This document shows positions 1 through 64,000 of a DNA stretch of 64,000 bases, piece by piece. The notes beneath the pieces are model-generated. The model worked only from the letters and a program-made list of their open reading frames with translations, was not told where the DNA came from and did not search any database. Position 1 is the stretch's first letter; each line of letters opens with the position of its first letter. The DNA is from Schmidtea polychroa (lineage: Eukaryota): contig CM097885.1 in NCBI GenBank assembly GCA_044892525.1, positions 33,854,001 through 33,918,000 of the forward strand, given 5' to 3'. A program made the position numbers and the translations under genes.

Positions 1-390
1 GCCACTTAACAATACAAGAGTTGTCAATGATTTGGTATGAAATTTTATTTTGTTGATGGATATTTTCTGAAATAATAACTACGTTAATAATAATAATAAT
101 AACCAATTTTCGAATGTTTGAATAAGTATATGAATAAATGTCCAGATATTTATAACATTAATTAATTATTACTTTACAATTACTTTAAATCATAATCAAC
201 AGAAAGACATAATTTTTTCGAATTTTTTCACTATTATCAAATTTCTTTTTATATCTTAAATTTTTAAATATTTAAAATTTATTTTTATTAAATTCAATTT
301 AATGACAGTCATGATAATAGTTTTTAACTTTGGTAAATGATATGGTTTGAAACTAATATTAATATTAAGATAATATATACAATTTAATTA

Positions 391-778
391 CACAGGATTA
401 CAAAAAAAATCTTTTGGTCTGGTGTCTAAAATGTTTTAAATGATTTCTAGCAATTTAAGAAAGCTGAATCCAAGTATGACACCCATTTTTCTGTATCAGA
501 TCATGTTTTTTTGCTAACTTTTAAAGAAATTATTATGTAATGCTGTGCTTGATCTCTACTTTCACACAAACAGAGAAAACATGGGAATTTTGTAAACCCT
601 GACTGTTGTCCCAACAAAAAGTTAACCATTTTCAAATCGACACAAATCTGGCCCCATACTGATCATAATGAAATTTCCCATGAACGTACTTTTCCGCCTC
701 ATACTTCTCTTTCAGTGTTGTTGATTATGCAATGGGCACAGAGCCCAACTGGTTGCCATTATGCAATAGAACAAAAAA
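391..778 (-). mobile_element. Degenerate DNA transposon (TcMar-m44-like), central transposase fragment plus probable terminus
   Basis: Minus strand 530-778 translates (with stop/frameshift) to VLLHNGNQLGSVPIA*STTLKEKYE...ICVDLKMVNFLLGQQSGFTKFPCFLCLCESRDQAQHY, a motif string typical of this transposase family; TA|CACAG at 389-395 is a possible end. Confidence 0.7.
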
Positions 779-964
779 AAATCAAATTTTATTTTAATAA
801 ATACGTGCATGCATGCACGCCATACTGCCGAAGAGGAAAACTTCTCACCCTTAAAGTTCTGTAGCTTTTATTCTTTCATCTTCTATTGCTGGAGTTAAAA
901 ACTCCCGCAATTGTACGTGGATATCGGGTAGAAACAGGATCGAATATTGAGATATGAGTCTTTG

Positions 965-1240
965 GGCTTTGTGGAGGTCGGCCATTTGTGGAGAGGAAAG
1001 GATAGTAGAGGATAACATCTTGAATAGATGTAAATGTCTGAGCAGGAGGCTTTGATAATGAGGCTTTGAGCATTGTGGAGGTCGGCAATTTGCGGGGAGG
1101 ACAGGATCGTAGAGGATAACATCTTAGATAAATGTAAATGTCAGAGCAGAAGGCTTTGAGTATTGTGGAGGTCGGCCATTTGCAAGGACAGGATCGTAGA
1201 GGATATTATCTTAAATAAATGTAAATATCGGAGCAGGAAG
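965..1240. repeat. Tandem repeat, ~3 diverged copies of a ~90-105 bp unit
   Basis: Unit TGTGGAGGTCGGC(C/A)ATTTG...AGGAT(A/C)GTAGAGGATAACATCTT...ATGTAAATGTC.GAGCAG.AGGCT recurs at ~970, ~1074 and ~1164. Confidence 0.9.
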
Positions 1241-1510
1241 GCTCCCCTGTGCGGTTTATAGCGGTAATTGCTACTTATTATAGTATATATTAAAAGGAGT
1301 TGATGAAGGTTGGGATAGTAATAGTATTAATATTAATAATAGTATAATAGTTATAGTAATAATAATAGTAGTTATTGTAGTAATAGTATAGTAATAATGA
1401 TTATAATATGGATATGAACGACTAAAAAGACCACCAAATAGGCAGAGCCCCTACAAGGATTCCTACATTAACTCATTCGGTGATTGACATTTACAAGTAG
1501 TACATTATTA

Positions 1511-1524
1511 ATAAATAATAATAG

Positions 1525-1569
<45 letters not shown>

Positions 1570-1598
1570 TAATAATAATAATAAATATAATAATAATA

Positions 1599-1646
<48 letters not shown>

Positions 1647-1770
1647 GTAATAACAATACTAATAATAATAAAAATAATAATAATAAATACATCAAAAATA
1701 ATAATAGTAACAATTATAATAACAATAGCAATAACAACAGTGATAATAACAGCGATAATAGTAATAATAA
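1511..1770. repeat. Imperfect (AAT)n microsatellite
   Basis: Direct reading; source of the spurious poly-N/poly-L ORFs. Confidence 0.97.
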
Positions 1771-2142
1771 GAGGTCATTAGGGTATTTACTTGTCTTTTA
1801 AGTAGGTTAAGTTAGAGAGTTTAGATTTTAAGTTTTAAGGTTTTTAGGATTTAAGTATTTTATTTGTTTTTAATTTTAGGTATAGATAATTTTTGGTATT
1901 AGATAATGGATTTTTCAAAATGAATATAGTCAATATATAAATGTGTAATAATAATATTTATTTACTGGATTAGTGTTATAGATAATAGCCTTAATACACA
2001 AATAAAATAAGATAATGCTTTGAGTACATATTATATATCAATATCTGGGTTTCAAGGTTGGTTTAACAAGAGACATATAAAAAGTATAAGGGGTGATATA
2101 TAATAACCATATATATATATATATATATATATATGAGTATAA

Positions 2143-4500
2143 TTAATCTTTGTATATGTGTTGACGATATATTTGGTAGCTGCTATTGATTGCAGCTACA
2201 CATGCTTTTTTGGCTAGCTCCTTTATTTCGTTATTGGATAGGCCAATAATTTTAAGTATAGAATTGTTACTTTTATCTCACGAACCAAGGGTACCAATTA
2301 CAAGGGCGTGTAATGTGTGTGGGCATTTATGGAGTCTACCAATTTCTTCGCCTAGTTCCTTATATTTATTATAGTTGTTTTTCCTAGAGTTGTCATAGTT
2401 TTCTCTGGAATCGAAAGGGACCTTAATGTCTAAGATATGTATGGCTTTATTTCGTTTGGATTTTAGGAGAAGATCAGGTTTAAGAGTAGAGTTGGTACCT
2501 TCCGGTATTTTCTCTATGTCTACTTCATAGTTGATAGAGATAAGAAAGTTTGCCACAGTTTCTAAGACATTGTCATGCTTATTTCGTCGTGCATTAATAC
2601 GTGCTTGGCAATGATTGAAGATGTGTGCAGGTGTTTCTGGGTGAGCATGGCAGTGTCGGCAGAGTATTGATTTATTAGTCTTTAGGCGGTGTGGTGAATA
2701 ATTCAGTTTTAGAATGTTGTTGCGTGCGCGAATAAGAAAAAGGAATTGGGCATTGGGAAGGATGTCACTTTTAAAGAAATAGTCGACAATGCTGCTTTCA
2801 CTAATTGCCTTTGCCATATAACCCTGGCACTTCATCGCACACCAACGTTCAGCATAGATGAGTCCAATAATAAAGTGTAGTTCAGATGACGTTCTATCTA
2901 CATTACCAAGGGAAAAATAATTGATACGACTCTTGTATTTTATTTCAAGCTGTAAGAGGTCCTCAAGCATTACTATTTTGGTTGATATACCGTATTGGTG
3001 GAGCAGACGTCGGGCGGATTTTTTAAATTTCGAGAAGATGGAGAAGGTTGGGTAGCTTTTAGATAGTTGGCCATTTAGCTAGGACAGTGCAACATTTAAA
3101 TCTCCCTGCCCTCTAGCCTCAATAAGTTCGCAAGTAATGAGATTCTTAAAGTTAAGATCACTGGAGTTTAATGCCCTAATAAACTGAACAATGCTTTGGA
3201 TAAGGTATTCGTCAATGGATGACACAAGTCCAAGACCGCCAAGTTTGCAAGGAAATTGTCATTCAGTTGCATTATCTTATCTCCGATGGATCTTTTAATA
3301 CCCTGTTTTATTTGCAGGTCGAATCCATATTGTTGTATTTCAGAGCTACGAAGGATGTTGCGTGGAGAGTCAAGAATGTTATGGTTAGTAACACAATTTC
3401 TAAAAGTAAAGTTCAAGCGGGAGTGGATGAAGACTTTAAAGGCGTTAATTTTTTGCGAAGGATGAAGATGAGAGTTGGGAATTTTGTTTGTGTCTTGAAT
3501 TGCGGAGTCTAGCCTTTCTTTGATGCAGTGTTTAGTTTTATGGGTGAAGTCTACCCCTAGATATCTGTACATATTAGAATCATAAATTTTTGGTAGGGTT
3601 TCGCCATAGAGTAGAATGGGTTGATAGTTGCAGTCGTGATCAACGTGGAAGTATCCAGATTTCGAGGGTTTAAAACGTAGGTTGACTTTTGTTGCAAGAG
3701 AAACAGTAAGAGATAGGGCCGATTTGATATTGGAGTAAGAGTCAGATATAAGCACTATATCATCAGCATATGCAAGAATGCTAATGTTGTGATTTCAGCT
3801 TTACCAGATTTAAGGATGAGTCGGGTGCGAAAGGATTTCCAGCAAACAGGAGATCTGGAGTTGCGTAGTATGTTGTTACATATAGCAAGGATGAGTTCAA
3901 AGTTAGGAGATATCTTTCTCCAATCGCTTAGAGAGATTTTATCAGTACCAGGGGCAGTATTGTCGAGCTGGCAGAAGATACTTTTAATATCATCAATGTC
4001 GAAGGGAGTGATGGTGAAGGATTAAGAGAGTGTTGGGTACTGATAGTTAAGGTCAGAGTTCGCTAATTGCTGTCAATAAAAAGTCTCCACTCTTCGATTT
4101 TGTACTGTGTAAACCCTAGTTTATGTAAGAGCTGTGCAATAGCAATGCACTACACCAGGTCATCTTTATTAAAAAAACGGGAGGTACCCTTCATGCTTGC
4201 TTCGGTAGAATGTGATGCAAGCACTATGAGAGAGAACGTTTTTGTCCTTTAGTCTCGATACAAACAGCTCAGCAATCGATTTGGGCTAGCTGAGATCACG
4301 AACAAGGTCAATAGGCTCATGTTGAGGAAACGGATGTAGAGCTTCATCGTCAGGAATTAATTCTTCTCCTTCATCTTCTTCAACACTGGAAGAGGAGGAG
4401 AATTCTTCGTCGATCATGTCGAGAAGATCATGAAATACAAGCACTGAAATCTCATCGCAGTAGGACATAGGACAAAGTGTTGTTTCCAGATCAGGAGCTT
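2143..4500 (-). mobile_element. Degenerate RLE-type non-LTR retrotransposon (NeSL/Utopia-like): RT, CCHC zinc knuckle, restriction-like endonuclease
   Basis: Minus strand: LAYADDIVLI at ~3775-3745 (RT), YRYLGV, CRHCHAHPETPAHIFNHC, RRNKHDNV, KPDLLL...ILDIKVPF, KYNKY, VIGTLGS*DKSN (GSW with TGG>TGA), SYQIYRQH before the stop at ~2143; several frameshifts and deletions. Confidence 0.9.
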
Positions 4501-4688
4501 TAACATATCAACATACCGTCAACATACCACATTCATACTTAAATTGCAATTTTATTAAAAATTATTTTATTTGAAAATTAAAATTAAAATATTCATTTTA
4601 ATGTTAAACTATTTTAATTCTAATATATTTCAAATTATTTAAGTTTCACTTTTAATTTTGCAAAATTTAATCATGAAATAATTTAAAT

Positions 4689-5419
4689 TTAACATTTTAA
4701 TTTTAACTCCTCACAAGGATATTTGAGTAAGCTCCGGTTTTTCTTGTTTGTTCCAGTTACATCAATGACATAGAAGTAACAGTCAGTTGCATGGTTTGAA
4801 GGTTCCATCCAAACCACATGGATTATAAATGTTAAAGAACTCCTTGTTCTTTTAGTACACTGACGAAGAGGCTTTATCCAGGTCTTGCATATCATGTGAG
4901 GTGCCAAATTTTTAACTTGATCACCTAGCTTCATACCGAAGTATGAATGATAAACACGCTATTCAAAGTTGGTGACGGGATTCATGTTAGCAATATTAGT
5001 ATATTCACCACAGATATAGCAAAATACATCAGGTTTAATTTTACAAAATCTTCTACATGAAGCCATCTTTTCACTGCAACAACAATTGAATAAATAAAAG
5101 AACCAACTTGAATCTAAAGTTAAAAATGCATAGATATTATGCATATATATTTCACTTACTATTATACCGATGGCAAGCATAGACACGTAAAACGTTTTTC
5201 GAATCAAAATTAAAAAGCTCAAGAGCGAGTGCCGGATGATGGAGGTCACCTGATTCCAAAAACAGATCATGCAGAAGCAAAATTAAATAATCAATCAGGT
5301 TACAAATGCATACCACTCAATATCGAATGGATTTTAGAGCATTGAGGGTCCGGACTATCTTATACTCGGAAATTTTTTCATTAAATACATTATTTGCAGC
5401 AAAAGGATTAAATTATTAT

Positions 5420-5420
<1 letters not shown>
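4689..5420 (-). mobile_element. 5' part of the TcMar-m44-like transposon (N-terminal Cys/His domain)
   Basis: MASCRRFCKIKPDVFCYICGEYT (ATG at 5066), FGMKLGDQVKNLAPHMICKT, VWMEPSNHATDCYF; colinear with the 530-778 fragment; 5356-5420 is repeated at ~37818-37885. Confidence 0.75.
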
Positions 5421-5496
<76 letters not shown>

Positions 5497-5580
5497 CATA
5501 ATAATCATAATAATCATAATAATCATAATAATCATAATAATCATAATAATAATAATAATTATCATTATAATAAAATAATA
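5421..5580. repeat. (AAT)n/(AATAATCAT)n microsatellite
   Basis: Direct reading. Confidence 0.97.
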
Positions 5581-8320
5581 ATAATATTTGATTTATTTTA
5601 TCTTCCTTCAATCTTATTATTTGATTTAATCGAAACAAATTTGTAATCATCATGCTCTAAGTAATGTGATAAAATGATAATTAAGACAGAACGAGATTTG
5701 TGTAATTGCGAAATTCTTAATTACTATTTTTAAAAAAAAAATTCTGATTTTTGATTCAATAATATTTTATTTGTCATTAAAATTATTCGATTTATTGACA
5801 GTTAATTTTGTTTTAATATCGATTTATTAAAATATTATTCTAAATTATCATTTAAATTTTATTCTATTGCAAAGAATGAATATTAAAATAATCTATTTAA
5901 ATTTCTAGTAAATATCTTTAAATTTTTCATAACCTTTAAAATGAATTATATATTTTCTTTTAAATTTTATTCGGAAATATTTAACCCAAAACAATTTTTT
6001 CTGGGATTAAAAATAATTAACCAATGAAATAAATCTAAAATATTTATGTTAAGTAGAAACCGAGATTAATTCGGCCAACTTTGGATAAAATCTCTTCCAA
6101 AATCATAAAAAATTATAAATTATCATATAAAAATTTAATACAACTATACTTTTAATTATATAATTTAAAATTTATATTATGAAAGTGGAATTGAGATTTA
6201 TTTCGAGTTTTGTTAAATCAAAATGTGTTAAACTTAGTCTAAAATGACAAAGTTAAACATCAGTAAAATCATTTATTTTTTTTGATTATCTTTGATCTGT
6301 TTACTTTTTATAATGAAAAATGTTGAAAAAAAATACCTAAATAATAAAATTAAATAATTATTAAAGTGAGCAAAATTATTGGGGAAAAGATATAAAATAA
6401 AGTGTATGTAGGTTCAGAATTCTGAAAACCAAGAGCGAGGGACAGAAATGGAAAAAATAAAAATAAAATGGCAAATAATTTATAAAATCAAACAATGAAA
6501 TATGACAAGGTTGTGTTTAATTAACAAACACGAATCAAAGGAAATAATACAAAAACAAAATCGAGATTAAATTTGTCGACAACTAGTCCGAGAAAACGAA
6601 TGGATTACAACGGAATTCGGAGAAAAAGGATATGACAAAATCAATTAACAGTTATTATATGAGATAACAGAAATTAACCACAGATTGTTTGGAGATAAAT
6701 TGTAAAATTTAAAGTAAAGTTCAAGTACCAGCAAAATAACAAATTATAAAAATGAAAAACACAGATCGAGTTAAACAGAAAAAAGATTGAAGAAAAAGAG
6801 AATAAAAGACAAAGAACAAATAAACGAAATAATTGGAGAAAACTAAAAATGTGGAAAAACAGTAAATTTAAAATTTATCCTAATGATAATTGAAAACAGG
6901 TTATTTCAGAGATTAAAGAAAGCCAAATAAAAGGTAAAGTTAGCAGCTAACTAGTACAAGTATATCTAGGAGGTTCAACCTTGAGGTAGTTTAGCAATCA
7001 TTGAATTTCGCTATTACTCACTGTATGTTGTGATAAACCTTGAGTTTGAGTAATGAACCTATGGTACAATTGCGTAAGCCGGAATCAAATCGATTGTAAT
7101 TATAATAAATAATAAATATTGATAACATCGAGAACTTGTCATTGTTTGTAATATTTCATGACGTGATTGGTATTATATCAATAATTTGCAATATTTAATT
7201 TCACCGTAAAATCCAACAAAATAATTATATTATCAAAAATTTAAATATATCTATAATATAATTCGTATATTCCTCGGGTAAAAAGATATGTGATTATAAA
7301 TTCATTATACAATTTAATTAATTATTTATGGTAATCTTATTTTTTTAATCAAAATTTAGTTAATATTCAAAATTCACATTTCATTATCGTACATTTTTAC
7401 CTCTTTTAATTTTTTAAAATATTTAGAAATATTTTCATTTCTTTCACGAATGCCTGCTTTTTGAAAACTGATTTAGAAAATAGTATTTGCTTTAATAACT
7501 GGGAATCGGTAAATCCATAAACATTAAGTTCTTTTGCTGTTTTCATTAAGACTCCTTTTAAAATTTTTCAAAGTAATAATTTTTTAATAATTCAATAAAA
7601 ACAAAAAATAACATTAAATTATTTGAATTGAATAAAATAAATTAAATTAATTAAAAAAATAAATTAATCAAATTTAATAAATATATAACAATTTCATATT
7701 TTTAATTAAAATTTATAATTATTTTCAAGTATGCTTGATTAGATTTTGTGTTTTATTTAATGGAGAATAGAAACCAGAATTCAATTCAAACGATTTCTTT
7801 CAAAATTAGAATCAGATAAATAAATCCCCGAAAACGAAATAAAAAAACAACGAAGAAAAATGAGATTGAATCTGTGAATTTGATTATTTATTTTTCTTCT
7901 GTTGAAATTACATTCAGCCAATAAGTAGATCACAAAACCGGTCAGAAAACACCGATATAATTATAAAATATCCCAACACAATCATTAGGGAAAATTGTCA
8001 AAAATTGACACTTTCAAAATGCCAATTTTCTTGTTTTAATATTTATGAATTTATAATTTTTTTGAGGGTGGTAGGTTTATTCAAACAAAATTGGAGCTTA
8101 ATTATTAAAAAATGGTTTAGTCTAGTTAGATTAAAGGAATTACCAATTTAGAGTCTGATCGTTTTATTCGATGAAATAATTTTGGATTTCATAAGAAATT
8201 GGCATTATTTTCATACGAAATGATGATGTTGTTTATTCCAACTTTAATTATAAACAACAATTTTAAGTTTTTGTTGGATTGTGTTTATGAATTCAATGTT
8301 TATTTAAAAAAATATTATTA

Positions 8321-8322
<2 letters not shown>

Positions 8323-8400
<78 letters not shown>

Positions 8401-8405
8401 CAATA
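8323..8405. repeat. (AAT)n microsatellite
   Basis: Direct reading. Confidence 0.97.
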
Positions 8406-8643
8406 ATATTATACAATCTACTAATATATAAATAAATAATAATCTGAAATAATAATTATTATATATTATGATTTTATCTAAACCGTTATCTTATAAATTG
8501 TTTTTTAAAAATTTGAGATTTATATGTTAAATTATTCTGTAAAATTGTCTACAATGTTTGGAAATCCTTTCGGAAGTGATTGTAAATTTCATTCTCATTT
8601 CCTTTCTTATTATATTTTTTTCTATTCACATTGTCAGATGGTG

Positions 8644-8650
<7 letters not shown>

Positions 8651-8692
<42 letters not shown>
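8651..8692. repeat. (TA)n microsatellite
   Basis: Direct reading. Confidence 0.97.
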
Positions 8693-8698
<6 letters not shown>

Positions 8699-11600
8699 TA
8701 GAAAATGAAATGAATTTTCATTAAATATTTTAAATTAAAAGAAGTTCAGCTTATAACCATTTTTGAGTAAAAATTAATATTAATAAATCTGACAAATTGT
8801 TTTTCGAATTTAATTTAAATTTTAATTTATTTGTCAAATATCTAAAACTTTAGTAATGGTCATAAATGTGAGTGTTTTTCTTATTTTTTTAAACATTTTT
8901 TTTCTATAAAATATCGCGTCAATTTTTATTCGATATTAATAATAAAGGGAATTATTTTGCAGAGATAAAAGCAATTATTTAATAAAAGAATTGACATTTA
9001 ACTGACTTTATATGCACTGCAATAATAATGCAATCTGAGGAATTATATAAAATAAATGAAAGGCGATATCCATGCTTGAAATTTAAATTTCATTTTTATG
9101 AAGAATTTAATTTTTTATATTGTTTAGTTAATCTACAATTAAGTAAATATAAAAAATATATAATAGCATAGTTATGAAATAAAATATATGTTCAAAATAT
9201 TGGTTCTAAAGAATTTTCAGTTTTGTTATTTTAAATGTTGATTCTAATTTTGAGAATTTTCAAGAACGAATATTTTTGTTTCAATCTTCGTTTTGTGTAA
9301 TGTAGAATGACATATTTCATCCAAATGTCTGTTTCGAATGATTTGAAAACGGAATCTTAAACAGTGACAATTGTTTGGTTACCGAATAAAGGGTACTTAA
9401 AACAAAAGAAGTTGTGAAGACTATTTGCAAAAATTGTCAAACAAATTAAGATTGAAGTTATTGAATTGAACCTGCGTAAAGTACATCTAGCCGTTGAAGA
9501 AAGATTGTTCATCAGAAAAGCTTGATAAAAAAGTCTCACTAAAATTCACAATAAATTGAGAGTTCAACATTTATTGATTAAATCGTGAAAAAAATACAAA
9601 GTTAAAGAGTCAAAACACTTCAACAAACTGAAGTTACAAAAGCAGATTATTGGTATTTTTTAATAGTCCGAAAGTGAATTAATTCATTAAAATCTATTTA
9701 CATTTGGTTTTAGGACCAGACTAGAGTTCGATTGGATTAATTTGTAGGTTTTTAGAATCAAATACAATAATAATTATTTATTATAATTTTTAATTAATAA
9801 TTTAGAATTGTAATATTTGTAATTTATTTTAAATAATATATTAAAATTATTTATATTAAATATTGTAGAGACTATTTAGAAAAAATTTGGGCAAACAAAA
9901 TAAAGGTTATCTTACATGAACGTTTCAGTATTACGAAAGATTATAAGATTTTCAAAAAGGATTTCATAAAAATAAAAAATGAAAACCTCATAAACGTTGT
10001 TTTCAGCATCACAAACCTTGAAATTACTTTCAAGGATTGTTTGATAACTTTGATTATTTGAAGTATTTCGTAGAAAAATTTAAAAATTAGAAATCATTTG
10101 AAAGAAGAACATCGAATGAAAATAAAAATATTAAAATTTGGGATTTAAAACATCTTTTTCACAACAATATTACTCATATATTTCAAAAAAATATTGAAAA
10201 GATTTATTTTTAAAAATATTTTAAGATTTTACACATGTGAAATTTATTTTAAAGGTGTTCGAATTGCCTCACACTTTTAAAAATGAATATTTTTAACTAC
10301 TAAATTTTTAAATTTCTATTATTCTCAAAATTTGTTCTAAGCTAATGTATAATAAAATTTACCATTAATCATATAGAGGAAATTAATTTTTTGTTTTATG
10401 ATTTGAATTCTGATTTTGAAATTAAAAATTTTCAAATTAGTACCGGAAAGACCAATTAAAACCAATGATTATTGAAACAAGAACTGCCGTCGACCAGAAC
10501 TTTAATTTTTTGAGGATATTTTGCAATATATTTAATGTTATTACTTTAATAAAGAAATTTAAAAAATTTCTATTTTAGTTATAATTAATCAAAAAAAAAC
10601 AATTTACATAAATTTTTTTGCAGTCTAATATTTTAAACTGAGACATTTCTTGTCAAAAACACAGAAATTTGAGTTAGAAACAGATAAGAATTATAGCTTC
10701 ACTTTTTTTTTCATAATTTATTGACTTAAAACATGCAGAGAAACGTTTAAATTTGAGAAGATAAAGCAGAAAAACTATTGGAATATTTTATGGGATCAAA
10801 TATAACTCTTTTAATTTAAAATATTTAAAAATTACTTAATAATTATCACAATTGAATTTAATAAATTAAAAAGTTTTCCAAACAATTTCCACAATCAAAA
10901 TACTTTAGAAATAATTATAGTTTTAAATTAAAAATGAATTTTTAAAATTTTAAATTATTGTAACTAAATAAACGATTTTTTACGACTATTTTAAATGTCT
11001 TTTCCTAAAATTGAACTTGATATCATATATTTTTTAACATTGATATTGAAAAGTTAAAATATTATTTTCATTCCATAAACAAAACCCGACTTATGTAAAG
11101 CTTAATCCAGTTGAATGATTTGTTATTTTTTAAGCCTATCAAAATCAAGCTTTATTTTTATATTTGTGTTTTAATATTTTATTTATTTTCATTACGTCAA
11201 TAGCTCAAAATATAACGTTACACAGAATAATAAATTTTTTATCTATATTAGTATAATTATATATAATAATATATATAATTTTTATTAATTTTAAAACGAC
11301 TAAGAAATTATAAACAAATAAATAAATTAAACTATTATTCAAAATATTCCAATTAATTTATGTCTGAAATTAACTGAGAAAATATTTTAGACAAATAATT
11401 TTATTCGTGAAAATTTATTATTTGCATAGATCAGAACTTTGACTTTTTTATATCAATCTATAGAGAAAAATTATCTAATTTCGAAGACCAAGTCTAATAG
11501 ATATTTGACATTGGGGAATAAAATAAATGATAAATTACTTAAGAAATTCCCAATGTCAGATCGAAACATTTATCCAGTAAAAATCTAAGCATAATCACTT

Positions 11601-13190
11601 GTTAATATTTAAATTAAATTAACAATCAAGAGCTATTCTTTTCGAAAACATATTTGATTTGGAAATATCATGAGTCATTTGTACTGTAGGTGTTAAAAAT
11701 AATTGTAAATGCATACATTTAAACAAAGGGTGTTTTAATATACTTTAAAAAACAAGTCCGACATTAATAGGATAAAGCATATTTTTAAATTAAAATTTAT
11801 TATTAAAGTTGGAATTACAGAATAACTTCAATTTAGATGGTCTCAAGCCTTATGTTTAAAAATCATTTCCCATTTTAAAACATTTTTGTTGAATTTTATC
11901 ATAACTACATAATTATCATAACTTTTATTATTATGTGTCATATCTGGCGAACTTTTTAACACTTCTCTTCTACTTGCTACTTATCAAAAGTAAATAGCTA
12001 ATAAATACTTTCCCTTTCACATAGATGAGTAATGGTTACTTTTATTAATTACTTTATTAAATTACTTATTTTTATTTAATTTTTTTTATTGTATTTTTAT
12101 AAATTATTATAATTATATTATTATTTTTCCAATTGTTATTATTAATTATTTATTTATTTAATATTTAATAAATATTTCTAAAAAACAATTTATTTTTTAA
12201 AAGTTAATTACTTCCATTAATTTATTTTTTATTTCTATTTATTATTATTATTTTATTAATGTTCTTTAACCTCGTATTTAATAAATTTTCAATAATTTTA
12301 TCACGTTAGTAATTGTTAGTCTTCTATTATACAATATTTATATACAAAATAATAAATAAGCGCAATAAGGCAAGTATAAGAGTACACTTTTATTAATTCA
12401 ATAAAATAATTACAGCGATAGTCATGAATATGTTAAAGATTTAATAAGCAGTTCGAATACGTTAAGTTATGTTGTTTATTTGGTAAATATATTTTTAATA
12501 ATATTGATATAAAGATAATAAATTTATTTGATTTGATATAATAACAGTTTTCCAGTCTTTTATTCTTAGCAACCCAAACCTACTGAAAGTTGAAGTAGCT
12601 TTGGTAATTTAAAACATAAAGTATTTTTCTGTATGTATCCTTCAATATTACTACTTTTGCTTTTGTTTTAATCAGCTTATTAGCTGTAGTATTATGGTTT
12701 AAGAAATACTTATTCCTTGTAACCACAACCCTTCATTTCTTTTCTATATTTCCCAAAGGGGTTATGTAAGTTATTGTTGTATAATGGATGCAATGGTTCA
12801 TAAATGGAAGTGTTAAAAAGATTTTCGTTGATGATGATTTTTAAAATGATTTCCTGAATAATTGTTTAAATTCTTTAAAGTTTAGTTGTTTGACCATTGT
12901 CAGTTTGGAAATTGTACTATGAAAATTGGGAATTTTGAGTTTTCTTAGAAGTTAAGTAGGAATTGAATGTTATCATGACCATTAAATAAAATAAAGTATT
13001 TCTTACCATTGCGTCTTTTTAGTTCGATATTTTCAAGACAAAGTTAGTCTTTTATTATATTTATTAGAATGGTCACTGTTTTGGTCTAATATACCATATA
13101 TTGATGATGTAAGATTAACATCCTGTTTATTTTTCAATCTTTTTTATCTGATTATAAAATGTAAGAAGTCCTTATCTATTCTTTTTACAG

Positions 13191-13299
13191 TTTCACAAAT
13201 TCCGAAATTTATATCGAATAGTTTAATGAATAGAGCAGATTTACTTTATTATTCAGATTCTAAGAAGGATGCCTTACGTAACAAGACTGATATATTTAA
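13191..13299 (+). CDS. Probable Caskin-like exon upstream of SAM1
   Basis: Strong acceptor TTCTTTTTACAG at 13190; open frame SQIPKFISNSLMNRADLLYYSDSKKDALRNKTDIF; donor GTAATA at 13300; joining to 13549 gives DIFNWLQHL but needs an unusual GAG acceptor. Confidence 0.5.
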
Positions 13300-13546
13300 G
13301 TAATATTAATCCTTTTAATATAAAAAATTGTTGTTTAAATGAAATGATTATATTTTGGTTTCTAGTTGAGATTTAATAAATTTAATATAGAAATGCTCTT
13401 TTTTACTTCCTATATAAAAATCTATAATTATGCTTAAATTTTTATTTTAATATTTAAAATTATACATATCATAAGTCAATTTTATTATGGTGTGTCTTTT
13501 AGAAAAAATAATTGATTACAATTTAAATAAAAGATTATTATTTTAG

Positions 13547-13747
13547 AGTTGGCTCCAACATTTATCTTTGGAATGCTATACGAAAAACTTCATTAAAGCT
13601 GGTTATGATTTTTGTACTCTAATGAAAATGACCCCGGAAGACCTAAATGCTATAGGAGTGACAAATCCAAATCATAGAAAGATCATTAAGTCTGACATCA
13701 CAAATCTAAGTGGATCAGTGCTGGACAATTTACCTGAGTGCATACCG
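13547..13747 (+). CDS. caskin: Caskin-like protein, exon encoding SAM domain 1
   Basis: WLQHLSLECYTKNFIKAGYDFCTLMKMTPEDLNAIGVTNPNHRKII matches the Caskin SAM1 pattern (AGYD...MTPEDL.AIGVT.P.HRK); donor CCG|GTAATT, phase 0; exact acceptor is 13547 or 13549. Confidence 0.9.
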
Positions 13748-15810
13748 GTAATTTGTGCAAATGTATCATTTAAATATCGTTTAATAAAATATTTATAAAG
13801 TATTTCTTATTTTAATATATATTTTGATTGTAGTTTATTTATATGTCAATTAATTGTTATAATTAAAGGAACTGTTTTTCTCAGTTTAATCTCTGGGACA
13901 AAGCTAATTCAGCTTAATTCTAGATCAAAGAACTGTCAAAGAACTGTCATAGTTGACCTTACATTACATTATAGTTTTGTTTGCTTGTTTATATAACGCA
14001 ATCCTTGGAGTATTGGAACACTTTTTACTGACTTAAATGAAGAAGACAGAATTCCGGGATAACTGTTTTAGTATGATGCATTATTTAAAAGTTCTCAGTG
14101 GTTCTGATATCATGAAATTTACAAACAAATTTGAATTCGATGCAACTATTTTTTGTATTTTATTCAATTTGTTTTGTAGAATTTATTTCGTATAATCAAG
14201 AATTTATTGCATTAATTAAAATTTTAGTCACTATTTTCCAAATGAAAACAAAATTTTGACTTTATAGTCCGCACTATTACATTTATGAAATAAGAGTAAA
14301 ATGTTTTGGGTGAAATCATTTGAAAGAAAAAGAGTTTTTATTCGTATGTGGACTTTTTTTGTTCTATAATATTTAGGCTGTTTATATCTTGTGCGTAGCG
14401 TATTAAGTTTTTAAATATCTATTAATGCGTGTGTTGTTAGGAAATCTGTAGAATCCAGCCGAGTCACCTATAAAATTACTGTCTCGGGGCAGCTGGGGTG
14501 TTTGTATGTAATATTAGTGTTTAAGAATAACAAAACAGAATAAATATTATAAATATTAATAATATATAAAAACTATTATAACTTTACAAATTTGTTCTAA
14601 CAATAATATGTACCTGGAAGTCCGGAAGGAAACTGACAATTTCGATTCAATTACATTTATCTCCAGAAATTTAGAGACGGATCATGAAACTTTGAATATG
14701 TTGTTCTGTGTTGGAAACTCAGGGGTTTTCTTACGATGTGTTTTACTAAACGACAAAACTTTCAAATTTGTGAACTTAAATTTCGGACTTTTTGATGGGT
14801 GTTCTCAAAAGGTGACAATTTATATTTTGTCGTTTTTATATTATAGAATTTAAGTCTAGTTTTCTTAAATACTAATATCTCCAGATCTGTTATCTTATAC
14901 TTTGAGGTTCTTGTTGAATCTTCTTGGATTATTTAGTTTCTAATTCAGTTGTCGAATTTTCGTTTCTGATTTTTTTTAAAACTTTTAATTTTCAATTCTT
15001 TTATCGATTTTTATTTGTAATTTCTCTATAATAAATTATTACTATAGAGAATTACTCTATATAACTCTATTATTTGTTTACGAAAAGTAAGCCCCGGTGA
15101 AAAATAACGATTGCAAATCGTAATTACAATTAAAAAATTACAATCAGTAAATTAACACCACACTACAGTATTCAAATACTAAGACTTGGAAAGCTATATT
15201 GCTATTATTTTCAAAATATGCTTTTATTAAAATGGTGGCACTCATGATTTCTATATTTTTATAATACATTTAAACCAGACTAACAGGCTAATAATTGCGT
15301 GTCCTGTGTTTAGAAAAGTACGGACAGAACTATGTCCATGATTAAAACATTTCTATGTCAAAGTGATTTTGATTTTTTTATAATGATTTGTCATATGTTC
15401 ATTCACTATAATGCTAAGTTTGTTTATTAATTATTAATAATATTAAAAATATTTTATTGACATTATTATCTGGTACATCATAGAGAAGTGGTTTACCCCA
15501 ATAAAGACGCGAACAATATAAACGTAGATAAAAAAGGAAATATATCCACATAGTCCATATAGCTTTTATTATTAGCCTTTTTTAGAATCAAGTTATAAAT
15601 ACTTCATGATTCGATATAAATATATCTCTTCATTTATTGTTCGCGCCTTTATTGTCCGCGTCGTTTTTGTCTTCTCTGGTTTTGCTGCGCCTTTATTGGT
15701 GGATTCCCAGAGAAGGTATATTTCACAATTAAGAAATGATTATATTTTAAGTGTACATTTATTTTAAATATGTAGATATTTAAATATTCTAATGTACATT
15801 TTTTGTTTAG

Positions 15811-15949
15811 GAAACTGTTGAAGAATGGCTCACATTTCTCAATCTCAATATTTATGTTGACATGGTTCTTAATCAAGGATATGACACAGTTGAAAAATTA
15901 ACTGAAATCACTTGGGAAGATTTAGAAGAAATAGGGATAAGGCGGTTGG
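15811..15949 (+). CDS. caskin: Caskin-like protein, exon encoding most of SAM domain 2
   Basis: TTTTGTTTAG| ETVEEWLTFLNLNIYVDMVLNQGYDTVEKLTEITWEDLEEIGIRRLG |GTAAAG; ITWEDL.EIGI..LG is the Caskin SAM2 signature; phases match the flanking exons. Confidence 0.92.
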
Positions 15950-16723
15950 GTAAAGTATTCGAAATTATCTATAAATTTCTGCATAATTAAATCTATTATT
16001 ATTTATTATTTTCAAATTTATTTATAAATTGACAGTTTGTTTTTTATATAATTTTCAAGTTTTTGATCAATCTTTCCAAAAGTTTTTATATATAAATATA
16101 TTGTCAGTTTTTTTAACTTTGGAAATCTTTACATAATGAAATATAATTCATTTCAGATTTTCTGAAAAACAATAGAAAATTAAAATAATAAATTACAAAT
16201 ATTGTATTATTTTATTTTTGGTTAAATGTTTGTTAGATATGACTGCAATGCACTATTTGGAATTCGATTTCATACTAAATATGAAATATATGTATATATT
16301 GACAGTTGAGGTTCGTAAAATATAAGCTCAAAATAAGTTGGAATGTGCAAAACATTAAAAGGCAAAAAACCTATAGAAATCCAAAAATAATTAAAAATTT
16401 TAAAAAAAGGTATGTATGGATAGCGAACGTTGAGACAAACACAGATATGCTAATATAAAACTAGAAAAGAGAGTCAATAAATACAAATTAATAAAAATAA
16501 ATGAATAATTTATTAGATATGTTGGAACCCATGGCCATGTCGAAAACCCGACACATGTGGGAAACCCGAGCGATAAACAAGGGAATAATATAATTGAGTA
16601 GGTAGTTAGTAGTCCACTTTCCGCAATTACCCCCATCCCCTTGGGGAGGGGGTAAAAAATTGCGGCAACTCGTTTTTTTTTGCTTTTTTTGATTACGTAA
16701 TTGTGGCAGTGCGCTACTCATAT

Positions 16724-17020
16724 TTTTTTCAATACAAATAGAAGGGGCCTATAGAAAAAAGACCAAGATTTCTCTGATTATAGTGAGGGGGTCTCGATGG
16801 ATCCTCTGCTTTTCAATACAAAATCTTATTATCACTAAAAAAGCATAGAATTTTCAAAGTAAATTAAGGTGGACCTCAATGGTCCTGGGATTTTCAACAC
16901 AAAAAGGCTCCTCAATAAACAAAAGCATGTTAATTTAAGGTCTCAGGATATTTTCAATACAAAAAGGAGGTCTTCACTAAAAAAGCATGGTAAATCTTTG
17001 AATTAAAGTAAATTATGGGC
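16724..17020. repeat. Minisatellite, ~4 diverged 60-85 bp units
   Basis: TTTTCAA(T/C)ACAAA...AAAAG(C)ATG core at ~16725, 16810, 16892, 16951. Confidence 0.75.
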
Positions 17021-17024
17021 TAAG

Positions 17025-17490
17025 GACGATATTTAAATTGATATATTATTTAAATATTCAAATTTTATAATAAATATATATTTGGAAATAGCGTGTTAGT
17101 TTTAACAACACAGAATACATGGAAAGAATTCATTCATAGATCTTAATCAAGAATAATTATTATTGACATCACAGAGTAATGTTATGGTAGCGGCAGATAA
17201 AAAGTCATCGGCATTTTGAGGTGGGTCGAAGAGTTCTAGTGAAAATGGATCACATAAGAGATCAAAACATGGTAATTTGTTCGAAGGTCCTGTAAAGATT
17301 CTTGGTTTTCCAACGGAACATCAAGTTGAGCTAGAATATCCAGATGGGAAAAGATTCAGAAGAATTGAATGGCTGAAAGAGTATTACAGCTCTCAAAGAA
17401 GGGGAGAGTGACGATATTTAATTTGATATATTGTTTAAATATTCAGATTTTATAATAAATATATATTTGAAAATAGAGTGTTAGTTTTAA
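17025..17490 (+). mobile_element. Heavily deleted Gypsy-like LTR retrotransposon (LTR piece, integrase C-terminus, PPT, LTR piece)
   Basis: ~80 bp direct repeats at 17025-17105 and 17410-17490; between them RHFEVGRRVLVK...FEGPVKILG...RRIEWLK (GPY/F-type module); polypurine tract AAAGAAGGGGAGAG directly before TG at 17409. Confidence 0.75.
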
Positions 17491-17695
17491 TGATTTTTAA
17501 TGAAATTTTACTAATACAAAATCCGATTATCACTTGCCGGGCATACAAGGTTTGAGGGTACCCCATTAGATATTTTTTCTAAAAAGATGAAAATTGTATA
17601 TAAAAATGTTTAAACCTAAATTATTAAAATTTTGACCTCATTTAGTTTAAAAATTAAGAAAACAAAAATTGCCAAGAATGAGGCTAATAAATTTA

Positions 17696-19042
<1,347 letters not shown>

Positions 19043-20057
19043 CTAGATTCTACTTGACACAGTTATATGCTGTAAAGTTTGAATAATTTGATTAAAATAT
19101 TTTATGAGACACTCCTGACTTTTGACTGAAAAATTAAACATTATAGTCTCTAAAATATACAATAAAGATAACCAATAAATAATTTAAATAATTTATAAAA
19201 TTGCAATTTTATGTTTATTAATAAATAGTAATTTTAACTTAACACATTGTGGACCGATTGATGAGATCCCCCATTCGGAGATACAATGGAGCGCAGTACT
19301 GTATAGATGGTTTTCAGTATATTTCTAATATATTTTGATGTTCCTTGCTCCCTTTGCTCACAATAAAATAATCACTACAATTTTTTAATATATGAGAACA
19401 AGTAAAATAGATTTGAAAATGGAACTAGTTATTGCTGATAAATAATGCGCAGTAGCTAGCTCATACTCAGTCACAATTCGTTCGGTCGGTAATGTGTTAA
19501 TTTAGTCGTTGAAGGAATTATTTATTTATTTAAAATCTTTTCTAAAATTAAACATATAAAAATAATGATAGATAAAAGCATCAGAAAGATTTGGTCAGTG
19601 TGTTAATAAGATTATAGATAGATAATATAAGATATGGAGATTAGGATCCTATATTGTAGGAAATACCTTAAAAGTAAAGAAAAATGACCTAAAGTGACCT
19701 CTAGTTTCGTTTAATTTTTATATCTACTGAAAAGGTTTTTTCTAAATCTTTTTAATGAATTCTTTATCTGGAAAATCTTTATAGCTCTCTTAACTCCCAA
19801 TTCCGGCCTATATTTCTTGCGATTCCATTTTTAATTTATGATAGGGTTAAATTTAATTTCCGGAAAAATACTGTATTTATTTCTAAAGCATCAAATTAAG
19901 CATTATGAATTCTTTGCGGAATTTTTAATGGCATAAACATATCGTGATCAATGTAAAAACATTAAGTATCAATGTTGTGAATGTGATGTTAAATATTTTT
20001 GTTTTTTATGTTAATAATTTTATGTTTTGACATATTTCATTACTCACCTTAAAAATG

Positions 20058-20174
<117 letters not shown>

Positions 20175-20197
20175 TTTATTTCATTCCCAAAATATAG

Positions 20198-20230
<33 letters not shown>

Positions 20231-20233
<3 letters not shown>

Positions 20234-23200
20234 GGTGGGTCGAAAGTTAATAAATTTTGAGTTCAAGAAAGGAAACATGGTTAAAAAGTTGTATTTTGGT
20301 ATAGAAAAATCGAATCAAACCATTTTACTTAGATTTATGGACATTTACTGCTCCCAACTTTTCTCCGAAAATGCAGTTCAACATAAGTGTGAAAACAATG
20401 TAATTTGGCTAGTGTCGGAATGTGTTTTGCGCCTTTGTCCATATTTAGATGTAGCTTTCTTAAGAGCTTATAAGTATATTATTTACTCTCTTGGGCTGAG
20501 ATAGTATATTCTGTGTCCTCATCCCGCATTGAAATATATCCTGACAACGTCAGTGATTAGGAAGGGCCAAATTTGAATTATCCTTTTCAAAGACAAAAAT
20601 CAACTTTCGAAATTATTTTTTATTAAAAACATCCAGCCAAAAGTTTAGAAATGTATTAGCGAGGGCATAAAAAGAAGTCACATGAAATCAGCTTTGCTTT
20701 GCACCTTGGGCAATTCCTTCCTTGATTTTTTACACAGTAGTACCATACCATGTCTGGACTTGTGACCAAACACTTTGCAACTGGCAGAAGAAACATCTTT
20801 GATGGCTCTTTCAACGGCTTGAGAATGACAGGGAAATTGTTCTAATGTAATTTTCTTATTCATCTTCAATTCATGATCCAATATATGAGATAAAAGAGGG
20901 GGAGGCGTCAAATTACATTTTGTCCAGTCAATCATGTCAACATATGATGTAGCAGACGACTGGAGAAAGACAGTATTCTTGTCCATAGTGCGAATCACTT
21001 CGGAAGGGAGAAAATTTTGTCTTGCAGTTATGATTTTTTCTGTTGCAAACTTTCTGATTTCTTCATCATCATCACCAACAGCAGCTAGGAGTATATTTTC
21101 TGGATGTGAGAAGTAATTGTTGTTCTGAATGACAGGAAAGATGATTTCTTGGTCTGATGGATCCAAATCCTGCAGAAGTTGGAGCATATAAAAAATATTT
21201 CTTGCACCATCTTGGCATGACGAGTGAGTCTTTATATAAAACCATGACGGTCCATAGTAATTGACAATAAATTTCACTATTCGCATGAGAGGTTCAGATG
21301 GAGCAGTTTCGGACATATATTGTCGCAGAATTCTATTAGCTTTCGTTAGCCAGCGACTGTGATTCAAATTTCCTGGTTGTGCCATTTGTAGAAAAGGGAC
21401 ATCCTTGTTGTTGTGGTACCCTTTCTGGACTGCCAAGCATACTCTGAGGAAATACAATTGATCAGTGTTCAATTCTTTCTTGACATTTTCACTAATATCT
21501 ACGACCTTTCCAGGAAGGGACATAAAGGCTACTACGGGCTTGTCTTTTGGATCAAAATCAAGAACGCTTCCTATTTCACCACATGACGTTTTTGGACCTT
21601 TTGTTTCTCCACCATCGACGACTGAAAAATACTTCCTGAATGGCAATTCATTTGCATGCAACAAGCATATCAGCCATTGTAGAGGTCGCCCTAGGCTTTT
21701 TTCGAGTCTTCTGATTATTCCATTATTTTTTCCGGTGTTTGTATTGGTTCCATCGCACACAATTGCTTGAAGGGTCAGTGAGGACTGCGTGCTAACGATG
21801 ATTGACATGATTTCTTTGCCAATATCCACAGCTTTACTACTTTGAGGTACAACATGATCGATATATGTATCCCCTGGAAAGGCGACAATCACATAATGCT
21901 CCTCTTTTAGGATCCTTCTATGAAGTAAGGTGGAATCTTGTTTCCCGTCGAAACCGAGGAAAATCAAGTTTTTCGCTTCTGCTGAATGCTGTTCAATTTC
22001 TCTCTCCCTCCAGTACTTTCTCTGACGCCGTAATTTTGCGGGATCGATGATTGTTTGAGAGGATAACAGTTCCATATCTTTCAGAAAAGCGTTTACTAGC
22101 AAACACGTGTCTCTGTTGCTCACACCACATCTGTCAACAGCTTTACTTAATTCAGGATAATGTCTTCTATTTTGAAATTCATCACATTCTTCTACGCTTG
22201 ACTCTGAGCTTTCTGTTGAATTGTCTAACTTATCTTTACTTTCATCACTAGCGGCTTCACTCTCCGTGTCACTTCTTGAGGTCGGATGTAGATCGTTAAC
22301 TTCAGTGTCCATTATTTCATTTTTCATTTGTTTTCCTTTTCCTGTAGGGCTGCTTTTCGTTTGTTTTCTCTTCAATTTTGAGGTTTCCTGTCTGTCCGTA
22401 TTTCCGATTTTCATGTTTCTGGTAGTTTGTTGGTCAATCCAGAACTCCCACTCTAAGGTAGGAATTTTCAAGGCCAATCGGCATGTACATTGACTTCTTC
22501 CATGAGCACCATCATTAAAACATTTGCAGCAACATATGTCAAACAATTTGGAAAACGAGCTTAACTTATCTTGAAATTTAGCAGATGACCTCTTGCATTC
22601 TGGATACTTCTCTAATTCACGCACTTTCGATACTAGTCGCTTGACACGAACCACAATACTACTGAACTCAACAGTTGGGATACTTGCCTTCATATAAATT
22701 TCCTTCACCTTATTTGCGAGAAGAGTTGCTTGTTCGTTAAAGCCAGTATGAAATTGCGTACATTTCTCATTGTAACAGTAATCACGAAACACATCTTCAC
22801 AAGTAGGTAATTGGTTTCTGGGTAGTTCACAAGTTTGACCAAACAGACAATGACGTGATTTACTTCTTGTTTTGCGAAATTGCTTATTTCTCTGTCCCTT
22901 CATAACTGCTCTTCTGTACTCAGCTCTGGCAAAATAAAAGTGAATCATCAAGTTAACTTTTTTAATTAGGTCCAGCAAACACTTGACATCCAATCGAAAC
23001 AAATTAAATTATCTGAGTTTAGACTGACTAGTAGTATCCATGTGGATTATGTGTTGACTGTAGTGTGTGTGTTAGTATTGTTCAGAAGAAATTGTCTTTG
23101 TGAGTGCTTGTGTGAAGGTGCTTCCGTGAATTAACCTCTCTATACATGCACGCGTTAGCTTGGACTTGTGAATAGAGCATGTCAAAAATGGTCTTTCTGC

Positions 23201-23400
23201 AAGCGTGTGACTGCTTGCAGGATGAATTTACAATGCACGTGTGCGAGCATTTTTACTGGGATAGTACTAATACATACAAACAAAAGTTGGGACCTGTAAA
23301 CCCTTTTAAACAGCAGTCTTTTGCAGGGATATTTCATTTTCTAGCATAAGCACAACTTTTAGGCATGTTTGGAGAAAAAAAAAATTTTCGACCCACCCTA
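20231..23400 (-). mobile_element. Full-length, apparently intact hAT-superfamily transposon (hATm-type), 3170 bp
   Basis: Perfect 15 bp TIR TAGGGTGGGTCGAAA (20231) / TTTCGACCCACCCTA (23400); 8 bp flanks ATATATAT on both sides; contains one uninterrupted transposase ORF. Confidence 0.93.
20678..22903 (-). CDS. hAT-type DDE transposase, 741 aa from ATG 22903 (ORF open to 23002)
   Basis: FDGKQD (D1), VCDGTNTNTG (D2), CLLH (CxxH), SRWLT, PCHSQAVERAIK (E); Cys-rich N-terminal segment; no stops. Confidence 0.9.
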   Translation of the reverse strand: MKGQRNKQFRKTRSKSRHCLFGQTCELPRNQLPTCEDVFRDYCYNEKCTQFHTGFNEQATLLANKVKEIYMKASIPTVEFSSIVVRVKRLVSKVRELEKYPECKRSSAKFQDKLSSFSKLFDICCCKCFNDGAHGRSQCTCRLALKIPTLEWEFWIDQQTTRNMKIGNTDRQETSKLKRKQTKSSPTGKGKQMKNEIMDTEVNDLHPTSRSDTESEAASDESKDKLDNSTESSESSVEECDEFQNRRHYPELSKAVDRCGVSNRDTCLLVNAFLKDMELLSSQTIIDPAKLRRQRKYWREREIEQHSAEAKNLIFLGFDGKQDSTLLHRRILKEEHYVIVAFPGDTYIDHVVPQSSKAVDIGKEIMSIIVSTQSSLTLQAIVCDGTNTNTGKNNGIIRRLEKSLGRPLQWLICLLHANELPFRKYFSVVDGGETKGPKTSCGEIGSVLDFDPKDKPVVAFMSLPGKVVDISENVKKELNTDQLYFLRVCLAVQKGYHNNKDVPFLQMAQPGNLNHSRWLTKANRILRQYMSETAPSEPLMRIVKFIVNYYGPSWFYIKTHSSCQDGARNIFYMLQLLQDLDPSDQEIIFPVIQNNNYFSHPENILLAAVGDDDEEIRKFATEKIITARQNFLPSEVIRTMDKNTVFLQSSATSYVDMIDWTKCNLTPPPLLSHILDHELKMNKKITLEQFPCHSQAVERAIKDVSSASCKVFGHKSRHGMVLLCKKSRKELPKVQSKADFM

Positions 23401-23473
23401 ATATATATAGTATAAATCATACAAAAAAGTTTATAAAACGTTTTATTTTTAATAAATATTTAATTTATTTAAG

Positions 23474-24321
23474 GACACCAAAAGAAAATTATTTTAGCAG
23501 TCGAGAAACTGAAAAAGCTAAAAAAGATGTATCAAAATGAAAAATTGTCTTATTCCTATTCATTGGAAAGCGTTAAAGATTTTAAATCAAAACTGACAAA
23601 TGTAGATTTTTTGCCAGATTATTTATTGAATCCTGAAATTACCAAAACCAATAAAACTATTTTCGAATCTTCTTTGAAATTCTTTCATTTACATAAACCA
23701 ATTCCTCCAATTCGCCAATTGTCACAATTATCACACAGATATTCATTAAGCAATGTCCTAGGGTTTTCTTTGCAGGACAGCAACATGAGTATTTCCGAAT
23801 CAGTAATTCCACCTCCAACACCAAAACGAATCTCCAGTATAAATGCAATGTGTAGTCCAATAAAATTTGCGTCTCAACAAGCCAAAAGTCGACAAGCTTA
23901 TGAAAACATCAGCGAATCCTGTGAATTGTTTCAACAGATTTCGACAAGTGATTGCACAATAACTCAAAATGTTTCGCCAACATCCTCAGAAAATACAGCA
24001 CCAAAATCGACATCTCTACCAAAATCCTCATCCCCGAAAGCTATTCGTTCGAGAAGTTCCTCCATTATGTTCATTGAACTGAATTCTTTGCCATTTGCAA
24101 ATGAAAATTGCGGAACAATCAAACAACGAAGTAGCAGTCTTGGAAGAAATGAAATGTTGAGAGAAGATATAGAATCAGGAATTAACAATAGAAAAGATTT
24201 TATTTTACCTATTAAAAAGCCAGTTCTTCCTTTGTCATTGCCTTATAATATTCAATCTCTTTCTTACAAACCCTTAACTTGTTCCCAGAAGTTAAAAAGT
24301 AAATTGATTGATTTTTTTTAA
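23474..24321 (+). CDS. caskin: Caskin-like protein, end of SAM2 plus Ser/Pro-rich region
   Basis: TTTAAG|GA CAC CAA AAG completes G-HQKKIILAVEKL in frame with the 264 aa ORF (PPPTPKRISS, LPFANENCGTIKQR); a possible donor GTAAAT at 24299 would splice out before the stop. Confidence 0.88.
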
Positions 24322-25065
24322 TATTAATAATAAATATAATAATAATAATAATAAAAATAATAATAATAATTTAAAGATTATATAATTAAATTTAATCATC
24401 ATTAAAATAAGTATAGGTTAATATTTATTATCGATAACACTAATTATTTAGATTATTCATCACAAGCAGTTTTTTGAAATACTGCAATCTTGTAGTTTTT
24501 TAAAAAAAAAGTAATAATAAATGAAAATAAAACATTTAGTTATATATAAATTAATTATTATTATTAAATAATTATATTAATTTTGTTATTTAAATAATTT
24601 AAGTGAGGTTTTCAAAATAATTAATCGTTAAATAGCAAAAATTGTAAACAATTCATAAAATTATTCAAAAATGTTTACTTTTTCTAAAACAAATGAATAA
24701 TTTTTAATAAATTAACAGCAAAATTCGATTTTTGAATAACAGAAATTGCTAAATAAACTTTTAACAATAAATTATTTCCTCAAAGTTGTAATCAATATCG
24801 CATTAAATTTTGGGAATTTAATCATTGCTATTTTGAAAGAAAAAATGATCAAATTTTCAGTGAAATGAATATTTAAAAAGTGATAAACATTCAAAATCAT
24901 TCTGAGATCTTTATTTCAATAAAATTAGGCAGTTGACTGGTTATTAATTGTTTTTTTATGGGAAAAAGCTTTGGAAAATATTTCCCACTAGATATTTTTA
25001 TATTCGTTTTTGTGTTTATTGAATAAATATTAGTCACTGTTACAGTAAAAGTATATATTTTGTAG

Positions 25066-25510
25066 GCAACCTTTTTACATTTCATGGGTTTCAGACCAAT
25101 CTTTGATTTGACTCCTGAATCGACCACAACAACGGTTAAAAACGACAAAAATATCCCATTAATAAGAATAGATTTTGCAAATAATATCAATTACCGTGAA
25201 GTTCATATTTATAAAATCCATAAAATAACAATTTTCCAATCATTGTTTTCACAAACAACACTATTTTCCCACAATTTCATTTTGACACCTATTATATTTG
25301 ATAAGTTTTTTAAGTGTCATGGGTTAAATGACTTAGACAATTTTTTAAATATTTTTGATATACTTGAATGGTAATTGTTTTAGTTTTCTAAATAAAATAA
25401 AGTTTTTTAAAGTGATATTTTATACGATTTATAATAGCGCAGTTTTGGACGTTTGGCTGCAATCGATATTGTGTAAGAAACTCGATCTCATCCAGAATCG
25501 AATCAAGTAA
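25066..25510 (+). CDS. Possible terminal Caskin exons
   Basis: Acceptor TTTTGTAG at 25065; GLNDLDNFLNIFDILE|GTAATT (~25370) splices in frame to AVLDVWLQSILCKKLDLIQNRIK* (~25438-25510); weakly resembles the Caskin C-terminal helix. Confidence 0.35.
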
Positions 25511-28500
25511 CTTTGTGAAAAGACCTCTGAATATTTCATTAAATAACTTTTGATGAGCTGCTTTAAAAATCTTTATTTTGTTCGGTAAGTCATTCGAAAA
25601 ATATAAATCTTTTGACTATATTTTATTACTTTCCGTCATTGAATGCCACTTAATTTTTTAGAGGTAATACAAAAATTTTAAATTTTAAAAAATTTAAAAA
25701 AACCTTTTATTTAAGCAAAATTAAATAATACTTCCTGGGCAAAGGGCCCATTTCATGGGATATTTGGCTTTATGTTTACGGCTTACAAGTCACAAATATA
25801 CTAAGTGACTATATGAAAACTATCATAATCAAAAAATAGAGAATGAAATAATAGCAATTTTTTCTCAACACCATAAAAATAATTTTGATTTATCTAAGTC
25901 GTTTTCAATTATAATTAAAATTATTTTATTTTCTTCAACATTTTATCCATTTTCAACTATTTTCCACAAAATTGATCAAATTTTTTAGAATTTTAAATTA
26001 TGGTGATTATTTAAAAACACATTTAATTATTAAACATTAAAAAATTCATTTATCGTGGACATATTTTTTAAATTTTATTTTTTAAATTTTTCTTAATAAT
26101 CACCGGTCTATTATTTTACCTTTGACAATTCATCGCTATTGTTTCGTAATTATCAAATAAAAAGGAAATTAATACAATAATGTTATTAAAAATTCTCAAA
26201 AAACAATATGAGTGGCTTCAGAATTTTTGGTTGATTTAAAACTGATGGAAAACACAGTCATGATTTTTATTAATATTTGTTTCGGTTCTTAAATTACTAA
26301 TGCATAAAAGTGTAATATTTTATGAAGAACTCTAAAAACAAACAAACAAAATATGTTTTTCAACATATTGTCAATAATAAAAGCATCACTTATGACATTT
26401 TATTGTCAAACCTTTATATAAATTACAAAAGACAATTTATCATTTTAAAGAAATAACTTTATGTTTCTAAATATTAAAAATTATTTTATTAATTAATACT
26501 TTAATTAATATAATATAATAGATTTGGATTACAATAAATATTTTTGCTTGGAACTGTTTTAAGTATTGAAAAGTTTTATTTAGGTTTTTCAAAGTTTAGA
26601 AAGAAATTTTAAAATTTTCCTGAACTAAATGGAGAATTTTATGGAATTTTACATCTATCTTGATCTGAAGCATTTTTTTCATTTGATATTTTTTAAAGCA
26701 TGATTATATTTGTTGAGGATATTTGAAAAACAAAAAATTAAATAATGTTCCAAAATAAATAAAAATGATCGGGAGAAATAAACGATGTCATGATCTCAAA
26801 TTTGGAAAAATTGAATGAGGCGAAGAAATTGGAAAACAAAAAGATAAAGCAAAAAATAAATGAAATCGAACAATGGAATGCCAAGGTCGTTTCTAATTAA
26901 TAAGTCCAAATGAAAATGAGGAAAACAAAAACAAAAACAATTTGGAATTTTACATTTTTACAATTAACAATTTTACACGAGATAATAAATAAATCACTAC
27001 AATCGTCGGAAAAATAAAAGGCCAGAAAACTAAATAAAATTATGTATCTTGACAGATATCACAGATAATGTGGGAATTTGGAGTATTCAAAGGAATATGC
27101 TGGGAAACAATAAATTATATACAAGTGTCAGGAAATCCCAAGGTATAAAAGAAAGACGCTAATTTAAAAAAGACAGAAGAGAGTTTATTGGAGAAGCAGA
27201 ATTAGAGAGGAGATTATAGAAGATGGAATATTAAGAATTGGAAGAGTGAAGAGGTGAAATTGAAACAATATTAAATAAAAAATAAAACGAAAAAGCCAAA
27301 AGAGAAACAGTGTTGTAATAAACACTCGAATACGCATCGAGTCGCATTGAATAACTGATGTCATAGTAATCTTTGTAACCATTTGTGTTATTCAAAAAAG
27401 TTATATTGTTCGGAATTCGTAATTCTTGTTAAATAAAACACACTCCGAGTCAGATAGTAGTTATACATTTGACAAACCACCAAAAACTAGCCACAAACAT
27501 ATTCATCTTATATTTTAATTATATAATAATAAAAAATGGTGAAAAAAACATTTTTTTATCGATAATTATTAAATTTAATGATTATTTATAAAAGAATTAG
27601 GAATATTTGCTTAGTGAATTAATCAAATTTTATTTTATTCAAAGATTTTACTTTAATTTCTTTTATTTAAATTTATTTCTGTAGTCAAAGATTTGAAGTT
27701 TCACTGATGAAATTTTATTCAAACTCTGTTGCATTAAAAGACTAATGATAATTAAAGAATATATTTTTGTCTTTTAAGAAAATGTACTTCAATTAATTTC
27801 CTTTTTTAAATTAATAATTTTTATTTTTCTTCGGGTAAAAAATTTGATCAATAACGTATTTTAATATTAAAATTTAATTGCTAAAATTTATTCTTCGGTG
27901 AAATTGGTTAGTCATTTAATAAATTTATTCATAAATCAAGTTAATCACTAATGAACTGTATGGTTTATAGAATTAATGTATATTTATACAATATTTGCCC
28001 ACTTCTTTGTTTATGGTGATTTTTAATTTTGTTTTTTAAGCAGTTTAATTTTTAGAAATAATTTTAAAAATAAAATATTAAATTTGATATTTTAATATTT
28101 AATATAATTTTAAATAATGCTAGTTACAAAAGGACATTGTTATTCAATATTGATTTAATATATTTCAAAAATAGTAGAAATTTGTCATACTATTTATAGT
28201 ACTTCATATTGCATATTCTACAAAATGATGTATTTTTGAGTTAAAGCTGTAGACAAAAATTGTATTACTTGTGTTGGCAGAATTTGTGTACAAAGAAAAA
28301 TGAGTTGTAACTGTCAACAAATTATTGACAAGATTTTATTAGAAATTTTCACATTTTAAATTATTAAAGCGAATTTTAATGGTAAATGTTTTTCAAAAAA
28401 TTGTTATTTTTAATAGAAAAAGTTTTTCTAATTTTTAAATTTATTAAATAATTAATTTTAAATATTTATAAATACGATCGCCTATAATTTAATATTTTAT

Positions 28501-30803
28501 CATAGATTTTGTAAAATATTTTTTAACAATAATTTTAATAAATATTTTCTTTAAAAATGAGTGTATCTTTTTAAAGTAATGTATTTTATCGCATGTATGT
28601 ATGTTTGATTTAGTATAAAATTTGCATTTACCGTGTTTTATTAATTTTTCGACCCATTCTGGAATTCCCTTAATAAATTATCTGGTGTAATTCTTAATGA
28701 ATTTTTAATACTCGAGTGTTTGTATGCATCTTATATTATAATTTATTGATTATTTTTTATATTATAGACTATTTTTATCAATTGCAACGCGGTGTATTAT
28801 TGATACTGATCACATACATACTTCACTTCATAACACAAACATACCCGTGTCAATCGTCAAACATCAAGGTCATAGGGACATGGTTATACACCCGTTTGCA
28901 GTGAACAAACGCATCTATAATGTAAAAATAAAATCATTACGTTTATATTATATAAACATACAAACTTACCTGGGTGTTGATTTTTAGCGTTGCAATGAAC
29001 AAACGCATTAAATATAGAAAGTGAGAAAGTGATAGAAAAAATAAACTGACAAACATAAACATAAGACATTAAAAAATGCATGCATATTTTCGATATGTAG
29101 AATCGTTGTAATGAATAAACGCACTATAATAAATCATTTACAGACAATTTTAGACAATTTTTAGAAAAAAACGACCGAAAAAAACTGACGAAAATTCCGA
29201 AAAATCAACTTTGAATTGTAAAGATAATTAAGACTTTATTTCGTAAGATTTACCTTAAATTTTTAATAAATTTAATATTAGTTTTTTTAATAGAACATGA
29301 CAAAATTCGACTAATTAATGCCTTTAAAAATGTTTATTTATAGTAAAAAATATATCTGACTGACATTATTTCGAAATAATTCTAAAAAACTTCATAAAAT
29401 TTCATAAAAATCCTAAAAAAATCCTGAAATTTAATTATTTCAAAAATAATATACCAATTTAATTTCCTTAATACAAACACACCAGTTACAAATTATAATA
29501 AAAGATTCGATAAATAAAAAGGTTTTATGAGTTAATTTTTTATATACTATTGGTCAGTTTTGATCTGGTTTCTTTTCATGATGATATCGGTTAATATATA
29601 ATAGAACTTTCTTTTACAGTAAAAACTGCTATAATTGATAAAATTCAACAAAAGAATATAATAAAATTAAAGACATTTAATTTTGTAAATATTTTATATA
29701 TATTTCATTAACGTCCATTTAAAATCATTGATAAACATGAAACCAAGTTCAAATAAAAGACAAATTGTTCGATTAAATTTCAGAGTTTATTAAAATCAAT
29801 AATTATTTTCGATTAATTTCATTGGTTTATTAATTGGAAATAAAATAATTTTAGAGATATTTCAAATTATAATAATAGGGTTTATTTATTCCTAGAAGTT
29901 CGACATCTTCTTATTTATCTTTTTAAATTTTATGGTTTCGTAAATAAATTGTTGCTTCTTCAAATCTTCAAACCGCTTATGAAATTCATTTTTAATATTT
30001 TCGATTTTATACAATATTGTGAAAATGTAAATGAATTTGTATCATGTTAAACTTCTCATATGTAAAAATGTAAGTTACTGCAGTGTAGTGTTAATTTTTT
30101 GTTTTTAATTAGGATTTGTGATGTGTTGTTAATTTTGTTATCATGTACGTTAGAATTAAATATAATCAAACTATATAGTTCAATTCACTAAAGCAAATAA
30201 GTGCTATATAGAAATTACAAAAATTAAAAAATTATAAAGTATAAAAGGATAATTTCGAAGAATAACAAAATTAGCAGAAGAAAACAAACGATTCAAAAAC
30301 TAAACAGTTCAATTCCCGAATATAATTTTAAAGAATAACTGAAAATTTATCAGGAGAAAGTATACAATTTAAAAACTAAACCGTTCAATTCCTAAACATA
30401 ATTTTAAAGAATAACTGAAAAATTATTAAAAGAAAACAAACGCTTTAAAAGATAAATCATTCAGATTTTTCAGTTATATCAAAATTGATTTCCACTGTGG
30501 TCCACCCAACCTTTCCGGCAAAATAATCTAAGATACACCATAGTACGACAAAGTATTATTTTCCTTAGTTAATAAATTTGTAAATATTATTGTTAGTTAT
30601 TGTGTATCTTTTATAAACCTACATACAAACACTGCGGCTGTCCCAACACAATTTTTAAAGGAGACAGATTTCTATTATACATGAAACAAAAAAACACATA
30701 TTAGATTCCTCAATAGTTACCATTTGGAATTTTATGTGGCTTGCAAAAGAGGGAATTTATGTAGTAAAACTTAAAATGTGTTGATTATATCTTGCAAATT
30801 TTA

Positions 30804-31447
30804 TGTTGAGACTATCTTTGTGACCAGAAATATCTGCTAAAAATATTAATTTTAAAACAATTAATATATTTTGATGATTCATTTCAAAAATATATATTAT
30901 ATCTTATAAAGGTTCTTTAGGTGGTTGAAGCACAACAACCAGCGGATAATTTGTTCTTTGGACCATTCTGGGTGACAGCCGAAGCAGATACGTGGAGTCG
31001 AATGTCAAGAGAGGTTGGCTCGGCAAGAACCATTTGTCATCCCGATTTCGAAGAGTATATAAGGAAAGGGAAAATCAGAGCAAACCGGCATTTTGCCTCA
31101 GCTAGGGTTAGAAGAAAACGAGGATATGCAAAGGGAAAAGACGAATTAAGGTGTTTAGGGAAAAAGAAAATATAGAATAGGGGATACTTAGAAAGTGGAA
31201 AGGGATCAAATCAAATTGAAAAGAAAAACGTTGGTCAAGGGAAGCAAATAAAAATGTGAATATTATCTTTTGTCAAAGCATCAACACCAAGCGGAGAATC
31301 GGTCAAATTTGAACTTTGTTTATTGATTATTTATTGTTGAGAGAAATATATTTTTGTCATTCAAATATACGTTGGGTAGTTTATTTTTTTGATTTAAAGG
31401 ACACGAGGAGTCAAAGGATACCGACTTGAATTAGCAAAATCCCAACA
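30804..31447. mobile_element. Possible solo LTR
   Basis: Termini TGTTGAGACT ... AATCCCAACA (8/10 inverted match, TG...CA); purine-skewed interior; TSD not clean. Confidence 0.45.
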
Positions 31448-31717
31448 TTTTTATTTTTTATTTCATCAGCTTCATCAATGGAGCCAAAAATTAAAATATA
31501 AATCATAATAAAATATTGTAATGAAATGCCCTGGTTAATGCTCGCATATGTGTATGCACACTTCTTGTTTTTGACTGAATGCAGACACGAGTGATTTTGT
31601 GTCTGAAATTTTTATATTGAAAAATATATCCTTTTGGAAGTCTTTTTTATTTCAAATATGAATCAAATAGTTAGTGAAGTTAGTGAACATGTTAAATGGT
31701 TTAACTCAAATAATGAA

Positions 31718-32160
31718 ATTGACGATGAAGCTCAGCCTATGGAAGATCTCGTATATGGTGTACCACATACGATACCAATTTATGAAAGATTTGCTCTATC
31801 TAATTCTATTTGTAGAATTGATCTAATGAAAATTATGACAGACAGATGATACAGTTTTATAAGATATAACGAGATATTAAAGAAAAATTGAATTACATTA
31901 CTCTTGATTTTGAACAAGAAATGCAAACTGCTGTTATTCAGATGTTCAGAATCTTTGTTCCAGCAATCATTCTTGGGAAAGGAAACTGTTGGTATTCATG
32001 AGGTTCTAGGGAAATTCGTCGCAGAAAATTCGGTGCGGACAATATACCAACAGTCCTATCAAGTGATTCTACAATGTATTCTGGTATTCCTGGTCGTATG
32101 CAAAAACAAATATCACCTTTGGTTTCATCAGCATCAATGAGAATTAAACCTGCCTGTGAG
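31718..32160 (+). pseudogene. Actin pseudogene, fragmented with internal deletions
   Basis: Colinear actin peptides: IDDEAQ (GDEAQ), GVPHTIPIYERFAL, MKIMTDR*YSF, RDIKEKLNYITLDFEQEMQTA, FRCSESLFQQSFLGKETVGIHE, VLSSDSTMYSGIPGRMQKQI; stops and frameshifts, no introns evident. Confidence 0.92.
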
Positions 32161-33653
32161 CAACACAATATCAAGCTGTGTGTCACTATTTGATAACTTT
32201 TTATAAACCATTAATTTAATAAAATATAACATATAATATATATAAAAATATTAATTTAGTAATTAATAATAAATAATATATATATAAGAAATTTCTTCGA
32301 ATGATATATTTATTTTCAGTCAAAAGCACATAAAATCGGCTAGCAATAAATTTATTATTGTAGAAATATAAATATTCGGAATTTCAATATTGTTTATATA
32401 ATTATTTCAACAGATAGTAAATTAGCTGAAAAGTAACGACGGTAACGGCGTCTTTGAGCCGTTATGAAATTATGAAAATTTTAGGGCTGGAGTTAGAGGA
32501 GAAAAGCCGTATTAACAGTATGCTTTTAAATAATTCTTCAAACCAAAGAATGAATGATAATTATCTCATAATAACAAAGCAAAAATGCTAATTTATTTCG
32601 TATATTTTCGGTTGCTAATTTATTTCGTATATTTTCTGTTGTTGTGTCGTAGTATTGGATTAATGCATATTCATTGTTTAATTTTCAATTCAAATATTGT
32701 ATATATTCTTGTGAAATTATTTTTAATTTATCATTAAAATGTTTGAGCTTCTTCACTTTTGATCAGCTATTTACAATTTCGATTCTCTTCATTCTTTTAG
32801 ACTTGATCGTCACTATTAATTTGGTCAGTATGTTTTATGATTCAGTATTTTATTAAATGAATTATCAGTATAAAATAATATTTTGACCAGTGTTAATAAT
32901 TCAGAGTTAGTAATATTTCGCATATCTAGTCAATATAAATGTATTTTTACAATACAATTCTATAATTTTTTATTTTATTTATAATTAACTTTATAATTAA
33001 TTTTATTACATTAAATTATTAATTTTATTATTATTGATAATTTATTTCAAATACTAACCAATTATTTTGGCTACTTATATTTTAATTAAAATACGAATCA
33101 TTTAAGTAAACGTAATATTAATCATTTATATTATTTACTGACATTTAATTTTAAATACTGCCAAAATATATATAAAAATATACCGTATAAAAAATAAATT
33201 TGAATTTGTAACGTTTTAACATTGGAAGTCAATGTAAAAACACTTTCTGTATATAGTTTTATATAGTTATATAGTTTTATATAGTTAAACATACATGGCA
33301 ATGATTTAATTATAAGAAAGTACCACTCAAACACTCGTTTTACGATATATTTCAACAGTTTTCCTGTGATCATAAGTTAGAATATAATAACTATAGAAAT
33401 TATAGATCTTTGAATAAATGTATTAATTACATTAATTATATCAAATTTTTAATAAAAATATTTTATTCTTTAAAAATTATAATTAAAATTATAAATTACT
33501 TTTTAAATTGTAGCAATTAGAAAAAAAGAAATTTTAAAATATTGAAATTTAAAATTATTCAATTTAATAATTACTTAATTTAACAACAAAAATCCATATA
33601 TATTTAATTTATAAAAATCTATTAAAAAATATTTAAAACACAAGTATTCACTG

Positions 33654-34375
33654 CATTTTGTACGTTAATTTTTGGATCAAATGACTTTATTAATAACGCT
33701 TCACAAATTACACATTCCCAATAATTATTGAAATTTTTTAATAAAATCTTTAAAATCAGAAATAATTAGTTTTCTCTAATAGTCATTATTGTGCTCACTA
33801 ATATTGGTCAATGCATTCGATCTTTAATGTTCTCGAGCTCGAATACAGAGATGACGAGAAGTCTCTTCAATGTATGTGTCATTACACCTATTACATGTAA
33901 ATTGATAAACTAGATCAGAACACAATCCAAATGGAGATTTAAACTTATTGATAAACATATTGCGTACTTTACATGAAATTGACACAATCTGATAGTTTAA
34001 ATTTCCCACATGTTTGCTTATCTTTCTTTTATAATCTGTAAAACATTTTGGGTGCGGCATTACCTTACACTCACTATTTAATTATTTTAACTCACTCACA
34101 CCACCCGAATTATACCATATTTTCTCAAACATGGATCCTTAAGAATTTTAATTAATGTATCAACATACTCTTTTATCATAATTAATAAAAAAGATTTTAA
34201 ATTAGGATTCGTCATTAACACTCCAACCAATTTATCAATATCTTTTACTGAATTTAGAAAATTCGAAGACATAGACCATGAACGATAAATCAATCCTTTC
34301 GCCATATTTCTCTTAGGCTTGAATCCACAAAAACTTTCGGGCGAAGTATAGAGACCAGTATCAGTTGGTTTTCAT
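33654..34375 (-). mobile_element. Penelope-like element remnant (RT thumb plus GIY-YIG endonuclease)
   Basis: KPTDTGLY...KGLIYRSW, LVYQFTCNRCNDTYIEETSRHLCIRAREH, ICEALLIKSFDPKINVQ. Confidence 0.88.
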
Positions 34376-35477
34376 TAAATCTCTGTCTCATAATGATTTT
34401 AATAATAAAATTAAATTCTTTATTTTAAAATATTCAATTCTTTTCATAAATATTATCCTATGAATTAAATTTGGCTTCTTGGTGACAATGTTTCTGTCAT
34501 TCAAAAATATTATTTAGGTTTTGTGTTTGTAAAGAAAAAGTAATGTGGTTAATTAAATATATGAATGAAAATAGAGCCTGCAATAAAGCAACTCTTGAAC
34601 AATGGAATGTTTAATCATTTTTTGAGAATACAATGCGTAAATGGAAAGAAACCTAGTGATATTTCAAAAAATACTGGAACATCGTTTTGTTATTAATATT
34701 AGCTTTTCGTGTTATTACTTATTCTGTTGAACTTAAACTAAAAGAAAATAACTGAACCTGGCAGTTGGATCTAGTGACAAGGATTGCCGACCATATCTAG
34801 GGATCCATATTTTTTTAATGACAAAATGATACATATTTAAATGGGTTTCACGAATGTAAAAGACGATTAACCTAACTTCGATGTCAACAAAACTAAGAAT
34901 TTAGAATATCATTGCAAAAATAGTTGTCTAATTAAAACAAATTTCACAAATTAAAAAAAGCCGAGTGTTGACATGTGACAGTGTACACAAGTTGTATTTT
35001 ATGTTAGAACTAATTACTGTTTTCCGTTAGAAGTGTGCTACTTTTCAAAAAAGAAATCCACATTATTTATTTCAATGATTAATAAGCCAATGTAATTATT
35101 TTATTTATCAAAACAGGGGAAAATTACCGATAAAATAAATTATATAATAAATAAATGAATTATTTTATTTTGAAAAAACAGTTTTATAATCTGAAATTAA
35201 TTTTAAAAATGGTCAAGCATAATTTACTCAACGAAATTGCCTAATTGCTAATTAAGGACCTTGGATTGAGATGAAACTAAAGTACATTCTTGCTTTTACG
35301 AAATTAGGAAATATTAATGTTTTTTACTGACTAATTTTATTGAAAATAGAATTCAATTCTTTTAACTTTGTTTTAAAATAGTTTTTTGCTAAAAAGAGAC
35401 TCTAAAAAATAAGGACAAATTTCCATAATAGCACCGTTGGATTATTAATAACTGTTGTAATTAAGGTTAATCTAGAT

Positions 35478-35875
35478 CAGGGCTGGGGAACCTTTTCATT
35501 TCAAAAGGCCACACTCACTTATCTGATTTAACATAAGGCCGCAGTAAATAAAACGTTAACCCCGATAGATAAAATAGCTCAGTTTTTTTTTAAAACAAAA
35601 AAATAGCATAATTTTCCTTAAATATCAAAAAATGGCTCAATTTTTCTTAAAATCATAAAATTTCGTAATTTTGTTGAAAACCAAGGAGTATAACTACAAA
35701 TAAATAAAAAGCATGTGAAGCGGCATATGCATCATAAACATTTTTTCTCGATCGCGTAAAGTGAAACCACGCAAAAAATTACCAAAAAATAAAAAAATCG
35801 GTATTACTCAAAAGGCCGCACTAGAATAGCCAAAAGTCCGCATGCGGCCTTAAGGCCGCAGGTTCCCCACCTCTG
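35478..35875. mobile_element. Non-autonomous hAT MITE (Charlie/Buster type), 398 bp
   Basis: TIR CAGGGCTGGGGAACC / GGTTCCCCACCTCTG; perfect 8 bp TSD ATCTAGAT; GGCCGCA subterminal motifs. Confidence 0.93.
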
Positions 35876-37599
35876 ATCTAGATGTCTATAATTTTGTTGG
35901 GTTATTAATTAATAAGTAGGTTAACTTTTGATTCCTCATATTCCTTTTACAAATCAAACGACTGAAAAACAACACAATACACATTTATTGATTTTCAATA
36001 CAAATTACAGATTGTCACTATGTTTGCATTCTTCTCTCGGAAATGTGTAATTATCTTTTCTTTCTGTTCAATTAGTAGAAAGCTCGATTATAATTGTTTA
36101 TTCACCTTTTCTAACCTCGTCTGTTTAACATTTGATCCTCTTTATTCCTTTTCAAACTCTAAGTTTTGTTTAATTTTCTAATTTGATAAAAGTTTGAAAT
36201 AAAACATCTTTATTGACCATTTCTCCATAATGAATTTATCTTATAAGATTTAATATAGATTTAGATATGATTGTATACCGAGATCGTTTTCATTAAGGAC
36301 AAGATGATTATCAGTTGACAAAGATCACTAAATATTGATTGAATGTTATTTACATACTATGAATTCATTTTTAAAATTTTAAAATTCGTTTTAAAACTTT
36401 GCATTGAATTAAAAATTGAAGCAGGCTAAAATTTGCGACAAAGTAGCTGAAATTAGCTTTTTTATAAAATCCTCTGCTCTGGGATTTTTCGATTATCGAA
36501 AATATAAAAACACTGAAACCCGAGACCGAGAATTTTCAACGAGATTTCTCCATTTTTACAATTTTACTCACAAGTTTAACAAGGGTAAACTATCTATTAT
36601 AATCAAACAATGTTTTAGATACTTCATAAATAATTAATTGTTGGAAAAGTCTTAGCTCTTACTCAGTGATACATAGCTGCTAAATTTTACTATATACTGA
36701 GTTGGCGTTTGGTTCAATGAGCTTGATCAACAATCTTTCTCCATTTTCTAATATATCACAAAATAAATTAATATAAACTTTATTATATTACAACAATTAT
36801 TCTTTCAATCTCGTTGGTTTTATTTCCCAGATAGAAATGATTAATTTTATCAACAAAATTTTAATTCATGAATTAATGAGTTTTCAATTTTGTAATTACA
36901 ATTTTCTAATCTCCTTCAACAATTGAGATTATTGTATTCGTCTTTACCTTTTCATTTGTTACCTGTTTCCATTTGTTTAATTTTAATATTAATTTTTGTC
37001 ATGCTTTTTTCAATTTGTAATTAATTTATTAATTTATTAATTTGATATTTAAATTGTATTTCTGCACTCTTTAGCACAACCACAGTATTTATATTTCAGA
37101 AATAATTCTTGTTCAGATGTTAATGGGATATTTAAACTTTTATTCCATACTTTTTCTTTTGTATTATTTTGATTTACAATTTTGTTTGAATATAAAAATT
37201 ATTCTTAATTTTAAGATTTAGACATTTAGCATTTATTATATTTTAAAACTTTTCAAGTAATAATAGTCAAAGTTTAAATAAAGATTTATTTAGAAATTTC
37301 CACCCCACTAAAATTCAATAACATGATTATTAGAGGTTCGGATAATTATTGTAGGATAATGATCGTTTCAAGTCCTTATTTATACGAAAAAGACCCAACA
37401 AGTTAGAAGATTCATTCCCACTATATCTTTAAACAAATATATCCCCAACTTCAAACTAATTACAAATAAATCTGATTCAATTTTTATAAATTTTCTTGAA
37501 ATTATTTTACTTTAATTCTGATTGACGTGTGATAAATAAAATAAAATTAAAATTTGTTTTAATAATCAATAATGGCGAAAATGGCATGTGTCGTAATTA

Positions 37600-37795
37600 A
37601 TGCCGTGGTTGCCAAAAAGAGGTGCAAAGCTTTAGTAGACTCAGGGTGCTCGAAGATCTGATCTATGCAGTGATGTATCAGGAGGACACGAAATTGCGGT
37701 TGTTGTTGGGCAGGTAATATGATGCATTGGTGAAGCACTAGTTATTATTCACATAGGAGAGTCAGATTTTAAGGTAAGATCATTGCTAATGAATA
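37600..37795 (+). mobile_element. LTR retrotransposon aspartic protease remnant
   Basis: AVVAKKRCKALVDSGCSKI* carries the DSG catalytic motif. Confidence 0.55.
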
Positions 37796-39089
37796 AATGA
37801 ATAGAGATTGACAAGAACATCTTATAGTCGAAATTTTTTCATTAAATACAATATTTGCAACAAAAGGCTTAAATTATCATTTTATTATTTAATTACTATG
37901 TGTAACAATATTTCAATTTTAAAAACAACGAAATTTTTGAAATATATTTTTATTAGTGAATATGAGCAATGAAGTGACAACTCAAATCATTCCAACTGAT
38001 GTTCATGTTGCAGTGAGAGAGTGAGTATTTTTTATTATAAATAAAAATTTTAAATTAATTTCTTTATATAAGAAAAGTACCAATGCCGAAACTTCATCTT
38101 GAAGACAGCAGCTCAAATGAAGATTTCAACGAAATTTGTGACATGCTAGAAGATCTTACTGAATTGTTGGATAAAGAAGTCTCTCGAAACCCTAGATAAA
38201 AAATTGTTTTTATAAATGTATTATCCACAGATGTAATGTTATTTAACAAGATTAATTTTTGATAGTTTTTTCAATTTACTTTAAATGAAAACAAAAAAAG
38301 GGTAGCGCTGAATTAACTTCCGGATTAGTTCTGTTTAAAATTTTGAAATAAATGAGATTTTTGTTTACTGACATGACCACTGAATGGAACCTTTTCCTCG
38401 TCAATCATTATAACTTTTTAATTGATATTGTTATTTCTTCGTGCCAGAATTAAAATCATATTATTGCACTTTAGATGCTGACCATGAATTTTCGATAATA
38501 GCTTTTAATATATATTTGGATTTTGTACATTTCAAAACTCTTCAAAGAGAATAAAATTTTTAATGGTTGAGAATGACTTTTTGTTGATGTTTCTTAATAT
38601 TTCACAATAACATTAGGTTGTTCTTGAGACCTTCCTGTAACATAAGAGTAAAAATAGTTCTATGCAATTTCAATTGAGTTGATAAAATATGTATTTCAAC
38701 TTTTTCAACCGAAGTAAGAGTAAATTTTGCCAAACCGCGTAAAGGGGTAGAATTTAGTAATCTCTTTTTTATATTTAAATTTGATCAAAAATTTACGATT
38801 ACAGTATTATTCAAAGTTATAAATTTTATTTTTAGGTTTAAAAAAATACCCTTATAGTGGAACGAAAAAGTATTACATTGACTAATGAGATTCACAATTT
38901 AGTCATTAATAATACTAACTCTGCAAATAAGCCTTCGGTTATCGCTTCTTCAGTTATATTAAGCATTAGTTCAGTCAGAGATATGTTAAACAAGCAACAA
39001 GAAGGGATTGGTAGTTTCATCTGACTCAAAAGATGAAAGAAACATGGGATAGGAAAAACTCAATTCTATCCGATCTAGAAAACGTCTTG

Positions 39090-39232
39090 TTTAATACTGT
39101 TGCGTGTAACAACTAACTTTTGCAATCAGAAATGGCTTCCAAAGTAGCAGAGAAAACAGGTGCTGTTTTGTCACAGCCAACGGTGGTTCGCAAATTGAAA
39201 AAACTTAATATTACCAGAAAACGTCTCACTCA
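39090..39232 (+). mobile_element. IS630/Tc1-like transposase HTH remnant
   Basis: MASKVAEKTGAVLSQPTVVRKLKKLNITRKRLT resembles the winged-HTH/linker of IS630-Tc1 transposases. Confidence 0.5.
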
Positions 39233-41260
39233 TGTAATCAAAATAATGACTGAAATTATATTACCTATAAAATTATCACATATTAAATATTTTTAAATTA
39301 TTTTAAATCAAATATTTTCACTTATTAAGCCCAGTAGGTAAAACAGGTACACATAAGTATCTTTAATATTCAACTGGATCCAATGGCACCTCCTGAATCA
39401 TGGATAATATTTCTAATAATACATTTCAAAATTTAATTTCTTTCTCAATTTAGCTGCTTTTTACGAAACTTGATGTTTCTTGAATACTGATCCTTGAACT
39501 TCTCATTATTTTAAATCAACTTGATACATTTTATTTTTCGTTTTTATTTTAAAATATCAGTTAAGATAAACTCGCAAATTTTATTAAATTTTGATAATAA
39601 ACAAAAATCAAAATTAGTGTGATTAAAAAATCTCATTCTTTAACTATTCCATATTTTTTTAACTCTTTAATTTGATCCTCTATTTTGTCTATCAGATAGG
39701 CTGGTTTTTACCTTGAATATAATTTTTGGTTTACATGAAGTAATAATTTCATGTTTTATAATATCAGTTTTTCCTATATATATATATTTTTTCCCCATAT
39801 CGTTTTTTTCGTGTTTTCCCCATATCGTATTTTTTAACTAAGTTGGTTATTATTACTGTGTTTAAATCTCACTACTTTATCCATTAAATTTATATATTTT
39901 GCAATCTCTACATTTTTATTATCTATTTCTAATTTAATCCAGAATTCTTCTAAAAAGTTCATTACACCAGTTAGTTTAAATGAAATTTCATCAGCAACAT
40001 AAATACAATATTTTGGTATACATTTATATCCGCGCGCCCACAACCGCGCCGTTAATAACCGCGCGCTCTATATCGCGGTATTGTTTTATTTGGAGGTTTT
40101 ACAAAATTAGCAAGGAGCGTGGTTTAACTGTGTAAACCAAGTGTTAATTGTATTCATTAAATTAGCAATTATTAAATTAACATGCTTAATTTAACTTGAT
40201 CCTAACAACAATGATGGAGGTTAACCCTTAGTTGAACAAAGACATGATAAAAAATACTAACATTATTTACCATTATTTAAAAACCCTTATAGTAAACAAC
40301 GAAACGCTTCATGTTTCCCCTGATCAGTAGTACTTTAAAGGAATATTATTTTTATAATTCACATCATGGACATAGACAGACAAAACATTTATGGTACAAA
40401 TAAATAAAGTTTAATTGAATTTTAATTGAATTGAGAATACTTGGAAACGATATTGAGTTCCAAGTGAGAGGAAGTCTTCGCTTAATGTATAACGCAAATT
40501 ATAATCGACTTTTTTGGATTCATGCTATTTGAAATATATTATCAATCTCGTATTCTTTCGAAAGATTTTGATAATTTTAGACAAACTTCTCCAGATTTTT
40601 ATCACAAACCCTAAAAACTCAGACAATATTAAACTTTTAATTAAAATGTTCAGTAATTTATGTTTCAGTAAATAAGATAATTTTTTTCAGTAAAAGAGAT
40701 TATATAGTGCAAAGTAAACATTTTTTTAGTCAATATATTATCAAAAATAAACAGTAAAACAAGGCTTACGGGCAGGGGTTAGGATAATTTATTTAAAAAT
40801 TACTGAACATTTTAATCCAATTACTGAACGGTTTATCCAAAATGCTGAATATTTAAATCACACTTTTTAGATTTAAACACGGAACCATACCTTCAAATCT
40901 TTTTCGCGGACTAATCTTCCTGTATATATTGCACTGGGTATCATAAAGCTTGTACTTTATATTATATAAATGTTAGACATCCCTTAAAAAATATTTACAC
41001 CATTACTTTAAAAGTTTAAAATGCTAAAGGTAATCGGATGCACTTGTAAACAGTTTCTGTTTAGAGACTAATTTTTTAGTCTGCAGAGGTGATTATGATT
41101 TTTCATACGCCATGTTTACAAGTTTGCAGATTTTTTGTGTGAATTAGCTAATTTTCAAGTGATGTGATTTCCAGTGTACCAGGGAAAGTAAGCAATAGAG
41201 TTGAATCAACAATATTGTATACTTACCTGGCGCAAAGAGAAATCTTCGCGTCTCCTGCAC

Positions 41261-41298
41261 AGTGCCGATAAGAGCCAAAAGCTCGAAACTAGTCTGCT
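41261..41298 (+). ncRNA. Degenerate minimal type I hammerhead ribozyme motif
   Basis: AGTG-CCGATAA-GAGC caaaa GCTC-GAAAC-TA-GTC-TGCT: core CUGAUGA with 2 substitutions, perfect stem II, GAAA, palindromic ACTAGT stem III, GUC site, stem I AGTG/TGCT (two G-U pairs). Confidence 0.6.
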
Positions 41299-42083
41299 AT
41301 TGGGATTTGCACTGGATATCACAAAGCTTGTACTGTTATATTATAAGAACTTTTTTTTCCAATTTCACCACTTAATTTTTTCCATTGTATTTATTAAAAA
41401 GAGCTTCAAGACTATAAATCAGTTAATATATCGATGTTTTTGATATTCACGAAATTTCGGCACAGCCTTTTTCAAGTGAAATTCTATATTCGTTAGATAT
41501 TACGACACTGCAAAAAGTGAACTATCTCATCCAGCGTACCAGTGTAGAGTTATTATCACTAAAAACATACATTTACACCTGATGGCAAAACAATGTTGTG
41601 AGGCCATTGTTCCTCCAACCCTTCTGTCACTAAAAAGGTTATCATAAAATATGTTAAAAACATTATATTTTCGATTTTCTTCAAATAATTTTCGTTTACG
41701 ATTAATTTTTCTAAATTTGGGATCAATTAAAAATAATAATAATTAACTGCAAATTTTTTTTAAATGTAAAAAAATTTAAAAACAAACAGCAAGAATAAAA
41801 TGAATTGTAGTTATGTAGTAAAACAAATAATAAATAATATTAATAATATTAATCACATTAAAAAAATAATTTTTAGAATTTTTTTTGACTATTGAGATTA
41901 CTGAATATTTTTTTGAGCCGCATATAGTATATATATTATGTAAAATTATGGGAACCGCAGAAAGTTATTGAAAGAGCCACATGCAGCTAATGACCACGGA
42001 GCATTCAAAAAACAAAATTTATTGAAATACAAATTCTTGATTTTGTAGACAAAAAGACCTTATCACAATTATGCACTAATAAA

Positions 42084-42252
42084 TTATTTTAAATTTAATA
42101 AATGTTTTCGTTGTTGTTCTAACAATGATTCGAGATGATTTGATCTTTTTTCGGCGACTGCTAATTTTTGTTGCCACTGACTTGTTTCATTCTGATACTG
42201 ATTTTTCAATTCTGCCATATTTTCTTCTTTTCTTTTGATGGCTTCTTTAACT
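42084..42252 (-). CDS. CEP131: CEP131/AZI1 centriolar satellite protein, last coding exon
   Basis: VKEAIKRKEENMAELKNQYQ...AEKRSNHLESLLEQQRKHLLNLK* matches the CEP131 C-terminus (VK.A..RKEE....L...KRA.HLE.LLEQ.R). Confidence 0.9.
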
Positions 42253-43119
42253 CTTGAATTTAAAATAAACGAAAATGAATAAGTGAATAAAATATTAGAA
42301 ATAAGAAAAACAATATTGGAGTGATGTTAAAAAATAGTTTGTTTAAACTTATGAAAAGAGAAGGAAATCTCTTAAATGCAGTTATTGAAAGTGGTTTGAA
42401 ATAGAAATGTACTTCGTTTAATCAATTATTCTACTCTTACTGTGGTAAAGAAATTGTAATTTCTATGTTGTCTCATAAATATACCTCGACGTAAGAAGAG
42501 AATTTTCGATGATAAAAACAAAAAATTATTTCAATAAAAATAAAGTAATAATATTTTAAAATTATATTATTTTTTGGTCACCTTTGACTTGTTTTCTTTT
42601 CTTAATAATATTTCATTTATTTTCATTCTGAGAAAAAGCAAAAGTTTGTGTTTCATAGAATTAAATTTTAAATATAACGTGCTAAGTCAAAATTGGAGCT
42701 AATTTGGGACAGTCAATAAAATACAGTATATAAGATTCTACATATCATTTATCACTACATAAAGGATGGTGTCCCAATGAGTTTGGTTCTAGGAAAATAT
42801 GGACCAAAGCAGTCATTGTCTTAGCCTATCTATCATTAAAGAGTTTCGGAAATAAAAAATGTGACGCAAAATGCATTGTCGAAAATACTTTTAAGGAGGA
42901 CTTAATTTATGACAATCCTCTGTCATGTATGTCCTGAAAAGAAATGACAGTTCTAAGAAACGAGTGTCTATATAATTATTTATAATTTATACATTATTAA
43001 AAAAGTGTATATTGATAACTATTGATAATATATATATAATTATTGATAATATCTACATAATTATTGATACTATTTATATAACTATTGATAACTTTGTAAA
43101 AAAATTAATTAAAACTAGA

Positions 43120-43970
43120 TTTACCACGCCAGTTAAAATGACTGATTTTACAATTTTGTCTGAAAGTTTTTCCCCAAAAATGTCATGACATTTGTAATGA
43201 TAATATAACAAATATTATTAGGTACTTAGTTTGGATTTTTATTCACAAACAAAATGTTTTTGATTATCATTGGTATATACGAATTCATGTACCAACTTAT
43301 ACCAATTCCAGTCAAAAGAACTGGTGCGAAAGAGCGACTTTTAATTAGCTATATTAAATGATAAATAAATTTGGAAAAAATTGAAGAAAGAGTTCTTGCT
43401 TGAAGATTACCAGTTCCCAATATTTTCAATTTCATTACAAGTTTTTCTTTGGCATTTAAATTATTGTCAAAAATACTACTACTACCGAAAATTCTCAAAC
43501 AAAAGAAATATATCATGGCTTGTTTTTCAACGTTGCCTTATGAATCAAATGGATGTACACTTCCAGTTTACAAGAGTAAGAGAAGTACAAAACACAAACC
43601 TGTCAAAATTGATACAACTAAAGAGATTACACGAAACTGTGTGTTTTGATAACAATATTAAATTTGGAGTAGATATGATTGATGGAAGTATTTTTTTTTA
43701 ATATTCTAGATCTATTCAGATCTAGAACACGATGTGTGAAAATATATCAGAAAGGCTAACTAAAGAATCTGTCTCTAAATACCAGATTTCAAGAGAAAAA
43801 TCACAAGAAACTGATAATCCAAGTTCAAGTAGAACACTTTATACACGAAAATGGTGTCAAATAGGGCATTGCCATAATAATAATGCCATGACTATTTGTA
43901 ATCTATGCAAAAATATTCATGCGGGAAATGTACACAAAGCAAAATCTACGACTGTAAAACTGTGATTAAT
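43120..43970 (+). mobile_element. piggyBac-like transposase remnant
   Basis: ETVCFDNNIKFGVDMID (third catalytic Asp region YN.TK.GVD..D) and a C-terminal Cys-rich domain RKWCQIGHCHNNNAMTICNLCK. Confidence 0.75.
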
Positions 43971-44671
43971 TCAAAACGAAGAATTAAGCTTTGATTACGA
44001 ATTAAAATAAAATTTCGGACTCCTATATATGTTAATAGAAATTTTATTTTTAATTATATATATTGGTATTAAAATATACGAATTATCGGCACAGCCTTTT
44101 TCAAGTGATTTTAAAATCGCTTGAAAAAAAAAGCTGTGCCGAAAGTTCGTCAATATCATAAAAACAACATCGATATCTTTAATGGCTTTTGAAAAAATTC
44201 TCATATATATATATATATAGATTTTCAAAATTAATATTAAAAATTTCAAGAAATTTCCTAGATCCTTTATTAGTTACTGATTGTCAAAATATATAATCAA
44301 AAATTTCCAAATATTGCAAACCCCAGATGACCTTATACTAAATGTCAATGTATAAAACCTCTTTAAACAATTCAGTTATTAATTAACAAAGTTTCAATGA
44401 TAGAATAAACGTCATTTATACATTTCATAACAACTGCTTACTTATTAATAGCATTGTATTCTTAAAAATTAAAAGTGTATTATGGAATATTTTGTTTCAT
44501 TTTATACGTCTACGAATTACCAATATCTAGCAGGGATGAGGGTTGAGTAAATGATAAGATAGGCATTTGCTGCAAAATGTTTATTAAGTGAGAATTTTTC
44601 TGATTATAAGATAATCATTTTCAAAGCATAATATATTTAATTCAAATTTTACAATTTTATTAATGACTGAC

Positions 44672-44889
44672 TTGTTATGAACTTCGGTTATGTCACTTTG
44701 ATGATTCAGTTGAATTCTTTCTAATTCCTCATTGTGATTTGTTTGTATTAAATTCATTTTAGCTCTCAATTCAGACATTTCCCGTTTTAATTTTCTATTT
44801 TCTTCTTCTGTGGCTACTAATCTGTCGGCAAACTCTTGTCTTATTATATCAGATACGTGTTCGCGTTCTCGATTGAGAGTTTCATATAG
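44672..44889 (-). CDS. CEP131: CEP131 exon
   Basis: LYETLNREREHVSDIIRQEFADRLVATEEENRKLKREMSELRAK...EVHN; IRQEF.DRL signature; AG/GT ends with consistent phase. Confidence 0.92.
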
Positions 44890-44935
44890 CTAGATGATAT
44901 TTAAAATACAATTTGATTAAATACTCGTTATTAAC

Positions 44936-45022
44936 TTGTTTGATTTCGTCGACTTCTTTTTCTTTTTGTCTTATCATTACTTTTAAACTCTCGTGTTCGC
45001 TTTCCAATTCTAAAAATTCACC
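44936..45022 (-). CDS. CEP131: CEP131 exon
   Basis: GEFLELESEHESLKVMIRQKEKEVDEIKQ; followed by a 46 bp intron. Confidence 0.85.
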
Positions 45023-45166
45023 CTGAAAATTCAAAATGTGTTATTTTTAAGTATTTTGATATATAATGTAAAATATGAGGGGGAAATTACATTGTAGAAG
45101 ATGAGAAAGGAAAAGATGTTAATTTTCGAAATTTTAAGTGAACAATATTGCAGAAATGGCTGCCTA

Positions 45167-45646
45167 CGGTATATACTGCATTACAAGTCAAAAAATTTCA
45201 ACCTTTTGAGGAAGAGATAATCTCTTAATCCGACTTATACTTAAGTCAAAAGTAATAAAACCTCAAAAATGTTAGATTTTAAGAACTTTCCAGGAATTTC
45301 CATTTTTAAATACAACTTGAAATATTAATAATAATAATATTATATTTTTAAATTTTGAAGTGTACCGCTGCAAGATGTTAACAAGAGATGTCAACAATCA
45401 ACAAACAAGCTGCCCTGAGAGTGTTCTCTTAGTAAACCTAATTTAGTAAAACATTTAGTAAACATTTGGCTACGCGCTGTCTTCGTCTATAAATGCTATA
45501 AAATAACCACAAAATCAAAAAATGCTGTTACTGGTTGTCTTTTTAATCTCCGACTTATACTCAAGCCGAAAATTTGGAAAGCTAAAAATTGATTAAAATC
45601 GACTTCCGACTTATACTCAAACGACCTTATAGTCAAGTATACACGG
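45167..45646. mobile_element. Tc1/mariner (pogo/Tc2-type) MITE
   Basis: TA|CGGTATATACTGCATTACAAG ... CTTATAGTCAAGTATACACGG|TA imperfect TIRs; CCGACTTATACT subterminal repeats x3. Confidence 0.7.
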
Positions 45647-46055
45647 TAGTTATTTATTTGAATTATATTTTTATAAGCATTTCCGTTAGTGATTAATTTT
45701 TTTAATATTTATTAATCGGCTAGTTGTGAGATGTAATCACATTATATGCTTCTCCTTGGCTTCCATATTAAAAACTTCATAATTAAACAGATTAATAAAA
45801 TTTATTCCAATAAAACATCAACTTATTTAATTAAATCAACATAACTCAAACAAATTTGAGGCATCTAATTTCATTATTGGCAACGGTAATAGCAATAAAT
45901 ATTTTTGGTAAATTTTTTACAATTTTTTGTTAGTGATTGACTATTTTTTCAATTTGTTTCCATAAGACTAGATCAATCAGTAGTAAATTATTTGTTTATT
46001 TGATCTATTATTTAATAAAAATTAAAAAATAAATAATTTTATAATATATATTTAT

Positions 46056-46833
46056 TGTCGAACCCATATCTTACGCACGCCCATATCTTACGCAAAAATT
46101 TTTTTATTCTACACAAAGAAACAAAAAGCAATAAAAACACCAAAATATTATATAAAAAGCAATTAAATAATGAAATTTAATTATTGTTTTTCTAAATTAT
46201 CCTTTTCAGCCTATTTTTACAAACCACCATGTGATTTTCTTCATTCAAATCCGATTTTAATCTAAAAGACTCGTTTCCAACTCTTTCTACTATTATCCAA
46301 CTTCCTTCTTCATAAAAATCTTCCATTTTTCTTTTTCTTGTTTCTGTGTTTGCATCAAAAGATTTCTTAACAAAGACACGCTCTCCAGGATTAAAAGTAA
46401 TAGAATGATAGTGAACATCTGCATCACTCACCATTCTTCTGGTATATCTGTTTCGATAATTTTGGTCAACCAGGCTTTCTCGAATAATTTCACTATTTGA
46501 TTCAGCATTAATGCTTTCATTTTCATTGCTATTGCCATTATTATTGGTGTTTAAATCCCCAACTAGATCAGTATATTCATCTGATTCAACTAAAAGTGAA
46601 TTTTCATTATTAATATTTTCCAACAATAAATTTTCTCTCATTTCGCTTCTTTGTCTTCCTCTAAAAGCATTCATTGGTGTCGTGTTGATTGCTCTATGCC
46701 ATGTTGTATTATATTTAAAGACAATTTCATCATGAATGTCAATCCATCTTTTTATTGGCTGTGCCGATAGACATTTTGCAAATTTTTTTCTTTTTGCGTA
46801 AGATATGGGCGTGCGTAATATATGGGTTCGACA
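46056..46833 (-). mobile_element. Ginger/TDD-type (integrase) DNA transposon, internal deletion derivative
   Basis: ~43 bp TIR TGTCGAACCCATATCTTACGCACGCCCATATCTTACGCAAAAA with 1 mismatch; TGT...ACA ends; 5 bp TSD TTTAT; interior RWIDIHDEIVFKYNTTWHRAINTTPMNAFRGR (post-catalytic integrase) and FNPGERVFVK. Confidence 0.85.
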
Positions 46834-46934
46834 TTTATTATTTATTAGATTTATAAGAATTGTATTTCATAAAATTAATTGTTTTACTTCCTCTATACTG
46901 TACACGAAGTTAAATCTTGGACGTCGTTATATAA

Positions 46935-47851
46935 CAAGGGTGGGCACGCATGGGTTCAATAAGAGCCATTTTCCGAAAATTTATTTTTTACAGAGCCACC
47001 ATAGTAAAGTACATATTTTTTTTATTTCATTAATTTGATTAAAGAGACTTAAACGCTATTAAAAAAAAACAAAATAATTATTTCAAACATTAAGTAACAA
47101 ACATAAAAATCCATTAATAAAAAGTAATAAAATTTCTTGAATTAACGAAGACTTTTGGTCAAATCTTTGAAATTTGGTGTATACTTTGTTAAAGCTGTTC
47201 GCAGCAATTCTGTAAGATGCTGATTGGTCAACTGTGAACGATATTTCGACTTTACGAATTTCATTGTGGAGTACAAAGATTCACAACAATATGTTGTACC
47301 AAAAATTGAAATTAGACGGCAAGCAGCTTGTTTTAAGTGTGGATATTTTGCCTCTGGTACGAGTTTCCAAAATTCAATTATAGAAGTAGATTTATGGTGC
47401 ATTTGCAAAGCCTAGTCCTCTTTCATATCTAATAACTCCAATTCCCCAACCGCTTTTTTAACAAGTATTACTTCAGAAATTGGAAATCCATCTTCAATAA
47501 TATCACAAATAAATGGGTTCACAAAAAATGCAAATGTAGATTTATAACTTTTCAAATCTTCAAACCTACATTTGAAATCCACTTGCAATTCTTCCAATTT
47601 TTCACTGTATTCGTTTACTTTTTCTTCTGTAATATCAATTATATTAGCTTTTATTCGTGGAAAATGATTAAATATAATATAATATATTATGAAAACACAA
47701 TTGCAACAAAAAATTTTTTCTCAAAACATTTAGTGAAAAATTTCAAAATAAAAAATCGAATTCGATTATCAAGAATTCAATTATCAATGAGCCGCAGTTT
47801 ACTCAACGAAGAGCCGCATGCGGCTCTAAGAGCCGCATTTGCCCACCGTTG
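46935..47851 (-). mobile_element. hAT (Charlie/SPIN, GTF2IRD2-like) deletion derivative
   Basis: TIR CAAGGGTGGGCA / TGCCCACCGTTG; perfect TSD TTATATAA; C-terminal transposase FWKLVP...YPHL...FGTTYCCESLYSTMKFVKSKYRSQL. Confidence 0.93.
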
Positions 47852-48291
47852 TTATATAATAAATTTTATTTATAAATTTTGTTTTGAAGGTTTTTTAAAC
47901 TCTTATAAATTATCAGTTAAAGTTTTTTAATTTCCACCATTGATTAAAAATAGTAATGAAAGTTTGGTTAGTTTATGAAATGTCAAAATTGAAACAGAAA
48001 ACTTTTTTCATATTTACAAAGTACATATTATACTACCAATAAAATTTAGAAAATTAAAACAAAATTATAAACTCATCCTTAATTGTAAAAAACAATATAT
48101 TCAAAAAAAATACTTTGAAACTTCTCATTAAAATCATTTGTATATATATTCATAAATTGATATTTTATTTATTTTTAGCTTTACAGAAATTAATTTTCAA
48201 AAAAGATTGTTTGAACAAATTATTCTTTTCAAAGTTGTACATAAATGGTCTAGCTGTAAAGTGTAAGCGCTATTTATATGATAAATATCCA

Positions 48292-48501
48292 CAGTATCCT
48301 GAATATAACGCGACCCCGAATTTAGAAAAAAATACTCATAAAAAATTAATATTAAGGGAAATTCAATCAGATAAGCGTTTGGTTAGGTAATTACAAGTAA
48401 TACATAGGTTATATTCATGACAATAAATTTAATTAATTTAAACCAAAATTTAATAAAAATAAAATGTTAAAAATTGTCGCGTTATATTCGGGCTAATACG
48501 G
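48292..48501. mobile_element. Short Tc2/pogo-type MITE
   Basis: Inverted CCTGAATATAACGCGAC / GTCGCGTTATATTCGGG, ending TACGG|TA. Confidence 0.65.
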
Positions 48502-49638
48502 TAAAACGTATTTTTCATGTTGAATAAAACTAAGTGACATAGAATTTAATAACGTTTCCAAATGCATTTTTTTAATTATATCATGTCAAAAATATTGAAT
48601 TATTTTTTTTCGAAAATGAATAATGTGAATGAATGAATAATTATATTTATTCAATGTTAAACGCAATAAAACTTAAATTGGAAAATTTTTTCATCATGCA
48701 AAGACAAATTTACGATTTTGAAAAAAATGTAAATTTTTCTATAAGACATTAAGTTGTATTGCAAACATAAAATTTCATGAAAATGGTTTAGATAGCAGAA
48801 TAAAAAGAAGGTCATCTGTTACTATCAAAAATCATTGTCAAAAGAGGATTCTATTTTCGAATGTTTCTGTCAAATGAATTGTTAACAAAGTCTCTTTCCT
48901 GAGTAAATTGTCACTCAATAGACTTCAAAAGTAAATAGCTGGTAAAACGACCAAAACATGCCATTTTCCAGTTTATAATTAAACATAAATATTCCGAGCA
49001 AAAAAAAATTTTTTTAATAAAGTATTTGTTGCAATAGTTGAAAGATTTTACACCATAACAATTATTAACTATAAAAATATCCATAAACTGCTAGAAATTA
49101 TAAGTTCTGCTCCCAAAAGTGCTAAGTCATCACATATTTATTTAAAATTTAACTTTATGCCAGTAAATTATCTACATAAAAAAACATTCTGTAATACAAT
49201 AGTATCTAACTTCAATTACTACATATGTAACAAGTAATGATTTCCAAACAAAACGAGATAAAGTAAATTCAATTCCACATTTCGAAATGTAATTTTTGTT
49301 TATTACAGACCTTGAACCGGAAGTTTAAAACATTTGGTATCAAAAACACAAAATCAACCAATGCTTCTACTTTCTATTCTAATATATGTCATAAAAAGAA
49401 CATTTACCAACAAAGAATCACATACGTTTCAATTATTTTGACCATTTCAATTCATATTATTTATCAAAAGAAATTGTACTTATAAATTGAAAGAAATTAA
49501 AATGTTAATAAATTTAGAAAGGGATTTTTTTCATTAATAGAGAAATATATTCAATGTCAACAAATTATTCTATCGGAAAAACAAACAATTCCCTTGTGTT
49601 TCGATATTTAAAAATAATAAAATATCAAACTAAATTAC

Positions 49639-49723
49639 TCTTATTTGGTTGTATTTTTCCTTCGTTTGCCTCTCAGATAATTCCAATTCCTTAATTTCGG
49701 CTTCGTACTTATCTTTGGCTCGT
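49639..49723 (-). CDS. CEP131: CEP131 exon
   Basis: RAKDKYEAEIKELELSERQTKEKYNQIR (DKYEAE..ELE.SER signature). Confidence 0.9.
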
Positions 49724-50587
49724 CTAAACAAATTGATTTTGTAAACATAACGTAATATGAAATATATGAATTATTATTCACAGGTTTTGACAAATAATAT
49801 TAGAAATATTTATTTTATTTTTGTGATAAAAACAGATTTGGAATCCTCTAAAATAAGTAAGATACATCGATGCCCAACCTTCATAAAGAAACTGAGTACA
49901 CTCAAAAGCCAAACCGATACATCATTCATTTTATTAGTAGAATATCATAATTATAAATCGTTTATATTCTTCAGCTTTTATTTGTTTTCATTTAAAATGT
50001 GGTTCATCTACATTTCTTTCACAATATCCGGAACTGATTTTTTCAAATTCATACGAAATATTCGTGTCAAATAGAAAACAAAACATTCATCTGCTGTTTG
50101 AAAGAAATTAAGATAAAGGAAATAATAATTTCATCCTGTTTTAGGTGAGAGCAGAATCGGTCAGCAATTTTATGGCAGCCAATCTGTTAATGATCTATCA
50201 GACCCATAGGGATTTATTAATGGTTATCAATATTAATTTATTAATAACCCTTAAAATCTATAAACATTAAATGAAAATGTGTGAAAGAAATTATAATTAA
50301 AAAGAAATAAAATAATTTGACACGTAGGATTCAGTTCATTTTGCAAAATACTATAATTTTTACGTTTCCTTTAAGACTATTTTGCGTTTAATGTCATTCT
50401 TGTAAATCATAATTAAAGTGATTATTCATTATTAAAGTGAAAATTCACTTGAAAAAAAAACCGAAATTTCGTGAGTATCAAAAAACATTGATATATTACT
50501 GATTTACAGTCTTCAAGCTCTCTTTTTAATAAATTCAATGGAAAAAATAATCAGTGGTGCAATTGGGGAAAAGCATGCGGATTTGTA

Positions 50588-50870
50588 GATGTTGAAACTA
50601 TTATTGTAAAAAGGTTTGAACGAGTTTTGTAAAACTACTGAAGTTGAACATCAGAGATTACTTGGATATAGTAAAACAAGATGATAGCTTTTTTACCAGC
50701 CATTGAAAGAATTTTGAAAATGTATGAATGGTTAAAATATTTTTTCCTATGGCAAAATAAATGTCCTAGAATTTAAGAATTATTTATTTACAGTACAACA
50801 TTGTGCCGCTAAGTTTATAAATCATAAAAAATGTTCCTTGGAAAAAAAGGTTTAAAATCACTGCTCTATA
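50588..50870 (+). mobile_element. hAT transposase fragment
   Basis: LNEFCKTTEVEHQRLLGYSKTR*...PAIERILKMYEWLKYFF (TRW motif region, decayed). Confidence 0.7.
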
Positions 50871-52009
50871 CCTAATATCGCTTAGTCACAAGCTCTCATT
50901 ATATTCAGTAACAACAGAGGAAACTCAGATTTAATATTTAAATTAATGCATCAAAAGTTGAACATTGGGCAAGAATTGATTTCGGTCAAAAATCACATTA
51001 AATATGGAATAATTAGACTCGACTACTGCGGAAAATTTATTCATTTAGACCTAAAATTTCAGTTAACATTTTTTCCGCTGCCAAGTTGTTTGTGCTTACA
51101 TGATCACCTCAATTCTTTAAACATATTATTTGGATACTATTTGTGTTCCATCGTTTTCCAAAGATTTAATATTCTCTATAGTTAGTATAATCTAAGTACG
51201 GTATATTAGTGAGTAAGATACCATCAGTCGATCTAATACCCAATCTAGATTATATATATGTTAGATGGCAGGAGCAGAATTATCGAGTATTTTCAGCTTG
51301 AAGAAAACTTTAGAAAAGGCCTTAACAAATATAGGGTCTATATATTCATTATATATATTATATAAAAAATAAATTATGATTTGGAAAAAAGAAAATAATA
51401 TCAGAAATATAGGTCAGAAAGCAATCCAGTGCCCAATAAACAATTATCTGACTATTTACATTTAATCATTCGTTTGAATTTAATTATCTTTCGTGTACTT
51501 TTTTATTTGTTTATTCAATTGAATAATGTAGTTAGTCATTTTTATATAGCTTTTATTTGATTTCTTAACACGAAACGTAAAAACATAAAGGGAAGGGTGG
51601 GGCAACTAGAAAGTAATACAATAATTTATAAATAAATTTATTTTCATTTTTCACAAATTATGTATACATGCATTTTAACTTCGCATTATATTTTTCAGAA
51701 TTCAGTTAGATTATGTCGATTATATGGGTATGTTTTCTCTTTGGGTGGGATTCCCCGAAATAAACATAAAGTAAAAATGTAATGTACTTTGTATGCAATT
51801 TAGTTTGGTTTTGAGAATTGAAAAGAAAAGACGTTTAGTTGTTGTGAATGTTTAACAAGTTATAAGTAAAATAAGGGGCTCGTATAAATTTATTAATTCT
51901 GCTCGTATAGATTTATTAACCCAATAACAGGTAAGTTTTAAATAACTTTCAAATCTTTGTATTATTAATTATAATTATAGATTTAATTTATTTTGGTAGC
52001 CTTAACATA

Positions 52010-53561
52010 ATGTCACATAATTCATCTGTAATAAAAATGAAGAGGAAATTGATCAGTTTAGATACTAAAATTAAAATTTTAGATCAACTTGCAACAGGAC
52101 AAGGTGCAACGGCTGTAGGAAAGCATTTTGGTATTCACGAAGCTACCATAAGAACGATTAAGAAAAATGAAACTGCGATTAGAAAATTCATATGTTCTGG
52201 AACAAAAATAAGTGCTAAATTATCACCATACATAAGAGATGTTGTCAAAGAGAAAATGGAAAAAGCTTTGATAGTATGGATTGAAGATAAATCACAAAAA
52301 AGAATACCAGTAGACGGAATTACTATCAAGCAAACAGCATTAAGAATCTATAAACGTATTAAAGAACTTGAGCCAGGCACTTCATCTCAGTCAAACAAAA
52401 TATTTGAATTTTCTGCAAGTATAGGTTGAATGACAGGTTTCCTTAAAAGGCATGCTCTCCACAATGTAAAAATTATGGGAGAAACTGCATCTGCAGATGA
52501 ATTGTCTGCTAAAGAATTTCCTTAAAAACTTAGAAAAATTATACACCCCAGATCAAGTTTGGAATGTAGATGGAAGCGGCCTTTTTTGGAAAAAAATGCA
52601 TAGCAGAACTTATGTTGCGAAATCGCAGAAAACTGCCGGTGGTTTTAAAGTAGCAAAGGACCGTGTTACATTGTTGATTTGTTCCAATGCTTCAGGAGAA
52701 TGTATGTTAAAACCACTGCTAGTAAATCGTGCCTTAAGACCACGTTCAATGAAAGGTGTAGATTTCAATAAATTTCCAATTCACTGGATGGCAAACAAAG
52801 ATGCTTGGGTGACGACTGCAATCTTTACAGAATGGTTTCTGAAGTACTTCGTCCCAGAAGTTAGACGATACATGAATGCAAAATGTTTAGAATTTAAAGT
52901 TCTTTTAATTCTAGATAATGCACCTGGCCATCCGGTCTTGGAGCACCCAAATGTGCAATTTTGTTTTCTACCGTCTAATACTACATCCTTAATACAACCT
53001 TAATACAATCATTAATGGCATCTTACAGAGAACTTTATAATGGTTTAACACGAAACCAAACACAATATTTAATAACTGATTTCGTTCTAAAAATTTCTGA
53101 ATTATCAACACAGGAGACTAGTGATAATAATACAAAAATAATTTCCCAAGACGATAAACAAAATAATTCGAGTGATAGCAGTGATATTGCAGTCTTACGC
53201 AAACGTATACGTGTGTCAGAAAATGACAATGAATAAAGATTTGTTATTTTATATTATTTTGACTTTTATTATATTAATGAATTTCTGATATTATTTTCTT
53301 TTTTCCAAATCATAATTTATTTTTTATATAATATATATAATGAATTAAAATGTGTAAGCACGAAAAATAAATTCTTTTGTGAACTCTAACAAGGATTTTT
53401 TTATATTTATTATTATACTTTTGTTGCCTTTTTAGGTATGGAACCAATCTACTATTTTTCCGTTCAGCCAATATCGTTTTTCACATGAATTCTTTTACAC
53501 GAATTTCTTTTTACACGAATTATTTAGGAACGTATCTATTGTGTAAAAACAGAATTAGGTG
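52010..53561 (+). mobile_element. Tigger/pogo transposon, degenerate (TIGD1-like) with right TIR
   Basis: KRKLISLDTKIKI (CENP-B N-terminal HTH), MEKALIVWI, FSASIG*, GETASAD, WNVDGSGLFWKKM, KDRVTLL, KAWVT-like, LLILDNAPGHP, NTTSLIQP; end AATTAGGTG|TA. Confidence 0.93.
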
Positions 53562-54109
53562 TATTAATATTATTATATGATAGCTATAGATAAATTAAGT
53601 AATATTTCGATAATGAATTATTAGCAATTATTTAATATCGTATTTCGACTATCTTGTTTAACAATTATAGACGATTAATTTACATAAATATCACCGAGAC
53701 AATTAAATTTAAATAATTCAACATCCGTAGAGAAATATTTTTCTATAACCAAAAATAGTATAAATACTGAGTGAAAACTCAGTATCTTCGCCAAACATTT
53801 CTCACTATAGATCTTGAAGGGACATAGCCTGGATAGAATTTAAATTACAACAGATCTAAGCTGAACAAGATTTTTTTTCTTACAGTAAAAACTACACTGC
53901 ATTCAACACAACAAAAAAATCTACATAGCATGCACCTTTTTGTAAAATAAACTCAATATTTTTCTAAATTTAGTAAAGTTACGTTCGATATTTTTAAAAG
54001 CTAAAAATATTTTGTAAAGACAATGAAAATGTTATTTTTTATTTTTAAAACTGTATTTTATATTGCTCCGTGCTGCTTCTAAAAGCTTTTTATTTCCTGC
54101 TGCCATAAG

Positions 54110-54340
54110 ACTAAATTTGTCGCATTTTATTTTTAAATTGTTACGAATTAATAATTCGGCTTGAACATGATCAGGCGTTAAACGGTTTCTTTTATCCCAC
54201 CACAATTAACCCATTACTGAAAAAATTCGTTCGACGAAGGAATTACTGGCGGGAATGCTGAATAAAAATTACATTAACCTGCTCAGTACAGGACATTATC
54301 CTTTCCTTGATATTTTCGCCCACAATTGTCCATTGCTTTT
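54110..54340 (-). mobile_element. hAT C-terminal dimerisation domain remnant
   Basis: FSIPASNSFVERIFSVM...WDKRNRLTPDHVQAELLIRNN. Confidence 0.75.
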
Positions 54341-55364
54341 TACATTCTTTCGTTTTCGGTGATATATTTAGCTAATATATGATTTAATGAGCATAGCTCG
54401 TGAAATAAATCGTCACCTTGTGATTCGATGTCCACGTTTTTTATTTATTTGACGATAAATCGAAGTGGCAGTCCAATAAAGATACAACCCGGACATTTTT
54501 ATATATTATAAAAACTTTTTCCAATTTTAATCATTGATTTCTTTTCAATTTACATTGTACTTATTAATAAACTTGACTATGAATAAGTAAATATATCGGT
54601 TTTTTTTGATATTCACGAATTTTCGGCACTGGCTTTTTCAAGTGATCAAAATCATTATAATCCAGTCATTCATATTACATAAATGATCACTTAAAATTTT
54701 TGATCGTCTTAATAAATCATATGCAATCACTTAAATTAGAGATTTGGTCACTTAAATTACTGACTTGATCACTTTTAATAAAGAAAGCTGAGCACTTAAA
54801 TTTTGTTGGGTTTTTGCACTTTTAACTTGTAGTACTCATTGATCAATTCTTTAACTCGAGGATGAATCACGGTTTTAGCTTACCTTCCGCCACTGCTCTT
54901 TCATTGATCACTTCGTGGTCGTGCATATAAGTAGATAGCATGGTTTGAACAGTCTTATCAGTGCCAGAGTAGTTGAGTTTTAAAAAGGATTCACATTGTG
55001 GTCCTCTCCACCAATTGTGGCTGTTTTTTGGCTATTAAATGTACATAATCGATTATAGACCTTTCTTTTTCGCTTCTGCTGTTGTTGTTGTTAACATACC
55101 TCTACGTCTGATTTATCACTTTGATAATTTGTCACTGGTTGAACGATCATTTTTGTAATCACTTTCAAATTAATAGTATCGGCAAATCAAAATTAATGAT
55201 CACAATTAATAACATTTCTACGTTTGCTCACTTTCAAATTAATAGTATCGGTAATTCAAAATTAGTGATCACAATAAATTACATTTTAATTAAATTAAAA
55301 GCCCAATTATGAAATTTATGAGAGAAATTTAATAAAAAAGAAGTGACCTTTTTTAATTTAAGTG

Positions 55365-55367
<3 letters not shown>

Positions 55368-55453
<86 letters not shown>
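55368..55453. repeat. (TA)n microsatellite (insertion site of the hAT element)
   Basis: Direct reading; continues at 57026-57043. Confidence 0.97.
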
Positions 55454-55456
<3 letters not shown>

Positions 55457-57025
55457 GGATTCCATTACCGGTAATACAGAAACCGGTATTACCGGTTTTT
55501 GATGAAAACTACATCTTCGGTATTACCGGTATTACAAAATAAAAATCCGGTAATTACAGAAATTAAATTTTTTTACCTTTTGTCACAATGAAAATAAATG
55601 GAATACCATAATAAAAGAAAACAGATCAAGGTGACAAAAAAATAATTTAATAATTTGCATTTGTGATAAATGTCAGATAATAACATTAATCTTTATTGCA
55701 TTTTCTCAATACTTAAAATAATAAAACACCAAAGAGAAAGAACATTCACCGAAATTTTTTTTGGATTTTTATTAAATATAAAAATTTATGATACTTGGAA
55801 ATTTTTTAATTGTTACACTGCGATTTTGTTAATATTCTGGGATTTTAAAGATACAATAAAACCATAAAAATGGCATACATTTTAGCTGCGAATATACATT
55901 TCGATTCATTATCGATTTGAACCTAGATTTTGCATTTAATCAGGCTGAATTAAAATTATTGCACGATATTATATCCGCTTTGCAGTCAGTAAAAGTTGTG
56001 GTGGAAGCTCTTTGCGGATCAGATATTAATTTACTTTCTGCAGATGTTGTATTAATATTCATGTTAGATGAATTAACTGCATTGAACAACGCATTAAGCA
56101 TCAAATTAAAAAGTGAACTTGTTTACAGAATACAAGAAAGAAGAACAAGTTATTCGAAAGTCTTACAATTTCTACACAACCCAGAACAACAAAATCACAA
56201 TGATCACAGAATATTTAAATTACCTTCGAAAACAACGATAACCAAATGACGAGGAAAATGAAAATTCTTTTGCTCATTAAAAGAAAATTTATATAAAAAA
56301 ATGTATCAAAATCTTCATTATAATGTGCGAAATGAAAGAGTAAATAAAAGCTCGAATTTACAAACGACGATTCGCAAAGAAATGAAAACTTTTTGCAAGG
56401 AAAACATTCGTGGTAAACATTTAGAAATGGTTTACCAATATTTAAAAACCATTCGTCCTACTAGTGTAGAATCCGAGAGAGCCTTTTCAGCCGCAGGATT
56501 AATTTGCACGAGAATAAGGTCTAGGTTAGCGGACGAAAGTTTTGATACATTGTGTTTTTTAAAATCCCATTTTAATACAAAAAAATATTGTAAATAAATT
56601 CATTCTATTTTTTTTCTGTTTCTTTTTATAAAATATTTTGATTTAATAAACGTAATGTAATGATTTGAATGTATGTATTGTAATAATGTAATAATTAGTT
56701 TTAATAAATTGTTTGACCTCATTGTTATTCAATTTTATCGATTAATAAAACATTTTCAAAAAAATTGTATTGTGTATCTTTTATAAAATTTAATAAGTTT
56801 ATTGATTATGAAAGTAATTAACAATTAACTAACGTAAATTATCAAATTAATTAATTATTAATAACCAATAGTTAACAAATTAATGATAAATGAAACAATT
56901 TGGAGAATTAATAATAGAAGTTGAATAAAAGACGGTATTACTGGTAAAAACCGGTAATACCGTCGATAGAAATAATTTTTTCGGTAATACCGGTATTGCA
57001 AAAGTCGGTATTTTTGGAATCCCTA
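55454..57025 (+). mobile_element. TAGGG-ended hAT (hATx-type) internal deletion derivative
   Basis: TIR TAGGGATTCCA / TGGAATCCCTA; ATATATAT on both flanks; multiple ACCGGTAATAC subterminal motifs; transposase remnant VEALCG...RPTSVESERAFSAAG...RSRLADE..LCFL. Confidence 0.9.
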
Positions 57026-57056
<31 letters not shown>

Positions 57057-57131
57057 CGTGTGTGTGCGCGTGCGTGTTATCATATTTTATCATATAAAAT
57101 GTTTTCAATAAATGACATACAAAAACATTAC

Positions 57132-57355
57132 TTTAATTTGCTGCTAAATGAAGATTCGATTTCTTGCTTGGATTGGGTGTTGTCATCTTCTAACTTTAGA
57201 ATAACCTTTTCAATTTCACTATCCCTATTTTTTTTCATTTCATTTTTAATTTCTTGCTCCTTGCTCAACATCCAGGCCTCATTTCTTTTGTTGTTTGTTT
57301 CAACCCAGATTTGTTTTTCTAACTCTGTTTGAGTTTTTAATTCGCGAACTTCAGC
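57132..57355 (-). CDS. CEP131: CEP131 exon
   Basis: AEVRELKTQTELEKQIWVETNKRNEAWMLSKEQEIKNEMKKNRDSEIEKVILKLEDD. Confidence 0.92.
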
Positions 57356-57402
57356 CTAAAATGTACGTTTATAATTTAAAGTTATTTTTTTTAATAAATA
57401 AC

Positions 57403-57628
57403 ATCGAATTTTCTTTGCATTTCCTCTAATTTATGCTGATGTTCTAGTTTCATCGATACACCTACTTTATCTTCTTTGTATTCGAGTTGTTTTCTTAAAT
57501 TTTCAATTTCAGCTTTTTGTTTATTTCCCATTATGTTCAGACGATCACGTTCATCCGATATTTCTTGATACAACTGTCTTCGCTGGGATTCAAGAATCTG
57601 TATTTGCCGCTGCATTTCTTGGTCAAAT
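57403..57628 (-). CDS. CEP131: CEP131 exon
   Basis: FDQEMQRQIQILESQRRQLYQEISDERDRL...; followed by a 47 bp intron. Confidence 0.92.
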
Positions 57629-59631
57629 CTATAATATATAAGCATTTATTACTTAAAAATTGAGTTAATATTATTAATAACATTAATTATAATTGAATTA
57701 GTTTTAAATATTCTAAATTCTTTTAAAACTTAAAATTTTAATATTTTTCAACCAATTTTTAGATTTATGAGCAAAAAAAATAGTTTCCGAAGTGCTTTTA
57801 ATTATTTGATACATAATTAAATTCACAAAAAAATTAATATGCAAATTATTTAGAAATTCTAGAAGTTCATATTCTAAATTCTCAACTCGATATCAAAAAT
57901 ATTTCTGAAAAGATCATTAGTTAATTATCACCAAAATTGTTTATATTTCTCTACACCTTCGATATATTTACACTTCCATTTTATTCATCTTCATATAATT
58001 TTCAAACATTAATCAATGTTTTTTTATTTCATAAAAATTAATTTTCAGAAGTTAGTAATTTTCAAAGTTCTCAATTTTTACATAAAATAATTAAAGTATT
58101 TTTACATCATTGAACTAAAAATAGATATCTCTACACAAATGGTGAAAATTAGGATATTTTACATTTTAACTGCACTTTAATTGCAAGTTAATAATAAAAT
58201 GTGTAGTAAATTATGTGTTTCTAATGCATTTAGATGCGACTCATAATAGTGTTATGTGATGTTTTATAGTCAGAACTCAGTGAACTTTGTATAGCTATTA
58301 ATCTAGTAACAAGGACTCCCTTGAAATTTACCCTATAATATATTTTATAATAATAAATTTGCATTTTCAAAATTTTATGAATACTTGGCATGTTATAAAT
58401 GACGTAATTTGTATATTTTCTATTTCTCGGTGGACTTAATTATTTATTATCATTGGTCTTCTAATACTATCTATTTTATATTTTAATAATGATAACTAAA
58501 ATTAATTAATTAAATATTGGATATTCATTATTTGATTCCTAAAATAAAATTACAAAACAAGTAAAAAAAATTGATGTGTTATAAATTTAATGGAATTGAA
58601 ATGCAAATTAGAATGGAAATCCAATTATAAAAGCTTCTAATAATTGAGTTGAATATTAATAAATGAAATAATCAACAAATAACATAATTTAAACTTGAAT
58701 ACAAACTAACTTAAATCTGGATTGATTGCCAAAATAAAATAAATAATAATTTTCAATTCATAAATTTAGTTAAATTTTATTATCTCAATTAATATAAATT
58801 ATTTAATATTTGATAACTAGAAAACAATTTTTTTGCAATTTGTAGCAGAGGTTCCCTATCTTTTGTAGATGGTATACTTGCCAGTAAAAAAGTCGAATCC
58901 TACAAGATATTCTAGATATTCAAGTAATAACATTTTTTCGTCAGGTGCTTCCACACACATAACCATGTACTATAAATTTTACGCAGAACATGAATGTGAT
59001 AGACAGAAAAAAATATTACACAAATTATAGTTTTCATTTGTAATTCATTATTTTTCGAAAACCGGTACCGGTACACGTTCGACAGATTGAGAACGGCTGA
59101 TTTATAGGACATCGAATTAACCAATATGCTTATCGATAAGAATATAATATACAATGCTAAACATGTGATTGATTTATAACATTTAAACATATTTATAATA
59201 TTAATTATCTAATGCCATTAATTATTACCAATCAATTAATTGTTCTAACTGGTACATTTAGTCTTCTAATTAATAAAATGTTCGCCTTCATCTTTTACAA
59301 CTTCCAATTATAGTTACTAGAAATACGTATTTCGAAGAACTTTTATCATAATATGTAATTAAAGTTATAAATTTAAATATAAAATTAGCGAGAAATAAAA
59401 GGAAAAAATGATAAATAAGATCGAAATATTTTTCAAGTTAAATTACTGATTTTAATAAGTAGTTCATATATAATTTATTTGATGATTTTTAAAAGTTTAT
59501 TTTTAATTTATTATTTCATAGCGATTTTTGTTTTAAATCAAAAATGTTTCTAGATCGATAAAATCGAAAATTCGTTAAAAAATACAAAAATTATTGTTCT
59601 ATAATCCGTAAATAAATAAAGATAGTGGAAA

Positions 59632-60810
59632 CAAGGCTGTAAATAGGTTTTGGTAGGCCCTGGGCAAAAAATTTCAAATTAGGTCGCTCTTTAATAAAAA
59701 AAACCAATAAAATTCTTAATATGTATATATACGATAGTTCTGAAGCTCGTGTTCTTTAATTTTTGGTAACAGTGTTATAAATAAAGACGAAATAATTATT
59801 CTTTCAATTGTTTCTGCAGTAACTAATTCATTAATTTTTTTAAAATTAATTTCGCTAAAAATTTACAAAATTCTGTTTTTTATATTCAAACTCACAAAAG
59901 TTGAAATCAAACAAGATTCTAATAAATTTTCCACAAAATTGTGTTTACTAATATTAATCAATTGCTTCAGTCAATCGTGATCAGGAACTTGAAAACGGAG
60001 ATGACGGACAGTCATTTCCAACAATAAATTAAAACATCATAAATTTATTTAAATTGTTTTTTCTTATTTTTTTCCTGAAAATCCAACAATTAAATCATTG
60101 AAATCTATTTATTGTAATATATAATGTTCGATAGATATAATTAACAAATTAGATAAACGCTCTTGTTAGAGGGTCGATCATAAGAAATTTATTTTTTACT
60201 AAACCTCCTCTCACAAGAAGTGATGGTCACTGACAGGGTTAGAAATATTCTTAACGTAACAACAATGTTCTGGTACGATTCGACCTATTCGAAACAGTGT
60301 ATAGTCTGTAATAAATTTAAAGGAGTTGCTTGTTTAAGATTTTGCATCAGTCCATATACTTGAAACTTTCAATCTCACACCAGAATTTGTAACTACTCAA
60401 ATCTTTATCAGATTTGCTTGACAAATCGACTGGTGCCTTTTCAAATTTAGTAACACTCATTTATTCTATGGACGAACCAAAAAGAAAAGAAAAATCTTCA
60501 AATATAATTTTCATTCGTTTATATAGCCAGTCTGTGTCAGCAAGTAAAACGCCAAAAACATTTTTCTGGACTTTCTTTCTGGACTTAGATTTGTATTATT
60601 TTGTTCTTTAACTCACCTAATTCGTTGTTTGGAAAATTCAGATTCTTCCAAATCGACTTTTTTGTATCCGCAAAAATTATTTTAACCATGTATCCCATAG
60701 ATCTTGTAAAGTGCAACTCAGACCATCAATTAATTTCGTCGCATGGTCTATAGATATATTTTTTGTTGTATGGCTTTATTTGTTCAGTCAACGCATTGTA
60801 ATATCTTATA
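59632..60810 (-). mobile_element. hAT (Tip100/ZMYM1-like) remnant
   Basis: YQNIVVTLRIFLTLSVTITSCERRFSK...QERLSNLLIISIE on minus; terminus-like CAAGGC...GGCCCTGGGCAAA at 59632. Confidence 0.8.
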
Positions 60811-61118
60811 TTCTATACAGAAAGAGTGCAAATAAATTTTTAATTAAACTTTTTTATAGCCAGCTTAACAAAACTTGAATTTAGATGGATGGTAAAAAAT
60901 CAAATTTTAAAACTAGTAAAGGAAAATTTTTAATATAATAAATATAATATTATAAGAACTTTTTTCAATTTTCACCACTGATTTCTTTTCAATTGACATT
61001 GTATTTATCAAAAAACTTGACTATGAATCAGTAAAGATATAAAAAATAACATCGATATCTTTAATGATTCAAGTTTTTTTAATAAATACAAAATTAATAT
61101 ATAATAAATAACTTTCAC

Positions 61119-61336
61119 CTTTCTTTAATTATTGTATTCTCTTTTTGCAAAGCTTCTTCTTTTTCTTTATATAATTGCTTCCTCAATTCTTCAACTTGTC
61201 GATTATATTTTTCATACGAGTTTTCTCCGGTTTGAATGATTTCATTTTCATAGTATTGTTTCATTTTTCTCAGTTCTTGTTTATGATTAGCGATTAATTG
61301 AGCTATTTCGGTTTCCATTCCTTTAATAGTCATTTC
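61119..61336 (-). CDS. CEP131: CEP131 exon (most 5' exon recognised; gene continues beyond the window)
   Basis: EMTIKGMETEIAQLIANHKQELRKMK...RQVEELRKQL matches E.T..G.E.EI..LIA.HKQE of CEP131. Confidence 0.92.
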
Positions 61337-61479
61337 CTAAAAAAAGGTTATCATTAGAAAAAGTAAAATTGGTTCATATAAAATATTAAAAAAAAACATA
61401 AATCTTAGAGTTATTAAAAAATAATACTAAATCTACTGAATAATAATTGAATTTTACTGATTTGTATCAAATTGAACAA

Positions 61480-62870
61480 TTCCATGACAACTCAACACAT
61501 GACAAGTCAAAGTAAGACAGCTCAACACATAACAAGTTATTGTAAGACAACTCAAAATGAAAAACAATGAAAAAAAACGAAATGAAAATGGAAATGTCGC
61601 ATCCAGAAGCAGCGGCTTATTCGGTTATAGCGAATGGTTTAGTGGCTGCATCAGTTGGGATAAAATTTGTCTACCAAAGAAAACTTCCTTGACGAGGCGA
61701 TTAAAACACTTCTAGATCTTCTTGTGTTACATGACTTTTGGCTAGCAGATGGTACATTTAAAGTTGTTCCGGAAATATATTACCAGTTCTACAGTATCCA
61801 TTTATTCAGTTATAAAGTATCCATTTATCCAGTTATACAGCGTCCTTGTCTACAGGCTCTTTAACCAGGGAAAGAAGAAAGAATATATGTTAAAATGTTC
61901 AATAAGTTGCTGGAAAAATTCCTTAAGCCCGACACGACAAATTTTGACTGATTTTGAATCTGCAGCATGAAAGCTTTCCGTGCAGTATTTGAAAATATTG
62001 AAAATTGTAGATTTTTTTTTCATTTATCACAATCTATTCTGCGCAATGTAAATGAATGTGGATTGGAATCTTTATACGAATATAATCAGTCGTTTGCCAT
62101 AAACATAAAAATATTACTATCACTTGCCCTGTTAACAGAAGAAGTGTTGGAAGCATTTTTAGAAGTCGCTGATCTGTTTTCTGATTTTAACGACTATAGC
62201 AAACAAATCGAGCAAATTCTCCTCAGAAATTTTGGACAACATCATCAATGAATTATCCTTACAACATAAAAACTATTTGCACCACTTAACTGATCAACGA
62301 TACTCCGGATGTTTTAGGTACGTTTCTTTAAAACAACGTATTTCAAACATAATACAGAGTTATGATCCTAACAGACGATTAGATTTCTTGTGTTGTGTAG
62401 CTCATATGATATAGTGTTATTTAGCCACATGGGCGCCCTCAGAAAGTTTTCTCGACGGGTGGGAAAAACATTTTTAGTAATGTTTTTTTTAGTAATGCGG
62501 GCGCCCATGTTTAGTTATTTGGTTCATTTTTTATAGTTAAATATAATTATTAATCTATGTAACCATAAAAAACTAATAAATTAAATCAATATTGTTTGTT
62601 GGCTTTATTAAAAATGTGTTTTACTGTTATTTCAAAATATCCATAAATTTAATAAAATTGATGGTGTAGACCCTTACTATGTGTATTAAATAAAACAAAA
62701 TTACATGAATTTTTAATTTCACTGCTTATAAACACTAAAAATAAAAAAAATAAAATGTGAAATTTTATCTTAAAGTAATTTTCGTAGGTGTAATTTCTTC
62801 TATGTGTAATTTCTACTGTGTAGTTTTGTCAATTGTATTTCTGTCCTGTGAAATTTCTACATGTAACCAT
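61480..62870 (+). mobile_element. Mutator/MULE transposon remnant
   Basis: WLADGTFKVVP..YQ.YSIH, ILTDFESAA/MKAF, FFHLSQSI; tandem subterminal motifs GACAACTCAA (left) and TGTAATTTC (right). Confidence 0.88.
62428..62509. mobile_element. 82 bp hAT-type mini-MITE nested in the MULE
   Basis: TIR CATGGGCGCCC(T)CA / TGCGGGCGCCCATG; flanks TTTAGCCA vs TTTAGTTA (6/8 TSD). Confidence 0.7.
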
Positions 62871-63777
62871 TGAATTCATATCCAGTGATTTTATTACTAA
62901 TAAAAGGTATGTTGTCTAACAATTTACAATTATTCCAATTTCTAAATAACATCTGTAAAAATTTCAAAATTTTATTACAAATAGAAAGACCTAAAAAATC
63001 AAATTAAAAAGAAATCCTACTTTTATTTCTATAATGTTGTTTTGCAAACAAAGACAAAAAAGAAACCATTTTAACACACTATTTTAAATATTTTAAATTT
63101 GTATCAAAAATATGTATATGATTAAAGGGCAAATTGTTCATAACTTTTATATTGTTAGAAATCTTTTAATAATTATAAAAACACAAATTTTTAATCGGCA
63201 TAAAAATTGATATTTGTGCTTTTAAATTTTTAACTACATAAACGCTTTGTAGTGCCTCTGACTAGCACTTTTATCAATTTAATAATTGAACTATAAACAT
63301 ATTATTAAATTAATTAAATTAAAATTAAAAATGATTGTTTAAATAATCCTTTACTTTTGACTTATTCGAAAATCATCAAATTCAATTTAAAAAATCATCA
63401 AATTCAAACATGTCTAACGAAGTCACTGAAGTTGTCACTGAGGTCGAACAAGTTGCAGAAGTTACTGAAGAAGTTGAAGAATCATCAAATCGAGTCAAAA
63501 TGGATCAAATATGCCAGAAATGCAGGAAACAGGAAACCTCGTCTTATTAACAATGATATCTCTGATGATGGTCGAGATCTTCAACAATGTTAATTACAAT
63601 AAATTCTTTGTTCAAATTAATTGTATGTCACTACACGCTTTATTGAAACTTTATAGGTGCAATTAAAAAAGTTAGAGAAAAATAAATAGAAAAATATCAG
63701 ACTTCAAAAAAAAGAGATTGGTGGATTGATAGAAAAAGGTCAGAACTTGTAGATTTAAAACAATTTCCATTTTAATA

Positions 63778-64000
63778 CAGGTGAGCCCTTTTTAATATCA
63801 CCTCGGTTATTATCACGACCCGTTTAATATCACTAAAACTCAAAATCCACTTGCCAAACACTATTAAATCAATACATTTTTACTCGGTTAATATCATCTT
63901 GCATAATATCCATTTCCCACTTATTATCATGAATATTTTTTGATTTTGATATTTCAAATTCGCTTAATATCATGATTTTTATGATCTTTTTTATAATCTT
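63778..64000. mobile_element. Left end of a pogo/Tigger-type element
   Basis: TA|CAGGTGAGCCC...; repeated TTA(A/T)TATCA subterminal motifs; runs off the window. Confidence 0.5.

Follow-up and report, generated by a model that had tools for sequence, protein, structure and literature searches.

A hammerhead-bearing repeat with a U1-like tip in the genome of Schmidtea polychroa, a likely non-LTR retrozyme

How does the 5' end of U1 snRNA come to lie within 80 nt of a GAAA-capped hairpin and a hammerhead ribozyme? The three motifs occur in a 64,000-nt stretch of contig CM097885.1 of Schmidtea polychroa (assembly GCA_044892525.1, positions 33,854,001 to 33,918,000, forward strand; hereafter the window, in whose numbering positions are given), where a first-pass annotation had described them as a structured-RNA cluster. 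According to the evidence presented below, they probably make up the ribozyme domain of a non-coding repeat of 378 nt, here in one damaged copy, whose intact hammerhead core occurs 873 times or more in this genome. The repeat is likely a non-LTR retrozyme that owes its copies to a Penelope-like reverse transcriptase (RT), and its U1-like tip was likely captured from host U1 RNA by a template switch.

The window copy and its hammerhead

The copy occupies positions 40929-41345 (about 417 nt, or about 1.1 units) and is about 90% identical to young family copies across that interval. It is a partial tandem, with a 38-nt terminal direct repeat at 40929-40966 and 41307-41344 on the plus strand, as are all its parts described here. 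Its 3' end (41337-41345) falls in the main cluster of family ends, 42 to 53 nt beyond the predicted cut site, and by positions -115/-113/-110 it belongs to the oldest of three larger subgroups. Just upstream, 40908-40928 faintly resembles the end of a preceding unit's hammerhead, and the copy may cross the upstream cut site in decayed form. The genome measures 781 Mb, and the window belongs to its contig C1; GC content in 2-kb bins of the window is 20-37%. No host gene was identified around the copy among the 33 of 45 frames of at least 90 aa that were scanned, which yielded transposon domains only. Transposon remains elsewhere in the window comprise an RT with a zinc-binding domain at 2281-3794 (-), a GIY-YIG relic at 33791-33940 (-), a pogo/Tigger-like DDE domain at 51935-53000 (+) and a hAT relic at 55860-56594 (+); a 776-codon open frame at 20681-23008 (-) has no Pfam match.

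The first-pass annotation had correctly placed the U1-like 13-mer (41219-41231), the GAAA hairpin, the hammerhead core with its helices and the cut-site C; these motifs are, however, parts of a single folded domain of one repeat copy rather than three neighbours. The domain is predicted to span 41171-41315, closed by 41171-41178 pairing with 41308-41315, its coordinates being transferred by alignment from the fold of a young copy (L030:1490-1866; z-score -8.65, with none of 100 shuffles as good). Within it, the 5' arm of hairpin P1 (41179-41197) is complementary to 41213-41230 and thus to U1-like nt 1-12, the U1-like segment as a whole covers 41219-41237, and nt 12-19 of that segment form the 5' arm of the GAAA-looped hairpin P2 (41230-41251). 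The type I hammerhead, recognized by sequence pattern and alignment, follows at 41253-41305. It consists of the core CCGATAA (41265-41271), helix I (41259-41264/41295-41300, with a distal part at 41253-41257/41301-41305), helix II (41272-41284) and the stretch GAAAC-TA-GTC (41285-41294), which contains the palindromic 2-bp helix III (41288-41293) and ends in C17, with cleavage predicted after 41294.

In the family as a whole, the hammerhead has helices I, II and III of 6, 4 and 2 bp, a C3-G8 core with the conserved core residues in place, and a palindromic helix III for which a duplex of -6.2 kcal/mol was computed. This is the canonical metazoan type I layout, which in the account of PMC4209133 is thought to work as a dimer when helix III is palindromic. 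The earlier assignment to the minimal subtype has to be dropped, as there is no extra base before G10.1. The minimal hammerheads of Penelope-like elements would need a helix II of 7-8 bp, an extra base between A9 and G10.1 and a short helix I, as outlined in PMC4209133, against 4 bp, none and 6 bp here. An Rfam search, which had been suggested as a check, found neither hammerhead nor U1 at E<=10 between 38000 and 45000, and thus no hammerhead at the window copy. Intact copies do match Rfam Hammerhead_HH9, albeit at 24-26.5 bits with a cut-off of 52. The HH9 consensus has a larger internal loop that loop 1 of the family lacks, and cleavage may therefore be weak; among hammerhead dimers of Xenopus, eight of nine tested are reported without cleavage in bioRxiv 10.64898/2026.07.22.740005.

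The window copy carries two core changes, U4C at 41266 and G8A at 41270, and its helix I is weakened too. Since U4 and G8 are established requirements of the hammerhead core, its ribozyme is likely inactive, and the copy itself is probably an ordinary dead insertion. It had been suggested that the copy is a decayed representative of a mobile family with a ribozyme, and hundreds of paralogs bear this out: in a 30-sequence alignment these restore CUGAUGA and a Watson-Crick helix I. Helix positions are paired in 83% of cells, as against 31-43% in slid controls. The covariation expected for helix II is nearly absent (one cell with a double change); the compensatory change lies in helix I instead, where one pair is G-C in 10 of 22 sequences and A-U in 5 of 22, a swap between this family and the sister family described below. 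Covariation counts overall were barely above those of shuffled alignments (7/500 and 28/500), a level that kinship alone could yield.

Copies, insertion ends and a candidate helper

The exact intact 30-nt hammerhead core was found 873 times in the genome and not once in the control; leaving helix II free raised the count to 1357. The U1-like 13-mer occurs 1676 times (356 + 1320), with 1 and 0 hits for reversed-pattern controls, where chance would give about 8 in the genome and 0.0006 in the window; its presence is thus not a matter of chance. With 41180-41340 as query, 1122 candidates were obtained, and the 40 that were scored are 93-100% identical. The unit is 378 nt long, and tandem periods are 383, 378 and 371 nt (L045, L030 and L046). 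Tandem copies are dimers and one trimer, the longest array seen having three cores (L045), and most copies are dispersed and shorter than one unit. The three larger subgroups consist of 51 young copies with 1.2% divergence, 23 middle-aged copies, and 18 old ones with 4.9%.

Insertion ends were examined for 96 exact cores, drawn from the first 100 in the list, of which three more served as the reference. Terminal 3' ends (n=87) lie at AT-rich sites, 56 of them at +42 to +53 and 23 at +74 to +93 from the predicted cut, and 30 of the 87 have a microsatellite within 30 nt downstream; (ATT)n flanks recur at copies, and any target-site duplications are masked by the microsatellites. The 5' ends (n=87) are ragged, from -33 to -378, some apparent ends being internal deletions, and directly upstream of 21 of them lies an inverted piece, a count made without a control comparison. 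Nine of the 96 cores run on beyond the previous cut site. As every core-bearing copy spans the cut site and the 3' ends lie beyond it, the RNA that is copied would be circular or an uncut multimer. Circles have been proposed as templates (PMC4209133), and the same pattern of ends, inverted 5' pieces, partial tandems and microsatellite targets is described for Penelope-like insertions in PMC8557442. In one copy, a run of (AAT)n is followed by a sense-oriented piece of large-subunit rRNA (28S; 156.7 bits; L008:1381-1500) that is joined to the repeat at the 5' junction, a fusion that would fit a template switch by the copying enzyme.

In the contig set X2, three contigs tile the unit from end to start, and the end-to-start joint recurs in X4 and X6, as tandem DNA would also produce. 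None of the sequence sets listed as containing the repeat is on record as RNA; X1, X2, X4 and X6 consist of contigs that are RNA only by guess, and their depth was given no weight as evidence. In metagenome contigs, a U1 motif together with a hammerhead core was found at 118 loci at least; seven among the matches listed have three or more helix II pairs, and none of these, judged by eye, has a GAAAC-nn-GUH helix III, so that these matches were set aside as chance.

A search for GIY-YIG domains returned 2572 candidates, of which 150 were scored and 45 loci examined; 44 of the 45 match one or both of two Penelope-like queries. L100, L101 and L102 (on contigs C4, C2 and C1) represent a young Penelope-like family with open frames of 776-856 aa and a cysteine-rich linker before the GIY-YIG domain. 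The frame at L101 encodes RT and GIY-YIG domains over 856 aa, six others are 98-99.5% alike in the last 200 aa, and the copies of this family, like those of the repeat, stop at TTTAT followed by (ATT)n or (AAT)n. An element of the L101 type is thus a candidate helper, and only a candidate, since the terminal DNA of the two Penelope-like families seen is unrelated to the repeat unit. Near their 3' ends, L100-L102 have a U3-A8-type hammerhead-like motif, and pieces of their 3' UTR lie in the window at 37792-37890 and 5352-5438.

We also considered an origin of the copies as terminal repeats, since truncated, of some autonomous Penelope-like element still to be found, in place of a separate non-autonomous element. 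The insertion anatomy would be expected from such an origin, being the same as that of the Penelope-like elements of PMC8557442, and the loci read are 45 of the 150 scored from among 2572 candidates. Among these 45, no autonomous element has a terminal repeat matching the unit; the unit occurs at three of them, as separate insertions only. In copies exceeding one unit (L045, L030 and L046), each unit is followed directly by the next in head-to-tail order, and coding DNA does not intervene. We regard this origin as improbable and prefer a separate non-autonomous repeat.

Fragments of a further Penelope-like family also lie close by. Outside the repeat and tail to tail with it, 41384-41479 on the minus strand is a 3'-end fragment of the L103 type (87% identity over 98 nt to the DNA following the L103 RT/GIY-YIG frame), with a U3-A8-type hammerhead-like motif. 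Other fragments of this type lie at 44050-44182 (a fold-back hairpin sharing the motif), 50445-50532 and 54575-54658. Downstream of a Penelope-like 3' end at L079/L107, a third hammerhead-like motif was noticed, with a C3-G8 core, a 5-bp helix II and an AT-only palindrome.

The U1-like tip and the tRNA-headed sister family

The likeness to U1 is real and extends further than the 13 nt first reported, to 15 nt in the window copy and 16 nt in the family. The family tip is identical to host U1 genes in the first 16 of 16 nt and to a U1 variant from a tandem array in 18 of 19. The chance of a 16-nt U1 match is 5e-8 per unit, and that of nt 13-16 given nt 1-12 about 1e-3. A U1 gene or pseudogene was rejected as explanation, as the likeness ends at nt 16-19 and the window copy has no Rfam U1 match. 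In the predicted fold of the circular monomer (-127.6 kcal/mol), 18 of the 19 U1-like bases are paired, with an unpaired probability of at most 0.15, nt 1-12 with the upstream P1 arm and nt 13-19 within hairpin P2. Compared with neighbouring parts of the repeat, the U1 part is no better kept within the genome (3-7% against 2-8%). The U1 piece is most likely a captured relic of host U1, now buried by pairing. Its capture by template switch is plausible given the single copy with 28S rRNA fused at its 5' junction, albeit the event itself cannot be demonstrated from present copies.

Host U1 genes are themselves diverse. Several quite different variants (L031-L036, L043 and L044), some beginning with AAACUUACUUGG or AAACUAACCUGG, are present; variants are grouped with U5 genes on contig C1, whereas C4 has a tandem array with a repeat length of 1.77 kb and two variants in each unit. 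Within the U1/U5 cluster, L033:679-697 (-) is a 19-nt relic of a U1 5' end, which matches the tip of the repeat at 18 of 19 positions before its own U1 likeness stops. Upstream of U1/U2 genes, ATGCAA at -69 to -67 is a candidate snRNA promoter element (L033, L035, L036, L044, L063 and L066), and U5 genes (L388-L392) have a TATGTAA motif a few bases further upstream than that site.

An older sister family has the same hammerhead helices II and III and a tRNA-like head in the slot of the U1 piece. It was reached from six genome matches with a longer loop II and comprises 236 candidates, of which the 40 scored are mostly 75-86% alike; its loci include L368-L387, L037, L040-L042 and L104 (for instance L378:1500-1640, minus strand). 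With the established A- and B-box motifs of Pol III promoters as patterns, a B-box-like motif stands directly before the hammerhead in 14 of 19 sister copies (8 of 133 control segments) and an A-box-like motif occurs in 8 of 19 (9 of 133), both boxes being found at a spacing of 42-51 nt in five. No Rfam tRNA match was obtained in nine sister loci, and ARAGORN at a relaxed threshold called a tRNA in 5 of 20 (two of them duplicates) among 45 mostly noisy calls. The U1-tipped unit has no A/B-box match and contains six runs of four or more T.

An alternative is that the U1 tip is functional and kept by selection. It might mark where a transcript begins under a captured promoter of the snRNA type, or it might imitate U1 and bind 5' splice sites whenever the fold is open. 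That the U1 piece occupies the slot of a tRNA-like promoter head is in line with a promoter role, and an snRNA-type promoter is also attributed to newt satellite 2 (as cited in PMC2220036). TGCAA lies at -65/-66 of the U1-like start, near where ATGCAA is found in 6 of 13 partly non-independent U1/U2 upstream sequences; the chance for that slot is about 1%, estimated post hoc. However, TGCAA is absent from the more diverged copies L049, L239 and L244, none of five U5 upstream sequences has it, and the 5' ends of copies do not cluster at the U1 start: 3 of 87 lie within 5 nt of it, 68 further upstream and 16 downstream. A figure of 4 of 22 copies, from a set picked for a non-standard base at -2, had pointed to U1 +1 as the RNA start and was discarded in favour of the core-only set with its 3 of 87. 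Burial of 18 of the 19 bases and their ordinary conservation inside the genome likewise speak against function. Some support comes from X6 contigs of organism B, guessed to be RNA, whose relatives of the repeat cover only L030:1535-1650. No change in them amounts to 1% of depth at 1537-1564. Positions 1565, 1566, 1568 and 1570 in the partner arm of P2, by contrast, carry near-fixed changes, loop II differs and the upstream DNA is not alignable. An unchanged U1 tip facing differing partner strands, for which these contigs offer a weak indication, would fit poorly with a purely structural role. Against this, the contigs were filtered at 80% likeness, which favours a match, seven of them are at least 99% like organism A, and about nine tenths of the hammerhead depth stops short of the U1 part. 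Selection on the tip is, on balance, unlikely, though it deserves to be kept in mind. An equally low weight is given to a broader scheme, in which one hammerhead module swapped heads between two cellular RNAs, the old family having a tRNA-like head of the Pol III kind and the young one a U1 5' end, and in which the tip would be kept across species because it acts as an snRNA-type transcript start or as a switchable U1 mimic through which an abundant circular RNA pairs with splice donors.

The likeness might, on the other hand, be a by-product of splicing signals, an inverted copy of a strong Penelope-type intron donor supplying the first 12 letters and chance the rest. The donor would lie near -113 and the acceptor AG at the start of helix I, where the repeat indeed has a pyrimidine run with YAG; in Drosophila virilis Penelope, the intron reaches up to where helix I begins on its 5' side (PMC4209133). 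P1 pairing extends 6-7 nt past U1 +1, as a fold-back would, and CAG|GT stands in the 5' arm of P1 in the 23 copies of one subgroup. The donor-like GT is, however, missing from the youngest (51 copies) and oldest (18 copies) subgroups, the predicted spliced junction has no match in the genome with one mismatch allowed, and no GT..AG was found among contig joints. The minus-strand donor reading already raised in the first-pass annotation holds as far as the complement of U1 nt 1-11, and leaves the match at nt 13-16 (p about 1e-3) and the 18/19 identity to the second U1 variant unexplained. We consider such an origin a poor candidate and prefer capture from host U1 RNA.

Relation to known ribozyme-bearing elements

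By structure and genomic behaviour the repeat is, as read from its DNA, a non-LTR retrozyme. It shares with metazoan non-LTR retrozymes a non-coding unit in the 170-400 nt range, one type I hammerhead per unit, low GC, strong self-pairing, head-to-tail copies and the presence of Penelope-like elements in the genome (PMC7229834; bioRxiv 10.64898/2026.07.22.740005). It differs from these retrozymes, as far as described there, by its mostly dispersed partial copies and its U1 5'-end segment, and is known here from DNA. It resembles Penelope pseudo-LTR hammerheads in its weak, palindromic helix III, which suits cleavage as a dimer, and in copies that are truncated at the 5' end, carry inverted pieces there, form partial tandems and lie at microsatellites (PMC4209133; PMC8557442); unlike these, as portrayed in PMC4209133, it has no linked ORF, and it combines a canonical 6/4/2 layout with a C3-G8 core. 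The hammerhead-like motifs of two Penelope-like families in this same genome are of the U3-A8 type, as opposed to C3-G8 in the repeat.

The alpha elements of schistosomes, Sm-alpha and Sj-alpha, are likewise flatworm hammerhead repeats with a small-cellular-RNA head (PMC2770079; PMC2220036), Sm-alpha being described as tRNA-Gln-related in PMC2770079. The sister family (L368-L387) resembles them most, whereas the U1-tipped family, as compared with the Sm-alpha of PMC2770079, lacks Pol III A/B boxes before the ribozyme and has the U1 piece in that slot. In SINEU of crocodilians, U1-derived sequence was also added to a retroposon; U1/U2 capture by template switch was proposed and the promoter was given as unknown (PMC4494074). 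In SINEU the snRNA part stands at the 5' end as a head, and the sections consulted mention no ribozyme. Here the U1 piece, 16-19 nt long, lies inside a permuted unit, and pairing is predicted for it. A 5' snRNA head of the SINEU type was rejected for the repeat, with 68 of 87 copy ends upstream of the U1 piece and 3 at it. Newt satellite 2, as cited in PMC2220036 and PMC7229834, is also a repeat of the retrozyme type whose hammerhead acts as a dimer; what is reported for it is an snRNA-type promoter (PMC2220036), unlike the likeness to U1 RNA itself found here. No publication on this repeat family or on U1 pieces in retrozymes was found in a search mainly of the open literature, and the supplements of PMC4209133, PMC7229834, PMC8557442 and bioRxiv 10.64898/2026.07.22.740005 may list the family.

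We propose the following life cycle. In tandem transcripts, two hammerheads would pair through their palindromic helix III and cut themselves as a dimer, and the monomers would be ligated into circles. With a circle or an uncut multimer as template, the enzyme would then prime at AT-rich sites and copy across the cut site. The U1 piece, later buried by pairing, would now be mainly structural.

For animal retrozymes in general, the mode of transcription and the mobilizing enzyme are open questions. This one genome offers two related families with different small-RNA heads, of which the young one counts hundreds of near-identical copies. It also has intact Penelope-like frames that are young and share the target repeat, which makes the questions of promoter, helper and circle directly testable. 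A functional U1 tip would mean that a selfish RNA is equipped with the very end of U1 that reads splice sites.
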